Below, in pieces: positions 1 through 64,000 of a stretch of DNA of 64,000 bases. Positions within the stretch are counted from its first letter, which is position 1. Each line of letters opens with the position of its first letter. Under the pieces are notes generated by a model. The model was not told where the DNA came from. It searched no databases and saw only the letters and a program-made list of their open reading frames with translations. A program made the translations under genes and the position numbers. The DNA lies in IMG/VR virus record IMGVR_UViG_3300012009_000091, positions 64,001 through 128,000 of that record; one strand, given 5' to 3'. The stretch is from a virus.

Positions 1-2
1 CT

Positions 3-1316
3 GCATCGGATTGGGATCCTGTGCACGATACCATGCTCATCGAAACCAGTCCGAAGTCTACGCAGAGATATCGTATCACGTCAACCTCCTCGCAGTTTCT
101 CAAGTCTGCACATGTTCAAGAGGTGACTCGATCCAAGGCAGCGCAGGTTCTCCCTCCTGAAGTGCTGCAGAAGGCGGGGCAGGTAGGGTATGCCGTGATC
201 GGCGGGCCTCCGGTCAAACTAGCGATGGAGACGCTTACTGAGGCGGAACAAGTTGATCGCGCAGGTATTTGGAGCGTGAAGACAGATACGGGAATGTCAT
301 TGACGGGATCCGTGATTCCTCATGTAGTGGATTTCAACGGGCAACTGCTACCGTTGGCCTTGTTCTACAACGGCGCTGTTGCCGCCGTACAGGATCAGAT
401 TGCGGGGGTGTGCATCTCCGAACTCCGTCTACCACCGACGGAATTGAAGTCACACGGGGAGAGTGCCTTTCTCTTTCGACATCCTAGTGGGGGAATCCGA
501 GCGACTCTCTCTTTTGTGGTCAACAGTGAAATTCCGACTGAGTTCGGGCCTGCACTCGTCGTTGAGACTTATCTGGGGGATGTAGTGCGGTTGGTGCGGG
601 ATACGTGTGATTCGCTGGCGCAGGTAGATCCGCAGACGTATTTGATACCTGCCAAGTATAGTCTGGTGAACCTTGGCCATCCCAAAAACCGGGTTTCTCT
701 TGTGGAGATGCCGGAGGATTACGATGCTTTTCACAAGATGGGCCAACAGAAAGCATTGGAAATTATCGGCAACGGCACGTACGATGTGAAAGGAGGAGAT
801 GTCGCTCTCCACGACTTGGATGAACGTCAAGCGGAGTTCAACTTGACTGCTTTGGGAGCCCCCGACCCGCCACGCCTACTCAAGGCTGCCAATGTCCTCG
901 GTTCAGTTCGTCTATACGGCACGCCCCCGGTCGATGGGAGTCAGCAGGTGATGGAAAAGGTCGGGATGATGGAGAAACATGCACGCAAGGTGTGTGATAG
1001 TTGGCGGCCTGACTCGAGTGACCTCATCAATGCTGCCGCTTGGATGCTGGCTGAACCTTCTATGGAGAAGATCGGTAATATTCCGGTCGATACTGTAGAC
1101 AACGTCCTTTCCCTTGGGTTCATTCGACCAGAAAACACTAAGACCTATGTGGATTCTCTAGGAGATCTTGAGGACACTGTGGCCAAGCTTGCGTCTCTCG
1201 TGTTGGCTAGTCAACTCGGCTACTCAGAGATTCCAACTGAAGACGCTATCAATGCGATGGAGGGCATGGAGCGCGTGGTCAAGGGACTGCGGAAGTTGAA
1301 AGCGGAAGTTGGGTAA
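3..1316 (+). CDS. N-terminally truncated phage protein, likely head-associated (K-x-A rich)
   Basis: Frame is open from base 3, so the gene probably starts upstream of the window. Many K-x-A motifs (KSA, KAA, KLA, KHA). Its TAA overlaps the ATG of the next gene. Confidence 0.6.
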   Translation, partial: ASDWDPVHDTMLIETSPKSTQRYRITSTSSQFLKSAHVQEVTRSKAAQVLPPEVLQKAGQVGYAVIGGPPVKLAMETLTEAEQVDRAGIWSVKTDTGMSLTGSVIPHVVDFNGQLLPLALFYNGAVAAVQDQIAGVCISELRLPPTELKSHGESAFLFRHPSGGIRATLSFVVNSEIPTEFGPALVVETYLGDVVRLVRDTCDSLAQVDPQTYLIPAKYSLVNLGHPKNRVSLVEMPEDYDAFHKMGQQKALEIIGNGTYDVKGGDVALHDLDERQAEFNLTALGAPDPPRLLKAANVLGSVRLYGTPPVDGSQQVMEKVGMMEKHARKVCDSWRPDSSDLINAAAWMLAEPSMEKIGNIPVDTVDNVLSLGFIRPENTKTYVDSLGDLEDTVAKLASLVLASQLGYSEIPTEDAINAMEGMERVVKGLRKLKAEVG

Positions 1317-2155
1317 TGGAGCGAGCCCCCTACGAGCTCTACCTCTCTTTGATGTTGATCCGCAATTACTCGGATGAACAGATTGATGAGGAGCTCCGTT
1401 TGTTGGACTATCTTCTGCCCGACCCAGAGTTGGTCGATTTCCTTCGAGAGGACACGCCAGTTGTTCGACGACGTTTGTTCCGTGCAACCAAGGAACTGCA
1501 AAAATGGGCCGATGATCGGTTCCTAGATCGCGCACTGCTCAACGTTAACTCGAAGCGGGTCTTGAGCGCCCGAAAGATTTGTTTTCATTCTCGCATTCGA
1601 CATGCACTTGAGCTTTGTCTTCTTCGACCTGATATGCCGTGGGAGACTATCGTCGATCAACTCGACGAGATCGGCAATGTTATCGGGCTCACAGAACAGA
1701 TGGTTCAGGATTACCACCAGCTGTTTTGGTCTTTTGATCACATGTCTCTCCCAGCCAAGCGCGCGTATTTAGAGAGTGCAGGTGCGACTGAAGGGGCAAT
1801 GACCGCTATGGGAGGCCATCCTCGAGTAGGGGTGGCGTTGGATCTAGGGATCCATGTCGGTTTGTCGGATGTAGAACGTCTGTCGTTCATGCGTGATGTG
1901 GCTTTCACTCGGTTTGCTCGAGACGCGAGTATAGGTGTTTTGGCTGCAAAGGAAGCTAAAGACTGGTCGTATATCGTAAAGGATATGATGAGCGAGATCA
2001 GGCGGGTGCAACCTCCTACCGAGAAGACCACGGTTGAGTTGGATGCGGGGGTCATTGACCATATTCCTCACATCGATTATCTACAACAAGAAGACGATGA
2101 GTCTTCGGAGGACCACAATGCCAATGCCGACCTCATCCCGTTCCGACAGCGGTAA
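1316..2155 (+). CDS. hypothetical phage protein (possible small terminase by position only)
   Basis: 279 aa ORF coupled to the upstream gene; acidic C-terminal tail; no diagnostic motif. Confidence 0.55.
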   Translation: MERAPYELYLSLMLIRNYSDEQIDEELRLLDYLLPDPELVDFLREDTPVVRRRLFRATKELQKWADDRFLDRALLNVNSKRVLSARKICFHSRIRHALELCLLRPDMPWETIVDQLDEIGNVIGLTEQMVQDYHQLFWSFDHMSLPAKRAYLESAGATEGAMTAMGGHPRVGVALDLGIHVGLSDVERLSFMRDVAFTRFARDASIGVLAAKEAKDWSYIVKDMMSEIRRVQPPTEKTTVELDAGVIDHIPHIDYLQQEDDESSEDHNANADLIPFRQR

Positions 2156-2678
2156 GCGTGTCAAGTACGAGTACCGATCTAAGCGTGAACGCGAAGTACT
2201 TCAAGATTCTGAGAATGTCGGGCACCGGCCCACGGCAGTTCCATTTCGTGTATACGAGAAGCAATTCTACGACGTAGAGGTAGTTTTCAAGGCGAACGGT
2301 GATGTAGATTACCATTTCTTTCCGCTTAAAGGGAGATTCGACTTCCCGTTCAGCTTTCGTATTATCGGCCTTTTAATTGAGGATGCGGCAGTTTGGTCTG
2401 TTGGTCCCAGCGTTCAAACAGAGGCGGACTATTTTGACCGGGAGATAGCACAATGGTTCATGCGCGCCGGTGAAGATCCCTCTCGGTCATTAGGGCAGCC
2501 TACCTTCTTTGTCCGCTTTCAAAAAGTCGGACATCGCATGGGTGCTGAGGAGATTCTCATAGATCGTTTCTTGGGACGGCTGGACATGCTACTGAAAGAA
2601 GTGTCGTCAATGTCCATTCGTGGGATTCCAAGCAGTCAGATCTACCAAGACATTCGTGTCAATCGCCGTCGTTCATAA
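2118..2678 (+). CDS. hypothetical protein
   Basis: GGAGG RBS before ATG 2118, in frame with ORF 2034..2678. Confidence 0.55.
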   Translation: MPMPTSSRSDSGKRVKYEYRSKREREVLQDSENVGHRPTAVPFRVYEKQFYDVEVVFKANGDVDYHFFPLKGRFDFPFSFRIIGLLIEDAAVWSVGPSVQTEADYFDREIAQWFMRAGEDPSRSLGQPTFFVRFQKVGHRMGAEEILIDRFLGRLDMLLKEVSSMSIRGIPSSQIYQDIRVNRRRS

Positions 2679-3021
2679 TTCGCCCTTTCCTTTTCATTCG
2701 TCGTAAGGTTAAGTGGGTCGTTCCGACTATGTCTGCCGTGATGATATAGCGCCAGCGAGTACCCACTCGATGTCTTTTCGCTCGAACATGTCTGGTCTCA
2801 TGATCTGGTATTGATAGTGCTTGCACCAGCTCTTTGAGAGATTGAGTCAGCTCTTTAGACAGTGCCGTGACGCGAGCTAAGAGAAAAGTCGGATCGCCCA
2901 ACTTTTCTCCCTCTTTGAGAACTACTTCGGCTGATTCGACCATCAGCTCGAGATCCTTTTGGAGGTTTTTAGCCACTAAGCGCGTATTCAGCAATTTCCC
3001 GAGCGGTGAGTTCTTGTCCAT
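2659..3021 (-). CDS. hypothetical protein
   Basis: 120 aa helical-looking ORF, downstream of 2969..3385 in a small minus-strand unit. Confidence 0.5.
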   Translation of the reverse strand: MDKNSPLGKLLNTRLVAKNLQKDLELMVESAEVVLKEGEKLGDPTFLLARVTALSKELTQSLKELVQALSIPDHETRHVRAKRHRVGTRWRYIITADIVGTTHLTLRRMKRKGRIMNDGD

Positions 3022-3385
3022 GCGGACACAGTATACATCGTTCGTACTGTGAGCACACGAACCCTCTCTTGACTGCCTCGTTCAAACAGACCCGATGACT
3101 CACTGTGGCGATCAGCAGATCCTGAACAGCCCATCGTTGCTCTGTATTGAGTTGCCGAAGAGCTTGTCGATCGATGTTGTGCGCTTGCAGAAGCTCGGCC
3201 ACGTCATCCGCATCGACCGTTCGTATCAGTTTTCGTAGAAGGTCTACATCCCGTAATTCGGCTAGTTTCACTTCCAAGTCCTCAGTGGTTCGGTGTTGAT
3301 ACTGATTCAACACACTTCCGCATCGACAGTCCGAAAAGAATCGCGTCTCTGTCCGTTTTTCTATGATCGTCTGTATAGTACGCAT
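2969..3385 (-). CDS. hypothetical protein with Cys motifs (possible Zn binding)
   Basis: ATG at 3385 preceded by GGAGG and a GTATAAG motif; CxC and C-x4-C-x2-C motifs. Confidence 0.6.
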   Translation of the reverse strand: MRTIQTIIEKRTETRFFSDCRCGSVLNQYQHRTTEDLEVKLAELRDVDLLRKLIRTVDADDVAELLQAHNIDRQALRQLNTEQRWAVQDLLIATVSHRVCLNEAVKRGFVCSQYERCILCPHGQELTAREIAEYALSG

Positions 3386-3409
3386 TACTGTCCTCCATGT
3401 GATATGGTT

Positions 3410-3416
3410 CTTATAC
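3410..3416 (-). promoter_or_regulatory. GTATAAG promoter-like motif
   Basis: About 25 nt upstream of the minus-strand start at 3385; one of 15 oriented copies. Confidence 0.6.
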
Positions 3417-3425
3417 GGAGGCGTC

Positions 3426-5078
3426 ATGTTGCATATCGAACGTCCGCGTGAACGAGCAGAGTTGAGTGAAAATCGAGCCGTCAGGATATCGACGGCCAAT
3501 TGGATTGACGGGAATTTGCGGGTCAGCGGTAAAGCGCTCAATTTACGTTGGCGACCGTGGTGGAGACTGCCCTACAACTTGGAGCATCATCGATTCCCAG
3601 ATGGTATGTATCGACGTGCATCGGTCATTGTCGCCGGACGACAGGTTGAGAAGTCTACTGCGTTAGCCAATAAACTTTTGAGCGAGAGTCAGGTGCCGTG
3701 GACTAGTTCGCTTTACGTAGCCCCGTCTGCAGCACAGCTCTCTGAATTTAGCTTTCGTCGAATCGATGAAGTGGTCGACACCTCGCCCGCCATTTCGGAG
3801 ACTAAAGATTATGACGCCTGGAGCGTCAGTCGTAAGGGTTTCCTCAATCATTCGAATATTACCTTACGTGCTGCTTTTCGTTCTCCAGATCGAGTCCGAG
3901 GTATTCCTGCTGATGTTCTTGTTCTAGATGAGTCTCAGGATCTTCTGCTCGAAAACATCCCCATCATTCGAGAGACACAAGCGCATTGCATTCGACCGGA
4001 AGGTCCCATCTATCAGATGTTGGGCACTCCAAAGTCCTATGACAATCCATTGGAATATTTCTGGTCTATGACATCCACTCAAGACGAGTGGTGCATCCGG
4101 TGTGAGAGATGTCGAACGTGGGTAGAAGGCATCAGTGAGGATAACATCGGAAAGTCAGGCATTGTCTGCGCGAAATGTGGAAAGTACTTGAACCCATTCG
4201 CCGGCTTGTGGATGCGCACAGGTCCAGAGGATGCCCCTTTGGAGGGGTTTCGGATTCCGCAGTTGCTGCTGCCCTACAGCTATGCCTATGACCCGCGCAT
4301 CTTCTATCGGATATGGAGAGAGATTCTCAACAAGTGGAAGTTGTATCCTCGAGCACAATTTTACAACGAAGTGTTGGGCATTTCGTATGATAGCGGAGAC
4401 AAGCCGATCACTCGAGACGACTTGAAAACTTGTTGTGTCGGAAATCGGATGATACCTCTTCATCTTCCTACCACTGTGTTGGATGCTCGAATCGCCAACG
4501 GTCTGGTATTTTGTGGAGTGGACTGGGGGACAGGGGGCGCGTCTAAGACGGTTTTTTCTGCATGTCATTATCGAGGCGATGTGTTCAACGTCTTCTACAT
4601 GAAGAAATTCGAGGGTCCGGAATCAGACCCTGAATACATCGTGCCGGCAATCTTACAGTTGTTAGAGAGAGTCAAGGCCGATCTGGTGGGGGTAGATTGG
4701 GGTTTTGGATTTGGTCTCAATAGTAGAATTCGGCAGGGCTTTGGAGCGGATCGGACGTTTGAATTTAGCCACTCTCAAATGCAACGCGAAAAGATCAAGT
4801 ACGACTCGTCCGCTAACGTGTTCGTGACGAACCGTACTGCAGTGATGTCTGATTTGTTTCGGCTTATGAAACAAAGGGGTTTTAGCTTGGACGTGTCTTG
4901 GCCTGAGCTAAGAGATTCGGGGTTTTCGCAGGACTTCCTTTGTAACCATCGAGAGGCGACCCGGGTGGGCAAGATGTTATTCAATCACCCACCCGGGACC
5001 GCTGATGACGCGTTACATAGTGTGCTATTTGCGTTTCTCACTTCATTATCGAGATATCCTCGACCTGACTTGAATTAG
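3426..5078 (+). CDS. terL: terminase large subunit
   Basis: Walker A-like GRQVEKST, Walker B LVLDESQD, coupling motif GTP, Zn ribbon CERC...CAKC, nuclease GVDWG and DDALHS; GGAGG RBS before ATG 3426. Confidence 0.9.
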   Translation: MLHIERPRERAELSENRAVRISTANWIDGNLRVSGKALNLRWRPWWRLPYNLEHHRFPDGMYRRASVIVAGRQVEKSTALANKLLSESQVPWTSSLYVAPSAAQLSEFSFRRIDEVVDTSPAISETKDYDAWSVSRKGFLNHSNITLRAAFRSPDRVRGIPADVLVLDESQDLLLENIPIIRETQAHCIRPEGPIYQMLGTPKSYDNPLEYFWSMTSTQDEWCIRCERCRTWVEGISEDNIGKSGIVCAKCGKYLNPFAGLWMRTGPEDAPLEGFRIPQLLLPYSYAYDPRIFYRIWREILNKWKLYPRAQFYNEVLGISYDSGDKPITRDDLKTCCVGNRMIPLHLPTTVLDARIANGLVFCGVDWGTGGASKTVFSACHYRGDVFNVFYMKKFEGPESDPEYIVPAILQLLERVKADLVGVDWGFGFGLNSRIRQGFGADRTFEFSHSQMQREKIKYDSSANVFVTNRTAVMSDLFRLMKQRGFSLDVSWPELRDSGFSQDFLCNHREATRVGKMLFNHPPGTADDALHSVLFAFLTSLSRYPRPDLN

Positions 5079-5710
5079 GCGGGGTTGGCTATAGAGGGGG
5101 TTGATAGTTGAGGGTGGAATTGAGGGTAGACGTTAGTGTATGGGTTATGGAGCCGTGTAGCGATTTGCCCGAGCTTGAAGCAAGCGAAAACGCCTAATCC
5201 GATTTTGATGGCGTCCAGAACCCACCCTATATAGGTTGTTCCTTGTCTCGCTTGCACTGCGTCGAGTAGGTGCTCTTCTAGCATGGCGTTGATTTGTTTG
5301 CTTTGTCGCGTTGCCTCTTCAAATGCTTCCGTTGACGCCTCCATTTCTTCTCTCAATGTATCGAGTCCTGCCAATGTGCTGGCCAGGAGTCTTCGATTCT
5401 CTCGTTCGGCTGTGCGTACCCCCTCTTGATCCTTCTGCATCGCGGATATCATCTCACGATGTAGTTCCAGTATGGAGTTGAGATCCATTCCTGCTTCCTC
5501 CGTTTTCTTCTTTTTTGTGTCGCGTTTTAGTTTGGATCGGACTGCATCAACAGCTGCTCCGGATGCACCGGCTAATCGTTCGGCGGCAGATGGCTCTTTC
5601 TCCTTCTTCTGCTTCTTTTTCTCCTTCTCCTGTTTCTTTTCTTCCTCGGAATCTTTGTACGGTGCGAGTTCAGTCGAAGTTCCATAATCCTCTGGCAAAT
5701 TTCCAGGCAT
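5075..5710 (-). CDS. hypothetical coiled-coil protein with C-terminal hydrophobic segment
   Basis: K/E-rich N-terminus, heptad-like middle, IGWVLDAIKIGLGVFACF segment; GGAGG RBS and GTATAAG upstream. Confidence 0.6.
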   Translation of the reverse strand: MPGNLPEDYGTSTELAPYKDSEEEKKQEKEKKKQKKEKEPSAAERLAGASGAAVDAVRSKLKRDTKKKKTEEAGMDLNSILELHREMISAMQKDQEGVRTAERENRRLLASTLAGLDTLREEMEASTEAFEEATRQSKQINAMLEEHLLDAVQARQGTTYIGWVLDAIKIGLGVFACFKLGQIATRLHNPYTNVYPQFHPQLSTPSIANPA

Positions 5711-5736
5711 ACACCCTCCGTAGTATGATGTGTTGT

Positions 5737-5743
5737 CTTATAC
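5737..5743 (-). promoter_or_regulatory. GTATAAG promoter-like motif
   Basis: 27 nt upstream of the start at 5710. Confidence 0.6.
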
Positions 5744-5745
5744 GG

Positions 5746-6435
5746 CTAAGCGGCTTGGGAGGCGAGGATGAGGCCGTCGATAGGTGAGAGGCGGTGGGGG
5801 ATATGGAATTGACATTTCACAAGGGGATAGCTGGGTTCAAAGGCTTCTAGCAAGTACCGGAGGTGTCGGACAGCTAGGAGGACACGAGTCTTCTCTTTTT
5901 TGGTCGATAAGTATGGAAGTAACCGGTGTCCGAGCTTCATCAACCAAATAGGTAATTCTCGAAGTTCGGGATTCTTAAGACAATATTGGACGACCCCTGC
6001 ATTGAAATGTTCCATCGCCAGAATCCAGCGCGCTTTTTCCTCATCGTTGATCGAATCTGGAGTCAGGTTCCTTCGAATCGCTTCTTCCATCAATGATAGA
6101 AGGCGCGTCTTGCTGATTCCATGGCCTCGCAAACTGATCCCCGAGATATGTTCGAGCACCTCTAGTCTTTCGTGAATACTGGATAGCTCGCGCAGATAAG
6201 TCGAATCGAACCCGCGATAGATTGCTTCTGCTTCTTCTTCGCGAGGATCAACTGGTCCAGACGTCGTTCCCATGAGGCGTTCTACATCTAGTCGATCGAT
6301 GAGAACTCGATTCTTTTGTTTCTTTGTTCGTAGGTGTTTTCTGCGGATGTGATAATCGATAGCGCGCACTCCCAAATCGAGTAGATCTGCGGCTTCTTGT
6401 CTAGTAACGAATCTATGTCTCTGGCTAGTTGACAT
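5746..6435 (-). CDS. excisionase-type (HTH_17-like) DNA-binding protein
   Basis: N-terminal TRQEAADLLDLGVRAIDYHIRRKHL...RVLIDRLDVERL winged-HTH pattern. Confidence 0.7.
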   Translation of the reverse strand: MSTSQRHRFVTRQEAADLLDLGVRAIDYHIRRKHLRTKKQKNRVLIDRLDVERLMGTTSGPVDPREEEAEAIYRGFDSTYLRELSSIHERLEVLEHISGISLRGHGISKTRLLSLMEEAIRRNLTPDSINDEEKARWILAMEHFNAGVVQYCLKNPELRELPIWLMKLGHRLLPYLSTKKEKTRVLLAVRHLRYLLEAFEPSYPLVKCQFHIPHRLSPIDGLILASQAA

Positions 6436-6477
6436 GTTGTGTGCTCCTACCCTACGATTGCAGAGGAAAACGTCTTT

Positions 6478-7578
6478 GTGGAACCCCAAGAGGCTTCCTT
6501 GAGTGTAACAATTGACAAAGCATTAATCACCAGCCTTGTAGACAAAGCTGCGGATTTGTTCATTGGAGACTGTTCTCCTGACCTGAGTACGGCTGTTGCG
6601 GATGCTATTGGGGATGTGCCATTCAATGAGGACCAGGTGGCGCGAATTGCACAAGCGACTAACCAGACAGTTTGGGCTCGATTGTCGTCCAGCAGAAAAC
6701 CGTGTACGGTAAGGTTTGAGCCCGCAATCGTCGAGGTTATCATGGAAAAGACAAAGGGAGCGCCGGAGAAAACAAAAACGGCGAATCGGGACATGCGCTG
6801 GGCTACAGGTCCTCAAAATCATTTTGAGGACCTGGTAGGTGCAGTTCTTGAGAAGACGGCAGCCAAAAGTAAGAAGCCGTCGGTTAAAAAACAAACCAAG
6901 ATGCGTTCGATCACCCCCAACTATTGGCGGGCACGAAATCTTCGTCGGAAGGGCTCCCAAGCTCCGGGAGCTCCGCCTACAAAAACACCGGAGATCAAAC
7001 GCGCTGCTCAGCTTCTTCCAGATACCCAATCGAGTTGGGGTCGTATTATCGAACAGTTGAAGACTGCGCAAGATGAGCTTGAGCTGCGTTTGCACAAACA
7101 CGAACAAAATTTCGAGGAAGAGCTGTCGGCGTTGAGTAAGACCGCGTCAGATCTTTTGTACGATGGTATCTCCCAGGAGACCGTCGAGAAGGCAGTGCTC
7201 GCTTCAGCAGACGAGCAAACAGGGCCTGCTTTAGTTGCTTGGCTCCAGAAACACGCCTTTCCCAAACATCCTGTGTTCCGAGATGAGTTTTCCTTCTTCG
7301 ATAAAAAGGCTCAACAAGTCTACGGCAACGTTACGGTATGGGATCCGATTTCTCTAGAGAAGACTGCCGAAGCCGACGATGTCGAAGAGTTCGATTCTAC
7401 TGCGCTCAATCCGGATCACCCTCTTGTCAAAGCGGCGGAAAGTTTGTGTGGCTTTCGGGTTGAGGGCCAACGAGCATCTGTCGCCATCGAAAAAATCCAA
7501 CAGCGGATTAAAGAGGCGTCTGATCTGAAACAAGCGGGAATTGAGGTGCCATTTCATGCCAGCGTTGGACACAGCTAA
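6478..7578 (+). CDS. putative head core/interior protein (K-x-A rich)
   Basis: More than ten K-x-A motifs; lies between terL and the prohead protease; start uncertain (6439-6499). Confidence 0.6.
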   Translation: MEPQEASLSVTIDKALITSLVDKAADLFIGDCSPDLSTAVADAIGDVPFNEDQVARIAQATNQTVWARLSSSRKPCTVRFEPAIVEVIMEKTKGAPEKTKTANRDMRWATGPQNHFEDLVGAVLEKTAAKSKKPSVKKQTKMRSITPNYWRARNLRRKGSQAPGAPPTKTPEIKRAAQLLPDTQSSWGRIIEQLKTAQDELELRLHKHEQNFEEELSALSKTASDLLYDGISQETVEKAVLASADEQTGPALVAWLQKHAFPKHPVFRDEFSFFDKKAQQVYGNVTVWDPISLEKTAEADDVEEFDSTALNPDHPLVKAAESLCGFRVEGQRASVAIEKIQQRIKEASDLKQAGIEVPFHASVGHS

Positions 7579-8653
7579 ATCCCTTCTCGGGTTCGGCCGG
7601 GGTACGGTTGATGATACGTTCACAGGTGCCGCTGGGTTAGGTTCTCTAGCCATGTCTGGGTGGTCTCCGTTGAAAGCCTGGACACATCCTCTATACTACA
7701 GCGCAATGGGTCGCTCACCGACAGCGGCGTTGAAGGGGTACGGTACCACCAAACGGCGTCTGTTAGGGTTGCCTGAACCGCGGTCACAGTCCAATCGACA
7801 GCAGTTTCGGAAAACGGGGGAGGAGAGTTCCATGCAGAAGACAGCGCTGGGAAGATTAGTCAGAAAGGCCAAGAATTGGTTGGCACCAGAACTCGGCACT
7901 CTTGCGCGACAAGCAGCTGATCCCGGCCGTCGTACTCTCCGTCCGTCTCTTCGAGCTCCTCTTGCTGTAGCTGGCCTTTCCGCTGCTGCGTATGGAGGCG
8001 CGCAAGGATTAGGATACTTGGGCGATCAAGCTAGTGTAATCGGGCGAGCGCGTGGGTATCGTCAGTTGATGAAAAAGTATGGACCGGAGCTTCACGCGAT
8101 TGCTGAGCAGACACATGTGCCTGTACCTGAAGAGCGGATGCGTGATGTTTATAACGCTCTCTACAAGATGTCTCCAGATGTTGCGAAAGAGCCGACTCTC
8201 GCTGCAGCTCAAATGGCGCCGCTTATTCGTGAAGCTGGTTCTCCGAGTGGGACTATGGAGGGGGCGGAGGGGCCTGTTCCTCGTGTTATGTTGGAGGGGG
8301 GATTGGAACAAATGGCTGTTCCATCTCGTATCCAGTCTGGGATGCCAGACTCGTTTGCGGACCGTACTCAACCATGGGTACGCAGTGCAGTCGGCGCTTT
8401 TGGGGACTACGACTTAAACACGGCGGCCCAACGTGAGATGATGAGAGCTGAGTTTCAGCAACCTGATTTGAAAGCCAAAAGTGACTTGGCGGCTGATCTG
8501 AGTTCGTTGGGTCGTCGACGTATGGAATTGCAAGCTCTCTATCGACAGAAGGCGGATGCTCTGAGAGCTGGAAACCAGACGGCTATTCAAGCTCTTGAAT
8601 CGCGGATTCGCCAACTTCGCACAGGTAGACCAGAGGCAGCGTCGAGGATTTGA
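7556..8653 (+). CDS. putative internal virion (ejected) protein
   Basis: Gly/Ala-rich hydrophobic segments; MQKTA motif at an internal in-frame start (7832) with a strong RBS. Confidence 0.55.
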   Translation: MPALDTAKSLLGFGRGTVDDTFTGAAGLGSLAMSGWSPLKAWTHPLYYSAMGRSPTAALKGYGTTKRRLLGLPEPRSQSNRQQFRKTGEESSMQKTALGRLVRKAKNWLAPELGTLARQAADPGRRTLRPSLRAPLAVAGLSAAAYGGAQGLGYLGDQASVIGRARGYRQLMKKYGPELHAIAEQTHVPVPEERMRDVYNALYKMSPDVAKEPTLAAAQMAPLIREAGSPSGTMEGAEGPVPRVMLEGGLEQMAVPSRIQSGMPDSFADRTQPWVRSAVGAFGDYDLNTAAQREMMRAEFQQPDLKAKSDLAADLSSLGRRRMELQALYRQKADALRAGNQTAIQALESRIRQLRTGRPEAASRI

Positions 8654-11340
8654 TGGAGAAGTTCATCAAAATAGGCGCCAGCTCAGGGGGCCATTGGGAC
8701 TCATTTTACCACATCATGCGCGGAGATCGTGCGGACATGGTGAAATGGGCGGCTGCTGGAAGTTATCATCCACGTATCGAAAGATACCTTGCGACAGAGC
8801 CTTTTACTCGTCGTGACCTCGTGCTCGTCGTGGTTCCTTTAGGAGCTCATGAGGCTTGGGGCTGTAATGTCAATGGAGATGCATTCCAGCAAGAGCAGAT
8901 TGAGCCGGCTCATCGAGATTGGGGTCACGAGAGTTTCGTCCATCACGCCAATGCGTTTGTTCATCATCAGAACAAAGATCCACAGAAAGGATTCGGAAAA
9001 GTACCTATTGCGGTATTTGAACCCGTGATGCGGAGAATCGAAGCCGTCTTCAAGCTTGACCGAGACAAGGCGGATCGTGTCGGGGCTGGCACCTATGTCC
9101 GAAAGCTCGATGAGGGGGGGTCAGCTGATCTCAGCATGGGGTGTTTTCCGGCTGGCACGCTCGTTACTATGGCGGACGGTACTCAGAAACCAATCGAGAC
9201 GGTAGTGGTGGGGGATCTGGTTCTGACGAGTACAGGTCGAGCGCAGCGTGTAACGTCATTACACCCTCGTGAGTACGAGGGGCCACTACTGCGCATCAAA
9301 GTTTTTGGGCAGATAGAAGTGCGAGTTACTCCCGAACACCCGTTTTGGGCCACCCCCCGATCTTCGGTGATCAAAAATCGACGTTGGGTAGGAAAGGAGG
9401 ACGGCGCTCAGTGGGTACACGCAAAGTGTTTGCAGGAAGGGGATTATCTCACCACTCCCGTACTCCAAGAGGTTCTGACTCCGTCATATGCGTCACCTGC
9501 GCTGGCGCGACTGCTAGGATACTACCTCGCTGAGGGTCACGTACTCTATAATAAAAAAGGTGAGTACGTCGGCATCGAGCTGGCTGTAAATCGGATGGAC
9601 GCAGTGCTGGACGAGATCGAAAGCCTGTGTCGTGATTTCGGGTCCAGAAACGCGCCAGCTATCCGTCCACGCACAAATTCCAAACACGCGTTGGCAATTC
9701 AGATATTCGACCCACACTTGGCGGAGCTTTGTTTCAACCACTGTGGGAGTTACGCACGCCACAAGCGACTATCCGAAGATGTCATGTGGTGGGATCCAGA
9801 GTTGCAGCGACAATTGATTGGGGCCTACATTAATGGGGACGGGGGACAGTTGGAATCATGGCAACCTGGGGCTGTGGTCCTCTCCACGTTATCTGATCAT
9901 CTCGCCGCGCAGATCCCGCAGCTTCTCTTTCGTTGTGGCGTCAAATCCAACACTCAGTTGTTACGACATGAATCCGGAGGTGGATTCAATAGCAGTGCCA
10001 CCTTTGAACACCAGATCTACATCGGGAAACATCAAGTTCCGTCGTTGTTGGATGTAGCGCGTCTCAAAATGCCAGAACTGAGTCGTGATACGAACCCTGG
10101 GGCAAAGTTGGAAGGCGGCCTTGTCTTCTCGAAACTCCGAGAGATTTCCACGGAGTTTTTTCAAGGTACGGTATTCAACTTCGAGGTGGAAGAAGACGAG
10201 TCGTATGTGGTGGAGGGCCTAGCTGTACACAATTGCAAGGTGCCCTATGACATTTGTTCCATTTGCGGCCAGGAGTCTAAGTCTGTCGCGAATTATTGTA
10301 CCTGTCTCAAAGATGAGATGTTGAAGATCGAACCGGATGGTCGGATTCACTGTGCCTATAATCCTCGTCCTCGATTCTTCGATCTCAGCATTGTTATTGT
10401 TCGGGCAGCTAAAGAAGCTGCCATCCTAGAAAAGGCCGCGGCAGCGGGTATGGTCATGGATCAGAAAGACCCAGTAGATTGGACGACATCTTCCTTTTCA
10501 TTGGATGATGATTCTGGTCTTTATTTGACTAAAGCCGCCAGCGCGAAGGAAGCTGACACCAAACTAGCGGAAATCGAGAAGAAGCTCCCTGAAGTCTTCC
10601 ATGAGATGGTCTGGCCGATGATACGTTCTGAGGAGGCTCTCCCTGAGAGTCTTATGGATCGGTTGTCGGATCATACTCTCCCTAAAAGTCTGGCCTCTAC
10701 TTCTGCTTGTGGGATTGTCCTTCGCCCGCGTGAGTTCCAGCGTTTGTATCTTAGGCGAACAGGGCGCCCAGAAATGGCTGAGGAATTACACAAAAAGCGG
10801 TGTATTTTTTCTCCGCGTGATAGTCGCCATGCTTATCGTCTCCAATCGGATGACATAGAAGAGAAGATTCTCCCCTTGTTACACGATCTCCTCCCGAAGA
10901 GGAGCGTGTTCCAGCCGTTTGTGAGTAAGCGCATTATCATTGTTCGTCTTCGCGGGGAGAGGCCGACTGAACCAGAACTTGTAGAAAAAACCAGTGAGGC
11001 CCTTGACGAAGTCGGAGAAGAGTACGCAAAATATATCAACGGTCTGGCTCGCTTGCCATCTCTGCTTAAATCTGCGATGGTACGACATGGAGATCTTTAT
11101 GATGCATTTGCGGCAGAATCATATGACCCGATGCGAAAGGTCGCCGGATCTCTTGCATCTATCGTTGGGGCTGGTGTTGGTGTCGTATTGCCGGTATACT
11201 TGATGGCGTCAAAGTGGCGTGCAGATGCGACTCGTGGATATGATCCGGGACTACTTAAGGGAATTGTGGCTGATTACCCCGCCACAACATCCATTGGGGT
11301 GTTGACAGGCCTGCGTTATTTGGGCAAAAGAGGGAAGTGA
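8653..11340 (+). CDS. prohead (capsid maturation) serine protease, intein-containing, with long C-terminal extension
   Basis: NGDAF, FVHHQN and SMG motifs; predicted spliced junction SMG-CKVPYDICSICG; located upstream of the capsid genes. Confidence 0.75.
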   Translation: MEKFIKIGASSGGHWDSFYHIMRGDRADMVKWAAAGSYHPRIERYLATEPFTRRDLVLVVVPLGAHEAWGCNVNGDAFQQEQIEPAHRDWGHESFVHHANAFVHHQNKDPQKGFGKVPIAVFEPVMRRIEAVFKLDRDKADRVGAGTYVRKLDEGGSADLSMGCFPAGTLVTMADGTQKPIETVVVGDLVLTSTGRAQRVTSLHPREYEGPLLRIKVFGQIEVRVTPEHPFWATPRSSVIKNRRWVGKEDGAQWVHAKCLQEGDYLTTPVLQEVLTPSYASPALARLLGYYLAEGHVLYNKKGEYVGIELAVNRMDAVLDEIESLCRDFGSRNAPAIRPRTNSKHALAIQIFDPHLAELCFNHCGSYARHKRLSEDVMWWDPELQRQLIGAYINGDGGQLESWQPGAVVLSTLSDHLAAQIPQLLFRCGVKSNTQLLRHESGGGFNSSATFEHQIYIGKHQVPSLLDVARLKMPELSRDTNPGAKLEGGLVFSKLREISTEFFQGTVFNFEVEEDESYVVEGLAVHNCKVPYDICSICGQESKSVANYCTCLKDEMLKIEPDGRIHCAYNPRPRFFDLSIVIVRAAKEAAILEKAAAAGMVMDQKDPVDWTTSSFSLDDDSGLYLTKAASAKEADTKLAEIEKKLPEVFHEMVWPMIRSEEALPESLMDRLSDHTLPKSLASTSACGIVLRPREFQRLYLRRTGRPEMAEELHKKRCIFSPRDSRHAYRLQSDDIEEKILPLLHDLLPKRSVFQPFVSKRIIIVRLRGERPTEPELVEKTSEALDEVGEEYAKYINGLARLPSLLKSAMVRHGDLYDAFAAESYDPMRKVAGSLASIVGAGVGVVLPVYLMASKWRADATRGYDPGLLKGIVADYPATTSIGVLTGLRYLGKRGK
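9142..10233 (+). mobile_element. intein with LAGLIDADG homing endonuclease (364 aa)
   Basis: Block A CFPAGTLVTMADG, block B VTPEHPF, endonuclease blocks LLGYYLAEG and LIGAYINGDG, block F/G VFNFEVEEDESYVVEGLAVHN followed by +1 Cys. Confidence 0.95.
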
Positions 11341-11348
11341 GGTATCCG

Positions 11349-11639
11349 ATGGTCAACTCGCAAGAACAATTGGCCCAGGCAATTCGACAGTTGGTGAGTT
11401 CTGATGGACGGCTTACCAAGTATGCAGCTGCTCAACATCTCGTTCAGAACGAGCAGTTGATGAAGCTGGCACAAGATCGACAGTACTCTGATGAGCTACA
11501 GGGGCAGATCATGTTCGAATCCTTTCTCGATGAATTGGATAAGATCGCATCTGCTGAAATGGCCACAGGTGAACGTTTTTCTCTGACGGACTATGAGAAA
11601 CGCCATCCCCTCGAGTTCGTTCAATACGTATGGAGCTGA
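11349..11639 (+). CDS. small putative head interior protein
   Basis: KYA, KLA, KIA motifs; FLDELDKIA helix; GAGG RBS. Confidence 0.6.
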   Translation: MVNSQEQLAQAIRQLVSSDGRLTKYAAAQHLVQNEQLMKLAQDRQYSDELQGQIMFESFLDELDKIASAEMATGERFSLTDYEKRHPLEFVQYVWS

Positions 11640-11640
11640 G

Positions 11641-12432
11641 ATGTCAGGCGATATCCTTTCCAAGTTGTTCTCACAGATCCCTCCTGACCAAGGTGACTTT
11701 CAGAAGACCGCTGGACAATCGGCTCTAACCGACCAGATCCAAGGTTTCTTGGACATGTTCAAGGGTGCCGAAAACAACACCGAGTCGGTGGAAGAGCAAG
11801 CCGAAGAGAAGGCGAAAAAGAAAAAGGAAGAGGCGCGCGGAGCCGCTACGACTTCCGGGAAGGGAACTCAGAGTGAGATCCCGCCCGAATTTCTTGCTCA
11901 GCAAGAGAGTGAGGACAAGAAAAAAGAGGAAGGTTCTGAAAAGGAAGCTTCTTTGAGTCCGGGTGCCGTTCGACAAGCTATCGACTTTTTGGTGCAGAAC
12001 CAACTGCAGTCTTCTTCCGTCAAGCTCGCTGAGGATCAAAAGCGGACCAAGTTGGCCGCCGCTGCCGAGCTGTCTCAAACCAATTGGGGAGGGAAGGTCA
12101 AGGCGGCAGCGGCAGCTGATGAACTGGCCAAGATTGCCTACTATGAAGCGGTCGGTGTTCCCTTCGAGGCTTACTTGAAGATGGCGCAAGGCGCAGATCC
12201 AGCGGCGGCGATGGCTGCCGCAGCTCCGAGTGGTCCTCCGCCTGGAGGCCCCCAGGGACCTCCTCCGGGACCTCCTCCGGGTCCGCCAGCTGAAGGCCCT
12301 CCGGGACCAGGGCCGGGCGGCGGTCCGCCGGTAGATCCCAATGCGGTTCTCGAGGATCTGATGGCACTGCCTCCGGAGGTACAAGCTCAGATCCTCGCAG
12401 CCGTCAGCGGTGGCGGTGGCGGAGGACAGTAG
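11641..12432 (+). CDS. putative head core/scaffold-like protein, Pro/Gly-rich C-terminus
   Basis: Low complexity, about seven K-x-A motifs, GPPP repeats. Confidence 0.6.
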   Translation: MSGDILSKLFSQIPPDQGDFQKTAGQSALTDQIQGFLDMFKGAENNTESVEEQAEEKAKKKKEEARGAATTSGKGTQSEIPPEFLAQQESEDKKKEEGSEKEASLSPGAVRQAIDFLVQNQLQSSSVKLAEDQKRTKLAAAAELSQTNWGGKVKAAAAADELAKIAYYEAVGVPFEAYLKMAQGADPAAAMAAAAPSGPPPGGPQGPPPGPPPGPPAEGPPGPGPGGGPPVDPNAVLEDLMALPPEVQAQILAAVSGGGGGGQ

Positions 12433-12457
12433 TTCATCGAACAAGGGAGTCGCGAGG

Positions 12458-13429
12458 ATGAAGTTCTCACAAATCGAAGATATCATCGCCGAGTCGCTCG
12501 AGGCGGCCGAAGAGGAACGGCGTCAACATTTGAAGGTGGCGTCTGTTCCTATTTCAATAGAGGGTGCTGACCTCGATCATCAAGTCGAAAAGTTAGCAGC
12601 TGTTTACGACTATTTGGCTCGGGAGCCCGATGCCATCGCTAAAGTCTCGATGGCACCGCACAATGGGAGTAATTCCCCAGAAGTGCAACCGCCTACAGAC
12701 GAGTCTCGGAGCACCACTGAGATGATGAGTGCGCAGACCACGCCTAACAGTCCTCACACTGATCAGGACGGGGTTGTGTCTGAACCATCCACTGACGTGG
12801 ATCGAGCTACCGCTGACTTTCAAAGTCCAGAGCCGGTCTTGAAGCAGTCGTCAGATTTGCAAGCACATGTTTATGCGACTGCTCAGATCTTCGATGCGGC
12901 CAACAAAAACCGCATGCCTGATATTGATAAGATCGCCGCTGACTCTGGTCTCAGTCCGGATACTGTCCATGGGATCCTGAAGAACATTGTCAGTACCAAG
13001 AAGATGGCTCAGGAGGACATTCCGGCTGCGAAGGAGGAAGAGGAGGGGCCTCCTCCGAAAGAGGAAGGGAACGAAGGACAACAGCCGGCACCTGAACCGA
13101 CAGATCAGCCTCAAGAAAGTAAAGAGAAGGACAAAAAGTCGTCAGACCAGCCTTCTCCCAAAGTAGCCGGGGCGGAAAACGAGTCGGCTGCTTCGCCTAC
13201 CGAGTTCGCGGCTGGCGAGGGAGGGTCCACTTCTCCAGAAGCCCAGTCCTTTTTGTCTACCCACGAGGCGGCTATTTCCTTCAAAAAGAGGCAAGCTAAG
13301 TTGACGAGCAATCAGAAGGCCCTGAATGGCTTGTTTTCTACTAGTGCCTATCAAGACCCCGTCGTCCACCGGCACTTCGAACATGCCAATGAAGCCGGGG
13401 TAAAGACTACGCCGGGAGGGCAGTCATGA
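12458..13429 (+). CDS. putative scaffold/core protein
   Basis: Acidic and disordered-looking; KVA, KLA, KIA, KMA motifs; upstream of the capsid genes. Confidence 0.6.
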   Translation: MKFSQIEDIIAESLEAAEEERRQHLKVASVPISIEGADLDHQVEKLAAVYDYLAREPDAIAKVSMAPHNGSNSPEVQPPTDESRSTTEMMSAQTTPNSPHTDQDGVVSEPSTDVDRATADFQSPEPVLKQSSDLQAHVYATAQIFDAANKNRMPDIDKIAADSGLSPDTVHGILKNIVSTKKMAQEDIPAAKEEEEGPPPKEEGNEGQQPAPEPTDQPQESKEKDKKSSDQPSPKVAGAENESAASPTEFAAGEGGSTSPEAQSFLSTHEAAISFKKRQAKLTSNQKALNGLFSTSAYQDPVVHRHFEHANEAGVKTTPGGQS

Positions 13430-13806
13430 CTGATCAACGTCAAGAATTGTTTGCCAAAACGGCCCAGCTTCTGCGGAATTTGAATTCTGAAAGACTGGCC
13501 GTCATCCGCGAGCGAGACAACGCTCAAGAAAAGGTGGCGGACGCCGAGAAAAAAGATCGTGCATATGCGCTTGCCAAAACGGCCGTCACTCGTGGTATCA
13601 TTGATGATGACTTCGAGAGCGTGCAAAGCTTTGTTGATGATGTTCTCGATTCGAGTCGACCATTTGAGGTCATCGAAGAAGCGACCAAGATGGCGACAAG
13701 CAGTGCACAGTTCTCAGTCCGGGAAGTTCCGGAGGATGAGACAGGAACCGGCGGACGTCGGGTCGATGCTCTGACCAGCTTGATCATGGGGTCTGTAATC
13801 GAGTAG
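13426..13806 (+). CDS. putative scaffold protein (coiled coil)
   Basis: 126 aa helical ORF with four K-x-A motifs, directly before the decoration and capsid genes. Confidence 0.55.
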   Translation: MTDQRQELFAKTAQLLRNLNSERLAVIRERDNAQEKVADAEKKDRAYALAKTAVTRGIIDDDFESVQSFVDDVLDSSRPFEVIEEATKMATSSAQFSVREVPEDETGTGGRRVDALTSLIMGSVIE

Positions 13807-13833
13807 TGAACTCGAGAAGTAAGGAGAATAATC

Positions 13834-14331
13834 GTGTTGAAAGGATTTGGACACTTCCAGGTGCTGACCGCTGAGGAGTTCAACACTCGGTTCGCGCACA
13901 AAGTCGCTGATCCGACTCTACTGAGTCCTATGGACGCAGATGCGTTCGAGCAGGGTGAGTGGCTGAAACCCACCGCCGCTGACGGGACCAAGTTTGAGCG
14001 TGCGGGTGCAGGCGGCAATGGTCCGGGGATCGCATATCCCATAGCGGGCCGGAAAGGCGCGACTGACGCTCAGAGCCGCAAGAAGATCGAACTCTACGCG
14101 GTTTGGGAGCAGGCACACACCACCAGCTTCGATCCCAACGGTACCTACAATGTAGGTACTCCTCTTCGCGTGGAGCTCAAGGATATCGGCGGTGGGGTTA
14201 TGAGATCAGTTCTGACCGATGCTGCAGCCTCCGGTGAAGTTGTAGCAGAGGTGGAAGTACCTCCGGTTGCCCCGCTGACGGATTTCAACCAGATGCGGAT
14301 CAAACGGGCACGATATCAGTTGAATCCCTAG
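13834..14331 (+). CDS. putative capsid decoration/stabilising protein
   Basis: 165 aa beta-rich ORF immediately upstream of the major capsid gene; AAGGAG RBS. Confidence 0.55.
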   Translation: MLKGFGHFQVLTAEEFNTRFAHKVADPTLLSPMDADAFEQGEWLKPTAADGTKFERAGAGGNGPGIAYPIAGRKGATDAQSRKKIELYAVWEQAHTTSFDPNGTYNVGTPLRVELKDIGGGVMRSVLTDAAASGEVVAEVEVPPVAPLTDFNQMRIKRARYQLNP

Positions 14332-14373
14332 TCGGATTAGCTGAGAACGTTCCGAGGACACATCTTCAGGGAG

Positions 14374-15450
14374 ATGAATAGGATGAGTGGAACCAACGAC
14401 CCCATGCAGTTCAATCAGGCTTTCGTGGCCTATTTGGACAATGAAGGGGGAATGCAGAAGATGGCCGCAGCCGGTCGTGCTTTCGTACGTGATCACCTGA
14501 GAGAAGAGTCGGCAGCTCGTCGACTTCTTCCTCCGGAAAGGCTGTCGCCGCAGAGCCCCAGAGTAATTCCGTCGCTCAACTCCGACACGCTAGTTGTGCG
14601 GAAGGACCTTGAGCCTGGGAGCCGCGCCGTTTCATTGACATTTGGCGCTTCTCCTGCAGCCTCGATCGTCAGTACGCAGCGAATCGATATTCCGGTCTTC
14701 ACGATCAGCTCAGAGATGTTCCATATCCGCGAGCAGCATCTGTTGGCGTATGAGGCTCCAGTCACGCGACTCGTCGAAGATAACACTGGGAAGGACATCC
14801 AAGAGATCGAAGATCTCGAGTGGAGGACCTACTCGGAGGCGGCTGTCGTATCAACGGGTCGCGTGGTTCGAGGAGCACAGGCGGCGGCAGATGCTGCTGT
14901 TCACGGCAATGGCTCTGGATTTCGTGGCGAAATTGAGCGTCCGGATTTTGTGGACCTTGCCAACGTTATGTTGGATGACGGCAATCGGAAGCGTCTCAAC
15001 AAAATCTGGATGAACGACATCGACTTCAACACTATCTTGAAGTGGACGGTCGAAGATGTCGGATCGGCTCATCAGGGTGAGACGTTGGTCAAGGGGTACA
15101 CCTACGATAAGGTTCTGAACTACCTCATCGTGCGTACCATCAAGACCGACCTGCTTCAGACGGGCAACGTCTTTGGTTATGCCGAACCGGAGTTTCTCGG
15201 GTTCTTCTTCATCCTGAATGACGTGAAGTTCTACATCGACAAGGTGGCGAACCTCATTCGGTGGCAGGCCTGGGAAGACATCGCAATTTCCATTTCGAAC
15301 ATCTCCTCGGTTGCCAAGGGGGAGCTGTACAACGGTCAAGGTGGGGGGGACAACAGCCCCGACGCGTTGCCCGAGGAAGAGGACCTGTTCCAGCAGACGA
15401 ACCCGGTGTTCCAGGGTGGAACGGCGTTCCCGTCAGTCACTCTCTACTAA
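14374..15450 (+). CDS. major capsid protein (HK97-like fold, inferred)
   Basis: 358 aa; LREESAARRLLPP N-arm pattern; strongly biased codon use; follows protease, scaffold and decoration genes; KMA near the N-terminus. Confidence 0.75.
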   Translation: MNRMSGTNDPMQFNQAFVAYLDNEGGMQKMAAAGRAFVRDHLREESAARRLLPPERLSPQSPRVIPSLNSDTLVVRKDLEPGSRAVSLTFGASPAASIVSTQRIDIPVFTISSEMFHIREQHLLAYEAPVTRLVEDNTGKDIQEIEDLEWRTYSEAAVVSTGRVVRGAQAAADAAVHGNGSGFRGEIERPDFVDLANVMLDDGNRKRLNKIWMNDIDFNTILKWTVEDVGSAHQGETLVKGYTYDKVLNYLIVRTIKTDLLQTGNVFGYAEPEFLGFFFILNDVKFYIDKVANLIRWQAWEDIAISISNISSVAKGELYNGQGGGDNSPDALPEEEDLFQQTNPVFQGGTAFPSVTLY

Positions 15451-15484
15451 TCCAGAAGCAGAGAGTGCGATAAAGGAGGGCTCC

Positions 15485-16006
15485 ATGGCGCCCAAGAAAG
15501 AACGGCGCTTCCACATTCGGAACATTTCCGGTCGTCCGGGGGTAACGCGGACTATCATCCCTTATGGGGGTGTGTCTTCATTACCTCCCGGTACTCACCG
15601 GAGACGTAAGCCCCGACGTAAACCAGGAAGGCATACTGCCATCATTGCCGAATCCGAACTCCGGAGGCTGGTCGGGCTCTATCGAGCTGGGCAGATGAGT
15701 GTTGAGGCCATGGATGGCCTACCTCTTCCTTCTTGGTTGTCGTCTGTACCGCAGACGATAGAGACGGTGGTCGAACAGGAAGCCGATAAGGTCGAACAGG
15801 TCGAACAAAAAGTCGACCAGGTCGAGGCCACGATGGAGAAGCGAGGTGTCGTCTCTCCGTCTGACATGACGGTTTCAGAAATCGGGGTTTGGGCTATGCG
15901 ACAAGATCTCGAAAGCTTGAAAGCGGCCTTGAAGTTGGAATCCGATAACAAAGGTCGGAAAACAGCTTTGCAGGTTCTCCAAGATCGTATCGAGGAGCTG
16001 TCATGA
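15485..16006 (+). CDS. hypothetical virion-associated protein
   Basis: AAGGAGG RBS; basic N-terminus; short helical C-terminal module. Confidence 0.55.
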   Translation: MAPKKERRFHIRNISGRPGVTRTIIPYGGVSSLPPGTHRRRKPRRKPGRHTAIIAESELRRLVGLYRAGQMSVEAMDGLPLPSWLSSVPQTIETVVEQEADKVEQVEQKVDQVEATMEKRGVVSPSDMTVSEIGVWAMRQDLESLKAALKLESDNKGRKTALQVLQDRIEELS

Positions 16007-16182
16007 AAGCACGCAAGACAGTGGGCGTGGTTCAAGTAGCCGGAACCTTCCTGCGTCCAGGGGAAAACAAGATCGTAGATACCGACAAGATCACGCCTCA
16101 GCAGCGTAAGTGGCAGGGGTCGTTGATTGAGATCAGAGACATGGGCCACGGGAAGAGCCAAGTGGTTCGTCGCCCGGTCTAG
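16003..16182 (+). CDS. small hypothetical protein (59 aa, not in the ORF track)
   Basis: MKARKTVGVVQVAGTFLRPGENK...; ATGA overlap with the upstream stop; GAGGAG RBS; fills the gap. Confidence 0.55.
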   Translation: MKARKTVGVVQVAGTFLRPGENKIVDTDKITPQQRKWQGSLIEIRDMGHGKSQVVRRPV

Positions 16183-16194
16183 AGGGCCGGGTTA

Positions 16195-16683
16195 ATGACC
16201 GTCCAATCTCCAGCTCAAACTCTTCAAACCTTCGTTACCGAAGTCCGGAATTATCTCCGCGATTTTCCTTCTCTCAATCTTCTCTTAAACAATCAGGAGG
16301 AGACGTCTGATCGACAGCTCCTTTGGATTATTGCTGAGGTACTGGATGATTGGAACCAGTCTACGCCTCCGATCGGGTTCTTGGATATCAATCAGATCCC
16401 TCGAAGTTACCTCCTGAAGGGTGTCGTCGCTGAAGTTTTGATGTCGGTGGCTATCTTGAATCTTCGTAACTCCTTGCGATACACTGACGGACAGGTTACG
16501 GTGGACCTGGATAAGTATCAGCAGCTCATGGCTATGCGGCAGATATTGCGACAGGAGTACGAAGCGAAACGGAAGGCGTGGAAGACGTCTCGGAATTTGG
16601 AGATGGCTTTAAGTTCTTCCACTGGTGTACACTCTGAGTACTTCTACGTGAGCTGTGGGTGTTTCAGTACGTACACAGACTAG
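16195..16683 (+). CDS. putative head-tail adaptor (neck) protein
   Basis: 162 aa helical ORF downstream of the capsid gene with a YTDGQVTVD beta-hairpin like those of adaptors. Confidence 0.55.
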   Translation: MTVQSPAQTLQTFVTEVRNYLRDFPSLNLLLNNQEETSDRQLLWIIAEVLDDWNQSTPPIGFLDINQIPRSYLLKGVVAEVLMSVAILNLRNSLRYTDGQVTVDLDKYQQLMAMRQILRQEYEAKRKAWKTSRNLEMALSSSTGVHSEYFYVSCGCFSTYTD

Positions 16684-16693
16684 GAGAGATGAG

Positions 16694-17170
16694 ATGAACT
16701 TGTTCGAGCAACTCGTTCTGGGAAAGACGGCTGAAGAAGTTCCGTCGGCAATGACTGAACCGCAGACGGAAGAAGAACAGATCCGGGCTCTAGTCGATGA
16801 GCTGGATATGAACGACCTCTCCAACGAAGAGCTCTTGGAGCTGGCTGAGCAGGCCCGCGCTCAAGAGCTTCAGTTGACTGACGAAGACGACGAGGGCATG
16901 GAAGAGATGGACGCTGGAGCGAAAACTGCGTCTGTCGCAGACTATGAGCAATATGGAGAAGCGCTGAAGCAGGCCAATGCGTTCCTGGGTCGCGTCCGTG
17001 CTCATGCTTTCTGGGATGAACTCGAGAAGATCTCTCAATCTGATGATTTCTCGGAAGAGAAAAAGGACGAGAAGAAGAAGGACAAGAAGAAGAAAGAGGA
17101 GATGGAGAGTGAAAAAGAGGCGAGTTCCAAATTCGCCGAGGCGCTTCGTATCATCTCCGAAGGACTATAG
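16694..17170 (+). CDS. acidic putative head interior protein
   Basis: KTA twice, KQA, KEA; AFWDELEKIS helix. Confidence 0.6.
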   Translation: MNLFEQLVLGKTAEEVPSAMTEPQTEEEQIRALVDELDMNDLSNEELLELAEQARAQELQLTDEDDEGMEEMDAGAKTASVADYEQYGEALKQANAFLGRVRAHAFWDELEKISQSDDFSEEKKDEKKKDKKKKEEMESEKEASSKFAEALRIISEGL

Positions 17171-17179
17171 GAGAGCACA

Positions 17180-17677
17180 ATGAGCAATCTGTTCATGATT
17201 CCGTTTGTCGAACCCTCTCCGTCGGAAAAAACGGCTTCGGGTGGGCCTGACGAATACGCCCAAGTTTTGGTGTCTGGAGACCCCGAGTCAATCGCATCCA
17301 TCATGAGTGATGAGGATCTGGCCTTTCACAAGTTGGGTGAGGATCTGATGGAGAAATTGGCCGGAGGATCTCCTCTGACCGAGCAGGATGTTGATGTTCT
17401 GGATGACACTGAGGTCGCGGCCCTGTCACTCTTGAGTGATGGAAACGAGCCTGGACCTGAGATCATGTACAAAGTGGCTGCGTATCTCGAGTTCTACAAT
17501 GAACTCGCCGCCAATGAACGCGCTGGCCGTAACTTTGCGCGTGCGTATGTCCAGCAGCAGAAACTGGCTTCTGTCCGACAGGAAGAGGACGTCCAGAAGT
17601 TGGCCAATCATCCGGGTTTTCAGATGGCTATGGCGACGAAGGCACAGCAGATTCTCCACCACCGTGGAGTGAAGTAG
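17180..17677 (+). CDS. putative head interior protein
   Basis: KTA, KVA and three KLA motifs; AGGAG RBS. Confidence 0.6.
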   Translation: MSNLFMIPFVEPSPSEKTASGGPDEYAQVLVSGDPESIASIMSDEDLAFHKLGEDLMEKLAGGSPLTEQDVDVLDDTEVAALSLLSDGNEPGPEIMYKVAAYLEFYNELAANERAGRNFARAYVQQQKLASVRQEEDVQKLANHPGFQMAMATKAQQILHHRGVK

Positions 17678-17678
17678 C

Positions 17679-18482
17679 GTGCCGTACTCTGCTTTACAGT
17701 TGGGGAGAGCGCATCGCTATCAAGCGGATATGCCTCATCTTCCAGTTGAAGATCGAGCGAGGCATGAACATGCGGCGATGCAGTCCTTTGGGCAGAACCC
17801 AACAGGCTACGTAGCGGAAAGAGGACTTCGCGGTCTTCTCCCCATGGGAGCAACTACTGCTCTTGCGACTGCAGTGGCTGCTCCTAGATTTGCGAGGAAG
17901 TTTCAATACCAAGCGGCAGATGCTTTACATAATCAGGCTACAGGTAGTTGGTTGAGGCTGGCCGGCATACTAGAACCTGACGCCATCAAAGGAGAATTGG
18001 AAAAGCAGGTGGCTCGGCGCCGCTTCACGCAGAAAGGGGTGGACTTCATTGAGAAGGAGGTTCGGCCGCTCGCCGAGTCCCAAATGCAAGCGGCTGAGAA
18101 ACAATTGGGTCGAGTACCGGTTGACCCTTCGACCCTGTCTCGTTCGGTAGACAAACTTCCTACTCCTCAACGAAAGGCTGCGCGGAAAGAGCTGAGGTCT
18201 CTCATTCTGGGGTCTCAGAAAGCTCGTTATTACAAGACTCTCGGCGAGAAAGTATTCGGCCGTCTGCACAAACATAAGCTCCCTTTGATCGCTGGCGCTT
18301 CCATTTTGGGTGGCCTGATTGGTGCCGGAGCCGGAGCTGCTCGATTGTCGAAAGCGGAATCGAAAACGCCTGATGATTACCGAAGAGAGATCGCAGCAGC
18401 AGAAACGGAGCAGGCTATCAACTATCAGAAACCGCGCTCGACGCAAATTGCTGACGTAGCGTGGCAAGCTCTGGCGGAATAG
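17679..18482 (+). CDS. putative internal virion protein with glycine-zipper segment
   Basis: Basic; LIAGASILGGLIGAGAGAA segment. Confidence 0.5.
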   Translation: MPYSALQLGRAHRYQADMPHLPVEDRARHEHAAMQSFGQNPTGYVAERGLRGLLPMGATTALATAVAAPRFARKFQYQAADALHNQATGSWLRLAGILEPDAIKGELEKQVARRRFTQKGVDFIEKEVRPLAESQMQAAEKQLGRVPVDPSTLSRSVDKLPTPQRKAARKELRSLILGSQKARYYKTLGEKVFGRLHKHKLPLIAGASILGGLIGAGAGAARLSKAESKTPDDYRREIAAAETEQAINYQKPRSTQIADVAWQALAE

Positions 18483-18494
18483 GACTCGTGAACT

Positions 18495-19406
18495 GTGTTG
18501 GTCGTTCGGGACATTCGAGTACGCAGCCTCAGCGTAGACTACGCTCATGTCATCTGGCAGATCGAACCGACCACTGAAGACCTCTCTCTTTACAACTTCT
18601 ATGTTCTTCGGTCTGGAGGACAAGAAGGTCCATATGAAACAGTAAGTAGTCCTCTCGTTGATACGTACGTTTGGCGTGATAATTGGAGCCAGGATGTACG
18701 TGCGTGGGGAGGCCATTACTACCGTATTCTCGTCGAGCATCGGGGTACGGGAGAGACTCAAGAGTTCGGTCAACGAACGCCAGAAGAAGTAACTGAAGGC
18801 CACGCAATCGGTGGTGTTTCTTATTTACCGGAACCCACGCCCATTGGACGGGAGATTTCGCGTCGACAGGATCTGGTCAATCGGATTTATGCTGGGAGAG
18901 ACTATTTGATCTTTCAGCGACGTGTGTTCGGACAACGTTGTCCTACGTGTTGGGATCCGATTCAACGTCAAATGTCAGAGAGCCGATGTAAAACCTGTTT
19001 CGGTTCTTCCTTTGTAGGAGGCTACTACCGTCCCATACAGGTTGCTCTTAGTAAGTCCGTGGCGCCTCGAGTAGATGATCTCGGGCCGATGAAAAAACAG
19101 TCGGAGGCCGTGAGTTTTCGTTTAGCAAGCTTTCCAGAGATCAAACCAGGCGATATGATAGTGGAAGTGTTAGGCAACCGAAGGTGGCGTGTGAACCAGG
19201 TCGTTCCGTCATATGTGCAAGGTGCCTTAGTTAGTCAACAGTTGGTAGGTGCATTGATCATCAAGTCCGATATCGAGTACTCTGTACCTGTGAGGGGGAT
19301 CGACCCGATTCGGTTCGAAGCCATTGCAGCGCACCACTACGAGGGTGCAGTGAATACTGAGTCGCAAATCGAAATACGAAATCGTCGCGATCCCCTGGAG
19401 GTGTAA
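18495..19406 (+). CDS. putative neck/head-completion protein with Zn-binding motif
   Basis: Fn3-like N-terminus; CPTC...CKTCFGSSFVGGY; C-terminal IKPGDMIVE...RWRV beta-barrel pattern. Confidence 0.55.
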   Translation: MLVVRDIRVRSLSVDYAHVIWQIEPTTEDLSLYNFYVLRSGGQEGPYETVSSPLVDTYVWRDNWSQDVRAWGGHYYRILVEHRGTGETQEFGQRTPEEVTEGHAIGGVSYLPEPTPIGREISRRQDLVNRIYAGRDYLIFQRRVFGQRCPTCWDPIQRQMSESRCKTCFGSSFVGGYYRPIQVALSKSVAPRVDDLGPMKKQSEAVSFRLASFPEIKPGDMIVEVLGNRRWRVNQVVPSYVQGALVSQQLVGALIIKSDIEYSVPVRGIDPIRFEAIAAHHYEGAVNTESQIEIRNRRDPLEV

Positions 19407-19409
19407 AGA

Positions 19410-20090
19410 ATGAATATCAACGCGCTAGAGTCTTTTGCCTACGAGTTTGAGAAGATCGCTGCGCCGGAGTTCTCTGTGCCGGATGTCGCGGGTTTCTTTA
19501 CGCCGGATCCCACTGCGTCGGCATCGCCATCGTCAGGAGTACGGCGTGGTTCTTCTGGGTTCGGAGTTCTTGGGGGATACGACGAGGAAGACAACGAGGA
19601 GTACCTGGGTTTTTCGTCTGGTTTTGATCCTGGAGATATTACAGACGTTGGTTCTCGTATCGGGGAGACGGTAGCTGGTCCAGCCGGAAACATCGCTGGT
19701 GGTGCTCTTGCCACCGCACTGCCCTTCCTCGCTGCTTACGCGGGTGTTCGGGGATTAGGCCGACGACTCGGGCGTTCGGCTGTTAATCCTCAGACAGGAA
19801 AGGTCGTCGGAAAGGGGCTCAAAGGATGGCTTGCGAAACGGTTTCCTAAGAGCGAGGTACAGGCAACGCGAATCAAGGCCTTGGAAAGGGCTCGCAGGGG
19901 CACCGGATCGAAATTAACAGAGCAAAAGCGCACGATTCGTGATTTGCAAGATCAAATTGATAGTCGGACGCCGTATTGGCGACATCCTGCGACTTTAGTT
20001 GGAGGAGGTGTACTGGGGAGCCAGCTACTTTCTGACGGGTCTGACGGGTCCGGTGGATCTGGTAGAGGTCGGGTAGTTAATGTTGTGTAG
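19410..20090 (+). CDS. putative internal virion protein
   Basis: N-terminal FAYEFEKIA motif; Gly/Ala-rich hydrophobic segments. Confidence 0.55.
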   Translation: MNINALESFAYEFEKIAAPEFSVPDVAGFFTPDPTASASPSSGVRRGSSGFGVLGGYDEEDNEEYLGFSSGFDPGDITDVGSRIGETVAGPAGNIAGGALATALPFLAAYAGVRGLGRRLGRSAVNPQTGKVVGKGLKGWLAKRFPKSEVQATRIKALERARRGTGSKLTEQKRTIRDLQDQIDSRTPYWRHPATLVGGGVLGSQLLSDGSDGSGGSGRGRVVNVV

Positions 20091-20093
20091 AGA

Positions 20094-20876
20094 ATGAGCA
20101 CGATTAACCAACAGGTCCTTTATGGCAATTTCCAAAGTGAGACTCTTCAAGCCATCATTGAAGAGTATCGGCGGATTCGTCCAGACGATGACCTGCCTAG
20201 CGACGCCATTCTCAACACTACATTGATTTTTCTTCGTTCCTTGTTCTTTCTCCTCCCCGCTGATTACTCGTATCGGTGGGAAGGGGATGTCTACGGCGAG
20301 ATGGATGAAGCGGCTTCTGGTATTTGGATTGAAGCTGAACCTGATATCCACTCAGAGAAAATCGAAGTCCGCCCTGCTATCCTCCTAAGTTTAGACGGGC
20401 GTAAGTTCAGCGGTTTGCATTTGGACCAGTTCAAATACCACAGCCTCTTACGCGATGCATATACTCAACACGATCTCATCATGGGATCTCTTCGGACAGA
20501 CGTCATCTCGCGTCATTCAAAGGAGTGTCGGCGCCTCGCTGATTGGATCGGATTGGCGTATCGGCTTTTGGTACGTTATCTGACGTTTGACAGGTTTCAT
20601 TCAATCCACCCTGAGATTGGCTGGACGCCAGTCGGATCTGCAGGGGAAAAAGTTCGAGGGACATCTACATACGAATACCGAATGGCCTCTGTCGTCTTCA
20701 AATATAGTTGGGGATGGACGGGACGAACTGAGCTCAAACCAGATGTACCAGGGTCCTCGAAATGGACTCACCATATCGTCTCTTATGGTACCCCAGTCCT
20801 TGACGGGGGTCCTGATGATGATGGTATAGTCGAGCGTGACAAGGTCACGCACATCCTTGAGGTGGAAGACGAATAA
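20094..20876 (+). CDS. putative tail completion/terminator protein
   Basis: 260 aa ORF directly upstream of, and coupled to, the sheath gene. Confidence 0.5.
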   Translation: MSTINQQVLYGNFQSETLQAIIEEYRRIRPDDDLPSDAILNTTLIFLRSLFFLLPADYSYRWEGDVYGEMDEAASGIWIEAEPDIHSEKIEVRPAILLSLDGRKFSGLHLDQFKYHSLLRDAYTQHDLIMGSLRTDVISRHSKECRRLADWIGLAYRLLVRYLTFDRFHSIHPEIGWTPVGSAGEKVRGTSTYEYRMASVVFKYSWGWTGRTELKPDVPGSSKWTHHIVSYGTPVLDGGPDDDGIVERDKVTHILEVEDE

Positions 20877-23578
20877 TGGCTACGATAGCACCAGCAATCA
20901 GAGAACCTTCAGTCGATATCTTTCAGCAGGTTGCTCCGACTGCCACGCCGGCGGCGGTTGTTGGCATGAGCCCCTGTTGTGTGGCTCCGAACTATCAGGT
21001 TGTTCGGGCTCAAGATGACGACGGAAATTTCCGTTCAGCAGCTCTCATGGGAACCTATGAGGATCTGGATGAAACCATCACGTATGCCGTTCCATCTTTG
21101 GAAGATGGGGCTACGTTGGATGATGACAGTCTTCGTGTGTGGTTGAAGATCGGTTCGACCGATCAAGAGCTCGACGGTGAGAGCGATGAAGCGGTCGTTG
21201 TCAGTAGCGAAGCCGATTCGGTTGCGATCAATGGCAGTGAGTTCGATTTGACTGATGCCATTCAGGACTTCGTCGGTAGTGGTGTTCTAGCTAGTCAAGC
21301 GATCAGCGGTTCGGACTATGTTGTTCGGATGCTTGGCACAGATCTACAAACGAGGGACTTCCCCATCACCAATGTTGCGTCTACGGTCTTGACCGTCAGT
21401 CGGGACGCCGAGGGGTACGCGCCTTTACAGGGTGTGCCGCCGGCAACGGATGAGTATGAAGTCATTCTCAATCCGACCAAGTTCGTTGTGAATGCGGCAG
21501 CCATTTCATCTCAGCTTCGAGTTGATACGGAAACCGCCACGCTAACGATTCCTGGAGCAGCCACTCCGAATGGGGATCTGTTATACACTGCGGTTTTGGC
21601 AGGAAACGACGGCAATCAGATCACGGTCGAACATGTCGACGGGGGTGCTGGGTATACACCAATCCTCGTTGAGGTGACGAACTATGTCATCAAAGTGACG
21701 TTCGATGCCTCTGCTGATGATGCTTCGGACATTCGAGATGCTGTGCTGGCTCATGCACAGGCCCCTTTGTTGGTCACTCCGTCGATCAATGTAGACGGGC
21801 TCAGTACAGCAGCCGCTGCTGCTAATCTGACCGGCGGCAGTCACGTCATCTACTCGGCTCCAACAGGGGGTACGGCTGGAGACATCAAGCGGATCCGATA
21901 TGCGGACGGAGGGGCATTGGCGCTGTCGCTCGTCGGAAATGATCTGACGATCACATTGAATACAGGCACCACCACCGACGAAGACATTCGAGATGCCATT
22001 GAGGATCCGCTTGATCCAGCCTACGACTCCACAGTCAATGCCTGGATTAACGCACAGCACTATGGAGGGATAGCAACTCCTGAGGCCGCCGATCTACCCA
22101 ACTACACGAATCTGTCCGGCGGACAAGACGCGGACAGCGTCACTTTGGACGGTAATCTCATCGGCCAGGCGGGTATCAGTGCCAACGTGTATGTGGAATA
22201 TCGGGCGTTGAGACTGGTGTATACAGCCAGTGCTTCAATGGCGACGACGGGAAATAATCCTCGTCTGGTCCAGGCGAACAACCTCACGACCCTCGAGGAG
22301 GTAGTCGGTGAATTTTCCACCGATAATCCTCTTGGTCTGATGATGTATTACGCTCTCCTCAATTTCCCCGGTGGCGCTGTTTATGGGTTGGGGGTGGATG
22401 AGGTTAGCGAGTCGTATCCAGATGGAACCGATGCCGCATGGCAACGAGCTGCTGATTTCATGATCTCTCAGATGCCGTACTTCATGGCGATTGGTTCGCA
22501 ACGCGATGTGGTTCATGACATTTGGGTCAATCACATCAACCTCATGAATGGTGATGGTGTGTCGACAGCTGCTCGAACCGAGCGGTTCTTGTTCATCAAC
22601 AAAGAGACCCCGACCATGAGCCCCGATAGTCTATTGGGGAATGGGGATGATCTGACTGGGTCTGCCGGCACCTATCTCGCCAGCGAGAACTTTTATCTTC
22701 TCGGCGTGGCTGAAGACGACATCCTCGTAGTGGAGGATGGAAGTACGGGACCATATACTCTTCAGAACGGTCTGAAGGGGTACTATTGCAATGCGGCAGC
22801 GGTAGGGAGTCCTTACCAGCTTACTATCAAAGATCCAACGCCTTTGGCGTATCCCAATTTGGCAAGCGATACAAATTGGGCGATCTACAATCCTGGTAGT
22901 GCCCTTCAAACGGCCGGTGTGTGGGACAAAAATCTGATGGCGGAGACTGTCAATCAGTTGGCACAACAAATCTCGAATCGGAAAGTGTCGTACACATTTC
23001 CGGACAATGTGACCGTCACTATCGATGGGGCGGAACAGAGCATTGCCGGGTATTACCGGGACGCCATGCAGATCGGCCAATGTGCAGCTCAGCCGCCACA
23101 ACAATCCAAGTATCGACAATCGCTCACTGGAGCCGAGAGTCTGCGGTTCTCTGGAGACTTCTTCACCGGAGATCAACTGGATCTCATCCAGGGAGGCGGC
23201 GTGTGGGTGTATTATCAGCCTATCCCCAACGGAGCGGTGGTAACGCGACACTCCCTCACTACGGATGTCAGTAACGCGCTTACCCGGAATCCCACTTGCA
23301 GCTGGCAAGTGGACAAGTACTGTCGTGCGGTCCGAACGACCACCCAACGATCACTTGGACCGCCTATCACTCCTGCGCTTCTCTCGAACATCGGAGTGAA
23401 AATCGAAGCAGTCGGACGCTTTTCTGTCGAAAAGGGACAGTTGGCTAGCGCCGGTGTGGATTCCATCGAACAAGGAGATGGGGTCACTGCGGATTACGAC
23501 GAAATCGTGGTCCGCGGAGAGGCCAGTCCGCTGTTACCTAATAATGGTATCAAATACTACGTGGCCATCTCAGCGTAA
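20876..23578 (+). CDS. contractile tail sheath protein
   Basis: 900 aa; nested beta-domain insertions closing in NLTGG/NLSGG; sheath-like C-terminus (GGGVWV...TRHSLTT...PLLPNNGIKYYV); followed by a tube-like gene. Confidence 0.75.
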   Translation: MATIAPAIREPSVDIFQQVAPTATPAAVVGMSPCCVAPNYQVVRAQDDDGNFRSAALMGTYEDLDETITYAVPSLEDGATLDDDSLRVWLKIGSTDQELDGESDEAVVVSSEADSVAINGSEFDLTDAIQDFVGSGVLASQAISGSDYVVRMLGTDLQTRDFPITNVASTVLTVSRDAEGYAPLQGVPPATDEYEVILNPTKFVVNAAAISSQLRVDTETATLTIPGAATPNGDLLYTAVLAGNDGNQITVEHVDGGAGYTPILVEVTNYVIKVTFDASADDASDIRDAVLAHAQAPLLVTPSINVDGLSTAAAAANLTGGSHVIYSAPTGGTAGDIKRIRYADGGALALSLVGNDLTITLNTGTTTDEDIRDAIEDPLDPAYDSTVNAWINAQHYGGIATPEAADLPNYTNLSGGQDADSVTLDGNLIGQAGISANVYVEYRALRLVYTASASMATTGNNPRLVQANNLTTLEEVVGEFSTDNPLGLMMYYALLNFPGGAVYGLGVDEVSESYPDGTDAAWQRAADFMISQMPYFMAIGSQRDVVHDIWVNHINLMNGDGVSTAARTERFLFINKETPTMSPDSLLGNGDDLTGSAGTYLASENFYLLGVAEDDILVVEDGSTGPYTLQNGLKGYYCNAAAVGSPYQLTIKDPTPLAYPNLASDTNWAIYNPGSALQTAGVWDKNLMAETVNQLAQQISNRKVSYTFPDNVTVTIDGAEQSIAGYYRDAMQIGQCAAQPPQQSKYRQSLTGAESLRFSGDFFTGDQLDLIQGGGVWVYYQPIPNGAVVTRHSLTTDVSNALTRNPTCSWQVDKYCRAVRTTTQRSLGPPITPALLSNIGVKIEAVGRFSVEKGQLASAGVDSIEQGDGVTADYDEIVVRGEASPLLPNNGIKYYVAISA

Positions 23579-23588
23579 GGAGGAGACC

Positions 23589-24371
23589 GTGGCAAAACTC
23601 GAGGAATGGGACTTCTTCAATCGCAATGTCCAGAGTGGTCTGACTGAAGGCCAGTTTATGGCAGCCCAGTATACGATGATCGCTGCTGGACCGCCCAATC
23701 TAGCCTATCTCTCTGATACCAATCCATCAAATGATGATGCTGGAGTGGGTGAGAACGGGAGTGCTGTTGTGTTCCCTATGGGTTGCTCACAGCGATTCGG
23801 GATCAATCAAACACGTCAGCATGCGCGAGTCTGGGAAATTGGCTCTGAAAGGAGCTACTGGATTTCCGGTCGCGCGGTCGGGCAAATCACGCTTGGGAGG
23901 ATCGTATATCACGGTCCTAATCTCTTGCGATCACTATACGCTTACTACAGCACTACGCCGGATCCAGAGACTTTATATCCGTTTCCTTCTCTTATGGGCG
24001 ACAGTCCTGAGATCGAAGAGGCGAATAAAAATCGGAATCCACATAAAATTTCGATCTCTCCAGGGCACAAGAACATCTTCTTGAACCTGGCATCAGATCT
24101 ATTCGCGCAGACAATCGGCTTGCTGATCTACTTCAAGGACAGCAACGATGAGTCGGTGTATGCCTGCTATGCTGAGAATTGTGTGATTCCGACACATAGT
24201 TTAGGGCTCGATGCGGGTGGAACGGTCATGCAGGAGAACGTTCAGATGCAGTTTGAGCGTCTTCAGCCCGTTCACTTGACCAACGTTCTGTCGTTGGTTG
24301 ACATCACTTACTCGGGTTCTATGTCTGGTATTCCAAATAGACGGGACGTCTCGACAGGACGCAACCAGTAG
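23589..24371 (+). CDS. tail tube protein
   Basis: AGGAGGAG RBS and GTG start; RVWEIGS...GQITLGR and ENVQMQFERL tube-like motifs; directly after the sheath. Confidence 0.65.
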   Translation: MAKLEEWDFFNRNVQSGLTEGQFMAAQYTMIAAGPPNLAYLSDTNPSNDDAGVGENGSAVVFPMGCSQRFGINQTRQHARVWEIGSERSYWISGRAVGQITLGRIVYHGPNLLRSLYAYYSTTPDPETLYPFPSLMGDSPEIEEANKNRNPHKISISPGHKNIFLNLASDLFAQTIGLLIYFKDSNDESVYACYAENCVIPTHSLGLDAGGTVMQENVQMQFERLQPVHLTNVLSLVDITYSGSMSGIPNRRDVSTGRNQ

Positions 24372-24389
24372 ATTCAATGAGGTAGAAAC

Positions 24390-25280
24390 ATGGCAGTAGT
24401 AGACTATTTCGAGACCTTCGAGCCGGTCGAGGAGCCCGATCCGAGGAGTGCTGTTCTGGAGCAGGCCGAAGCAAAGACCTACTCAAGAGTGGGTCGGCAC
24501 GTTCAAGCGTTCGTCGATGATTTGCGTTGGGATGTAGATGACGCTTTCTCCCGATTGGGAAGCGCCCTGTTCCAGAATCCGGACGACAAAGACTTCACCA
24601 AGATGCTGGGTGTGGCGCTGGTGGATGGCAAGATTTCCAACGCAGCGGCGGACAATACCCCTGTGTTCAAGGGTAACTATGCTGCGGAGAAGGATGGTGC
24701 ATCCCCGTCATCTGCCCGGGCGGTTATCGGTTCGGGAAACGGGGAACTCACACTCAATTCTGTGTTTCCTGGTGCAGGTTCCGATGTTCACCCATGCGGC
24801 AACCGCATTCTCATCACGTTCCGCAATCCTGGAACTCTCGGCGCGGCGCTGGCTGTAGATAGTGCGATCATCGAGCTTGGAGATAACGGCCGGAAGTTCT
24901 TCGCGGTTGACGTGTCTCTCGGCACTGATGGAGCAGGCGCACTTGATCCGGCGAAGAATACTGCTACGCTGGTGGCTGCTGCTCTGAATGGAGACGCGGA
25001 TATCAGCTACTTTTTGAAGATTACGGCTGGTGGTACCGGTGCTGATGCAGTCGGCGAATACGATCCGTTCCAACTTGAAGGAGGTGAGGGCGGGATCTAT
25101 TGTGTGATGATCGGTTCGGCCGCCGGGGCGTGGGAGAAAGCTTCCGTGACCACCTGGACTGATACTGCTATCACCATGGGGGACATCGACGGTACCGCAC
25201 ATACAGTTGATGATACTCTCAACTTTCTTGTCTTGGTCAACGGACTTCAGCTCCCCATTTCTGTCCACGTCGTAGCCTAG
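24390..25280 (+). CDS. virion structural protein sharing a beta domain with the sheath insertions
   Basis: GNGELTL...GNRILITF...QLEGG module parallels the sheath NGDLLYTA...GNQITV...NLTGG module. Confidence 0.55.
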   Translation: MAVVDYFETFEPVEEPDPRSAVLEQAEAKTYSRVGRHVQAFVDDLRWDVDDAFSRLGSALFQNPDDKDFTKMLGVALVDGKISNAAADNTPVFKGNYAAEKDGASPSSARAVIGSGNGELTLNSVFPGAGSDVHPCGNRILITFRNPGTLGAALAVDSAIIELGDNGRKFFAVDVSLGTDGAGALDPAKNTATLVAAALNGDADISYFLKITAGGTGADAVGEYDPFQLEGGEGGIYCVMIGSAAGAWEKASVTTWTDTAITMGDIDGTAHTVDDTLNFLVLVNGLQLPISVHVVA

Positions 25281-25293
25281 TTGGAGAGGTAAC

Positions 25294-25701
25294 GTGGCCA
25301 ATACCGACGCGCTCATGCGGAAATTAGCAGCTGCTGCTCTTGAGAAGTCTGCCTTTACTCCCACTGAGACGGATTTCTGGGCAGCGGCTGCTGGTCCTCC
25401 TGGGGCAGCTTTGTCTGCGCCGGAAGGGCAAGGTACGGTCTCTCTGTTGGGATCTCTTGCCGGTCTGGGAGCGGGCTACTTTCTGGGCAAGAAACTCCAA
25501 CCTACTCTGGCGCGTCGTATGGGAACGAGGCTCGGTGGACTCCTTAGTCGCTATCCACAATATGTAGGTATGGCTGGGGGTTCTTTACTCGGAGCTCGAC
25601 TTGCTCGTAAAGCCCTCGCAGCTCGGGATGTTGAGGACCTAAGCCAGCAGTACGCGCAATATCGTTATGGACCGCCCAACCACTATGGCCCGCCCGGTTG
25701 A
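25294..25701 (+). CDS. putative internal virion protein with glycine zippers
   Basis: KLAAAALEKSA leader followed by LLGSLAGLGAG and GMAGGSLLG. Confidence 0.55.
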   Translation: MANTDALMRKLAAAALEKSAFTPTETDFWAAAAGPPGAALSAPEGQGTVSLLGSLAGLGAGYFLGKKLQPTLARRMGTRLGGLLSRYPQYVGMAGGSLLGARLARKALAARDVEDLSQQYAQYRYGPPNHYGPPG

Positions 25702-26006
25702 ATGATCGGAAACTGACCCATATCGAATTTCCACATTGTATCATGGGGTCCTGGATAGAGGGTCCAGAGTCCTGCACGCTTGCCCACGATGGCCAGTATA
25801 TTGTCGTCCTGCGGGTTCAAGCCGGCTTCAAGGGCTAAGACTCGAATTGATTTCCCGGAGACGATTTGGAGCCTATTCTGAAGCGTCTCGACGAGATCCT
25901 CCGGCACTGGATCTTCGGGAAGAATGGCGAAGCGGTTAGGACCAACATGGTAGATCTTACCATGTTGTCCTGTTTGCACCCACGGGTGTGTACGTAGCCA
26001 GTTCAT
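25683..26006 (-). CDS. hypothetical protein
   Basis: Globular-looking 107 aa from ATG 26006; the upstream part of ORF 25683..26225 looks spurious. Confidence 0.45.
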   Translation of the reverse strand: MNWLRTHPWVQTGQHGKIYHVGPNRFAILPEDPVPEDLVETLQNRLQIVSGKSIRVLALEAGLNPQDDNILAIVGKRAGLWTLYPGPHDTMWKFDMGQFPIIQPGGP

Positions 26007-26031
26007 GTGAGAAGAATATCCGATAGAGGCT

Positions 26032-26056
26032 AAAAAGACCAGTTTGGGCTGGCCTT
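26032..26056 (-). terminator. intrinsic terminator
   Basis: Minus strand AAGGCCAG-CCCAAA-CTGGTCTT followed by TTTAGC, after the stop at 26069. Confidence 0.65.
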
Positions 26057-26068
26057 GGTAGGTAGGTA

Positions 26069-26245
26069 TTAGGGGCGGGACAGGGCTCTCCTGATCCCCG
26101 TCAGAGTAGCAGGTGGAGATGGCACCCGCGCTACCTGTCTTCCCTCGAGGAAGACGAGGATGTGGGTGCCGTCTTGCACTACTATGACCCGCTGACCGCG
26201 GATCTTGCGGGCCCAGCCCGCCCACTGAATTTTTTTACCTTCCAT
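26069..26245 (-). CDS. small hypothetical protein (58 aa, not in the ORF track)
   Basis: MEGKKIQWAGWARKIRG...; GAGGA RBS, GTATAAG upstream, terminator downstream. Confidence 0.65.
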   Translation of the reverse strand: MEGKKIQWAGWARKIRGQRVIVVQDGTHILVFLEGRQVARVPSPPATLTGIRRALSRP

Positions 26246-26276
26246 GGTATTTTCCTCTCTCTAGTCTTTATATATC

Positions 26277-26283
26277 CTTATAC
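26277..26283 (-). promoter_or_regulatory. GTATAAG promoter-like motif
   Basis: Overlaps the TAA stop of 26278..26760; upstream of the start at 26245. Confidence 0.55.
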
Positions 26284-26760
26284 GACTTGCTGGATGTATT
26301 CGATGGGCGGCTCATGGTAAATGTTCCAGTGGTATAACAGCCGTTGTTTGTCTGCCATCCGTGGATTTTTCAACCGACCAGGATACCGACCGTCTCGTAC
26401 CCAAGCTTCCATCAATTCACGGGCAACTAGGATAACACCTGGTTCGTTCTCCAGCTCTTCTTCTGCCTCTTGGACAGCCTGGACGATTGTCGGGGTCAAT
26501 ACGTATTGAACTCGATGGATGGAGAACATCTTTGTGTTGTCCACTTCAGATTTCTTGCCGAGGGATAGCGCAATGCGGCGCTCTCGAGATACTCCAGGAA
26601 CAGTGATCCATTGTCCTGTTGCCAAGTCTTGTTTGTTGAAGCGGTATGAATGCTCCGAACTGAAGTTGGCAATCCAGAATCCCGCGCGTGTGCCGTTGTC
26701 TCGATTTTCCCTTACGCTCATATCTACCCAAATTTTGGGCATTTGATCTAGAGGTCTCAT
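26278..26760 (-). CDS. hypothetical protein
   Basis: 160 aa; AAGGAG RBS; GTATAAG upstream. Confidence 0.65.
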   Translation of the reverse strand: MRPLDQMPKIWVDMSVRENRDNGTRAGFWIANFSSEHSYRFNKQDLATGQWITVPGVSRERRIALSLGKKSEVDNTKMFSIHRVQYVLTPTIVQAVQEAEEELENEPGVILVARELMEAWVRDGRYPGRLKNPRMADKQRLLYHWNIYHEPPIEYIQQVV

Positions 26761-26798
26761 TTCTATTCTCCTTTGTATTAGATGCGGACCGTCTTTGA

Positions 26799-26805
26799 CT
26801 TATAC
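26799..26805 (-). promoter_or_regulatory. GTATAAG promoter-like motif
   Basis: Directly follows a hairpin+TTAG element; upstream of the start at 26760. Confidence 0.6.
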
Positions 26806-26808
26806 TAA

Positions 26809-26833
26809 GAGGGAAGGGAAAATCCCTTCCCCC
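26809..26833 (-). terminator. terminator-like hairpin
   Basis: Minus strand GGGGGAAGGGA-TTT-TCCCTTCCCTC then TTAG. Confidence 0.55.
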
Positions 26834-26838
26834 TACGG

Positions 26839-26940
26839 GAGGAAACTACCACGCTGCTGACGAGCTTGAGTCGCACAATATGCGTCTCAATATGCTCAAG
26901 CCAACAGCGTTCTAGTTTCCTCGATGCTTGTCCTTGCGTG
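26839..26940 (-). ncRNA. candidate rod-shaped small RNA (family unknown)
   Basis: Nested stems GAGGAAACTA/TAGTTTCCTC, ACGCTGTTG/CAGCAGCGT and GCTTGAG/CTCAAGC; own GTATAAG motif and a downstream hairpin. Confidence 0.55.
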
Positions 26941-26947
26941 CTACCTA

Positions 26948-26954
26948 CTTATAC
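26948..26954 (-). promoter_or_regulatory. GTATAAG promoter-like motif
   Basis: Part of the 13-bp direct repeat CCTACTTATACCA (26944 and 27135). Confidence 0.6.
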
Positions 26955-26966
26955 CATAGTAGCTAA

Positions 26967-27127
26967 CACGTCGGGAGGGGGACTCCCCCCAGGGTCCGCT
27001 CGGACCATCCCGGTGGCCGCGGAAAGCTTTGCAGCTGAGCGAACCTTAGTCTAGGGTTTTGCCGTTCATAACGACCGCATCCCCGAGCCGCACCGGGTCG
27101 GTAATCGGTACTCACTCCTCCCGAGTG
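26967..27127 (-). ncRNA. candidate multibranch structured RNA, about 160 nt (family unknown)
   Basis: 5'/3' closing stem CACTCGGGAGG/CCTCCCGACGTG, inner long stem, several hairpins including a GCAA tetraloop; starts just after a GTATAAG motif. Confidence 0.6.
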
Positions 27128-27138
27128 ATTTCACCCTA

Positions 27139-27145
27139 CTTATAC
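27139..27145 (-). promoter_or_regulatory. GTATAAG promoter-like motif
   Basis: 12 nt upstream of the closing stem of the candidate RNA. Confidence 0.6.
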
Positions 27146-27160
27146 CACGGTGAGATGTGT

Positions 27161-27397
27161 TCAAAGTTTGTCAATTAGAATCCGTGTCAAGACCCACCCG
27201 CGCCAGCTGGCATCGTGGGATGTCTCGATGTTCTCATCCCACCCTATATTGATCTCTTCATGGCATCGAGGGCAGGTAATCACCGTTGAATGTCCTGGTT
27301 CTTTCCCAAATCCCCAATGGTCGTGGAAGGATTGCATGCACGAAGGACATGTGAACTCGTCTGTCGGATAGGAGATTGTCACATGTTTATGCATCAA
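27161..27397 (-). CDS. Zn-ribbon small protein
   Basis: CPSC...CPRC. Confidence 0.6.
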   Translation of the reverse strand: MMHKHVTISYPTDEFTCPSCMQSFHDHWGFGKEPGHSTVITCPRCHEEINIGWDENIETSHDASWRGWVLTRILIDKL

Positions 27398-27725
27398 TCC
27401 CCGCGGAGAAGTCTTCGGCTTCTTCTTCGGTCTGTTGCATCTCTTGGATCACTTGTTCTTCATCTTTTTTCGCGGGCGGAGGTGGAGAATTTTTGACCAT
27501 CTCATAGAATACCATGAGCGCATTCCGAATGATGTGACTCTCGTTTCGTGCATTGGTGTTTGCTAACAGTTCACACAGAGCTTGATGTTCCATCTCGTTC
27601 AACGTAATTGTCATTGAGTAGGGATGTTGTCCTCGCTGCTTTTTCTTCTTCATCTCTTGTCGTCGACGTTTGAGTTTTCTCTTCGCGCCAGGTGGAGGGG
27701 CAGTGTGGGTGTTGTTCTCTGTCAT
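27387..27725 (-). CDS. ribbon-helix-helix-like DNA-binding protein
   Basis: SMTITLNEMEHQAL...NESHIIRNAL CopG-like pattern; AAGGAG RBS. Confidence 0.55.
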   Translation of the reverse strand: MTENNTHTAPPPGAKRKLKRRRQEMKKKKQRGQHPYSMTITLNEMEHQALCELLANTNARNESHIIRNALMVFYEMVKNSPPPPAKKDEEQVIQEMQQTEEEAEDFSAGIDA

Positions 27726-27823
27726 TGATCTACTCTCCTTCTTTGTGGTGTGGAGGGGCGGTAAAGGATAGACGTGTCTTACCTTTCACTTCTTATCCCT
27801 CTTACTCCAACGTCACCTTGACT

Positions 27824-28117
27824 TCACTTCTTAGCTCGTAGATTGTCATTCACTTCCGGCGGAGGGCCAGATACCATCTGTGGCCACCCTCCGGTTTTGA
27901 TGTACCAGTAGATGAGATTGCGAACAATTACCTCGGGCGCGATCTTCTCTCTCAATTCGATCCCTAAATCCTTCGCTTCTTTGTTCAGTCGGTGGGCATG
28001 TGAACGTAGTGCCCTCTCCCAACGGTGGGGAATGGGGACCTGTAAATCGAGTGTAAAAACCTCTTCAGTGTGTCTGATCGGCCCCAATAGTATGATATCT
28101 TCCGCTGAGTTCCTCAT
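27824..28117 (-). CDS. hypothetical protein, possibly ribbon-helix-helix
   Basis: LQVPIP strand followed by two helices. Confidence 0.45.
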   Translation of the reverse strand: MRNSAEDIILLGPIRHTEEVFTLDLQVPIPHRWERALRSHAHRLNKEAKDLGIELREKIAPEVIVRNLIYWYIKTGGWPQMVSGPPPEVNDNLRAKK

Positions 28118-28219
28118 GAGTGTAAGATACTCTTACAGTGAGCTTTACACAAGTCTGGAAAGTTCGCTTTGCGCCTAATTGAGATGCTTTTACAGGTAAT
28201 TTTACACAGAGGTTTACAC
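28041..28219. repeat. cluster of TTTACA(C) half-sites and a TGTAAGA-N3-TCTTACA palindrome
   Basis: Copies at about 28041, 28051, 28144, 28189, 28201 and 28213; palindrome at 28121-28137; at the minus/plus strand switch. Confidence 0.5.
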
Positions 28220-28231
28220 CACAGTTTATGT

Positions 28232-28238
28232 GTATAAG
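28232..28238 (+). promoter_or_regulatory. GTATAAG promoter-like motif
   Basis: Heads the plus-strand accessory region. Confidence 0.6.
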
Positions 28239-28334
28239 GCGGATGTTGAACGCCGGCTTGTGTTGCCTGCTTGGCAGCCGGATCCCCGGCGTTCTTCTTT
28301 ATCATGTAGACCAGTAAATCAAAGGAGAACATTG

Positions 28335-28748
28335 ATGGATGCAAGTACGACATTGGCCGTTACAGCTACGTTTGTACCCCCTGAGCGGGTACTGTCCCTT
28401 TTCCGAGCGGACGGGGTGGTGGTTCTTCATGGACTTTATATTGTCTCGCACGGAGGCAAGGCCAGAGGACCAGTGCAGTTGACTGTGGGAGATACGGAAA
28501 TCCTCTCTTCATCACAAGATCATCGGTGGGGTAATCATGAGCAGGTCAATGCCTGCTCTCCCGTACTGGTGTTAGATCAAGCTGAGATTATTTTCCGTAC
28601 GGAGTCTAGCACGTTGACCAGTACCACTTTCACCGTTCTCGCGTTGTACTCCCCGACGTCCGCGAAAGCGCGGCTGGTTAGGGTACCGCTTGAACCCACC
28701 AGACCTAAGCCTGATCCAGAGAAGGCAAGACGATTGCTTAGTCGCTAA
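28335..28748 (+). CDS. hypothetical protein
   Basis: AAGGAG RBS; beta-rich. Confidence 0.6.
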   Translation: MDASTTLAVTATFVPPERVLSLFRADGVVVLHGLYIVSHGGKARGPVQLTVGDTEILSSSQDHRWGNHEQVNACSPVLVLDQAEIIFRTESSTLTSTTFTVLALYSPTSAKARLVRVPLEPTRPKPDPEKARRLLSR

Positions 28749-28778
28749 CCTCACGTCAACACAGAGAGAGATAGAACG

Positions 28779-29162
28779 ATGAAAATATCAATCGAGAGCG
28801 CAGAGAAGATCTTTATCGATGCGGGGTTCAAGAAAGACCATTGTGAGCATCTGGATTGTGAAGCCAGTTTCTACAGACGGGAGGAAACGGATGCTCCTAA
28901 ATGTCTGTGCAACGATCGGATTCCTGTTGTAGGAGTCGAACTATATGACATTCCCCATGGGAATTCCAATTACAGGTCTATTGCATTCGGTCTCACTGGA
29001 AAGGCCCCTTGTGGGTGGGTGCAGATCCGTGTCTACGGATTCGATCTCGATGACCAGGTCCTTGAACAGTACGAAAGATCGTCGTCGGCTCTTTTGGAAT
29101 CTTGGACTGCCTTGTTCCAACAGGCCGAAGGAGCAGACAACGATTGTAGAACTACGGAATAG
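28779..29162 (+). CDS. hypothetical protein
   Basis: 127 aa ORF in a dense operon. Confidence 0.55.
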   Translation: MKISIESAEKIFIDAGFKKDHCEHLDCEASFYRREETDAPKCLCNDRIPVVGVELYDIPHGNSNYRSIAFGLTGKAPCGWVQIRVYGFDLDDQVLEQYERSSSALLESWTALFQQAEGADNDCRTTE

Positions 29163-29180
29163 GACTGAGGACGGGAAAAT

Positions 29181-29456
29181 ATGCGTTGTGATTGTTCAGT
29201 GGATGTAGTCGAAGAGCCAACTCTCTATCGAGAGACGTGGCCTCGTGCTCGAAGACTTTATATGTGTTGTGAGTGTGGGGATAAGATCCACACGGGAGAA
29301 CAGTATCAGTGTACTACGGGTCTATGGGAAGATGAGTGGGCTACGTACCGTACTTGTATGCTGTGTGCGAAGATCCGAACTGACTATTGTGCTTGGGGGT
29401 GGGAATATGGACAGCTTGCTGAAGCACTCTGGGAATGCCTGGAGGTGGAGCTGTGA
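29181..29456 (+). CDS. Cys-rich Zn-binding phage protein
   Basis: RARR...CCECG..I..GEQY...TCMLC pattern. Confidence 0.65.
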   Translation: MRCDCSVDVVEEPTLYRETWPRARRLYMCCECGDKIHTGEQYQCTTGLWEDEWATYRTCMLCAKIRTDYCAWGWEYGQLAEALWECLEVEL

Positions 29457-29857
29457 TAAAGCTAGAAGAGTGTGACCGATTCATACATGCCGCAGGGGAT
29501 TTGGCACGTTCCATCGCACACATTAACCCGTTTGGGGGACAACCTGTAGGGGTGTTTGAAAAGCTCCCCGAAGAGACCCGAGCGTTAAATCTTCTGTGTG
29601 GAACTTCTACCGCCACATCTTACATTCGTCTGGGCTGTAGGATCAAAGACAGGTCCTTGCTTAATGAAGAGGAGCAAGAGACGGCGATCCTTACATTGGA
29701 TTTGGCTCCGGAGAATGAAAATCAGGGTATCTACCCGCCGTTCAGTCTTCCCTCTCAAGCAACTCAGCAAGCTGATCTCGTCGAGGAAGATCTTGGCGGG
29801 AGATATCGGATTCTGTTTGTGACGAATGCTCAGGCAATAGTCTGTACTATTCTTTAG
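29453..29857 (+). CDS. hypothetical protein
   Basis: GTGA overlap with the upstream stop; GGAGG RBS. Confidence 0.5.
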   Translation: MIKLEECDRFIHAAGDLARSIAHINPFGGQPVGVFEKLPEETRALNLLCGTSTATSYIRLGCRIKDRSLLNEEEQETAILTLDLAPENENQGIYPPFSLPSQATQQADLVEEDLGGRYRILFVTNAQAIVCTIL

Positions 29858-29867
29858 GAGGGCGAAT

Positions 29868-30935
29868 ATGGACGATCTCGTAGAACCAAGTGTGAAAGAT
29901 TTGATGACAGTTCTCGTCGACTTTGAGTTCGACGGTAAGAAATTGTTCATCTTCGAATATAAAGGACGGAAGTGTTGTCTCGCTCAGAATCTTGGAGAGG
30001 TTTTGGGATACGGCGAGAAGTCTCTGCCCCGGCGGTTGCTCGAGTGGGGTGATGAACTTGAACTCGGTGAGGATGTGGAAACCCTTACAGGAGAGGATTT
30101 GGCCACATTGAAGCAACTGGTAGCGGTATTCGCTACCGGTGGTTTTCTCGGTGCTAGAGCTGCTCAAGCACAGATCCTATACCGAGGCGGAATTCATCTA
30201 GTGCTGATGAAGACGAACAAACCGATCGGGAAGATGGTCCGGGAGGTTCTCAAGAAGGAGATCTTCCCAAAGCTCGAGGATGGGTATTCCATCGCTCAGA
30301 TCGGAACAGATGCTCAGACTGGATGTACAGATGAAATCTTCCGTGAATGGATTGGTGATCTCAAGATGACCAAGACTCTCCCGCAAGAAGTCTATGAAAG
30401 GCTGTTGATGTCTCTACATGCCGCCCGTCTCAACGCGGCTACGGGTGTGGAGATCGCCAACCATCCCATTCAAACATTGCTCTTTTCTCAAGAGGATGTG
30501 GAAAAGCCCGTTGCACGGCTTCATGATCATCAACGGAAACCCAATCCGGATCAGTGGCGGAGTGTTGGGGATATTGCCCGACGTTACGGCTATAAGGGGG
30601 CTGAGCTCATCCGAAGGATTCTTCAGGACGTCGGTCTTTACCAGGATCGAAGAGGTAAATGGATTGAGCTTGCAGGTGTTTCGTATCTGGATATGAACGA
30701 AGAACATGACCAACCATATCTTCGCTATCATCCAGGAGTAGTGTACGTAGTTCTGCTGGAGATCTGGAGGCGAAGTCGAAAGGACAAGCGGATGGATCAG
30801 GATATTCGGCGGAAACTCGAGTCAGGGAACACTACAATGTGGCCTATGACCACCGATGATTTCGTGAGGTGGGAAAAGAGCGTTCGAGTACAATTGCCCA
30901 AGAAGTTTCTTGAGGCAATCAAGGAGGAGATCTAG
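29868..30935 (+). CDS. Bro-N-like (antirepressor-type) DNA-binding protein
   Basis: FEFDGKKL...CLAQNLGEVLGY...LYRGGIHLVLMKTNKP Bro-N pattern; AGGAGG RBS. Confidence 0.7.
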   Translation: MDDLVEPSVKDLMTVLVDFEFDGKKLFIFEYKGRKCCLAQNLGEVLGYGEKSLPRRLLEWGDELELGEDVETLTGEDLATLKQLVAVFATGGFLGARAAQAQILYRGGIHLVLMKTNKPIGKMVREVLKKEIFPKLEDGYSIAQIGTDAQTGCTDEIFREWIGDLKMTKTLPQEVYERLLMSLHAARLNAATGVEIANHPIQTLLFSQEDVEKPVARLHDHQRKPNPDQWRSVGDIARRYGYKGAELIRRILQDVGLYQDRRGKWIELAGVSYLDMNEEHDQPYLRYHPGVVYVVLLEIWRRSRKDKRMDQDIRRKLESGNTTMWPMTTDDFVRWEKSVRVQLPKKFLEAIKEEI

Positions 30936-30974
30936 ATTTGCAGAGCAGCCGTTCCTCGCGTCTGCTCTTAGTGT

Positions 30975-30981
30975 GTATAAG
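30975..30981 (+). promoter_or_regulatory. GTATAAG promoter-like motif
   Basis: After an AGAGCAG/CTGCTCT stem; upstream of thyX. Confidence 0.6.
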
Positions 30982-31026
30982 AATTTGTCTAGACAGCAGT
31001 TCACACGGAACAACATGGAGAAACAG

Positions 31027-32544
31027 ATGACGAAGGAACAGATGAATGATGAAGATCGGACTCTTCTGAGTAATTTCGTAACCAATGTCGAGGGCGATGT
31101 GTTCGCTCTAAAGAATCTGTCGCCGGAACTTCAGGCGGCCGTATTCGGTCGATACGCTCGCAGCTCTAAGGGAGCACGAACGTTGTTGGTGACGGAATTC
31201 CGCGACCAACTGACTGATCCGGAACAGAGTGAGCGGGCTCGAGAATTCAATAATCGTGTGTTCAACGAGTTCGGACATGCATCATTGTCTCAACTGTGCA
31301 CGGTTCATCTCGGAATCGAGGGCGTGAGCCAGATTGCCACGAAACTCATCGAGCGGAGTCGTCTCTGCAGCTACATGGAGCAGAGTACACGTGCCATCGA
31401 CTGGTCCAACAATCCGCAATACGTAGTCCCGTCCGAGCTCACTAATGTTGGGCTCGAGGAGCCGTACCTGGAAATCTGCGATCGTGCGTTTACCTGGTAC
31501 GCTAAGTGGATGCGTCGTTTACTAGATGCCGTCTACAACCCCCAGAAGAAGCGCCGTATAGACAAGTCTGCGGTGCTGGACATTGTACGCGGAGCTTTGC
31601 CGCTGAGTATCAAGAGCTCACTTGGCATGGTGGGTAGCGCACAGTCCTATGCATCGTTGATTTCGCGATTGTGGACTTCACCGTACGTTGAGGCAGTTGA
31701 GATCGGAGACAAAATATTCGATCAGTTGACACAGGTGGCTCCTACGTTCATGCGTCACACTAAAGACAGTGTGGGATTCCGTACACAGCGTGGTCAGTTC
31801 CTCCTCAACGAGGAGGATGATCTATTGGGTCCAGAGAGCGTGACCCTACAGGGTCCAAGTGTTCGGCTCATTGATTGGGACCAAGACTGGTTGCAGAAAC
31901 TGACGTCGGCCGTACTATTCGAGCGAGGTTATGGGCTCGAATACGGAAGACAGGCGGCCAACAAACTGACGTATGCCCAGGCCCTGAGGCTCGTGGAAGG
32001 CTATTGCGGAGGTCGCAGAGCCTATTGGCAACGTCCGGGTCGAGCACTCGAGTCTGTCTCCTGCGAGTTTGAGTTCGTCACCGACTACGGGATCTTCCGA
32101 GATCTACAACGTCATCGGATGTTGACGTGTGAATGGCAGCGTCCGCGTCTGGAGTTGGGTTTCGACTCCCTTACATGGGCACGGCCAATAGTTGGCGATA
32201 TTTGGAGTGAACTCCATTCATCCTGGATGACGCATATGAACCGGCAGATCAAGGACATCTCTGCATTGGAGAAACAGATGCGTGATAGCCTTGGTGATCT
32301 TGATCCAGTCAATCAGTGCATCATCGACTATGCTAAACCCATGGCGACGTACATTCGCTATCGGATTCGCTGTAACATCAGGGAGCTCATGCACATCCTA
32401 GAGCTGCGTACTCAGCACGGCGGCCATGAAAGTTACCGTAAGATCTGTCAGCAGGCATTTCGAGATGTCCAACACCAGATGCCGCTCATTGCAAGCATCA
32501 TGCTTGTCAATGAAGAGTCCGCCTTGTTGGCGCATTTGCCCTAG
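31027..32544 (+). CDS. thyX: FAD-dependent thymidylate synthase, long two-domain type
   Basis: GHAS, ERSRLCSYMEQSTR, RDLQRHR and ELRTQHGGHESYR motifs; start could be 31015. Confidence 0.85.
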   Translation: MTKEQMNDEDRTLLSNFVTNVEGDVFALKNLSPELQAAVFGRYARSSKGARTLLVTEFRDQLTDPEQSERAREFNNRVFNEFGHASLSQLCTVHLGIEGVSQIATKLIERSRLCSYMEQSTRAIDWSNNPQYVVPSELTNVGLEEPYLEICDRAFTWYAKWMRRLLDAVYNPQKKRRIDKSAVLDIVRGALPLSIKSSLGMVGSAQSYASLISRLWTSPYVEAVEIGDKIFDQLTQVAPTFMRHTKDSVGFRTQRGQFLLNEEDDLLGPESVTLQGPSVRLIDWDQDWLQKLTSAVLFERGYGLEYGRQAANKLTYAQALRLVEGYCGGRRAYWQRPGRALESVSCEFEFVTDYGIFRDLQRHRMLTCEWQRPRLELGFDSLTWARPIVGDIWSELHSSWMTHMNRQIKDISALEKQMRDSLGDLDPVNQCIIDYAKPMATYIRYRIRCNIRELMHILELRTQHGGHESYRKICQQAFRDVQHQMPLIASIMLVNEESALLAHLP

Positions 32545-32566
32545 GAGTCGATCTGGAACATCGACA

Positions 32567-32600
32567 AACAGAGAAGAGCGTTTTCGTTCTTCTCTGTTAG
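32567..32600 (+). terminator. terminator-like hairpin
   Basis: AACAGAGAAGAGCG-TTTT-CGTTCTTCTCTGTT then AG, after thyX. Confidence 0.6.
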
Positions 32601-32605
32601 ATTAC

Positions 32606-32612
32606 GTATAAG
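32606..32612 (+). promoter_or_regulatory. GTATAAG promoter-like motif
   Basis: Between the hairpin and the next RBS. Confidence 0.6.
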
Positions 32613-32642
32613 CGCATATTGTCAACTAGAAGGAGAAGTATC

Positions 32643-32732
32643 ATGAGATTCGGAATCCATCTGAAACATGTCGGCGCGGTCTTTGCCATTTTGAGCGTTC
32701 TGTCCTTGGCAGGACTTTTGGTACGAAGCTAA
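32643..32732 (+). CDS. 29 aa single-pass membrane peptide (not in the ORF track)
   Basis: MRFGIHLKHVGAVFAILSVLSLAGLLVRS; AAGGAG RBS. Confidence 0.5.
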   Translation: MRFGIHLKHVGAVFAILSVLSLAGLLVRS

Positions 32733-32751
32733 TCAACAAAGGAGAGAGAAG

Positions 32752-32973
32752 ATGATAGGAAAAGCCCCGATCTGGATTGATCAGAGAGTCCACCGCCAGC
32801 TAAAACAATACAGTGAGGAACAGCAGATCTCTTTAACCGCTGCAGCTAGTTTGCTGCTGACCGCAGCATTGAATGATCAGTTGGCTGCCATAAATATGGT
32901 AGGATACCTTATGCACGCTCGCCCCGATGCGGGCGTGTCAATTACCATCACCTCAGACGAGGAGAGTACATGA
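32752..32973 (+). CDS. small ribbon-helix-helix-like protein
   Basis: IWIDQRVHRQLKQYSEEQQISLTAAASLLL pattern. Confidence 0.5.
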   Translation: MIGKAPIWIDQRVHRQLKQYSEEQQISLTAAASLLLTAALNDQLAAINMVGYLMHARPDAGVSITITSDEEST

Positions 32974-33773
32974 GTGAGAAGTTTGTGACCGACGGGTGGA
33001 TTCCAGATCCACCCAATCCAAAGTACTGGAAGTTTGAGCACCTCAAACACTCCTGGAATGCTAAGTCAGGACATGCGGAAAAAACCCTCTTTAAGGGGCT
33101 GGTCGGTGTGGAAGTGGATCTACGTCTCTTCACTAGCCCGCGCCACAATCAGCGATCCACCAAATCTTGTGTGGCCCAATCGGTGATTAAAGCCTTGGAG
33201 ATCAAGACAATCTTACAACATGGACATGATGCGCATGAGGATCTGTCTATCATGCAGCTCTGGTACCTCTGCCGAGAACTCATGGATCCCAAACGAAATC
33301 ATGAGGATTCAGGGACGTACATTTGGCTTGCGTGCGATGTTCTCCGCCGATTCGGTGTGGCTCCTGAAGAGGATTGGGCGTGGGATCCAGAGAAACTCGC
33401 ACACAATCCGAGTTGGAGATCCCTCCGCAAAGCCTATCGACATCGAATTTCTTCCTATTACCGTATCACGTCTGATGGAGAGGATCGGGTAGCCGACGTG
33501 ATCATGGCCCTCTACAATCAAAACCCTGTCGTGTTTGGGACTGTGACGGGGGCGAACTGGCATAACTATGGAGCGGGGGACGTACTTGAAGTACCGAAAG
33601 ATCCTTCTGGTCGACATGCAACCGTCTTGGTCGGCTATAAAGACGGTTTGTTCATCGGAGAGAATAGCTGGGGATCATGGTGGGGTGATGACGGCTTCTA
33701 CTACATGGACCCCAGCGTCATTAAAAGCCCCGGAAGCCGAGATTTCTGGGTCATGCAAGGAGGCGGCGAATGA
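32970..33773 (+). CDS. papain-like (C1) cysteine peptidase
   Basis: Q-x5-C (QRSTKSC), GRHATVLVGY and ENSWGSWWGDDG catalytic motifs. Confidence 0.9.
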   Translation: MSEKFVTDGWIPDPPNPKYWKFEHLKHSWNAKSGHAEKTLFKGLVGVEVDLRLFTSPRHNQRSTKSCVAQSVIKALEIKTILQHGHDAHEDLSIMQLWYLCRELMDPKRNHEDSGTYIWLACDVLRRFGVAPEEDWAWDPEKLAHNPSWRSLRKAYRHRISSYYRITSDGEDRVADVIMALYNQNPVVFGTVTGANWHNYGAGDVLEVPKDPSGRHATVLVGYKDGLFIGENSWGSWWGDDGFYYMDPSVIKSPGSRDFWVMQGGGE

Positions 33774-34066
33774 AGTTCATGTGGATCATGCTCGTTTTGT
33801 CCATGAGCGGTTGCGCTCATTGTGAAAGAGGGGTCACTCCTGATCCCGAAGATTCTCATCGCTGTCCAGATGCATGTGCGCATCTTCAAGAGCTTGGGTG
33901 TCCGGAGGGAGACCCTCTTCCCGACGGGACTACATGTACCTCTTGGTGTGTGTATACGCAGGAGCAAGATCATTGGCTCAATCTTCCGTGTATTCTTTCC
34001 ATCGAGAGTTGTGAGGATCTCGAGAGGTGTGAAGAACCCCTCCCAGTGGAGGGGACGGGCTCATGA
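33770..34066 (+). CDS. Cys-rich lipoprotein
   Basis: Signal peptide ending in MSGC (lipobox-like); CPDACAHLQELGC and further Cys pairs; ATGA-coupled to the peptidase. Confidence 0.65.
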   Translation: MKFMWIMLVLSMSGCAHCERGVTPDPEDSHRCPDACAHLQELGCPEGDPLPDGTTCTSWCVYTQEQDHWLNLPCILSIESCEDLERCEEPLPVEGTGS

Positions 34067-34329
34067 AATGTGAACACACAGGTTACACGACAGTAGAGTG
34101 GGTCAACGGGATTCGTTGCCCGCTTTGTGAGGCTGCTGAATTGGCTAGGCAGCAACATGGGGCGCTACATGAGGCCGAGAGGATCTTCAAGCGTGTTCTC
34201 GCTGGGGAAGATGCTGTTCTGGATCTTCTATATACTCGTTCCATCAAGGAGGAAATCGAACGATGGTTAGAGAAGCATACGGGTTGGAAGGGCTCGCAGC
34301 ACGAGAATCCATCATCAGCGACCAAGTAA
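34063..34329 (+). CDS. hypothetical Zn-binding protein
   Basis: CEH...CPLC; ATGA coupling. Confidence 0.5.
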   Translation: MKCEHTGYTTVEWVNGIRCPLCEAAELARQQHGALHEAERIFKRVLAGEDAVLDLLYTRSIKEEIERWLEKHTGWKGSQHENPSSATK

Positions 34330-34643
34330 GAGCCAGAGTTCCAATTTGGGTTGTCAACGCCTTCTGGACGGAGTTTGCTCATCGTATTCAGAAAGGGGCC
34401 GAGCTTTCCGTCATGGAAATCGATTCAACAAAATGTCGGCCCATTCGAGATGCATGTCTAGAGGTAATTCTGCCGTCGTCTGACATTGAGACCCATGCTT
34501 TCCTTTTCTTCGTTGATCAATATCCCTCCGCAAACTGGGCACATGATTGTGCTTACGTTCTCGTCGGCAATACGAGAAAATGGGTAGATGCAATGTGGCC
34601 ACCCGAATGCTGTATTGAACTGACCCCAATCACATCGAGATAG
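34263..34643 (+). CDS. hypothetical protein (start uncertain)
   Basis: FVDQYPSANWAHDCAY motif. Confidence 0.45.
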   Translation: MVREAYGLEGLAARESIISDQVRARVPIWVVNAFWTEFAHRIQKGAELSVMEIDSTKCRPIRDACLEVILPSSDIETHAFLFFVDQYPSANWAHDCAYVLVGNTRKWVDAMWPPECCIELTPITSR

Positions 34644-34679
34644 GTACGAAGGTTCTCTTCGTATGAACTAGTACAGAAC

Positions 34680-34889
34680 ATGAGGCGCCAAATGGAAAAC
34701 TGTTATGAGATCGTAAGGCTCTACAACCCCGTCTATGGAAAGCAAGCGGGTAGGCGTGCGAAGGTCATCAAACGAGGGGTGACTCTCGAAGAAGCGCAAG
34801 AACATTGCAATCGTCCGGATACTCATAAGTATATCCAGATAAATGGGGATCGCCACGTCGAGTGGTTCGACGGGTGGCGTGCGTCTTGA
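34680..34889 (+). CDS. small phage protein
   Basis: IKRGVTLEEAQEHCNRPDT...WFDGW pattern. Confidence 0.6.
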   Translation: MRRQMENCYEIVRLYNPVYGKQAGRRAKVIKRGVTLEEAQEHCNRPDTHKYIQINGDRHVEWFDGWRAS

Positions 34890-34903
34890 TGAAGCAAGCC
34901 TGT

Positions 34904-34923
34904 CACACACACACACACACACA
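34904..34923 (+). repeat. (CA)10 microsatellite
   Basis: Perfect 20-bp dinucleotide run immediately before an AAGGAG RBS. Confidence 0.9.
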
Positions 34924-34936
34924 TAAAGGAGACATT

Positions 34937-35674
34937 ATGAGCACTATGGACACCATTGACTCTGTTGTCCTCGACGTCCTTGACGTTATCCTTACTAACG
35001 AAATCGTAAAGAAGATTCTCGTCGAGGCCGCAAATTGTAATGACGACGACGAGGCTGTCCATCTCTACGCCAATGGCACGGTCGGTAGTGGTACCGATTA
35101 TGCCAGCACTGACCCTCCTCCTAGTAGTCACAACCCGGTTATCTTATGGTGGTCATCCATCACGAATCTCAAGGATGTGTGGAATAACGCCAACTTGGGC
35201 TACAACTTATCCGATGTTGCTCGGATTGCCGGTGAGAAAGGCGACGTGGCTCTTCGCAACACGATTCTGCTTTTGACCGATCAAGGTGAAAGATTGGCTG
35301 CCGAAATTGACGCGAAAGGTGAGTGGGATGCTTGCGAGGGTGAACCCGACGACAAGAAGCGAAAACTTGCCATAATCCCATGTTGGAACAGCGTGGCTAT
35401 GATCACCCGAGATGGAGACGTATTGGTTGGGTGTAGCGAAGAAACGTGTCGAGAGGCGATCCAAATGCGTCGTCTCGACTGGATTTCCCAGTCATGGGAT
35501 GGGGGCAGGAACGAGATCTCTCCGCTGGGTGCAATGAAGGAGATACTCCACAGTGAGGATGTTGAGTGGGAGCTCATCAGCGTTTATACACATGGCCATC
35601 GTTTGAACAGTAAGCAGTTAAAGGACCTGGCTGATCGCATGGAGCGGTATCAAGGAGAAATAAATGGCGTTTGA
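34937..35674 (+). CDS. hypothetical protein
   Basis: AAGGAG RBS; acidic. Confidence 0.6.
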   Translation: MSTMDTIDSVVLDVLDVILTNEIVKKILVEAANCNDDDEAVHLYANGTVGSGTDYASTDPPPSSHNPVILWWSSITNLKDVWNNANLGYNLSDVARIAGEKGDVALRNTILLLTDQGERLAAEIDAKGEWDACEGEPDDKKRKLAIIPCWNSVAMITRDGDVLVGCSEETCREAIQMRRLDWISQSWDGGRNEISPLGAMKEILHSEDVEWELISVYTHGHRLNSKQLKDLADRMERYQGEINGV

Positions 35675-36020
35675 ACTCATGTTTGCGCCTGATTTTTTTG
35701 TTGGACCTCATGACGAAGAGCTGGATTATCCGGTGGATAAACCAAAGTCTGTTTACCAAGCGATCATGTCGCTTGATGAAGAGACGTGGCAAGAGATGGT
35801 AGAAATCGCTTTCGATCCTTGCGATGGCTGCGGGGAGAAGTGCGAAGCATGCCCATTTTCGGAACAACGAAGAGATCACAAGGAGGGAAAAACGAACGAC
35901 TTCATATCTCACGATGAAGTGTTGGAAAAGATCCGAGAAACTAACACGTGTACTGATCTTCGCACTCCAGTAGAAGTGTGGATCGACACGGAAGGATACT
36001 GCACTCTTAAAGTTTACTAG
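35664..36020 (+). CDS. hypothetical protein with Cys-rich insert
   Basis: AAGGAG RBS; CDGC...CEAC. Confidence 0.6.
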   Translation: MAFELMFAPDFFVGPHDEELDYPVDKPKSVYQAIMSLDEETWQEMVEIAFDPCDGCGEKCEACPFSEQRRDHKEGKTNDFISHDEVLEKIRETNTCTDLRTPVEVWIDTEGYCTLKVY

Positions 36021-36083
36021 ACATCAATGGAAACTACCTCGTCGAATGGTTTGACGAGTATCTCAGGGTGTAGTCGTATGGTC

Positions 36084-36090
36084 GTATAAG
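36084..36090 (+). promoter_or_regulatory. GTATAAG promoter-like motif
   Basis: Intergenic, upstream of the MYG1-family gene. Confidence 0.6.
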
Positions 36091-36168
36091 AACATATAGA
36101 GAAACAGATCTTTCGCCTGCATGTGGTGTTCACATGTTAACGCGGAAGGAACCACAGAGGAGAATACA

Positions 36169-37107
36169 ATGAAGACGATTACAGTAGCCGTTCATGATGG
36201 TGTGTTTCACGCCGACGATGTCTTTTCGGCGTCGGTAGTGGAAATGATGAGCCTGAACCAAGTGGCCATTTTCCGGACACGAATTCCGGAGGAGATTGAA
36301 GCGGTTGATATCGCTATTGATGTCGGAGGGGTGTACGACCCCCTCCGAGGGCGCTTCGACCACCATTTTGTCGGGAGTCCTACCCGACAAAACGGCCTTC
36401 CTTATGCAGCCTTCGGGCTCGTATGGAAGGCATTCGGGGCTGATGTTGTGGCTCAACTGTCCGATGAGTTCGGGGACCTGAATCAGGACGAGCTCGACGA
36501 CACGATCGACCGTGTCGATCAGTTGCTGGTACAGGCCGTGGACGCGGCGGACAACGGCGTCCCGCTCGTTAAGGAGCGGGCTTGGCCAGACGCGCGTCTG
36601 GCTACGGTCAGCTCTATTATCTCGGGGTTCAACCCGGGATGGATGGGGGAGGGAGAGGAGCACGATGTGTGCTTCGAGGAGGCCACAGAGGTGGCCAAGA
36701 TCATTCTCTGGAATACAGTGCGTAGCGCTGTGCAGTGGGTGAAGGCCCGGAGTATTGTTGAGACCTCTCTTCAGGCGGCAGAAGAGGGGGTCATGGTGCT
36801 CACCCGTCCCGTTCCTTGGCAAGAGCACCTCTTCGCTAGCTTGCAAGAGCAGGCGGAGACCGTGCTCTATGTTGTTTTTCCGGGATCTGGCTCCCCGGCC
36901 TGGATGGTACAGTGCGTACCCCCGATGCCGGGGAGTTTCGACAAGCGAAAAGCCCTACCCGAGTCTTGGGCGGGGCTCCGCGATGCGGATATCCAGGAAG
37001 AGACTGCTGCTAGCACCGCAGTATTCTGCCATCCGGGCAGATTCATCTGCGGTGCTGAAGATTTCGAGGATGCAATGAAGATGGCTAAGCTGGCTGTACG
37101 TAGCTAG
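36169..37107 (+). CDS. MYG1 (UPF0160) family metal-dependent hydrolase/exonuclease
   Basis: HDGVFHADDV, DVGGVYD, RFDHH, DAADNG, LPESWAGL and FCHPGRFI motifs. Confidence 0.9.
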   Translation: MKTITVAVHDGVFHADDVFSASVVEMMSLNQVAIFRTRIPEEIEAVDIAIDVGGVYDPLRGRFDHHFVGSPTRQNGLPYAAFGLVWKAFGADVVAQLSDEFGDLNQDELDDTIDRVDQLLVQAVDAADNGVPLVKERAWPDARLATVSSIISGFNPGWMGEGEEHDVCFEEATEVAKIILWNTVRSAVQWVKARSIVETSLQAAEEGVMVLTRPVPWQEHLFASLQEQAETVLYVVFPGSGSPAWMVQCVPPMPGSFDKRKALPESWAGLRDADIQEETAASTAVFCHPGRFICGAEDFEDAMKMAKLAVRS

Positions 37108-37125
37108 CTGTCTTCATTGCATCCG

Positions 37126-37155
37126 ATACACCCGTTTTCTCGGGTGTATATTAGC
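37126..37155 (+). terminator. terminator-like hairpin
   Basis: ATACACCCG-TTTTCT-CGGGTGTAT then ATTAGC. Confidence 0.55.
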
Positions 37156-37166
37156 CTATGTCCAAC

Positions 37167-37173
37167 GTATAAG
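37167..37173 (+). promoter_or_regulatory. GTATAAG promoter-like motif
   Basis: Intergenic; heads a long run of small ORFs. Confidence 0.6.
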
Positions 37174-37269
37174 TGACCACATTCGGTAGACGTCGTTAGC
37201 GACGCATTTCAATCGGAGATTCATAGTGGTTCAAGCATCAGATTTGTCAACAGTTATAAGGAGGAGAGC

Positions 37270-37464
37270 ATGAGCGTAGATCAGCATAGATACCCACATA
37301 CGCGATTCCGCGAAATCGAGCAAGCCGCACAAGAATTAGTCGACTGGTGCGATGAGTTCGTTCACAACGTTCTCGACGTTCGCGAAAATAGTTTGACGGA
37401 TTCCGGAGAGTGGCCTGAAGTGATTGAAAATCTACGAGAAGCATTACGAGAATCTCATGCCTAG
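37270..37464 (+). CDS. hypothetical protein
   Basis: AAGGAGGAG RBS. Confidence 0.55.
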   Translation: MSVDQHRYPHTRFREIEQAAQELVDWCDEFVHNVLDVRENSLTDSGEWPEVIENLREALRESHA

Positions 37465-37690
37465 AAGAGAACCTAGACTACAGCGGTTTTTGGACGACTT
37501 GGCTACTTGTCTTGGACACCTGCCGCAAAAAGATGGTGAAGCGCGAGACAAGTGTTGCTTCTGTAAAAACCCAGTAGGCGACTTCACAGATGAACTTTCT
37601 AGGCAAGAGTATAAAATCTCCGGTGCTTGCCAGAATTGCCAAGACTGGATTTTTGTCGAAGAAGAGGAGGAAGAAGATGGCGACAGATAA
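37457..37690 (+). CDS. small Zn-finger phage protein
   Basis: CCFC...FTDELSRQEYKISGACQNCQD. Confidence 0.65.
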   Translation: MPRREPRLQRFLDDLATCLGHLPQKDGEARDKCCFCKNPVGDFTDELSRQEYKISGACQNCQDWIFVEEEEEEDGDR

Positions 37691-38411
37691 GAAGTACCCG
37701 AAGAAAGATTGGGATACGCTGAACAGCGACAGTAATTGGATCGATTATGGGGGGAGCTGGCTGGTCAAGGCCTGGGCAGACTTGATGTGGATCATCAAGT
37801 TTGAAAACAAAGAAGATTGGGGAGAACAAGGCTATCTGTGCGAGGTGCGCCTCGCAAGTTTGTCTTCTGCCTCCCTCAGAGACGCTTTGAAATCGGCGGG
37901 CCTGAAGATCAACGATGACTCCGTTTACGACGACATCTACGACTACGAGGGAAATACGGTAGTCAAGTGGAATAAACGGCCGGATCTCTGGAAACTGATA
38001 GTCACGGACGCGCTTCTCGGGTACGGGGCTACAGCTTGTCTGTTCTCTGTAGAAGGAGAATACGACGAAGACAGTGAGGAGGAAATGATAACGGCACAGA
38101 GTCTGATTGACGAAGCCTACCACAAGGTTCTCGAGCTTCAGACGAATATGACGGCACGAAACAAGATTTTGGACAGTGTGGCCAACAAAGTCGGTTCCAC
38201 GTATCGCGACATCATGGATGGCGACTTTCTAGGCGGTCTTCGGCGTAAAGCGCAAAGTATTCTGAACGGCGAGGACCCCGAAATCTCGATGCAAGATCGC
38301 GTTATTCTCGAGATGTACGGAGCTACAGGTGGTCGCACTCTTGGCGGGGAGGTCGAGACCGAAATCGCTCTCGCCGGAAACATGTTGAAGGGCAAACATG
38401 AAGAAGATTGA
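37677..38411 (+). CDS. hypothetical protein
   Basis: GAGGAGG RBS; 244 aa. Confidence 0.6.
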   Translation: MATDKKYPKKDWDTLNSDSNWIDYGGSWLVKAWADLMWIIKFENKEDWGEQGYLCEVRLASLSSASLRDALKSAGLKINDDSVYDDIYDYEGNTVVKWNKRPDLWKLIVTDALLGYGATACLFSVEGEYDEDSEEEMITAQSLIDEAYHKVLELQTNMTARNKILDSVANKVGSTYRDIMDGDFLGGLRRKAQSILNGEDPEISMQDRVILEMYGATGGRTLGGEVETEIALAGNMLKGKHEED

Positions 38412-38619
38412 ACAAGTGGTGAAGAAGTGGGCCGCCGTAGACCCATTAGCGGGGGCTGAGCAGAAAGTAATCGAAATGTGTGACGGGGCCTGTGACAGTG
38501 GGATCGCCGAACTCTTGGAGAGTTTATTCGTTGACCGTCAGCGCCTACTGGCTGAGGTAGAAACACTGAAACAGCACCCAAAGCCCGAGACCGATAGAAA
38601 CTGGGAGGAATACAAATGA
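38398..38619 (+). CDS. hypothetical protein
   Basis: Overlap-coupled small ORF. Confidence 0.5.
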   Translation: MKKIEQVVKKWAAVDPLAGAEQKVIEMCDGACDSGIAELLESLFVDRQRLLAEVETLKQHPKPETDRNWEEYK

Positions 38620-39212
38620 CAAACGTAAGGTGCGTGAAGTGCGGTGAACCTTGGGACTATTACGGCATTCCCAATGGTGATATGGATGAGAATGAGGCAA
38701 GGAAATTTATGTCTGGAGACGGATGCCCGTGTTGCGCGTTCGGCACACAATGCCCCTATTGCCAGGGGACAGGGTTCAGAGAACAGTACCCACATACGTG
38801 TCGGACTTGCTGGGACCGCGGATACATCTTGGCCTGGACACCACGCCAGGATCATCCTCAAGCCTCGTATAAAGTGAATGTATTCTACGCCAGCAGTGCC
38901 CTGAGCACAGAGACCCGAAGTATTCCAGAACCCTCATTCGATATTCCGGTAAAGATTGGGGTCCGAGAGTTTCCCGAGAAAATTGAAATTCTAAATTGCC
39001 TGGGAGGCCAATTTGAGAGGTGGTGGGTTCCGTGCCCCGATTGTGATGGGCCGGGCCCGAATTCAGAGAAATGCACAGAATGCGCCGGGACAGGAAAGCT
39101 AGTAACCGCTCACGATAGTGATTTGAACGCCGCACGAGACGAGCTACATGCGAGCGATGAGGACCCGGTAGACATTCTCGAGAGAAGGGAGGGGGAATGT
39201 ATAAAGACATGA
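38616..39212 (+). CDS. multi-CxxC (DnaJ-type Zn finger-like) protein
   Basis: CVKC, CPCC, CPYCQGTG, CRTC, CPDC and CTECAGTG. Confidence 0.65.
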   Translation: MTNVRCVKCGEPWDYYGIPNGDMDENEARKFMSGDGCPCCAFGTQCPYCQGTGFREQYPHTCRTCWDRGYILAWTPRQDHPQASYKVNVFYASSALSTETRSIPEPSFDIPVKIGVREFPEKIEILNCLGGQFERWWVPCPDCDGPGPNSEKCTECAGTGKLVTAHDSDLNAARDELHASDEDPVDILERREGECIKT

Positions 39213-39547
39213 AGAGTAAGATTCGAGAATTCGATGGGATTCCTGGGTCACCGGAACCCGGTAGACCATTTATGTTCAAAACCTCGTGCCTATACGCCAG
39301 AGGGAAAGACATTCTCGATATGCGCGACCATCCAAAGTGCCAAAGAGTTACATATAAAACGTTCCGAAAACATTGTTCACACGTTCTGAAGTGGGCAGAA
39401 TTGATGGGGTATGACCGCAAGATTCCGCTCTCTCGAGAGGAAAATGCGGTGTTTTATAAATCGTTCTATTGTGGCCGGCCCTGCTACTACATAGAACATT
39501 CAAGGATAGAGTTCATATGGGTCAAAAAGCGCGCGTTGTTAAGATGA
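39197..39547 (+). CDS. hypothetical phage protein
   Basis: FYKSFYCGRPCYYIEHSRIEFIW C-terminus. Confidence 0.6.
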   Translation: MYKDMKSKIREFDGIPGSPEPGRPFMFKTSCLYARGKDILDMRDHPKCQRVTYKTFRKHCSHVLKWAELMGYDRKIPLSREENAVFYKSFYCGRPCYYIEHSRIEFIWVKKRALLR

Positions 39548-39729
39548 CCATGCCAACGGGTCTTGACGTTGGCTAAACTAAAAGGAGGTCGTACAGCGAA
39601 AGACTGGTCTATACTCGTGATGAGATGAGTACAGATTCTCCCATCAAGACTCATCTCCCTGTAAGTACGTGCCCGTTTCCCTCAGCCGTTACGGGCACGT
39701 GCTCATCCACACCTAGCTATAAATAGACA

Positions 39730-40020
39730 ATGAACGACAAAGACTTAGAAGAGATTGCCGAGTGGTCTTGCGTCGGCGTCGAGACCGCTACGCATGTTTT
39801 GAACCAGCAACAGCAAATGACATACACCACCTATGAGATCCCGGTTTATACAGGGAGACGGGCACGCAGGGGCCTGACGCGTATGTGGGGGCTACCTAAT
39901 GCATGTCCCCGGCTCGGAGAGCCGTTATTTGGGCGGAGTAGAGTCGTCTTCGTAGACGACGATCAAGATGGTCAGCCTATGGCCTATTGGGTGCCGGAAA
40001 ACACAAAGGAGAAGACATGA
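39730..40020 (+). CDS. hypothetical protein
   Basis: 96 aa; possible N-terminal HTH. Confidence 0.45.
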   Translation: MNDKDLEEIAEWSCVGVETATHVLNQQQQMTYTTYEIPVYTGRRARRGLTRMWGLPNACPRLGEPLFGRSRVVFVDDDQDGQPMAYWVPENTKEKT

Positions 40021-40619
40021 ATAGAAATGACGAACTGTTCCCCACACCACGTGAATTGTTATTAATCGCGGACACCAGCTGCTGGGGCCTAGAACGCTTA
40101 TGTCGTAATCTCGGATGTTCGGCGGACGAAGAATCCAGTTGGATACAAATTGTTCGGCTGGGTGTGAATTTCAGCACAATCCAATTAAGCAAATGGTACG
40201 AATGGTTGAGGTTCGTGAATAACCGTGCATTTCGGCGGCCGATGTCGGAGGAAGATCGTCAACTCGTCCGTACTGCGCATCCGAAAGGAGAAGACGCGTG
40301 TCTGGCTCACGCGCAGGTGCGTGACTGGCCGCAAGAATTCGTGGCCGTTAACCTGGAGATCCCAATCGATCTTCTGGTCGAGCTCGACTTTGAGGACTGG
40401 CATCAGCAAACATGGCACGACCGACTGGATGAGGTCGAGGGCCGTCCTGACCTGCTCACTCTCAGCGCTGCCTACCGTTTGCACACTGCAGACATGATCG
40501 ATAACAGTGCCCTACGCTATATCGAGAATTTGGTCTGGAGTATCTCGGGACCTGCTGAATGGCGACAGCGAGTGCGCCAACGCCAATTCTCGGAACTAGG
40601 CAAAGGAGACCAGCCATGA
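40017..40619 (+). CDS. hypothetical protein
   Basis: AAGGAG RBS; ATGA coupling at both ends. Confidence 0.55.
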   Translation: MNRNDELFPTPRELLLIADTSCWGLERLCRNLGCSADEESSWIQIVRLGVNFSTIQLSKWYEWLRFVNNRAFRRPMSEEDRQLVRTAHPKGEDACLAHAQVRDWPQEFVAVNLEIPIDLLVELDFEDWHQQTWHDRLDEVEGRPDLLTLSAAYRLHTADMIDNSALRYIENLVWSISGPAEWRQRVRQRQFSELGKGDQP

Positions 40620-41107
40620 TCCATAACGAGAACGAGTATCGTGAAGCGGTGCAGCGGCTTCACGAGGAGCAAGAGCGGCTCGCGGAACACCGCAAGCGCC
40701 TGGAGGAGACGGGTCTCGCTGCTGACGAAGTGAAGCGAGCGCTCGATCCGCTTCGTTCCTTCCACGAGCAGCTTTCCGAGGAAATAGAGAGCTACAAGCG
40801 CCTGAAGCGCGGAGAGATTGATGAACTCCTGAACCTCCACGGGCTCGGGACCGCGTTAGTGGCTCTACGTATTGCACTCGGGCTAACGCAACGCGAACTC
40901 GCCGAGCGCCTGGGTGTTCATGAGTCACAGGTATCGCGCAGTGAGCGCAATGAATACCGCGCGATCACTGTAGACCGCGCCAGCCGGATCCTCGATGCAC
41001 TCGGCGTCGAGTTACGGCTTGTGTTCGATCAACCAATTATCCGATTGACGCAACGCCAGCCGGATGATGCAACGCCATCCGAATGGGGGCAAAAGAGGAC
41101 TAGATGA
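40616..41107 (+). CDS. XRE-family HTH protein (HigA antitoxin-like)
   Basis: MIHNENEY N-terminus and LRIALGLTQRELAERLGVHESQVSRSE HTH. Confidence 0.8.
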   Translation: MIHNENEYREAVQRLHEEQERLAEHRKRLEETGLAADEVKRALDPLRSFHEQLSEEIESYKRLKRGEIDELLNLHGLGTALVALRIALGLTQRELAERLGVHESQVSRSERNEYRAITVDRASRILDALGVELRLVFDQPIIRLTQRQPDDATPSEWGQKRTR

Positions 41108-41562
41108 AAGGCAAAAAGTTCGCGAAAGACTGGATGGGGAAGATTGTTGAGGTCACTCGTACATTCAACTTCAACCCCAGAAGTGGATATTCCAACCCGC
41201 TTGAAACACTTCGAGGAGAACATTTCGGTTGGATCCATGTGCTCGATGAGCCGATCGTGGGCTGGGTAGTTGGTTACACGTACCGGCGCCAAGGGCACAC
41301 TACATTCTACCCCGAGGAAGGATATGAATGGCGAAGTAGAGGACGTTCTCAACTCGTTTACCTCGTGCGGCCTTGGCCGAGTGCAAAAACTATCGACGCT
41401 ATGCCGGATAGCGTGATGTTGACTGATCTTGAACCATACGCATGGTACTACATGACGGAGTACCAGCGGCAAGAGGCCAGGAAAGACATGGCGCGCACCA
41501 TGGAAGATCAGTGTAGAGACGGCCGGGGTCAATGGGCTTCGCTTGTAACAAAAAGGAAGTAA
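41104..41562 (+). CDS. hypothetical protein
   Basis: ATGA-coupled 152 aa ORF. Confidence 0.55.
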   Translation: MKGKKFAKDWMGKIVEVTRTFNFNPRSGYSNPLETLRGEHFGWIHVLDEPIVGWVVGYTYRRQGHTTFYPEEGYEWRSRGRSQLVYLVRPWPSAKTIDAMPDSVMLTDLEPYAWYYMTEYQRQEARKDMARTMEDQCRDGRGQWASLVTKRK

Positions 41563-41566
41563 GAAA

Positions 41567-41815
41567 ATGAAAGAAGGACCAGCAGTTCTCGGAGAACCAT
41601 GCCCAGAATGCATGGGAGATGATTGGATTATCACAGCGACAATGATCAGTTGCCGTGCTTGTGGATCAATGTGGGGACGGGTTAATGGACAGTGGATTGG
41701 TCCAGTTAGCCAAGATAAGATTGTGTACGCTCGTGAGCTAATAAGTAGACCTTACACAACCCTCGATCTGATTGTGTACGCACTTGGAAAAGAGAAGGCA
41801 GAAGATGGAGAATAA
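41567..41815 (+). CDS. Zn-ribbon small protein
   Basis: CPEC...CRACG. Confidence 0.55.
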   Translation: MKEGPAVLGEPCPECMGDDWIITATMISCRACGSMWGRVNGQWIGPVSQDKIVYARELISRPYTTLDLIVYALGKEKAEDGE

Positions 41816-42212
41816 ACAACGGCACAAGTGGACGGAACAAGAAGATGAAAGTCTCTTGGAAGTGATCGAGTCATTGCGCTCAGTCCAGGACCAATACCCG
41901 CACAAGAAAGATTTCTGGAACGGGGTAGCGGGGGGAATGGCGCATCTCTGCGGCCTCGTGGTCAGCGGGAATTCATGTCGCCATAGGTGGCGGAAGATCA
42001 AGCCCGTAGACAAGTGGGAAGAAGTGACCGAAATAGTAGATGCCCACGAGCTCATGTTGTCTGGAGACATTGAACATGATCTCAAACTGCTGGCCCAGCT
42101 GATCAACAATCATCTGATTGATCTTCGGTTAGAGTTGGAAGCGGTACGCGTCAAAGTCGACTGGCTGGCTAAAGAACTCGGATACCACGAACATCATGAA
42201 GGAACAACATGA
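41805..42212 (+). CDS. Myb/SANT-like DNA-binding protein with coiled-coil tail
   Basis: WTEQEDESL...FWNGVA...SCRHRW three-Trp signature. Confidence 0.7.
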   Translation: MENKQRHKWTEQEDESLLEVIESLRSVQDQYPHKKDFWNGVAGGMAHLCGLVVSGNSCRHRWRKIKPVDKWEEVTEIVDAHELMLSGDIEHDLKLLAQLINNHLIDLRLELEAVRVKVDWLAKELGYHEHHEGTT

Positions 42213-42790
42213 GACATAATCCACTAGAACACTGTTGGGATGAGATGTGTGGGCCTGGAAGGGGGTGGACCTGGTCATGCAACTGTAACTGTCCTAGTTG
42301 TCGAAGCGCTGATGCCAGATCCTCAATCAGCAAAGAAGATGTTGAGCTCAATCGCGTTATGACGAAAGCCGCTGACATGGGTAAAGACCCGTTTGAAGCG
42401 GCTAAGACGTTCAAACAGTTAGTCCACGATCATTTGACGGATATTCGGATTCGGGCTGAGTTGGAAACGTTAGGTCTCGACGTCGACTGGATGGACAAAG
42501 ATCCGTTTGGAGTGGCTAAGAAGACCCAAACTTTGGATGAGGTAAACGAGCAACAAAGGGCGGGAAAGGAAGAGAGAAAAGAGAGAGCAGAAGACCTTGG
42601 GGCGGCAGCGCCAATCGAGTTTCAGACTCGCTCCTTTTTCGTAGATGAACATCATCTAGCTCAGACACTAGTAGCAAGTTTGAGCAGAAATCGTCTACTC
42701 AACATCATCAAGGCCATTGAAAACAAGGTTAATGATAATGGTTTCACGAAAGCAATTCGTGATTGGATAGCCTACGAATACAGGTATTAG
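42209..42790 (+). CDS. hypothetical protein
   Basis: CNCNCPSC motif; ATGA coupling. Confidence 0.55.
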   Translation: MRHNPLEHCWDEMCGPGRGWTWSCNCNCPSCRSADARSSISKEDVELNRVMTKAADMGKDPFEAAKTFKQLVHDHLTDIRIRAELETLGLDVDWMDKDPFGVAKKTQTLDEVNEQQRAGKEERKERAEDLGAAAPIEFQTRSFFVDEHHLAQTLVASLSRNRLLNIIKAIENKVNDNGFTKAIRDWIAYEYRY

Positions 42791-42855
42791 TGAAAACTCA
42801 TATAAGTTTGTGTAATCACTAGATTAAAACTACGGAGGAGAAAACGGAAAGGAAT

Positions 42856-43035
42856 ATGAGTGTTGTGACACCTGACAAAGAAATGGAACTCGATGAGGCC
42901 ATTGATCACGCCAAAGAGGCGGCACACCGACTAGCCAAAGAAGGCTGCGATGAATGTTCAAGAGAACACGCACAATTGGCCGAGTGGCTGGAAGAACTAC
43001 GTCGCCTCCGACAAGGACGAGAGGAGTGTGGATGA
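42856..43035 (+). CDS. small phage protein (59 aa, not in the ORF track)
   Basis: LDEAIDHAKE...CSREHAQLAEWLEEL; AAGGA RBS. Confidence 0.65.
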   Translation: MSVVTPDKEMELDEAIDHAKEAAHRLAKEGCDECSREHAQLAEWLEELRRLRQGREECG

Positions 43036-43256
43036 CTACATTGACGGTAACGCGGAAGGATCAAGAATGCGTCGTCTTGGTTCTTCCTTCTGGAAAGTAC
43101 ATCACTGTCCGCGTTTGTGCGCGGGTCAAAGGAGGAACACGGCTCGTTATTTCAGCGCCAGAAGATGTGCGAATTTGGCGTGAAGAAGTCCTCGTGAAAG
43201 CAACTGAACAACAGATGGAAGAATCATGCAAACTAATAGAAAACCCCAAGACCTAA
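43032..43256 (+). CDS. csrA: CsrA/RsmA-like RNA-binding translational regulator
   Basis: LTVTRK..E.VVL...ITVRV...TRLVISAPEDVRIWREEV matches the CsrA pattern; GAGGAG RBS. Confidence 0.75.
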   Translation: MTTLTVTRKDQECVVLVLPSGKYITVRVCARVKGGTRLVISAPEDVRIWREEVLVKATEQQMEESCKLIENPKT

Positions 43257-43441
43257 AGCCGCTGATTGAAGAGCAGTTACAAGAACTTCTGGACTGGGCT
43301 GAGTCCACAGATAACTGGGAACTTGTGGAATTGTCCACGTTGGCCCTTCAGGAAAATGAATTGGCGCAAAATATCTGTGCCGTATTCGTACAAACGCTTC
43401 GAGAGCGCTTGGAAAAGGAGAACATAGACGGTGAAGACTAA
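43226..43441 (+). CDS. hypothetical protein
   Basis: Helical 71 aa ORF. Confidence 0.5.
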   Translation: MQTNRKPQDLKPLIEEQLQELLDWAESTDNWELVELSTLALQENELAQNICAVFVQTLRERLEKENIDGED

Positions 43442-43655
43442 GCTGTACATCCCCATTGAGTGTGGAATCAAAACCTGCGCTACGATGGAGGGCAAGATGT
43501 GCAAATACGTGCGCGTGAGGCGTCTCGGTACCGTATGGTATTGTGAGCTCTTCCCCAAAGGTGATCTGAAAACCACGGAGATCGAAGATCGGGGGTGGCT
43601 GTTACGCCATCCTCGGTGTATACAACAAGAACAGGAGGAAGAACGTGACATGTAA
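43431..43655 (+). CDS. Cys-rich small protein
   Basis: AAGGAG RBS; five spaced Cys. Confidence 0.5.
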   Translation: MKTKLYIPIECGIKTCATMEGKMCKYVRVRRLGTVWYCELFPKGDLKTTEIEDRGWLLRHPRCIQQEQEEERDM

Positions 43656-43878
43656 GCACACTCTATACGAGAGATCCAAGGACATGCCGTTCATGTACTG
43701 TGTGGCCGGCGAGAATTGTGACCCCGCTAGTCATGGTGGGTACAGCGTACGTTACACGTGTACAAAATGCGGTGCGACTCGCCTAGTCAACATCAACCAG
43801 ACGTACATCGAAAAGTCCCCATGGGAACGGCCTTGTCAAGAAGGGGACAACGATAACTCACTCGGCCGTAGAAGCTAG
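43645..43878 (+). CDS. small Zn-binding protein
   Basis: CKH...SHGG...CTKCGATR. Confidence 0.55.
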   Translation: MTCKHTLYERSKDMPFMYCVAGENCDPASHGGYSVRYTCTKCGATRLVNINQTYIEKSPWERPCQEGDNDNSLGRRS

Positions 43879-43892
43879 GAGGTCTACAATCG

Positions 43893-44858
43893 TTGATTGA
43901 TGTTTATGGACCCGGTGTCCGCGAGTTAGCACGAAAAATCTGGCCATATGATAGGTCCGACGCCTTTGACTATGAACACATTATCTGGGCAGCTGCATTG
44001 GTTTGTCGTGGACAGAACTGGATCATTATCTCGTTGAGGAACGGCTTCTTCGGTCCTCCACGAGATGTCCAGGATGTGTCGGATGCCCTCGGCCTGAGCC
44101 CTGAACATCTTCGAGCTGTTGAACACCAGCTGTATCATACGCTAAGAGTCTTCCTCGATGGGGACCCGAAACCGGGAGATCGGCCTGAGCCGATCAACCT
44201 CATCGAGGAAGACCGACATCGGTTAATGCGGAACAAGGATCTCCTTGCATGGCTGCAGATTGGAGAGAGCATCAAGGACCACTTTTTAGATCTAGGTATG
44301 CCTCACATTCGATTACCCAATCGACGGCGATGGATTCGCTATCGAAAAGTCGATGTAGAGCGCTGGCTTGCGAGATATAAAAAGCCTCGCCCTAAGCCAC
44401 GGGCGAAAGGAGTGTTTGTGAGATTCACCGTACTGAAACCGCACTACAGAACGCAGCCCTGTAGATTCTGTGCAGAGATCAAAGAGCGTGGAGGAGATCT
44501 TCCATGCATACCTTTGTGCGATGGAACAGAGCAAGAGCAAATTGAACCGTATGTCAATTTCGCCTATGTGAATGCGTGTGATATTTTGGATATGATCGAG
44601 GAGTCGTACGACCATAACATCTATGGGCATTGGCCCTTGGACAAACTCCCCATAATTCGCCGCAAGATCATTCACGCCATCAATGTGCCCGCAAATAGAG
44701 CACCCTATCTACGTGATCCCCATGTTGAAACCGGGGCTTCGGGAACGAAGTCGGTTATTGTCGGAACTTCCGAGGAAGCTGTTCTTCGACGGTTGTGGGA
44801 TCTTTTGTCACTGGTGGACTGGGCTCAAGAGCATGGACGTGACCTTTACTATGGATAG
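43893..44858 (+). CDS. sigma-70 region 4-like HTH plus excisionase-like HTH plus unknown C-terminal domain
   Basis: IISLRNG...DVQDVSDALGLSPEHLRAVE and LMRNKDLLAWLQI...IRYRKVDVERWL; internal RBS and in-frame GTG at 44418. Confidence 0.6.
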   Translation: MIDVYGPGVRELARKIWPYDRSDAFDYEHIIWAAALVCRGQNWIIISLRNGFFGPPRDVQDVSDALGLSPEHLRAVEHQLYHTLRVFLDGDPKPGDRPEPINLIEEDRHRLMRNKDLLAWLQIGESIKDHFLDLGMPHIRLPNRRRWIRYRKVDVERWLARYKKPRPKPRAKGVFVRFTVLKPHYRTQPCRFCAEIKERGGDLPCIPLCDGTEQEQIEPYVNFAYVNACDILDMIEESYDHNIYGHWPLDKLPIIRRKIIHAINVPANRAPYLRDPHVETGASGTKSVIVGTSEEAVLRRLWDLLSLVDWAQEHGRDLYYG

Positions 44859-45186
44859 AGAGATGAAAGAACAACTACAAAAAGCATTTCCAGCCGCTCA
44901 ATTTGAGTCGGATGGAGAAGACGGGCTGGTATTGGTAGTCGATCAGATCCGACTGCGAGTCCAACGTGATTCAACAGACGGATTCTACACGGTAGACATA
45001 TTCCTCAATGCTGTAGCTGGTCAACAGCCTTTTCGGCTGTCCACTACGCGACCCGGAGAGCTCATAGAAGCTGTGCATTGTGCTCTGGCGTCGATACTGA
45101 GTTGGAACAGTCAGATCTGTACAATGTGTACGACGCTGCACAGCATTCTGTGTCCGGATCTTTATATGGACCCCGCTGATCGCTAA
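44851..45186 (+). CDS. hypothetical protein
   Basis: Overlap-coupled ORF. Confidence 0.5.
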   Translation: MDREMKEQLQKAFPAAQFESDGEDGLVLVVDQIRLRVQRDSTDGFYTVDIFLNAVAGQQPFRLSTTRPGELIEAVHCALASILSWNSQICTMCTTLHSILCPDLYMDPADR

Positions 45187-45191
45187 GACAC

Positions 45192-45223
45192 GAAGACGGG
45201 AGGCCGCGCTCTCGTCTTCTTAG
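45192..45223 (+). terminator. terminator-like hairpin
   Basis: GAAGACGGGAG-GCCGCG-CTCTCGTCTTC then TTAG. Confidence 0.6.
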
Positions 45224-45229
45224 TATAAG
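45223..45229 (+). promoter_or_regulatory. GTATAAG promoter-like motif
   Basis: Fused to the hairpin+TTAG; upstream of the kinase gene. Confidence 0.6.
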
Positions 45230-45309
45230 GTCGCACGTTGTTCAGTCGTGTAAACCGCGATATACTCTCGCCATCCTCGTAGAGGGTCAAATTCATTTCG
45301 GAGGAATTC

Positions 45310-46023
45310 ATGTCGTATAGTGTTACGATCGTTGAAGGGATCATCGGCGTTGGAAAGAGTACTGTCAGCCAAGAGCTGGGCAAAGCGCTCGAAAAGATCT
45401 CGGAGAAACCGTCTTTGGTTCTTATGGAACCTGACGAGAAAGACAATGCCAATCCCTACTTGGTCGATTTTTACAAGAACCCCGCTCGATGGGCATTTAC
45501 CATGCAAATCCACCTCCTGAGTCGAAGATACCAGATGCATGAACGAGCCCAATGGGCCTGTCTAGACGAAGCTGGCCATGTCGTCTTGGATCGTTCATAC
45601 TTTGGAGATACTGCTTTCGCTCGTCTTCAGATCAAGAATGGAGATATGGAAGAACGCGAGTTCGAGACCTACACCAAGCTGTACCACAATATGCAGGCGC
45701 ATGTTCTGAAGCCTACTGTCTGTCTTCGGTTGTTGGTGAGTCCAGAGACTGCCATCGAACGCATTAATCGGCGTCTTTTTGAACGCGAGGGACGACAATG
45801 TGAGTCCGGTATTACGATTCAGTATCTTCAAGATCTCGACGATGAGATCACCCACATGGCCAATGTTCTGCGTCAACAGGGTGTGCTGATCCTAGACGTC
45901 CCCTGGGATGTGGAGCGGGACAACGCCGATGCACGCGAGAAAGCCGTTCAGAGTCTTGCCCGACGTATCCACAGTTACCGGCCCGTTGATCCTTTTCTCG
46001 ATCTTCACCGGAAAACCGTATGA
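45310..46023 (+). CDS. deoxynucleoside kinase family protein
   Basis: IVEGIIGVGKST P-loop, FYKNPARWAFTMQ, LDRS and a lid R-x-G-R-x-x-E. Confidence 0.88.
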   Translation: MSYSVTIVEGIIGVGKSTVSQELGKALEKISEKPSLVLMEPDEKDNANPYLVDFYKNPARWAFTMQIHLLSRRYQMHERAQWACLDEAGHVVLDRSYFGDTAFARLQIKNGDMEEREFETYTKLYHNMQAHVLKPTVCLRLLVSPETAIERINRRLFEREGRQCESGITIQYLQDLDDEITHMANVLRQQGVLILDVPWDVERDNADAREKAVQSLARRIHSYRPVDPFLDLHRKTV

Positions 46024-46562
46024 GCAAAACGCATTCATTTACCGGGAGGGAGATTCGATTTGACCACCCCGAACAGATTGATGTTTGCATTGAAGACATT
46101 GCCCACTCCCTGTCGTTGATCTGCCGGTTCAATGGCCATTGCCACGAGTTCTATTCTGTAGCGCAACATTCTGTATTCGTCAGTTCTCTACTTGATGATG
46201 AGCATGCGCTACCTGGCTTGATGCACGATGCTGCAGAGGCGTATATCGGGGACATCATTGTCCCTGTTCGAGAGACATTTGGCGCTCATCGAATCGATCA
46301 AGTGGAACAGGCGATAGCCTGGAGAATCCAGGAAGTGTTAGAGATTTCTGATTGGACCAATAATCCCGTTGTCTACGCCGCAGATAAGCAGATGTTGGCC
46401 ATTGAGGTGCAATCGTTGATGCACTCTAACGCGTTGAATTGGCCAGATGTACGTAATGCTCGAGTAGATCCAACACGTCAATGCCGGTCCTGGCATCCAA
46501 CTCATGCTGAGCATCAATTTTTGATCAGGTACAAGCATTTGAAGTCAATCACAAGAGTATAG
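46020..46562 (+). CDS. HD-domain 5'-deoxynucleotidase-like phosphohydrolase (YfdR-like)
   Basis: DIAHSLSLICRFNGH, YSVAQHS and LMHDAAEAYIGD. Confidence 0.85.
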   Translation: MSKTHSFTGREIRFDHPEQIDVCIEDIAHSLSLICRFNGHCHEFYSVAQHSVFVSSLLDDEHALPGLMHDAAEAYIGDIIVPVRETFGAHRIDQVEQAIAWRIQEVLEISDWTNNPVVYAADKQMLAIEVQSLMHSNALNWPDVRNARVDPTRQCRSWHPTHAEHQFLIRYKHLKSITRV

Positions 46563-46710
46563 AGCAGTCTATGTTTATGCAGACGTGCCCAGTGCATAAC
46601 TAGTTCTGAGAGCGAGGTCTGTTCCACGGATCTCGTCTTAGCGTCTGTTGCAGATGTCATTGAAGCCAGTGTACACTTTCGCTGAGTAGTTGTGGGACGC
46701 GGAGAATCAC

Positions 46711-47853
46711 ATGTCGTTGCCAGAGTTCTTATCCAGGAAGGTCGATTCGGAGTCCCTTGTTCAAAAACTAGCTCGAGCTGCTCGTACTTCAACACCGGTC
46801 TATCATGGATCTCCAGTTAGGGCTGATATACTTCAGCCCAGACTTGAACACGGTGATCCGATGGTTCCTGACGCGGTCTTCGCTTCCCCGTTTCGAGATT
46901 TTGCGCTCGCCTATGCTGGTCGAAAGTGGAGCGATCGTGATTTCAATCAGAGCATACGACGGAAGAGCGGACAACATGAAATGATCATGCGGGAGATGCG
47001 ACCGAATGCTATCGAGGACACTTATAAGAATGTTCCAGGCTATCTCTATCATTTGGCGCCACAGGAATTCGAGCGAACACAGAGACCAGGATCTACATGG
47101 GAGGTCATCAGTACCAAACCTGTTAAACCGCTCCGCGTAGAAAGCGTAACAGATGTTCTTCAAGCATTAGAGAGTGAACCATCGGTTCGATTAGAGAGGT
47201 ATGATCCTGGCCATCCTGATACTCGGGCCGCGATACGAAGAATGGTCGCCCGGATGAACGAGATGGAAGATCCGTCCGAATATCGTGATTGGCGTTTGGA
47301 GGGGGCTCCGGATGAGATTCGTCGCCTCTTAGAGGAAGAGGAGGCACGGCTCAAGACGGCGAAAGCTCCTGTTATTCAAGCCACATCCTTGGACGATCTG
47401 CGAGATGCCCTGCAGCTCGAGCAAGATCAATGGGGTGATGTGGTATGTCCCAGTCCTCGGGATAAAGTTTTCGTGATCAAGGACAACGATGGTATCGTCG
47501 GTTCTGTACGAGTTAATACTAAACCGCGTGAAACTTGGGATGATGAAGCTGATAAAGTGATGTCGAAGCTGGACCCTCAAGTGTGGGTAACTTCTATTGT
47601 AGTCCGAAAGGATCGGCGAGGCGAAGGTGTCGGTACTGCTTTGCAGCAGAGCTTACAGCAGAAGTATGACCGGATCGCTTTAGGGACAGGGGAGAGGTCT
47701 GACGAGTCAATGAAGCATCTGAGCAAGAGACTCGGATTCAAAAAGGTTCTGTTCCGAAACACAGGAGATGTGAAAGACGTTCATTTCTGGGAACGGGACA
47801 AGACGGCTTCAATTATCAAAAGGGTTCTGTATTCCAAACTTCACGCCGTATGA
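46711..47853 (+). CDS. ADP-ribosyltransferase-like domain fused to a GNAT acetyltransferase
   Basis: ART-like YHGS...VFASP...GYLY...WEVIS; GNAT motif A VRKDRRGEGVGTAL and KRLGF; domains bounded by KLA, KTA and KTA. Confidence 0.65.
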   Translation: MSLPEFLSRKVDSESLVQKLARAARTSTPVYHGSPVRADILQPRLEHGDPMVPDAVFASPFRDFALAYAGRKWSDRDFNQSIRRKSGQHEMIMREMRPNAIEDTYKNVPGYLYHLAPQEFERTQRPGSTWEVISTKPVKPLRVESVTDVLQALESEPSVRLERYDPGHPDTRAAIRRMVARMNEMEDPSEYRDWRLEGAPDEIRRLLEEEEARLKTAKAPVIQATSLDDLRDALQLEQDQWGDVVCPSPRDKVFVIKDNDGIVGSVRVNTKPRETWDDEADKVMSKLDPQVWVTSIVVRKDRRGEGVGTALQQSLQQKYDRIALGTGERSDESMKHLSKRLGFKKVLFRNTGDVKDVHFWERDKTASIIKRVLYSKLHAV

Positions 47854-47958
47854 CGGCTTTTTTGTCTTCAACTATCGCTTTGATTTTGCTTCTTGGATCA
47901 CGTGCTAGTTCTTTTCTGTCGCTTTCTGTGAATGGAGAGGCGTCTCTTGACTTTCCAA

Positions 47959-47965
47959 GTATAAG
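47959..47965 (+). promoter_or_regulatory. GTATAAG promoter-like motif
   Basis: Intergenic; followed by a structured leader and the DinG unit. Confidence 0.6.
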
Positions 47966-48104
47966 ACCTAAACTAGCTCTTCCAGCTAGATACCAAGTGG
48001 GCTATTCAGCCCGATGAGACAGCTGGGGCTGAGATCACGATTTCCGATGGTGTGGAAAGAATCTCTAGCCCCAGCTGTCATAATTTTGAACAGAAGGAGG
48101 AAGA

Positions 48105-48371
48105 ATGCACGTGCTCATCCATTGTTTACACTGTCTCCAAGAGACGAGAGAGAATCCTCGAGAAGACGCACGATTGGAGGTCGAACTCGAATTCGAAACT
48201 GGCGCCGATGTCGGAGTCTTGCACTTACGGTGTGTTCGATGCAACCGTTCGATCAGATCGTTTTCAACCGTTGTACCCTCGGAAATACGAGATCTACCAA
48301 ATATGGCTGCGAATCCGTCCGACGGACAGGACGAAGAGGATGAGGGTAAACTAAAGAAGTATCTCAACTAG
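48105..48371 (+). CDS. small Zn-binding protein
   Basis: CLHC...CVRC; AAGGAGG RBS. Confidence 0.6.
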   Translation: MHVLIHCLHCLQETRENPREDARLEVELEFETGADVGVLHLRCVRCNRSIRSFSTVVPSEIRDLPNMAANPSDGQDEEDEGKLKKYLN

Positions 48372-48379
48372 GAGGTGAA

Positions 48380-48604
48380 GTGAATTTCGATGACCTGATG
48401 AGTCGAATCGAGCGACTTCAAGAACAGTGGCAAGCTGTCGAAGGTGATTACAAGCCCGCGAAGAAGCGACGTCAGCGCTTGAGTAAGCGGATCTCCAGAC
48501 TTCATGCTCAATTGAAGGATGGATTGGCAAATCAACAATTTGTCGATCAACAACGTTTCCATTCCATGGAAGAGAATCTCCGTTCACTGGGAGTGATCAG
48601 TTGA
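48380..48604 (+). CDS. small coiled-coil protein
   Basis: AGGAGGT RBS. Confidence 0.55.
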   Translation: MNFDDLMSRIERLQEQWQAVEGDYKPAKKRRQRLSKRISRLHAQLKDGLANQQFVDQQRFHSMEENLRSLGVIS

Positions 48605-48622
48605 ACATAGGAAGGTGACTAG

Positions 48623-50608
48623 ATGAAAGCTGAGGAGTACTTCGGGCCAGAAGGTCTTCTGTCAACAGCGTTCGATGGATACGAATACAGGGAGGGCCAA
48701 GAAGCGATGGCGCAGATGGTCTTGGACGCTATAAAAGACCGTCACCGCGTCATCATAGAAGCGGGAACAGGGACAGGGAAGACTCTGGCCTATTTGATTC
48801 CCGCCGCCGTGACGGGCTGTCGAACGGTTGTTTCGACCGCCACGAAAGCCCTCCAAGGTCAATTGATCAACAGCGATGTTCCCAAAGTGCATGCCGCAGG
48901 GCTACCCCTCTCGGCTGCTGTTCTGAAGGGACGAGACAACTACGTCTGTAGACGTAAGCTTCGCCAGTGTCGAAAGAACCCGCCCATTTGGGCTAAGAAA
49001 GATGAGCGCTTGTGGAAGAAATTACAAGTGTGGGTACGTGACGACAAAGGATTTCGAGATCGTGCGACATTCCCGTATCTAGGAGACGACGCATTGGAGT
49101 GGGCTGACGTAACTGTCAGTAGTCAGAACTGTTGGCGAAATACGTGTCCGCTTAAAGACGGGTGCTATGCCGACCAGGCCAGAGGTCGAGCGGCCTCGGC
49201 TCAAGTTCTGATCGTCAACCACCATCTTTTCTTTGCAGACTTGATGTTAAAGTCCGAAGGTGCGCCTGGGCTTCTTCACAATGTGGATTTCGTTGTGTTG
49301 GACGAAGCGCACAAGATGGAATCGGCAGCGACGGGCTTTTTTTCGATTGCTGTTTCCCATGCTCGAGTGAAGCGGCTAATCCGCTCTATCAATTCTCTCG
49401 TCCACACTTACCCTCCTGGTTTTAGAACCAAAATCCAGGAGATGCAAAAGGCTTCCGAAACCTTCTTCGAGCTGCTCTCAAAGGAAGTTCAAGATCGAGT
49501 TGGGAGTGGGTCAATTGAGTGGAGTCGAATTTGTGACGATCGCCTTGCTTCACTCAGTCAAGAGGGGCTAGAGCGAGTGGAAGAGGTGCATGTCCGGCTT
49601 CGAGATTTGAACAATTCGGACATTAAACAGTTCGATGACCCGCCGTTGACAGCGCAAAAGGTGTCATCTATTTTGCGCACAAAGACGCAGCGTTTGATGG
49701 ATGAGTGGGAGGACGTGCTCTGCGATGCGACGGACAATTACGTACAATACGTTCAAGGCCGTCAGTATGGAGCACGTCTGGTTTCCAGCCCAATCTGTCC
49801 GGGCGATGTTCTAGAGCAAGAGATGCTTCCGATCTATCCGGCCATGGCGTTTGTCAGCGCTACGTTGGTAGTAGGAGAGTCGTTCGATTATTTTCGTTCT
49901 CGGGCGGGACTGAGAGACTCGAGCTCTGCTCAAGAATATTGGGTTGAAAGTCCGTTCAACTACGAGAAACAAGCAGCTACCTACGTGCCTACTGCCTTTC
50001 CGGTTCCTAGTAGCCGGGATTTCATTCCGAATGCCGCGGATGTCATTGAAGAGCTAGTCAAGATTACAGGGGGTCGGGCATTTGTTCTGTGTACCAGCTA
50101 TCGGAATATGCACGGGCTGCATAAGGCGCTATCCAACCGGCTCCCTTATCAGATCTTGGTACAGGGAAAAATGGCGAAAGAAACGATTGTCAAGAAGTTC
50201 CAAGAGGAGCCGTCTGTTCTCTTTGCCACGGCCAGTTTTTGGGAAGGAGTCGATATTTCTGGTGAGGCGTTAAGTTTGGTTGTCATCGACAAGATCCCTT
50301 TTGCACCACACACCGATCCTCTCGTCAATGCTCGTGTCGAGCTTCTCAAGGCTGAAGGGAGAAATGCATTCATGGAGTACCAAGTCCCGACGGCCGCACT
50401 GACTTTGAAGCAGGGATTTGGCCGTTTGATTCGTCGAAGAACGGATCGTGGCATAGTCGCTTTTCTCGACACTCGTCTGTTGACCGGACATTACGCGGCA
50501 CAGCTATGGGATGCGCTCCCTCTCTGTTCCGATTGTGAATCAATCGAACAGTTACAGGGGTGGTACCACGATCCTGACAAGTGGATCGACAAGCTGTTGA
50601 AGATGTAA
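48623..50608 (+). CDS. dinG: DinG/YoaA-family ATP-dependent helicase
   Basis: Q-motif REGQ, EAGTGTGKT, Fe-S cluster Cys, DEAH, SAT, FWEGVD and QGFGRLIR. Confidence 0.92.
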   Translation: MKAEEYFGPEGLLSTAFDGYEYREGQEAMAQMVLDAIKDRHRVIIEAGTGTGKTLAYLIPAAVTGCRTVVSTATKALQGQLINSDVPKVHAAGLPLSAAVLKGRDNYVCRRKLRQCRKNPPIWAKKDERLWKKLQVWVRDDKGFRDRATFPYLGDDALEWADVTVSSQNCWRNTCPLKDGCYADQARGRAASAQVLIVNHHLFFADLMLKSEGAPGLLHNVDFVVLDEAHKMESAATGFFSIAVSHARVKRLIRSINSLVHTYPPGFRTKIQEMQKASETFFELLSKEVQDRVGSGSIEWSRICDDRLASLSQEGLERVEEVHVRLRDLNNSDIKQFDDPPLTAQKVSSILRTKTQRLMDEWEDVLCDATDNYVQYVQGRQYGARLVSSPICPGDVLEQEMLPIYPAMAFVSATLVVGESFDYFRSRAGLRDSSSAQEYWVESPFNYEKQAATYVPTAFPVPSSRDFIPNAADVIEELVKITGGRAFVLCTSYRNMHGLHKALSNRLPYQILVQGKMAKETIVKKFQEEPSVLFATASFWEGVDISGEALSLVVIDKIPFAPHTDPLVNARVELLKAEGRNAFMEYQVPTAALTLKQGFGRLIRRRTDRGIVAFLDTRLLTGHYAAQLWDALPLCSDCESIEQLQGWYHDPDKWIDKLLKM

Positions 50609-50722
50609 TGTCAAGCCCCCAAAAGTGGGGACGTGTACTTGGTTCGGGATGTGCACACATCTGAATCATTACGTTACAAAGAACTATGTGTTTTAAGGGA
50701 CACATGTAAAAGGAGGATGATC

Positions 50723-50944
50723 ATGGGTTGGATCGGACCGACAGAAAGGGTTCAAGATTGTCTGAAGACCCATGCAGATCGTGATGAGTACGGGCAATAC
50801 ATGATACGAGGGTCGCAAGTCGTATCGTTTTTGGGTGCCGGTGAAGAGTATGTTCTCGGAGACGGCACTGAAATTCGTGTTCAGGGAGAGTGGAAACCGA
50901 TCATCCCGTTATTGTACGGCGGTATACGGGTAACAGTCATTTAG
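50723..50944 (+). CDS. hypothetical protein
   Basis: AGGAGG RBS. Confidence 0.5.
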   Translation: MGWIGPTERVQDCLKTHADRDEYGQYMIRGSQVVSFLGAGEEYVLGDGTEIRVQGEWKPIIPLLYGGIRVTVI

Positions 50945-50952
50945 GAGGATCA

Positions 50953-51681
50953 ATGGACTTAAGCACAATAGACACAAGCAAATTAGAGGCGATCGCAGAC
51001 TTGCTTCAGCACCAGTTCAGCAAACTGTCTGACAAGTGGACCAAGTGCCAGTGGACCAAGAAGATGGGAACCTTGGGTCTCATTGACCTGAAGAACAGGA
51101 CGGCAGCTGATGTCTATGATCTGATTGTCGGGGCTCGATTTCGTGTCGAAAAACTTCTCTCTACCCTTGCCGATGCGGGGTACGAGTACAAACTTGTGGT
51201 ATCTCTGGCTGATGCCGCAGAGTGGGAAAAATATGGGGAGCAAGTTGACGCTTACCTTCGAGATGTTGAGCGGAGAGCCTATGAGGCGGCGAGGTGTGCT
51301 GGAGAACTTATAGAAGGTATCCAGGACCGTGAACTTGCTTCTGCTTCCATAAAGGCGGCGGAAATTTTGAGACTGGAAAGTGTGCGTCCTTCGGGTCAGT
51401 TCGTTTGGAAGAAGTTCTGTCATACTGTCCAAGAGATCATTCGAGCACTTCAGAGAGGGTGGATACCGCGTTGGACAATTCGAACAGACGATCAACATGT
51501 CATTCTCGGAAATCGTCAAGAAGGAAACAGGTCGGAAGAGGTCTACACGGCCTATGAGTGGAATCGAATGGAAGGAGGTTTTCCCAGTCCATGTAGTTGG
51601 ACGATGAAGTTTGTGGGCGATACGGTTCAATGGCTGTTCAATGGCCAAATTCAAGTCGATCCGAAGGTCGAAGCAGTTTGA
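50953..51681 (+). CDS. hypothetical protein
   Basis: AGGAGG RBS; 242 aa. Confidence 0.6.
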   Translation: MDLSTIDTSKLEAIADLLQHQFSKLSDKWTKCQWTKKMGTLGLIDLKNRTAADVYDLIVGARFRVEKLLSTLADAGYEYKLVVSLADAAEWEKYGEQVDAYLRDVERRAYEAARCAGELIEGIQDRELASASIKAAEILRLESVRPSGQFVWKKFCHTVQEIIRALQRGWIPRWTIRTDDQHVILGNRQEGNRSEEVYTAYEWNRMEGGFPSPCSWTMKFVGDTVQWLFNGQIQVDPKVEAV

Positions 51682-51732
51682 CTTGCGCTTCTATTTTCAG
51701 GAGCTCAGGGTTGTCGGCTTTTGTATAGAAGA

Positions 51733-51758
51733 GAGCGCTAAATAGCGCTCGTTCTTTT
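51733..51758 (+). terminator. intrinsic terminator
   Basis: GAGCGCT-AAAT-AGCGCTC followed by GTTCTTTT. Confidence 0.55.
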
Positions 51759-51796
51759 GGGGTCGCGTTCTGCGGCCCCTCTCTTTACCTTCGATT

Positions 51797-51803
51797 GTAT
51801 AAG
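51797..51803 (+). promoter_or_regulatory. GTATAAG promoter-like motif
   Basis: 28 nt upstream of the start at 51831. Confidence 0.6.
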
Positions 51804-51830
51804 CAGGTATCACCACGACGAGGAGAAATT

Positions 51831-52211
51831 ATGCGACCGATTCCACAGTGTCTACCACGTTTCTTTTGTGTCAACATTCCATATTCTGTGCCTAAAGAAG
51901 AGATTCCGGACGAGTTTTGGGAGCCCGATCATCCATATCGGCAACCGATGGATATTTGGTTCTTCTTCGGTGGAGAGACACTGGAGACGGGCGAGAACGG
52001 AATACTGCTAACGCTCCAAGATCATACGACGAAGATTTGGCTGGCTCCGAAAAGCGAACTCTCAGAACAGGACGCCAAGTATGCTACTCACGCCATTGGA
52101 AACATTCTGTCGTCATTCGACTTCAACCATGAACACAAAATGGCGATGGCGGCCTATTTGACGGCGGAGTGGTTTGATCTCATACCGAAGGAGGAAGAGG
52201 AGATAGATTAG
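51831..52211 (+). CDS. hypothetical phage protein
   Basis: GAGGAG RBS; ILSSFDFNHEHKMAMAAYL motif. Confidence 0.6.
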   Translation: MRPIPQCLPRFFCVNIPYSVPKEEIPDEFWEPDHPYRQPMDIWFFFGGETLETGENGILLTLQDHTTKIWLAPKSELSEQDAKYATHAIGNILSSFDFNHEHKMAMAAYLTAEWFDLIPKEEEEID

Positions 52212-52444
52212 CGCCCTACTACATGCGGCTTCGGAGGTGCAGGCGGTTGTGGTGCTGCCTTTGATTTGAGTAAACTAGGGCCTGCCAAAGATCCGGCAAC
52301 AGATCCTCCGATCGCTCCGATTTTGGGTGCTTTCTTCAACAAGGTCTTGCCCGCCAATCCTCCTGCCATTCCCCCGATTAGTGATCCAAGCGCGCGCTTC
52401 TCTAGAGCTTGTCGCGCCAATTTGATGTACAGTGGGTTAACCAT
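52208..52444 (-). CDS. small glycine-zipper protein, putative virion cargo
   Basis: AGGAGG RBS; KLARQALEKRA leader resembles KLAAAALEKSA of 25294..25701. Confidence 0.65.
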   Translation of the reverse strand: MVNPLYIKLARQALEKRALGSLIGGMAGGLAGKTLLKKAPKIGAIGGSVAGSLAGPSLLKSKAAPQPPAPPKPHVVGR

Positions 52445-52505
52445 AATTCCGACCTCCTATCGGGATTATAATATACTGAGCACATGACGTATACAAGAGG
52501 AGAAC

Positions 52506-52730
52506 ATGAAAGTACAACTACATCCGGTCGAGACACGCGTGGTCTGTCCGGTTTGTGTTCGCGAGATTCCGAATCCTGATCATACCGGAACAGTTTGGAC
52601 TGAGTACGACTTAACTCGCACCAATGGCGCGTTCTACTGTGAGGTCTGTCGGACTCGATTCACCGAAGTTCACGTATCCATCGATATGAAGGATCAAGCA
52701 GAACATCCTTATTCCGAAGAGAACAGGTAG
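52506..52730 (+). CDS. Zn-ribbon small protein
   Basis: CPVC...CEVC; GAGGAG RBS. Confidence 0.6.
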   Translation: MKVQLHPVETRVVCPVCVREIPNPDHTGTVWTEYDLTRTNGAFYCEVCRTRFTEVHVSIDMKDQAEHPYSEENR

Positions 52731-52750
52731 TCAATCAAGAACCAACTTAC

Positions 52751-52789
52751 AAGAGTGCGCAGAGGGAAACTGCGTACTCTTTCTTTAGC
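52751..52789 (+). terminator. intrinsic terminator
   Basis: AAGAGTGCGCAG-AGGGAAA-CTGCGTACTCTT then TCTTTAGC. Confidence 0.7.
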
Positions 52790-52867
52790 TCGTGTGTAAA
52801 TTGTTTACACAGGCAACTGCGCTATCTAGAATTAGCGGTGGATTTTACATAACTACGGAGGACCCCC

Positions 52868-53833
52868 ATGAGTGACACTATCCCTTACGGATTTGATTTG
52901 GACAGCGCCGTTGATTACAACCAACGTAGAGCAAAGGCTTTAGGTTGGTACGACGCCATCCCTGATCATGCTGTTTCAGACCATCCGTGTTTCTTTCATG
53001 ATCCGGTAGAGGGGAACAATGAAGAGAAGAGGAGGTTTGCCCTCGAGGTTCTCAACTTCCAGAGAAAGGCTTTCTCAGACACAGCCGAACATGACGGCAA
53101 ACTGGGACAGGATACGTGGACCCGTTTGCTACAGATCTTTGACAATGTAGACGATGCAGAGAGCTTTGTTCTCTGGAGTGGCCGGCGATTTGCCACTCCT
53201 GAGGCGCACGTGATCTCCTTTGAAGAGTCGAATGGATTCGATCTCCATCGTGCTGGCAATTTCTCTCGGCGCCCAACGGATATCCGCCTGATTGTCCTCC
53301 ACTGGGGAGGAAGCACTGTTCATAATCTATATCGCTACTTCAATACTCCTGAACGAGATTTGTCGACTCATTTCGGCATTGGCCCGATAGGCGCGTACCA
53401 GTTTCTTGATCTCAAACATCGAGCATGGCATGCAGGGTATGTCAATGACTACGCTGTAGGTGTAGATATTTGTCAACAGCCGACTATTGAGTATCGCGAC
53501 TACTATTGTCGCCGCCAAGATTATGACGTTTCGGTTGTACAGAACCCAACGGATCGGGGGAGGACAAAAATCTTGTCGCTGGACGTTGCTATTTGCGATC
53601 AGACGTGTTGGTTGGTCCTTGAGCTATGTAGAGTCTTGAATATTCCATTGAGGGCTCCTAGAGGCGCTGACGGGCTCTCAGAGGACGGGCCGATTTGGCA
53701 TGGAACTTTCGATCGCGATGTTCTCGATAGTGGTCAGTTCCAAGGTGTAGTGGGTCATCATCATGTCAAAGAGACGAAGTGGGATATGGCCTGTTGGTGG
53801 GATATGATTTTCAAGGGTACAGAACTTAGTTAG
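52868..53833 (+). CDS. N-acetylmuramoyl-L-alanine amidase (Amidase_2-like endolysin) with a peptidoglycan-binding-like N-terminus
   Basis: IVLHW, STHFGI, AWHAGYVN, VVGHHHV and KWD; DGKLGQDTW motif. Confidence 0.85.
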   Translation: MSDTIPYGFDLDSAVDYNQRRAKALGWYDAIPDHAVSDHPCFFHDPVEGNNEEKRRFALEVLNFQRKAFSDTAEHDGKLGQDTWTRLLQIFDNVDDAESFVLWSGRRFATPEAHVISFEESNGFDLHRAGNFSRRPTDIRLIVLHWGGSTVHNLYRYFNTPERDLSTHFGIGPIGAYQFLDLKHRAWHAGYVNDYAVGVDICQQPTIEYRDYYCRRQDYDVSVVQNPTDRGRTKILSLDVAICDQTCWLVLELCRVLNIPLRAPRGADGLSEDGPIWHGTFDRDVLDSGQFQGVVGHHHVKETKWDMACWWDMIFKGTELS

Positions 53834-53886
53834 CTTTGTCCACCTTCTCTACTGCCTCCATTATCTCGTCTTCCTCTCAAAAGTAC

Positions 53887-53893
53887 GTATAAG
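53887..53893 (+). promoter_or_regulatory. GTATAAG promoter-like motif
   Basis: Intergenic; heads the DHH and paralog-array unit. Confidence 0.6.
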
Positions 53894-54008
53894 CAAGCAT
53901 ACTCGCGTGTCCTTCCGTTCGTTAAGAGAATTGGGATAACGGAGACATCGAATGTCCAGTGCGCGGCAAAGAGTGGCGTACTATAACTGAGAAGACAAGG
54001 AGAAGTAC

Positions 54009-54917
54009 ATGATTAATGACAAGAAGATCTGTTTCTATCACAAGGTAGATCCTGACGGCTGGTGTTCGGCTGCGATTCTCTATGACTACTGGGGTCGTCG
54101 GGATCACGTGTTCTACGGTATTAACCATGGAGACAGATTTCCGTGGGCGCGTATTGACTCGGAAACCGAGGTCTGGATGCTGGATTTCAGCCTGTCTATT
54201 AGCGGTATGATTCGTCTTGCCGAGAAGTGTAAGAGGCTCGTGTGGGTAGACCACCACAAAACGACGCTGGAAGACAAGCACATCTATGAACCGGGATTCG
54301 AGGGCCTGCAACGAGAAGGAGATGCCGGGTGTGAACTACTCTGGGAATTCCTTTACGGCGACGAAGAAATGCCGCAAGCCGTGCACCTCATTGGGCGTTA
54401 TGACGTTTGGAAATGGCATGACGTTCCTGGGTCGCTCGAGTTCACGACAGGACTGCGTAGCAGAGAATGGGCTTCTCGACCCAAAGACTCTTTTTGGACG
54501 GCGCTAATCTCTTCTGAACACCCCGGTCACAATAGTATCGTGAACCACTACATTGAAGATGGAAAACTTCTACTCAAGTGTCGGAATCGTGACTGGCGGA
54601 TATACGTTTTGGGACACGCATTTGCTACTACGCTTATCTTGCCGAACAAGTTTGCAGAGTACTCAGTGGTCGCCTGTAACCGGGGCGGAGTAAACAGCCA
54701 GTTCTTTGACTTCAGAGAACTCGAATCCCTGTTTCACTACGTTGATTTTGCAGTGAATTTTGCGTGGAAACGCGGACAGTGGAAAGTCGGGCTCTGGAAA
54801 CCTGATTGGATTGACAACGATATTCACTGCGGAGACATTGCCAAAACCTTCGGCGGTGGCGGGCACGAAGGAGCCGCGGGTTTCCGGTGTAAGTCCTTAC
54901 CATTCGAGATCGTCTGA
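54009..54917 (+). CDS. DHH/DHHA1 family phosphoesterase
   Basis: YHKVDPDG, LDFS, VDHH and GGGGHEGAAGF. Confidence 0.9.
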   Translation: MINDKKICFYHKVDPDGWCSAAILYDYWGRRDHVFYGINHGDRFPWARIDSETEVWMLDFSLSISGMIRLAEKCKRLVWVDHHKTTLEDKHIYEPGFEGLQREGDAGCELLWEFLYGDEEMPQAVHLIGRYDVWKWHDVPGSLEFTTGLRSREWASRPKDSFWTALISSEHPGHNSIVNHYIEDGKLLLKCRNRDWRIYVLGHAFATTLILPNKFAEYSVVACNRGGVNSQFFDFRELESLFHYVDFAVNFAWKRGQWKVGLWKPDWIDNDIHCGDIAKTFGGGGHEGAAGFRCKSLPFEIV

Positions 54918-54950
54918 TAACTCTGACACAGCAGTAATAGGAGAAACAAC

Positions 54951-56003
54951 ATGAACGTACATTTCATCTACAAGCCGCGCAGTGGAGACCGAGTTTTTGC
55001 CATGCGACCGACTCCCGGAATCGCGGTCGTCAAATATGACAACGGCTGCCGGCATGCGGCCGGTGGAATTTTGCTCGGGTGGGATGCCGCCCAACCAGGC
55101 GAATGGTGGAGGTCCACCGCAAAAGCGGTGGTCAGTGCCGTGGTGGAGTGCTGCGGCGGCCTTGCTTGGGACGAGCAAGGAACGATCTGGATGATCATCC
55201 CGGAGAATGGTGCAGACACCGCCCTACGCCTTATCGAGGAAATCAGGGAGATCGATGTGTCTGGCCAGAGCGCTGGGTGGCTTGGCAATCGAGTGCGTCT
55301 CGGCTTGTGGGTAGAAATCGTCGGTACCCGTCTCGGGTGGGCGGCCGATAGCGGGCCAGCTCCAGTCACTCGCCGTCGACACGATGACGGCAAGTGGGAA
55401 TACATCGCCCGCCCCCCCGGGGCGGTGGTGGTCTGGACGGCTCCGTGGGCGTCCGAGGATGCCTGCGAGGAGGTCGAGGCGGAGGTCGAGGCGGAGGCGG
55501 AGGTCGAGGCGGAGGCGTTGGTCGTTACTCCGACCCTGTTGGAGATGGCGGGCGGAATAAACCTCTGCGGGCATCATGCCTACGTCACAATCGACATCCT
55601 GCATGATCTGCTGTCCCGAGGCATCAATCTCCGGGGCGCAATCCGTGTCTTGCGCGTCGACGCATCCACTCCGCAGGAGTGGCGCGATCGCGCTCGAGCC
55701 GAAGACGCGGTAATCCGCGAAGCGAGAGAGGACGGCCTCCGGGTTTCCCCGGAACATCTTGCTGCCCACCCTGATATCTGCTGGACGGTGGGCACGATAC
55801 GATCTGAACTGGCCAAAGCTCCGTCCAGCGACGGACTGATCGGCTGCCAGGAGGTCGAGGCGGCGGCGAACATTATGCGCGAGGATCGAGTCCGGGCGGT
55901 GACGGTCCTGGCACTGCATCAGTGCCAGTCGTACGCCACGTGGGTCGAGCACGCCATCCATGGAATGGCCGATCTCGCGGCTCCCATGCCAGAAAGGTGG
56001 TAG
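54951..56003 (+). CDS. hypothetical protein, paralog A (N domain plus one C domain)
   Basis: First 27 aa identical to 56046..57719; EVEA-repeat linker. Confidence 0.7.
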   Translation: MNVHFIYKPRSGDRVFAMRPTPGIAVVKYDNGCRHAAGGILLGWDAAQPGEWWRSTAKAVVSAVVECCGGLAWDEQGTIWMIIPENGADTALRLIEEIREIDVSGQSAGWLGNRVRLGLWVEIVGTRLGWAADSGPAPVTRRRHDDGKWEYIARPPGAVVVWTAPWASEDACEEVEAEVEAEAEVEAEALVVTPTLLEMAGGINLCGHHAYVTIDILHDLLSRGINLRGAIRVLRVDASTPQEWRDRARAEDAVIREAREDGLRVSPEHLAAHPDICWTVGTIRSELAKAPSSDGLIGCQEVEAAANIMREDRVRAVTVLALHQCQSYATWVEHAIHGMADLAAPMPERW

Positions 56004-56045
56004 GCATGATGTCGCCCAAAGGTAACATAAATAAGGAGACAAAGC

Positions 56046-57719
56046 ATGAATGTACACTTCATTTACAAGCCTCGTAGCGGAGATCGAGTTTTTGCCATGC
56101 GACCGACTCCCGGAATCGCGGTCGTGCAGTACGATAATGGGTGCCTGCATGTGGCAGGCGGCTCGTTGCTCGCGTTTGAGACAGCAGTTCCCGGTAGTTG
56201 GTGGCGGGACAAAGCACGGAAATTGTTTTCGACCGTAGTGCTGTATACCGGTGGAGTTGCATGGGACGACCGGGGCAAGGTGTCTGTGGTTCTCCCGGAA
56301 TTTACGGCGCCGGTCGTACTCGACATCGCGGAAGCGGCTGAGGCCATGGAAGACAATGCACCAGGCTGGTTTGCTAACCGGGCACGTCTTGGAATGTGGT
56401 ATGAAATCATATCCCAGCGTGTGGAGTGCGGCTTAAATGTTTATGAATGGGCGCCTGTGACGCGTCGTGAGGTAGACGGAAAGTGGGCATATACTGCGAA
56501 GCTACCTGGATCCGACGCTCATTGGACAGCCCCCTGGCCGTCTGATGACGCTGACTGCTCTGAGACGACGTCGGTGTCGGATACGGAAGACACCGAGGAC
56601 GTGCCCCGCGTGCCCGAAGACATAGCCGAAGAGAAGACCCTGGGCGTCAAGAGGGGAACGATTTTGACCGTGACCCCGACCCATCTTCTTGGCCTGAGCA
56701 ACCTCGATTTTAGAGGAACTTTTACATACGTGGATATAGATACTCTACGAGACATTGAACACGAAGATTGGGGGAATGATTCCGTCATTCGAGCCCTGTA
56801 CCAAGATGCGAATACCCCGCGGGAATGGTTGACGCGGGCGCGAGCCGAGGACCAAGTGATTCGACGGGCTCTCGACGACGGGCTTCGAGTAACTCCGAAG
56901 CATTTGGCTCGACACCCGGATATTTGCTGGGATGAAGAGCTCATCGAAAAAGAATATCGGCAGGCAGGAGGGTCTTCTGACGGTCTGATCGGGCGGCCTG
57001 AAGTACGGCAGGCACTTTTGTCGGAAAGCGAATCTGATTCCGCCATCAGGGCTTTGAAACTAGAAAAATGCCTGCCTACCGTTGAGGGGGTCGAGTGGCA
57101 AGAACAAGCCATCCACACAATGGCGAATCAAAAATCTGGCTGTGAGAACTGTGCTCAGTCGACCTCTGAAGACAATGACGCTGGCAACAAAGAGAAGAAG
57201 GACTTGAAAAACATTGCGGGCGAACTCATTTTGAAAATGACGCCAACCCATTTCAATAAAGTGTGTGATCGTGATTTGCGGGGGAGTCATGCATATGTGA
57301 CGGTAGACATTCTAGAAGAAATCGCGTGTACGGCTCTGCCGTCTGATGTGCTCACGAGAAAGGATTGGTTGCCCCGCGCGGGAATCGAAGACCAGGTGAT
57401 AAACCAAGTTCAAAATAGCGGACTCCGAGTTACTTTGGACCATTTGTTCCGCAATCCAATTATCCGGTGCTATTGGGATGATGATGACGAAGACGAACAA
57501 TTGGCCGCGATCTCGCGCGTTAATAGGAGCCCGGATGGCCTGATCGGTATTCCGGAGGTGTTTCAGACACGCCTCAGTGAAGCCAACCGCACGAAAGTTC
57601 TCGAGGCTTTGAAGCTGGAACAGAGTCCGGGTAACGCTGAGCAGGTGAGGTGGATCGAGCAAGCTATCTGCGAGATGGCGGACTTTATTGAGCAAAAAGT
57701 CATTGAGGAGAAGAAATGA
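56046..57719 (+). CDS. hypothetical protein, paralog B (N domain plus two C domains)
   Basis: Duplicated TPT...YV..D.L...RA..EDQVI...GLRVT..HL...DGLIG.PEV module. Confidence 0.7.
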   Translation: MNVHFIYKPRSGDRVFAMRPTPGIAVVQYDNGCLHVAGGSLLAFETAVPGSWWRDKARKLFSTVVLYTGGVAWDDRGKVSVVLPEFTAPVVLDIAEAAEAMEDNAPGWFANRARLGMWYEIISQRVECGLNVYEWAPVTRREVDGKWAYTAKLPGSDAHWTAPWPSDDADCSETTSVSDTEDTEDVPRVPEDIAEEKTLGVKRGTILTVTPTHLLGLSNLDFRGTFTYVDIDTLRDIEHEDWGNDSVIRALYQDANTPREWLTRARAEDQVIRRALDDGLRVTPKHLARHPDICWDEELIEKEYRQAGGSSDGLIGRPEVRQALLSESESDSAIRALKLEKCLPTVEGVEWQEQAIHTMANQKSGCENCAQSTSEDNDAGNKEKKDLKNIAGELILKMTPTHFNKVCDRDLRGSHAYVTVDILEEIACTALPSDVLTRKDWLPRAGIEDQVINQVQNSGLRVTLDHLFRNPIIRCYWDDDDEDEQLAAISRVNRSPDGLIGIPEVFQTRLSEANRTKVLEALKLEQSPGNAEQVRWIEQAICEMADFIEQKVIEEKK

Positions 57720-58426
57720 TTCAAGAATCGTACGATAGTGGACTACGCAACTTCTCATATACGCATTTTGCGGGTGTGAATTTGAGAGGCGCGAATCTAC
57801 CGGGTGCCAATTTCACGGGGGCCACACTCACGTATGTGAACTTCGTGGGTGCGTACCTACCGAATACCAATTTCACGAGTGCTAATCTCTCGAATGCGGA
57901 TTTTACGGGGGCCAGGCTCACAGGTGCCCGTCTTTCTGGCACTAACTTCACGGATGCCGTGTTAATACATACCGCGTTCAAAAATGCTAATCTCGTGGGT
58001 GCTAACTTCACGGGTGCCACGCTCACGAACACGAGTCTCATAGGAGTCGATTTTAAGGATACCGTACTCACAGGTACCTGCCTCGACCCGGCGGCGATTG
58101 TTCCGCCTCTCACCGATGAAGAGATTCTTGCCGCTGGTCTAGAAATAGACGGTGAGTGGGTATGCGGGTGGAGGACAGAGAGATCAAGAATCGCAGGAGG
58201 CACAAAGTACGTTCCGCGCACAGAGCCGTATGTGGCTCCCATCTTCAGCGTGGATCAATACACTTCCTGCCATCCTGGCATCTACTTGGCTGATCGTAAG
58301 TGGCTTGCTGACCATTATGGGAAACACGAGCCCGTTGTCCGCTGTCGTTGCAGACGTGATGAACTACTTCACTCCGGATATAAGTGGAGGGCAAAAAGAC
58401 TCTGGATCGAGGCGGAGAAAGAATGA
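57716..58426 (+). CDS. pentapeptide repeat protein, copy 1
   Basis: A(N/D)(F/L)xx repeats plus a conserved GWRT...CHPGIYLA...KWRAKRLWIE domain. Confidence 0.9.
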   Translation: MIQESYDSGLRNFSYTHFAGVNLRGANLPGANFTGATLTYVNFVGAYLPNTNFTSANLSNADFTGARLTGARLSGTNFTDAVLIHTAFKNANLVGANFTGATLTNTSLIGVDFKDTVLTGTCLDPAAIVPPLTDEEILAAGLEIDGEWVCGWRTERSRIAGGTKYVPRTEPYVAPIFSVDQYTSCHPGIYLADRKWLADHYGKHEPVVRCRCRRDELLHSGYKWRAKRLWIEAEKE

Positions 58427-59052
58427 CTATTCAGGAAGAGTACGATAGAGGGCGACGAGATTTCAGGGACCTTGATCTCAAGGACGCTGATCTCACAAGC
58501 GCTTATCTCGTTAGCGCAGAACTCATGGGCGCGACATTCACGAGAGCATTTCTCAGATATGCTGATCTCACGGGCGCGAATTTCACAGATACTGATCTCA
58601 CAGGCGCGCAGCTTGAACATTCAAAACTCGCGGATGCCGACTTCACAGGAGCAATTCTCACGAATACAAATCTCATGGGAACTAGGCTCACGGGTACCGT
58701 ACTCACAGATACCTGTCTCGACCCGGAAGCAATTATCCCGTCTCTCATCGATGAAGAGATTATGGCCGCTGGTCTAGAAATGGATGGAGAGTGGGTATAT
58801 GGGTGGAGGACAGAACAATCACAATTCGTAGGAAGCACAAAGTACGTTCCGAGAGAGGAACCGTATATTGCCCACGTCTTCAGTGTAGACCAAAATACTC
58901 CTTGTCACCCTGGAATTTATCTGGCTAGTCACGGGTGGCTTGATTACCACTACAAGAGGAGAAAACCTATTGTCCGCTGTCACTGCAAAAGAGATGAGTT
59001 GATTCATGCCGGAGACAAATGGCGGGCAAAAAGACTCTGGATCGAGGAGTAG
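58423..59052 (+). CDS. pentapeptide repeat protein, copy 2
   Basis: Same architecture; ATGA coupling. Confidence 0.9.
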   Translation: MTIQEEYDRGRRDFRDLDLKDADLTSAYLVSAELMGATFTRAFLRYADLTGANFTDTDLTGAQLEHSKLADADFTGAILTNTNLMGTRLTGTVLTDTCLDPEAIIPSLIDEEIMAAGLEMDGEWVYGWRTEQSQFVGSTKYVPREEPYIAHVFSVDQNTPCHPGIYLASHGWLDYHYKRRKPIVRCHCKRDELIHAGDKWRAKRLWIEE

Positions 59053-59057
59053 AAAGA

Positions 59058-59750
59058 ATGACTATTCAGGAAGAGTATGATGAGGGGAGACGCAATTTCT
59101 CGTATATGCGTTTAGAACACGCATTCCTGAGAGGCGCAAATCTATCGGGTGCAGATTTCACGCATACCGATCTCACGGATGCCATGTTCACGGATGCGGA
59201 CCTCACGGATGCGAACTTCATGAATACACGTTTGATAAACACGATCTTCAAACGTGTTACGCTCACGAACGCGGATTTCAGGGGTGCGGACTTAAATGGC
59301 GCAATCCTCGTAAGTACAAACTTCACGGGAGTCAATCTCACGGATGCGGACTTCGGGGGTACGCACTTGAGGGACATAATTTTCACACGCGCCACGCTCA
59401 CACGTACCTGTTTCGATCCGGAGGCAAGTATCCCGACTCTCACCGATGAAGAGATTCTTGCCGCTGGTCTAGAAATGGATGGAGAGTGGGTATATGGGTG
59501 GAGGACAGAATGGTCGTCTATAAAGCAGGAGAAGTATGTTCCGTGTAAAGAGCCGTATGTGGCACCCGTCTTCAGCGTGAGTCAAAATACTCCTTGCCAC
59601 CCTGGAATCTATCTGGCTGATCGTAAGTGGCTCGTGAGAGAGTACGGAAAGTACGTACCTGTTGTTCGCTGTCGTTGTAAACGATACGAATTAATTCACG
59701 CCGGAGATCAGTGGAGGGCAAAGAGACTCTGGATTGAGGAGGAGAGATGA
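59058..59750 (+). CDS. pentapeptide repeat protein, copy 3
   Basis: Same architecture; GAGGAG RBS. Confidence 0.9.
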   Translation: MTIQEEYDEGRRNFSYMRLEHAFLRGANLSGADFTHTDLTDAMFTDADLTDANFMNTRLINTIFKRVTLTNADFRGADLNGAILVSTNFTGVNLTDADFGGTHLRDIIFTRATLTRTCFDPEASIPTLTDEEILAAGLEMDGEWVYGWRTEWSSIKQEKYVPCKEPYVAPVFSVSQNTPCHPGIYLADRKWLVREYGKYVPVVRCRCKRYELIHAGDQWRAKRLWIEEER

Positions 59751-59865
59751 GTATTCAGGGTGAGTACGATAGAGGGCGACGAAATTTCACGGGCGCCTGT
59801 CTTGATCGGCGGTGGCGGCATCTTCACCCGCCAACGAATAGATGATTCTGGACTGAGGAGGAGAA
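59747..59865 (+). pseudogene. collapsed remnant of a pentapeptide repeat gene
   Basis: MSIQGEYDRGRRNFTGACLD...stop at 59845, then TCTGGACTGAGGAGGAGAA, which resembles the family's 3' end. Confidence 0.7.
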
Positions 59866-60672
59866 ATGAACATTCAAGAGGAGTACAACGAGGGAAGACG
59901 AGACTTCTCGTATATGCGTTTAGAAGGCGTAAATTTGAAAGGCGCAAATCTATTGGGTGCAGATTTCACGAATGCCGATTTCACGAATGCCGATTTCACA
60001 AATGCCGATTTCACGGGTGCCTACTTCAATGGTGCGTACTTAAAAGACGCGATTTTCACCCGCGCCATTCTCGATGATGCGGACTTCACGGCTGCGTACT
60101 TACACGGCGCAGTTCTCACGAAAACGAATTCCAAGAGCGCGAATTTCAACAGCGCGAACCTCGAGAATTCGACGATCAACGAAGCTAAGTTCAGACATTC
60201 TGAACTTGTGGGTACAGATCTTGAAAATGCGAATCTTGAGGGAACAGATTTCACGGGTGCCGACCTCACGTGGGCCAATCTCATAAAGGCGAATTTCACG
60301 GGTGCCATACTCGATGGCACCTGTATCGATCCGGCAGCACCATTACCGCCTCTCACCGATGAGGAGATTCTTGTTGCTGGCCTATACCCAGAAGGTGAGT
60401 GGGTGTATGGGTGGCGAACAGAGATGTCGGCTATGAAGTGCGAGAAATATGTGCCGAGAGAGGAGCCGTATGTGGCTCCCGTCTTCAGCGTGGATCAGAG
60501 AACTCCTTGTCACCCTGGAATCTATCTGGCTAGCCGCAAGTGGTTAATCGAGGCCCGCTGGGATCTTGTTGTTCGCTGTCGCTGCAGGCGTGATGAGCTG
60601 GTTCACGCCGGAGACAAATGGCGGGCAAAAAGACTCTGGATTGAGGAGGGGAGAAATGAATATTCAAGATGA
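59866..60672 (+). CDS. pentapeptide repeat protein, copy 4
   Basis: Same architecture; contains a 15-bp tandem repeat. Confidence 0.9.
   Translation: MNIQEEYNEGRRDFSYMRLEGVNLKGANLLGADFTNADFTNADFTNADFTGAYFNGAYLKDAIFTRAILDDADFTAAYLHGAVLTKTNSKSANFNSANLENSTINEAKFRHSELVGTDLENANLEGTDFTGADLTWANLIKANFTGAILDGTCIDPAAPLPPLTDEEILVAGLYPEGEWVYGWRTEMSAMKCEKYVPREEPYVAPVFSVDQRTPCHPGIYLASRKWLIEARWDLVVRCRCRRDELVHAGDKWRAKRLWIEEGRNEYSR
59962..60015 (+). repeat. 15-bp tandem repeat GATTTCACGAATGCC, about 3.6 units (DFTNA)
   Basis: Near-perfect units with one mismatch. Confidence 0.85.
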
Positions 60673-61507
60673 ATACGACAATGGACGGCAAGATTTCAAG
60701 GGCCTTGATCTAACGGGTACGTTTCTCGTTGACGCGGAGCTCAAGCGCGCCGATTTCACGGACGCGAATTTCACGGACGCTGATCTCACAGGTGTGTGTC
60801 TCAACCAGGCAACCTTGATGGGCGCGACATTCACGAGAGTACTTCTCAGATATGCTGATCTCGTGGACGCGAACTTCGCGAAAGCTGATCTCACGGGCGC
60901 GCGTCTTTATCGCGCCGACCTCACGGGTGCCACGCTCACGAATGCGACGCTCACGGACGCGAATTTCACGGATGCGAGTCTTGCACGTGCCACGTTAGCG
61001 GGTGTCGTTCTCGCGAGCACAAATCTATCGTATGTGTCCTTTATGGATGCTGATCTCACGGACGCCGACTTCACAGGAGCAATTCTCGCGAATACAAATC
61101 TCATGGGAACTAGGCTCACGGGTGCTGTGTTCACGAGTACCTGTCTCGACCCGGAAGCAATTATCCCGTCTCTCACGGACAAGGAGATTTTTGCCGCTGG
61201 ATTGCAGCCGGTAGGTGAGTGGGTGTATGGGTGGAGGACAGAGAGATCAAAAATCGCGGGAGACACAAAGTACGTTCTGAGAGAGGAGCCGTATGTGGCG
61301 CCTGTCTTCAGCGTGAGCCAGAATACTCCTTGCCACCCCGGGATCTACTTGGCTAGTCGCAAATGGCTTGCTGACCATTATGGGAAACACGAGCCCGTTG
61401 TCCGCTGTCACTGCAAAAGAGATGAGTTGATTCATGCCGGAGACAAATGGCGGACAAGAAGACTTTGGATTGAGGAGAATCAGACATGGGAGCACAGTCG
61501 TTCATAG
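60656..61507 (+). CDS. pentapeptide repeat protein, copy 5
   Basis: Same architecture; longest repeat tract. Confidence 0.9.
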   Translation: MNIQDEYDNGRQDFKGLDLTGTFLVDAELKRADFTDANFTDADLTGVCLNQATLMGATFTRVLLRYADLVDANFAKADLTGARLYRADLTGATLTNATLTDANFTDASLARATLAGVVLASTNLSYVSFMDADLTDADFTGAILANTNLMGTRLTGAVFTSTCLDPEAIIPSLTDKEIFAAGLQPVGEWVYGWRTERSKIAGDTKYVLREEPYVAPVFSVSQNTPCHPGIYLASRKWLADHYGKHEPVVRCHCKRDELIHAGDKWRTRRLWIEENQTWEHSRS

Positions 61508-61803
61508 TAGAAATTTGGGCGCGCTCGGAACACCAGGCGTTTAGAAAGGCTCGAGAAGATGCGCACTGGGAACATGGACAAGGAGGGTATACGGGGTCCA
61601 TCGCCGAGAAAAATCGGTTCCAAATGGTTTGGACCTCCCCTGAAGAGGAACCGGTCGACTTGGCAGAAAAACTTCTTGAAGATGATGATTCCGAATTCAG
61701 CAAGTGGGGTCCAGCTGGGTGCATTATGACTCCGCATAAACGGGTAATAGACAGCGGTAGAACCGAGTACAAGTACCTGTTTTTCGGGTGGGCGTCATGC
61801 TGA
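61486..61803 (+). CDS. hypothetical phage protein
   Basis: MGAQSF...EHGQGGYTGSIAEK...KWGPAGCI...FFGWAS; GAGGAG RBS. Confidence 0.7.
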   Translation: MGAQSFIVEIWARSEHQAFRKAREDAHWEHGQGGYTGSIAEKNRFQMVWTSPEEEPVDLAEKLLEDDDSEFSKWGPAGCIMTPHKRVIDSGRTEYKYLFFGWASC

Positions 61804-62048
61804 AAACCGTAATGGAAAGATTGACGCCTGAGTCCCGTGCAAACGTGTTATGCACAGGATGTAGCTGGATTATTCGGGAGCGGGGGGCAGAGCATCTACC
61901 TGACCATTGCCCTCAATGCGAAAAAGAGAGGTTAGAGTCAGATTGGGAAGGGCTGGCCAGGTACGATGCAGCTCGCCGCCTCTTCCAGGACTTCTGTGAG
62001 ATCTATGCTCCAGATTGTGCTGAACCTACGAGAGAAAGAGGAGAATGA
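61797..62048 (+). CDS. Zn-ribbon small protein
   Basis: CTGC...CPQC. Confidence 0.55.
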   Translation: MLKTVMERLTPESRANVLCTGCSWIIRERGAEHLPDHCPQCEKERLESDWEGLARYDAARRLFQDFCEIYAPDCAEPTRERGE

Positions 62049-62857
62049 GTACAAATAAAAATTGTCCAGAAGGGTTTGTTTTGATCAACGCGGGACGGTT
62101 TACGATGGGATCGCCGAGTAGTGAACTGTATCGATACGACGACGAGGACCAACACGGGGTACTGATCACTCGAGACTTCTATTTACAGGCGACGCCGGTG
62201 ACACAAGGTCAATGGCGAAGAGTAATGGGAACTAACCCATCGCCATTCACGAGCTGCGGCAACGTGTACCCGGTAGAGAGGGTGAACTGGTACGAGGCAT
62301 TGGCGTACTTGAATGCACTATCAGAGTCAGAGGGGCTAGAGCCGTATTATTGCCTGACGGGCTGTCGAGGGGTATTGGGCTATAACTACGAATGCGACGA
62401 AGTGAAGACAAAAGGATTGGAGTGCGAAGGATACCGTTTGCCGACGGAAGCCGAGTGGGAGTACGCGGCGCGAGCAGGCACGGAGACGGCTTACTACAGC
62501 GGAGAGAACAGAGCGGCATGGAGCGGCTCGGACCCAAACCTGGAGCGGATAGGGTGGTACTATGGAAACTCGAAGAACAGATCCCATCCAGTCGCGTGCA
62601 AAGAACCAAACTCTTGGGGTTTATACGATATGCTGGGGAATGTGTGTGATTGGGTGTGGGATTGGTATGGAGAATATCCTAGCTGTTCCGTGACAGACCC
62701 AGAAGGGCCGGAAACGGGCAAGTATCGAGTATTTCGAGGGGGCGGCTGGTGTAACGGCGCTCAGTACGTCCGGTCTGCGACTCGCCTCAGGCATGACCCT
62801 GCGGCCCGCAGCATCTTCCTCGGCCTGCGGCCCGCTAGAACAGTAAAATCTAGCTAG
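62045..62857 (+). CDS. FGE-sulfatase/SUMF1 (CLec-fold) domain protein, copy 1
   Basis: FTMGS, PVERVNW, YRLPTEAEWEYAARAG, NSWGLYDMLGNV, RGGGW and G.R.AR. Confidence 0.92.
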   Translation: MSTNKNCPEGFVLINAGRFTMGSPSSELYRYDDEDQHGVLITRDFYLQATPVTQGQWRRVMGTNPSPFTSCGNVYPVERVNWYEALAYLNALSESEGLEPYYCLTGCRGVLGYNYECDEVKTKGLECEGYRLPTEAEWEYAARAGTETAYYSGENRAAWSGSDPNLERIGWYYGNSKNRSHPVACKEPNSWGLYDMLGNVCDWVWDWYGEYPSCSVTDPEGPETGKYRVFRGGGWCNGAQYVRSATRLRHDPAARSIFLGLRPARTVKSS

Positions 62858-62871
62858 GACAGGAGAGAAGA

Positions 62872-63714
62872 ATGATTACGGCCGAAAATTGTCCGGAAGG
62901 ATTCGTTTTGATCAAAGCAGGGCAGTTTACGATGGGTTCACTGCCAAGTGAGCAGCATCGCGGTAGTGACGAAACCAAACACCTGGTGGAGATCACACGG
63001 GATTTCTATTTGCAGACGACGCCGGTGACGCGGGGCCAGTGGCACCACTTGATAGGGAACAACCCATCGTATTTCACGCAGGGCGGCGACGAGTGCCCTG
63101 TGGAAAGCGTGAACTGGTATGAGGCATTGAGCTATCTGAATGCGTTGTCGGAGTCAGAGGGGTTAGAACCGTATTATCGCCTGACGGGCTGTCGAGGAGT
63201 GTTGGGTTGGGGCTGCGGAGGTGGGGGGTATTATCCTGATGGCTATGTATGCTACAGCGTAGAGTCAAAAGGGTTGGATTGCGAAGGGTACCGTTTGCCG
63301 ACGGAAGCCGAGTGGGAATATGCGGCGCGCGCGGGATCCTTGACGGCTTACTACAGTGGCGGGAACATTAAAGATTTAAGCCGCACAGATCCGAATCTGG
63401 CGCAGATAGGGTGGTATTACAAGAACTCGAAGAACAAAGTTCATCCAGTCGCGTGCAAAGAACCAAATGCCTGGGGTCTGTACGACATGCTGGGGAATGT
63501 GTTTGAGTGGGTGTGGGACCGGTATGATTATTATTACCCCTCTGAACCCGTTACGGACCCAGAGGGGCCAGGAACTGGTGCCCGCCGAGTGTACCGGGGA
63601 GGCAGCTGGATCAGCAAGGCGCCGCGTGCTCGGTCTGCTGCTCGCGGCTGGGTTGGCCCTATATACCGCAGCAACGTCATCGGCTTTCGGGCTGCCAGGA
63701 CGGTAAAATACTAG
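62872..63714 (+). CDS. FGE-sulfatase/SUMF1 (CLec-fold) domain protein, copy 2
   Basis: Same motifs; close paralog of copy 1. Confidence 0.92.
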   Translation: MITAENCPEGFVLIKAGQFTMGSLPSEQHRGSDETKHLVEITRDFYLQTTPVTRGQWHHLIGNNPSYFTQGGDECPVESVNWYEALSYLNALSESEGLEPYYRLTGCRGVLGWGCGGGGYYPDGYVCYSVESKGLDCEGYRLPTEAEWEYAARAGSLTAYYSGGNIKDLSRTDPNLAQIGWYYKNSKNKVHPVACKEPNAWGLYDMLGNVFEWVWDRYDYYYPSEPVTDPEGPGTGARRVYRGGSWISKAPRARSAARGWVGPIYRSNVIGFRAARTVKY

Positions 63715-63775
63715 AAAAAGATAGCGCCGTCCTAGATCCTGTGCGGCAGCTCGACCCGTAACTTGGAGATAGATC

Positions 63776-64000
63776 ATGATCACGCGGCTGGACCTCACGG
63801 ACTTTACCCTCTTCGCCCGGGCGGACTTCCAGTTCGGTGCCCTCAACGTAATCCACGGAGCCAACAGCAGCGGCAAGACCCATTTGCTCAAGCTGGCCTA
63901 TTGCGTGACCTCCGCGATTACGCCACGTCCGAACGAACCCGTGTCCGGTCAACCAACCAAGACCAGGCTCGAACCCGCGCTCGGAGCCAAGCTCGCCGCG
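63776..64000 (+). CDS. ABC/SMC-type ATPase (AAA_15/AAA_21-like), truncated by the window end
   Basis: Translated by hand: MITRLDLTDFTLF...LNVIHGANSSGKTHLLK (Walker A); GGAG RBS; open to base 64000. Confidence 0.8.
   Translation, partial: MITRLDLTDFTLFARADFQFGALNVIHGANSSGKTHLLKLAYCVTSAITPRPNEPVSGQPTKTRLEPALGAKLAA

Follow-up and report, generated by a model that had tools for sequence, protein, structure and literature searches.

Evidence for a new family of structured RNA in large uncultivated phages

The locus and its setting

The window analysed here, a stretch of 64,000 nucleotides, covers bases 64001-128000 of a complete virus record of 167,069 bp with direct terminal repeats, which encodes a large terminase, a major head protein, a 900-aa sheath-like protein, ThyX and a helicase. 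A DNA similarity search against deposited phages found no close relative of this record. Between a plus-strand structural block and a plus-strand replication/nucleotide block lies a short minus-strand cassette (about 25683-28353), which holds the RNA element described below (Table 1); the element occurs once in the 167-kb genome (model R2, 131.5 bits for the window copy). ARAGORN detected no tRNA or tmRNA gene in the whole genome of this phage. Elsewhere in the window, an 896-aa protein (8650-11340, plus strand) carries an intein with Hint plus LAGLIDADG domains, an arrangement also found in L007, one of the related contigs introduced below.

The element occupies about 175 nt of 62% G+C DNA between two copies of a promoter-like box, GGTATAAGTAGG, which is found exactly twice in the window, the second copy at 26944-26955. 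Behind this second copy stands another unit (26806-26954, minus strand), which consists of a long irregular hairpin and a 12-bp terminator-like hairpin ending in UCUUAG and folds with a minimum free energy (MFE) of -74.8 kcal/mol (z -8.15); a third GTATAAG box overlaps its end, before the next gene. At the end of the cassette is a conserved 107-aa gene, whose true start is Met74 of a 180-aa open reading frame (25683-26225). In the window this gene has a GTATAAGG box of its own at 26283, and a hairpin followed by UUUAGCC is seen about 30 nt before its start codon. The protein belongs to a small family with no fewer than 11 distinct members, all of them encoded on phage-like contigs; its AF2 model is confident (pLDDT 91.7), and structure searches matched it only weakly to winged-helix-like folds (Foldseek E 0.18 or worse; VIA Z 5.0 or lower).

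Table 1. Coordinates of the features at the locus, with the loop 6-mers of the four full copies
Feature	Position in window	Strand	Remarks
Promoter-like box GGTATAAGTAGG	27135..27146	-	-10-only type, no -35; P1 begins 12 nt after GTATAAG
Structured RNA, family member W	26962..27131	-	~165-170 nt from likely start to UUAGC; ends placed by motifs only
P1, 5' strand	27117..27127	-	pairs with 26967-26978; pair probability 0.97-0.99; 7/12 pairs doubly changed
P2 hairpin	27088..27108	-	3-bp stem 27108-27106/27090-27088; 15-nt loop L2; 6-mer 27097-27092 pairs with L6
P3 hairpin	27061..27075	-	strands 27075-27070/27066-27061; in three of four copies; 100% of cells paired; one pair doubly changed
Conserved AAAA and P3a, 5' strand	27051..27060	-	P3a 27056-27051 pairs with 26992-26987; AACCC invariant in four copies
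P4, 5' strand	27037..27045	-	pairs with 26993-27001; pair probability 0.99; 5/9 pairs doubly changed; 97% of cells paired
P5 hairpin, GNRA tetraloop (GCAA)	27025..27036	-	4/5 pairs doubly changed
P6 hairpin	27003..27018	-	loop L6 27014-27007; 6-mer 27014-27009 pairs with L2; stem 100% paired
Alternative hairpin P7 (G5/C5)	26977..26989	-	26989-26985/26981-26977; excludes P3a, overlaps inner end of P1
P1, 3' strand	26967..26978	-	C26970 bulged; UUAGC directly after
UUAGC unit-end motif	26962..26966	-	(G)UUAGC after P1 in W, L004, L007, L015
Conserved 107-aa gene	25683..26006	-	closes operon in every relative; tblastn and alignments
L2/L6 6-mers, window			CCCGGU / ACCGGG
L2/L6 6-mers, L004			CCACAU / GUGUGG
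L2/L6 6-mers, L007			CCUUGC / GCAAGG
L2/L6 6-mers, L021			CCGCGU / GCGCGG

A non-coding element outside the known RNA families

The original prediction, made from the letters of this DNA alone, had described a non-coding multibranch RNA on the minus strand that is not a tRNA and belongs to no family its author could name. No open frame runs through the element, as stops interrupt all six frames in all four copies now available. A small protein-coding gene was considered and rejected, because the frames are closed in all four copies and the indels among them are not multiples of three.

Rfam 15 at its gathering threshold gave no match in the window or in five relative loci, except for tRNA and tmRNA elsewhere in L007, and even at E values up to 10 nothing was reported on the element in any of its four copies. 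ARAGORN likewise found no cloverleaf or tRNA-like domain in it. On these empty searches both a known RNA family and a tRNA or tmRNA identity were rejected, in agreement with what had been read from the sequence. Nothing like a toxin-antitoxin pair or a known ribozyme core came to light, and the earlier guesses at a role (protein decoy, antitoxin mimic, ribozyme-like RNA) are neither strengthened nor weakened.

Folding energy, which the original prediction had named as a check, went against it. The element has an MFE of -75.2 kcal/mol, with z-scores against dinucleotide shuffles of -1.31 for the minus strand and -1.75 for the plus strand, and the copies of two relatives are equally unremarkable (L004 -0.8, L007 -1.1). 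If energy, Rfam and ARAGORN were all that could be consulted, the finding would fail. However, an energy-based z-score is uninformative for sequence this rich in G+C, and an unremarkable value is compatible with a real RNA; here the energy is overruled by covariation among homologs, to which we now turn.

Related copies and conserved synteny

Relatives of the locus were traced by the 900-aa sheath-like protein and then by the family of the conserved 107-aa gene. The adjacent 160-aa protein has no homologue among 5.8 billion proteins, and the 900-aa protein gave no close relatives in IMG/VR; a word-index protein search then gave relatives. One of them (L003) is 89% identical in the 900-aa protein, on a contig that ends short of the locus, and several others are 51-53% identical. 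Two contigs, L004 (JGI) and L007 (Logan), carry the same cassette after their structural genes, and in both a GTATAAGTA box stands in the intergenic DNA ahead of about 190 nt of GC-rich sequence, which shares with the window element an AAAACCC run, a G5-AG run and the GUUAGC at its end. A search with the 107-aa protein family added L021, a fourth full copy directly upstream of the conserved gene, and L015, a partial copy comprising the last 32 nt of the RNA (1-32) at a contig end. Neither nhmmer nor blastn matched the window element to the relatives' loci; the homology of the copies is visible only to a structure-aware search.

The synteny is exact. Read along the RNA strand, it runs from the box through the RNA and one variable small gene to the gene of about 107 aa that closes the cassette, in genomes whose proteins are only 40-53% identical. 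The first gene downstream of the RNA varies by genome (106 aa, 85/88 aa, none, 160 aa). In L004, L007, L015 and L021 the RNA forms a 5' leader, with a gene start 15-60 nt further on and no promoter between the two. The 107-aa gene is also present without the RNA, in L022 and L016, and no upstream RNA was seen in L016 or L020.

Several further observations were made at these loci. In L022 (3322-3495, plus strand) a different multibranch RNA of about 170 nt fills the same slot before the operon of the conserved gene. This RNA, too, follows the box, is closed by a stem, contains a GUAA hairpin and ends in CUUAGC; it was rejected as a member of the family, since it matches neither model R1 nor model R2. 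Within a few kb of the RNA, L007 has a full tmRNA gene (21979-22344, plus strand; Rfam 183 bits; tag ANDGNYAMAQAA) and three or four tRNA genes (19144-19217, 20583-20655, 20936-21017). An apparent tRNA of L007 (about 18560-18800, minus strand), called by neither ARAGORN nor Rfam, seems to be interrupted by about 170 nt inserted behind the anticodon stem, with the 5' acceptor and D arm and the 3' T arm and acceptor recognisable. Upstream of its RNA, L007 also has a further unit of about 280 nt, with a promoter at one end and UUAGC at the other (16450-16170, minus strand), and a hydrophobic mini-ORF of 17 codons with its own box and terminator (16128-16020, minus strand). The Logan contig of L015 breaks inside the RNA, and the contig of L003 ends before the locus is reached; it may be that this GC-rich structured region and its surroundings are prone to assembly breaks.

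Fold of the RNA

Drawn by manual comparison of the copies, the model has seven helices and a loop-loop contact, a well-defined fold for only four sequences. P1 pairs the 5' end with the 3' end, so that the released RNA has closed ends. According to the model, P1, P3a and P4 form a rod, at whose base P2 and, in most copies, P3 branch off, with P5 and P6 at its tip. P2 carries a loop of 13-15 nt across copies, P3 is missing from L021, and an extra hairpin occurs only in L004 and L007, at the site of a 5-nt bulge in the window copy. In P3a a conserved CCC-N-R-G that follows the AAAA run pairs with C-Y-N-GGG, and positions 4 and 5 of the helix covary (U-G/G-U/G-C and A-U/G-C). The long-range helix P4 (9-10 bp) has a wholly different sequence in each copy.

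Much of this architecture had been anticipated. The closing stem drawn in the original prediction is P1, now supported by three homologous copies; the GTCGTT/AACGGC hairpin is P3, which comparison also supports; and the hairpin AGCT-GCAA-AGCT is P5, whose GNRA loop is kept in four of four copies, each time on a different stem. The pairing of CCCGGT with ACCGGG covaries in all four copies, although it is not the nested helix that had been drawn. The two strands lie in the loops of P2 and P6, where they would form a tertiary 6-bp kissing contact (L2-L6), and the pairing of these six L2 bases is predicted to lock the shape of the RNA.

Of the eight helices proposed, these four hold, three are wrong, and one competes with a helix of the fold. 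The extension of that helix as a long pairing of GGCTCGGGGA with TTTCCGCGGCC is not supported by comparison with the copies. GGTCC and GGACC are not partners, as GGTC(C) is the 3' strand of P6 and GGACC the end of the P4 3' strand, and the supposed hairpin of AACC with GGTT dissolves in the same way, AACC belonging to the conserved AAAACCC run ahead of P3a and GGTT forming the start of P4.

The GGGGG/CCCCC hairpin, here called P7, has a more ambiguous standing. It can form in four of four copies, but it competes with the covarying P3a and has no compensatory change of its own, and its outer pairs are broken in the window copy. P3a is kept there by double changes (A-U, U-G), and RNAalifold picks it over P7. 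Constrained folding nevertheless puts the forced P3a and P7 folds only 1-3 kcal/mol apart in W, L004 and L007. In the gene-coupled copies P7 has 6-8 bp and a deep overlap with P1, whereas in the window copy it has 5 bp and a 2-nt overlap.

Comparative support for the structure

For covariance model R1 no copies but those of L004 and L007 were used, and the loop-loop pairs were left out; the model was searched against 174 kb of DNA. It finds the window copy (26960-27131, minus strand) with 34.7 bits and an E value of 4e-9, L021 with 44.5 bits and an E value of 4e-12, and the L015 fragment with 26.7 bits. As a negative control, 61 pattern-matched loci from prokaryote genomes reach at most 16.5 bits. 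Across the four full copies, standard pairs occupy 93.2% of the pair cells, against 73.1% when partners are shuffled and 36-47% when they are slid, and 28 of the 51 pairs are changed on both sides, values that none of 500 shuffles reaches on any measure; these counts come from only four copies in an alignment fitted to the model, which favours the model. RNAalifold arrives at this set of helices too, its covariation term being -8.2 kcal/mol. The doubly changed pairs amount to covariation in homologs, which the original prediction had named as a check.

The kissing contact, which lies outside the covariance model, behaves like the helices. L2 and L6 are complementary in four of four copies, with four different central triplets (Table 1); 95.5% of the contact is paired, and three of its six pairs are doubly changed. 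In shuffles within the loops, the chance of a 6-bp match is 0.02-0.2 per copy, which combines to about 0.002 by Fisher's method. The helices and the loop contact were drawn from three copies before L021 was fetched, and L021 fits them. As to the strand, about 15 G-U cells would become A-C on the opposite strand, which fixes the minus strand as the one from which the RNA is read, as had been proposed.

One may argue that the element is no functional RNA, being either a GC-rich spacer with chance pairings or an element that acts at the level of DNA, and the modest z-scores of W, L004 and L007 would fit such an origin. Yet this is hardly credible in view of the significant model matches to sequences left out of the model, the 28 doubly changed pairs, the G-U pairs, which on the opposite strand would read A-C, and a synteny conserved among genomes with such divergent proteins. 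We therefore hold with high confidence that the element is genuine, a structured RNA that is conserved among the copies and belongs to a new family.

Promoter-like boxes and unit ends

The box in front of the element had been noted as a promoter-like motif of its own, and it recurs in the relatives, with a GTATAAGTA box ahead of the RNA in L004 and L007 and the variant GTACAAGTA in L021; the form in the relatives is GTATAAGTA(R)GTAG, and P1 begins 5-12 nt after the box across copies. The genome has 32 GTATAAG sites, most of them intergenic and co-oriented with genes, with an A preferred 5-6 nt downstream and a -35 element in none. No sigma-70-type promoter is predicted on the strand of the RNA.

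At the other end, no intrinsic terminator (GC-rich hairpin plus U tract) was found on the minus strand between 25600 and 28400. The TTAGC end, likened by the original prediction to the terminators, does find company in the genome, in that UUAG follows several strong hairpins (e.g. at 26808, 32597, 37151, 45220, 46638 and 52785), often just before the next GTATAAG box. L021 ends in AUUAAC instead of UUAGC. By a crude test UUAG is about 1.4-fold enriched over background after strong hairpins, and after perfect stems it was observed 12 times against 7.6 expected. TTAG lies within 30 nt upstream of 10 of the 32 GTATAAG boxes, and it is rare in the genome, with 487 sites against 1915 for TTGA. Since this enrichment is modest, we keep UUAGC as a recurrent motif and not as a proven signal; judged from such sequence patterns, it is likely to mark termination or processing.

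Possible roles of the RNA

The best reading, which we hold tentatively and at somewhat less than even confidence, is a stand-alone gene for a stable RNA. This compact non-coding RNA would be transcribed from the minus strand by a phage-specific, -10-only promoter of the GTATAAGTA type, and it would work in trans, as an RNA in its own right. Its conserved unpaired nucleotides, namely the AAAA before P3a, the GGAG-containing junction between P3a and P1 and the UAU that starts L2, could offer a surface for a partner. In the relatives the RNA would be the first part of an operon transcript, freed by termination or cleavage at UUAGC, and in the phage of the window it may have turned into a separate unit. 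The 107-aa protein is the only recurrent candidate for a partner of the RNA, and a host factor is equally possible.

The window copy argues for a stand-alone RNA. This copy lies between two identical promoter boxes and is cut off from the next gene by the second promoter, by the neighbouring hairpin RNA (z = -8) with its terminator, and by the third promoter, and every one of its helices is kept through compensatory changes of its own; the conserved 107-aa gene, moreover, has its separate box. The locus in the relatives holds other promoter-bounded structured RNAs as well, with the tRNA and tmRNA genes of L007 close by, and the synteny with the 107-aa gene also speaks for this reading. Against it stand the modest enrichment of UUAG, the AUUAAC end of L021, the weakness of the winged-helix matches, the presence of the 107-aa gene in L022 and L016 where this RNA is missing, the leader position in L004, L007, L015 and L021, and the near-isoenergetic P7, which overlaps P1 and P3a as an expression platform would.

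These last two observations are what a cis-acting leader switch would predict, be it riboswitch-like, attenuator-like or a protein-binding operator, and we regard such a switch as possible, though rather doubtful. With P1 and P3a fully formed, a long stem would stand before UUAGC and the transcript would be stopped or cut there; with P7 formed, the inner part of the P1 3' strand and the P3a 3' strand would be taken up, P1 would be weakened, and polymerase would read into the operon. Either a ligand or the winged-helix-like protein of the operon would choose between the folds. A gene start follows within 15-60 nt, promoter-free, in four of the five copies, and the linkage to an operon that ends in the 107-aa gene is conserved. 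The small energy difference between the two folds in W, L004 and L007 also fits, as does the finding that P7 is longer and reaches deeper into P1 in the gene-coupled copies than in the uncoupled copy of the window, and the conserved junction nucleotides resemble a binding pocket. However, the window copy keeps its whole core even though three promoters and a strong terminator bypass it, and the first downstream gene is different in every genome. In addition, P7 shows no compensatory change and has lost its outer pairs in the window copy, G-rich and C-rich strands pair promiscuously, so that the alternative fold may be incidental, and a canonical intrinsic terminator is absent.

Preservation of the window copy despite the terminators after it would also be explained if the RNA were a processive antiterminator of the HK022 put type, in which the nascent RNA binds polymerase and would here override the hairpin-UUAG stops. 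The cassette is crowded with terminator-like hairpins, and the RNA stands at its head with a strong promoter directly in front, which would suit this role. Yet the downstream genes in the window have promoters of their own, and a put RNA is about three times smaller than the window RNA and far less elaborate, which makes this role quite improbable.

The L2-L6 contact raises another matter, as covariation is blind to whether two strands belong to one molecule or to two. The 6-bp complementarity, which covaries in four copies, could thus join separate molecules into a dimer or a ring, as the loops of phi29 pRNA do; ROOL offers a precedent (PMC12286853), and the gene adjoins the head/tail module and in L007 lies a few kb from tRNA and tmRNA genes. 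Nevertheless, an intramolecular contact looks sterically plausible, Rfam gives no match to pRNA, ROOL or GOLLD at E values up to 10, and the phage is a 167-kb, sheath-bearing one with a large terminase and not phi29-like; we consider self-assembly by this contact very improbable. The bolder proposals, that the RNA is either a miniature 'ornate' RNA assembling itself into a ring or cage, or the aptamer of an undescribed riboswitch class that senses the state of the host, are taken together unlikely.

Distribution and significance

A pattern scan of IMG/VR returned only the record of L004, one of the JGI metagenomes returned that record and two chance matches, and one of the GTDB genomes returned 61 chance matches, none of which passed the model. 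The family is known from four full copies and one partial, all in a single sparsely sampled clade of large phages, which are distantly related, uncultivated and 150-170 kb in size. It is a new RNA family that matches no described one and is seen only in this rare clade.

Structured phage RNAs are few, and most have no known function. At 150-195 nt, and with a clear promoter and end, RNAs of this family are small enough for probing, crystallography or cryo-EM. The locus also gives a view of how transcription units are marked in a clade that has hardly been studied, with -10-only GTATAAG promoters and hairpin-UUAG unit ends. Should the RNA be a ligand sensor, a self-assembling RNA or one half of a ribonucleoprotein with the co-conserved small protein, it would represent a new class; should it be only a stable leader, it would be a modest addition to the catalogue.

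Comparison with known systems

The stable RNAs C and D of T4 (species 1 and 2) are small, stable, structured RNAs of unknown function that lie among small-RNA genes. The family described here can be likened to them by description only, and the T4 RNAs, unlike it, are processed from a tRNA cluster transcript.

Riboswitch aptamers that a loop-loop contact locks, such as those for lysine and cobalamin, share with the family a 5'-leader position (in most copies), an end-joining P1, a multi-helix core, a kissing loop and a GNRA loop, and the conserved junction nucleotides and competing 3' hairpin of the new RNA extend the likeness. In contrast to riboswitches, it matches no known class, its downstream genes are unconserved, and the window copy is uncoupled from genes; moreover, it has neither a U-tract terminator nor a helix that sequesters a Shine-Dalgarno sequence.

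In ROOL, a covarying kissing loop was first read as tertiary and proved to be quaternary, that is, intermolecular (PMC12286853, which also cites the pRNA of phi29). Like the new family, the ornate RNAs ROOL and GOLLD are carried by phages and prophages and have no known function; they often lie close to tRNA genes, and kissing loops together with A-minor contacts stabilise them. They differ from it in length (about 600-800 nt against 150-195 nt here) and show no sequence or structure match to it, and the phage of the window lacks any tRNA.

The packaging RNA (pRNA) of phi29 (RF00044), which binds the portal and is needed for DNA packaging, is a phage RNA with paired ends, a multi-way junction and two loops of covarying complementarity, in a sequence that drifts. 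The window RNA has no match to RF00044 at E values up to 10, its genome is a 167-kb, sheath-bearing one with a large terminase and not that of a 20-kb, protein-primed podovirus, and the new RNA, unlike pRNA, is transcribed with a cassette of small genes. What the two have in common, as a resemblance only, is a length of about 120-174 nt, a stem that joins the ends, a multi-way junction, and two complementary loops that covary.

Follow-up and report, generated by a model that had tools for sequence, protein, structure and literature searches.

A predicted ART-fold module fused to a GNAT acetyltransferase between K-x-A joints in the genome of an uncultured phage

Does a phage protein that joins an ART-like domain to a GNAT domain, with K-x-A sites at its domain boundaries, reach the host from within the virion, or is it made in the infected cell? 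T4 Alt is a head-packaged, protease-processed ADP-ribosyltransferase injected with the DNA, and a preliminary description of this locus proposed a similar course for its product, and named it as a candidate for an undescribed system. We analysed a window of 64,000 nucleotides, which corresponds to bases 64001-128000 of a 167,069-bp virus record that has direct terminal repeats and was judged complete. The source phage is uncultured. Its terminase is only ~27% identical to that of any GenBank phage.

The open reading frame observed at 46711-47853 on the plus strand is confirmed as real. Its product, P0001, and the sites discussed below are placed as follows, in window coordinates.

46711..47853, plus strand: P0001 coding sequence, predicted ART fold plus GNAT (ORF list and translation, 380 aa)
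46699..46702, plus strand: Shine-Dalgarno sequence GGAG, 8 nt 5' of the ATG (read off the sequence)
46765..46773, plus strand: K19-L-A21, weak joint copy in the N-terminal leader (joint-profile score -0.5, rank 313/470)
46786..47364, plus strand: predicted ART-fold module, residues ~26-218, with H32-G-S, F57, Y68, E95 and E131, then a three-helix C-terminal extension (conservation in 83 sequences, AF2, fold matches)
47353..47361, plus strand: K215-T-A217, joint between the two modules (score 8.8 bits, rank 46/470; flank comparison with P0011)
47374..47805, plus strand: GNAT acetyltransferase module, residues ~222-365, with R303-G-E-G-V-G308 (Pfam, PHROGs, Atlas structures, secondary structure)
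47800..47808, plus strand: K364-T-A366, end of the GNAT fold, then a 14-residue helical tail (score 8.2 bits, rank 55/470; structural matches end at 362-377)

The N-terminal leader of P0001, MSLPEFLSRKVDSESLVQKLA, carries the K19 site. QKLA lies at residues 18-21, YHGS at 31-34, VFASP at 56-60, WEVIS at 130-134 and LKTA at 214-217, while the C-terminal part contains RRGEGVG at 302-308 and DKTA at 363-366, followed by the 14-residue tail; every motif named in the preliminary description is present where it had been placed. The public gene call for P0001 starts at Met51 and thereby loses the first strand with its conserved His. By tblastn, P0001 has no match among 50,697 GenBank phage records, and sequence searches of the PDB with P0001 and with the 83-sequence profile gave nothing meaningful.

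The fold of the N-terminal half was assessed on an AF2 model built from the 83-sequence alignment (pLDDT 91, pTM 0.81). Foldseek against the PDB placed the rifampin ADP-ribosyltransferase Arr at the top (E 0.048, probability 0.84) and returned zero matches with E < 0.001. Independently of Foldseek, an unbiased VIA search gave ART-fold structures in 21 of the 25 best rows, with a top Z of 8.1 for 9ld3, an ADP-ribose/adenosine-phosphate complex (75 residues aligned), and a second look gave ART-fold chains in 50/50 rows, with Z up to 7.9. The solved structures matched were TreX/TreTu (Z 7.8-7.9), Arr (7.2), pertussis S1 (7.0), PARPs and diphtheria toxin (5-6.5) and mouse tRNA 2'-phosphotransferase (Tpt1; 5.8), and the VIA matches also include Scabin, PARP16, cholera-like toxins and a cyanophage A4 pre-ejectosome domain. 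The cyanophage A4 pre-ejectosome paper contains no discussion of an ART domain. Structural Z values of 5-8 are middling row by row, and it is their consistency over the rows that carries the argument for an ART fold. In the alignment, E95 and G110 are invariant and Y31, H32, G33, S34, F57, Y68, W73, D75, D77, Q80 and E131 are at least 90% conserved; H32-G-S, F57, Y68 and E131 fall on strands predicted by the AF2 model. The split beta-sheet of the ART superfamily is thus accompanied by the H-Y-E residues, as judged by conservation and predicted strands, with Phe (F57) at the first Tyr position of H-Y-E enzymes in more than 90% of the family. Because the matches are unanimous and the module combines an H-G-S first strand, an aromatic/Tyr pair and a conserved late-strand Glu, the clear reading of the model is that the N-terminal ~200 residues adopt an ART fold of the H-Y-E type, as the preliminary description had supposed for this domain. 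NAD+-dependent ADP-ribosyl transfer would then be its probable chemistry.

To which ART family the module belongs is a separate matter. In hmmscan, DUF6886 (PF21820) reached 22.5 bits with P0001, over residues 101-156 only; this lies below the gathering threshold of 27 bits, and membership was rejected. Module relatives score 16-37.8 bits, and in the nearest ESM Atlas cluster DUF6886 occurs in 12% of members. Since the relatives match DUF6886 too, three of them above the cut-off, DUF6886 is likely a distant relation of the module; a literature search found no mention of DUF6886 in the papers searched. The ART-PolyVal profile (PF18760) has no match genome-wide at E up to 10 and none in the hmmscan of P0001 at E up to 1, and ART-PolyVal identity was rejected for want of this profile match; the structural likeness to BFVD entries named ART-PolyVal is weak (E 0.04-0.1). 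Profile comparison thus places the module in an unnamed family, weakly related to DUF6886 and distinct from ART-PolyVal.

The C-terminal half is a divergent GNAT acetyltransferase, orphan by sequence. It exceeds the Pfam cut-offs for PF13508 (E 1.5e-7, 32.1 bits, cut-off 27) and for PF00583 (27.7 bits, cut-off 20.7; residues 235-344 matched), and acetyltransferase families of PHROGs match it as well. The ESM Atlas model of P0001 aligns with GNATs from residue 222 to about 362-377 (TM 0.68-0.74). The acetyl-CoA pyrophosphate-binding motif R/Q-x-x-G-x-G/A is intact as R303-G-E-G-V-G308 and is followed by a helix at 308-326, so that GNAT membership is indicated both by profiles above threshold and by the acetyl-CoA motif. 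In the full-length AF2 model this half has GNAT-like secondary structure at a pLDDT of ~45-55, and it was left out of the fold search because the pLDDT was low. Searches among proteins of comparable length or longer brought up no relatives of the GNAT half, which also does not specifically resemble the GNATs carried by the polyvalent relatives P0103, P0110 and P0117. The preliminary description was right to call this domain a GNAT, and it is fused to a domain with a predicted ART fold.

We then asked in which proteins the ART-like module occurs. An exhaustive profile-free search returned 276 representative relatives at E up to 1e-3, including 52 at E up to 1e-30. Most are modules within polyvalent proteins of 600-2600 residues, and many are lone proteins of ~190-210 residues. 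The domains found beside the module are InPase, SNF2 helicase, NUDIX, HD, metallophosphoesterase, 2H phosphoesterase, P-loop kinases and GNATs; in a census of 64 multidomain relatives, LigD_N 3'-phosphoesterase was counted 9 times, GNAT 7, SNF2 5, AAA_18 kinase 5, InPase 4, NUDIX 4 and HD 3, and DNA ligase was present in 2 relatives. In P0103, P0110 and P0117 a GNAT stands before or after the module. Polyvalent proteins carry at least two unrelated effector domains from a shared pool, and P0001 likewise combines a predicted ART fold with a GNAT; in its genome, the gene is unlinked to the head genes and the MPTase-PolyVal profile is unmatched. Iyer et al. 2017 (PMC5512222) report for phage polyvalent proteins a GNAT family whose usual neighbour is an ART. 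An ART beside a GNAT had therefore already been described, and this part of the preliminary description, an undescribed kind of system, has to be given up, whereas the ART-GNAT fusion, the K-x-A sites at its boundaries and the swapping of domains at such sites all stood. The module's nearest relatives are all polyvalent, and the same paper treats polyvalent proteins as generally packaged in the virion (PMC5512222), a counterpoint to manufacture in the infected cell.

The number of K-x-A sites in P0001 is not above chance: 3 were observed against 1.64 expected from composition (P=0.21). Their position was analysed in the relatives. The upstream side was examined in 110 homologous modules, those with sufficient sequence before them: in 71% a K-x-[ASG] precedes YHGS by no more than 15 residues, usually by 5-8, against a background of 17% in the same proteins; for K-x-A alone the figures are 55% and 7.6%. 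Downstream, 82% of 67 modules have a K-x-[ASG] within 12 residues of the domain end (background 29%). On these comparisons, K-x-A placement at module boundaries is non-random although the count in P0001 is at chance level, and the boundary sites pointed out earlier are borne out. The consensus of the joint is hydrophobic-x-E-L-E-K-[T/Q]-A-A, and the joint is often doubled, with a short aromatic peptide between the two copies. The paired joints of one module are at least 5/6 identical in 14% of cases, against 1% for joints of different proteins. Stand-alone relatives have a leader of 12-20 residues that ends in the motif, for example M-x-F-F-x-G-F-x-x-E-L-x-K-x-A. Because the motif also lies at InPase starts (P0011, P0024) and at an InPase-2H boundary (P0083), it is not a part of the ART fold itself.

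A joint profile was built from foreign joints, those of the relatives, and all 470 K-x-[ASG] sites of the genome were scored with it. The top sites are mainly in K-x-A-rich ORFs of the head block (window positions 6439, 16655, 11593 and 8650; genome positions 58566 and 46326), and another that scores high is residue 29 of the major capsid protein. Over the whole genome K-x-A is found 231 times where 164 would be expected, and several head-block ORFs are strongly enriched in it. Since a profile made from foreign joints ranks its head-block and capsid sites best, the source phage appears to use the same motif. K215 and K364 fall within the top 12% of the genome's sites; these are fairly good matches, at which cleavage may occur, and a further counterpoint to an intracellular reading. 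Literature searches on prohead-protease cleavage motifs found nothing on a Lys-x-Ala code. The K-x-A copies in P0001 may be inherited joints rather than sites in use.

A natural case of exchange at the joint is provided by a related phage. The 11.7-kb JGI contig L002 shares synteny with the 147-157 kb region of this genome, the proteins being 48-68% identical. It encodes P0011, a protein of 806 residues composed of DUF4269, an HExxH domain, EPLKEA, the ART-like module, GALKEA and InPase. The ortholog in this genome (460 residues, L011:6666-8048) consists of a HELGH domain, EPLKEA and InPase: there is one joint and no module. The P0011 module is the nearest relative of the P0001 module (58% over 202 residues), at a divergence about equal to that of the flanking orthologs, and by flank comparison K215-T-A217 of P0001 is the counterpart of the P0011 K-E-A at the module-InPase junction. 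Comparison of the two orthologs indicates that, between these related phages, the module was gained or lost precisely at the joint. The preliminary description had proposed to look for homologs that swap domains at K-x-A sites, and P0011, with the module between K-E-A joints, and its module-less ortholog are such a pair. Synteny in IMG/VR via the neighbouring helicase revealed no relatives, and a profile scan of IMG/VR found a single locus.

We analysed the surroundings of the P0001 gene, which comprise the following features.

45223..45229, plus strand: GTATAAG promoter-like motif, head of the unit (nearest plus-strand copy upstream of the P0001 gene)
45310..46023, plus strand: deoxynucleoside kinase gene, first cistron (Pfam dNK, E 1.1e-33)
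46020..46562, plus strand: 180-aa H-D-motif protein (LMHDAAEAYIGD), second cistron (ORF list; HD reading from the motif only)
47845..47864, plus strand: terminator-like hairpin GCCGT-ATG-ACGGC followed by T6, overlapping the stop codon (sequence)
47959..47965, plus strand: next GTATAAG, head of the following unit of small ORFs and a DinG-type helicase (motif search)

The window has 15 occurrences of GTATAAG, the expected number being 2.8. The plus-strand copies lie only in the non-structural part of the window, where they never precede plus-strand structural genes. It had been remarked that no GTATAAG stands directly upstream of the P0001 gene, and this is literally so, the nearest plus-strand copy, at 45223, heading the unit to which the gene belongs. 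P0001 is encoded by the last cistron of this unit, after the kinase and the HD-motif protein, with which it is co-oriented and, judging from the arrangement, apparently co-transcribed; a distance of 21 kb separates the gene from the head genes. The HD-motif protein has no Pfam match at 1e-3 and does not specifically resemble the P0013 HD domain. The gap before the P0001 gene measures 148 nt and contains no significant RNA structure (z -0.77), and the 7-mers enriched in the genome's upstream regions are GTATAAG and ribosome-binding-site-like words, with no others. As a counterpoint to the intracellular reading, this gap could hide an unrecognised (e.g. late) promoter. The genome was also searched with profiles for Peptidase_S78, S77, CLP_protease and MPTase-PolyVal, and nothing was found; the head-block ORFs, searched against PHROGs, Pfam and the PDB, yielded an intein and an ORF resembling a major head protein as the only identifications, and no protease.

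We consider it somewhat probable that P0001 is a domesticated enzyme of two cassettes, produced within the infected cell in the manner of T4 ModA/ModB rather than of Alt. This is suggested because the gene keeps non-structural company, as the last cistron of a unit headed by GTATAAG, the K19 site is degenerate and no protease was identified. P0001 would be a modifying enzyme of two modules, each a cassette of the kind that is standard in phage polyvalent proteins. Both sides of its ART-like module bear the joint motif, which in relatives divides long multi-enzyme proteins into their modules and is the point of module gain or loss. Here the cassette pair stands alone and would most likely be produced in the infected cell alongside non-structural proteins, a timing suggested by the company of the gene. 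The enzyme may use NAD+ and acetyl-CoA on host targets or on targets linked to nucleic acids or nucleotides.

On a separate axis from the packaging question, the ART-fold module might act on nucleic-acid ends or nucleotides, not on proteins, alongside the kinase and HD-motif enzymes, for example in RNA/DNA ADP-ribosylation or in an NAD+-dependent step of repair or anti-defence; we advance this tentatively and hold it to be rather unlikely. The commonest partners of the module are consistent with it (LigD_N in 9/64, P-loop kinases in 5, InPase in 4, NUDIX in 4, HD in 3, DNA ligase in 2, and 2H phosphoesterase), and the unit in the window, with its kinase, HD-motif protein and ART-GNAT, mirrors the fusions of the relatives. 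Polyvalent proteins mix unrelated activities, however, which makes co-occurrence weak evidence for a pathway, and the HD-motif protein of the window is not specifically similar to the P0013 domain. In structure, the top match is the ADP-ribose/adenosine-phosphate complex 9ld3 (Z 8.1) and mouse tRNA 2'-phosphotransferase is matched at Z 5.8, but the protein-modifying ARTs (TreX, pertussis S1, PARPs) match about equally. The conserved residue set of Tpt1/KptA is R-H-R-R, whereas the module conserves H-Y-E.

According to the course first proposed for the locus, P0001 would enter the prohead, be cleaved at its K-x-A sites by the protease of head maturation, and be injected with the DNA as a free ART and a free acetyltransferase that modify host targets before phage gene expression, much as with T4 Alt; we judge this unlikely. 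The joint is conserved around the module in relatives, including stand-alone ones with a K-x-A leader of 12-20 residues, the foreign-joint profile ranks head-block sites highest, residue 29 of the major capsid protein among them, and K-x-A exceeds expectation in the genome as a whole (231 against 164) and, strongly, in several head-block ORFs. Moreover, according to Iyer et al. 2017 (PMC5512222), polyvalent proteins are predicted to be packaged and processed, and T4 Alt shows how a targeting peptide at the N terminus, terminated by a protease site, can bring an enzyme into the head. However, the P0001 gene lies far (21 kb) from the head genes, in a nucleotide-metabolism unit under a non-structural GTATAAG; K19, which would be needed as targeting or cleavage signal, is a poor match to the profile (-0.5, rank 313/470); the K-x-A count of P0001 is at chance level; and the genome searches revealed no protease of the S78, S77, ClpP-like or MPTase-PolyVal kinds. 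The wider form of this proposal is that the joint is a clade-wide targeting-and-cleavage code of numerous uncultured phages whose RNA polymerase has beta and beta' fused, in which effector cassettes would shuffle between genes yet stay capsid-loaded and released; ART-GNAT, despite its place among nucleotide-metabolism genes, would be packaged, cut at K215 (and at K19 and K364) and injected as two host-modifying enzymes, the reader of the code being a protease of an unrecognised family. This too we regard as doubtful.

A module without catalytic activity, its ART fold serving to bind NAD+/ADP-ribose or to dock the GNAT, would fit the Phe (F57) at the first Tyr position of H-Y-E in more than 90% of the family, but is very unlikely, given that H32-G-S, Y68, E131, D75, D77 and Q80 are at least 90% conserved and E95/G110 invariant in 83 diverged relatives, as expected of an active site that selection maintains, and that the module stands alone in many proteins of ~190-210 residues.

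Whether P0001 is a domesticated enzyme, as we favour, or virion cargo, the analysis brings forward the ART assignment, by predicted fold, of a widespread unnamed module (276 representative clusters, with only a sub-threshold link to DUF6886), a quantified joint motif around it, and the exact gain or loss of a cassette at this joint in two related phages. P0011 and its ortholog form a clean natural case and give direct comparative evidence for a motif-bounded cassette build. If the joint is a protease site, cargo proteins and their cut points could be predicted from sequence in many uncultured phages. For P0001 itself caution applies, as joints may be inherited with the cassette and are by themselves no proof of packaging.

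How does P0001 compare with known systems? T4 Alt and ModA/ModB are, as is predicted for P0001, ART-fold enzymes encoded by a phage and presumed to act by retargeting the machinery of the host. Those of T4 fall in the R-S-E clade, R-S-E being the triad of the Alt/VIP2 clade; P0001 is of the H-Y-E type by its predicted fold, has His (YHGS) and not Arg in its first strand, and does not show the R-S-E set. T4 Alt is encoded with late/baseplate genes, and ModA and ModB are ADP-ribosyltransferases that are not packaged; by its place among nucleotide-metabolism genes, the P0001 gene is more like ModA/ModB than Alt. A GNAT fusion is not known from T4. Alt and ModA/ModB serve as functional analogies only and come from another ART clade. 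Among solved structures, Arr and TreX/TreTu have the H-G-[ST] first strand in common with the module and match it best over the catalytic core (Z 7.0-7.9, 94-109 residues, rmsd 3.5-4.9), but at 14-20% identity, and the module has its own W-x-D-x-D-x-x-Q loop, the invariant E95 and a three-helix extension at 169-218. DUF6886 is the sole sequence family with a repeatable, though weak, match and is itself a family without known function. The relatives of the module carry InPase, SNF2, NUDIX, HD, GNAT, kinases and 2H, as do the polyvalent proteins of Iyer et al. 2017. P0001 differs from these in having two modules only, in its length of 380 residues and in a gene outside the structural block; its ART-like module is unlike the ART family described there (ART-PolyVal, H-Y-D), and its GNAT is a sequence orphan. 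The K-x-A joint and the gain or loss of cassettes at it are absent from the relevant text of that paper (PMC5512222). The closest known kind is the polyvalent protein, in which, according to the same paper, an ART and a GNAT have already been described as neighbours.

We compared the public gene call for the ART-fold and GNAT protein P0001 with the conservation seen among its relatives. This call, P0002, is 330 aa long and takes Met51 as its first residue, leaving out window 46711-46860, and the conserved Y-H-G-S strand is missing from it. The putative catalytic His is therefore absent from database copies of P0001 because the public call begins at Met51.

Scored genome-wide with the profile built from the K-x-A joints of relatives, the top-ranking sites cluster in ORFs at window 6439, 8650, 11593 and 16655. 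Two head-block genes were noted:

Window 8650-11340, + strand: intein-bearing head-block ORF, 896 aa, with Hint domains and a LAGLIDADG homing-endonuclease domain
Window 14374-15450, + strand: major-capsid-like protein, with a good joint-profile site at residue 29 (GGMQ-KMA-AAGR)

The intein of the former spans residues about 160-550. In the latter, the site lies near the N-terminus, a placement as expected for propeptide removal.

Further loci were noted elsewhere in the genome and in a relative:

L011:6666-8048 (genome 152666-154048, outside the window): 460-aa protein that combines an InPase domain with a zincin-like motif (HELGH) and only one EPLKEA joint
L011:1637-4781 (genome 147637-150781): tandem array of three paralogous genes, each about 350-365 codons long
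L010:9459-10178 (genome 9459-10178): 239-aa protein that matches sigma-70 region 3 at 27.6 bits, which exceeds the cut-off
L005:1396-3261, in an IMG/VR relative: 621-aa protein with an ART-like module
L005:3321-9587, directly downstream of the latter gene: fused beta-beta' RNA polymerase gene, 2088 aa

In P0011, the ortholog of the 460-aa protein in the syntenic contig L002, the ART-like module is present as an insertion with a K-E-A joint on either side. We consider the HExxH domain of the 460-aa protein a candidate reader of the joints; searched against the Pfam MPTase-PolyVal profile, this domain gave no match. In the L005 621-aa protein, the ART-like module is flanked by near-identical joints of 13 residues (EKQSMLDGIRKV and KKQSMLGGIRKV) and is itself interrupted by about 200 inserted residues. 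A fused beta-beta' RNA polymerase gene similar to that of L005 is also carried by P0001's genome.

The tandem paralogs are kept as a triplet in L002. In contigs L006 and L008, counterparts of the sigma-70 region 3 protein lie beside genes for polyvalent proteins.

Between the P0001 gene and the helicase, the ∼770 nt of window 47854-48622 hold nothing but short ORFs (55-109 codons, in several frames and mutually overlapping), downstream of a GTATAAG at 47959. The transcription unit to which the gene belongs (window 45223-47864) encodes a deoxynucleoside kinase, an H-D-motif protein and the ART-fold and GNAT protein. Among the multidomain relatives, the ART-like module is fused to HD in P0013 and to a P-loop kinase in P0012 and P0024; the gene content of the unit mirrors these domain fusions.
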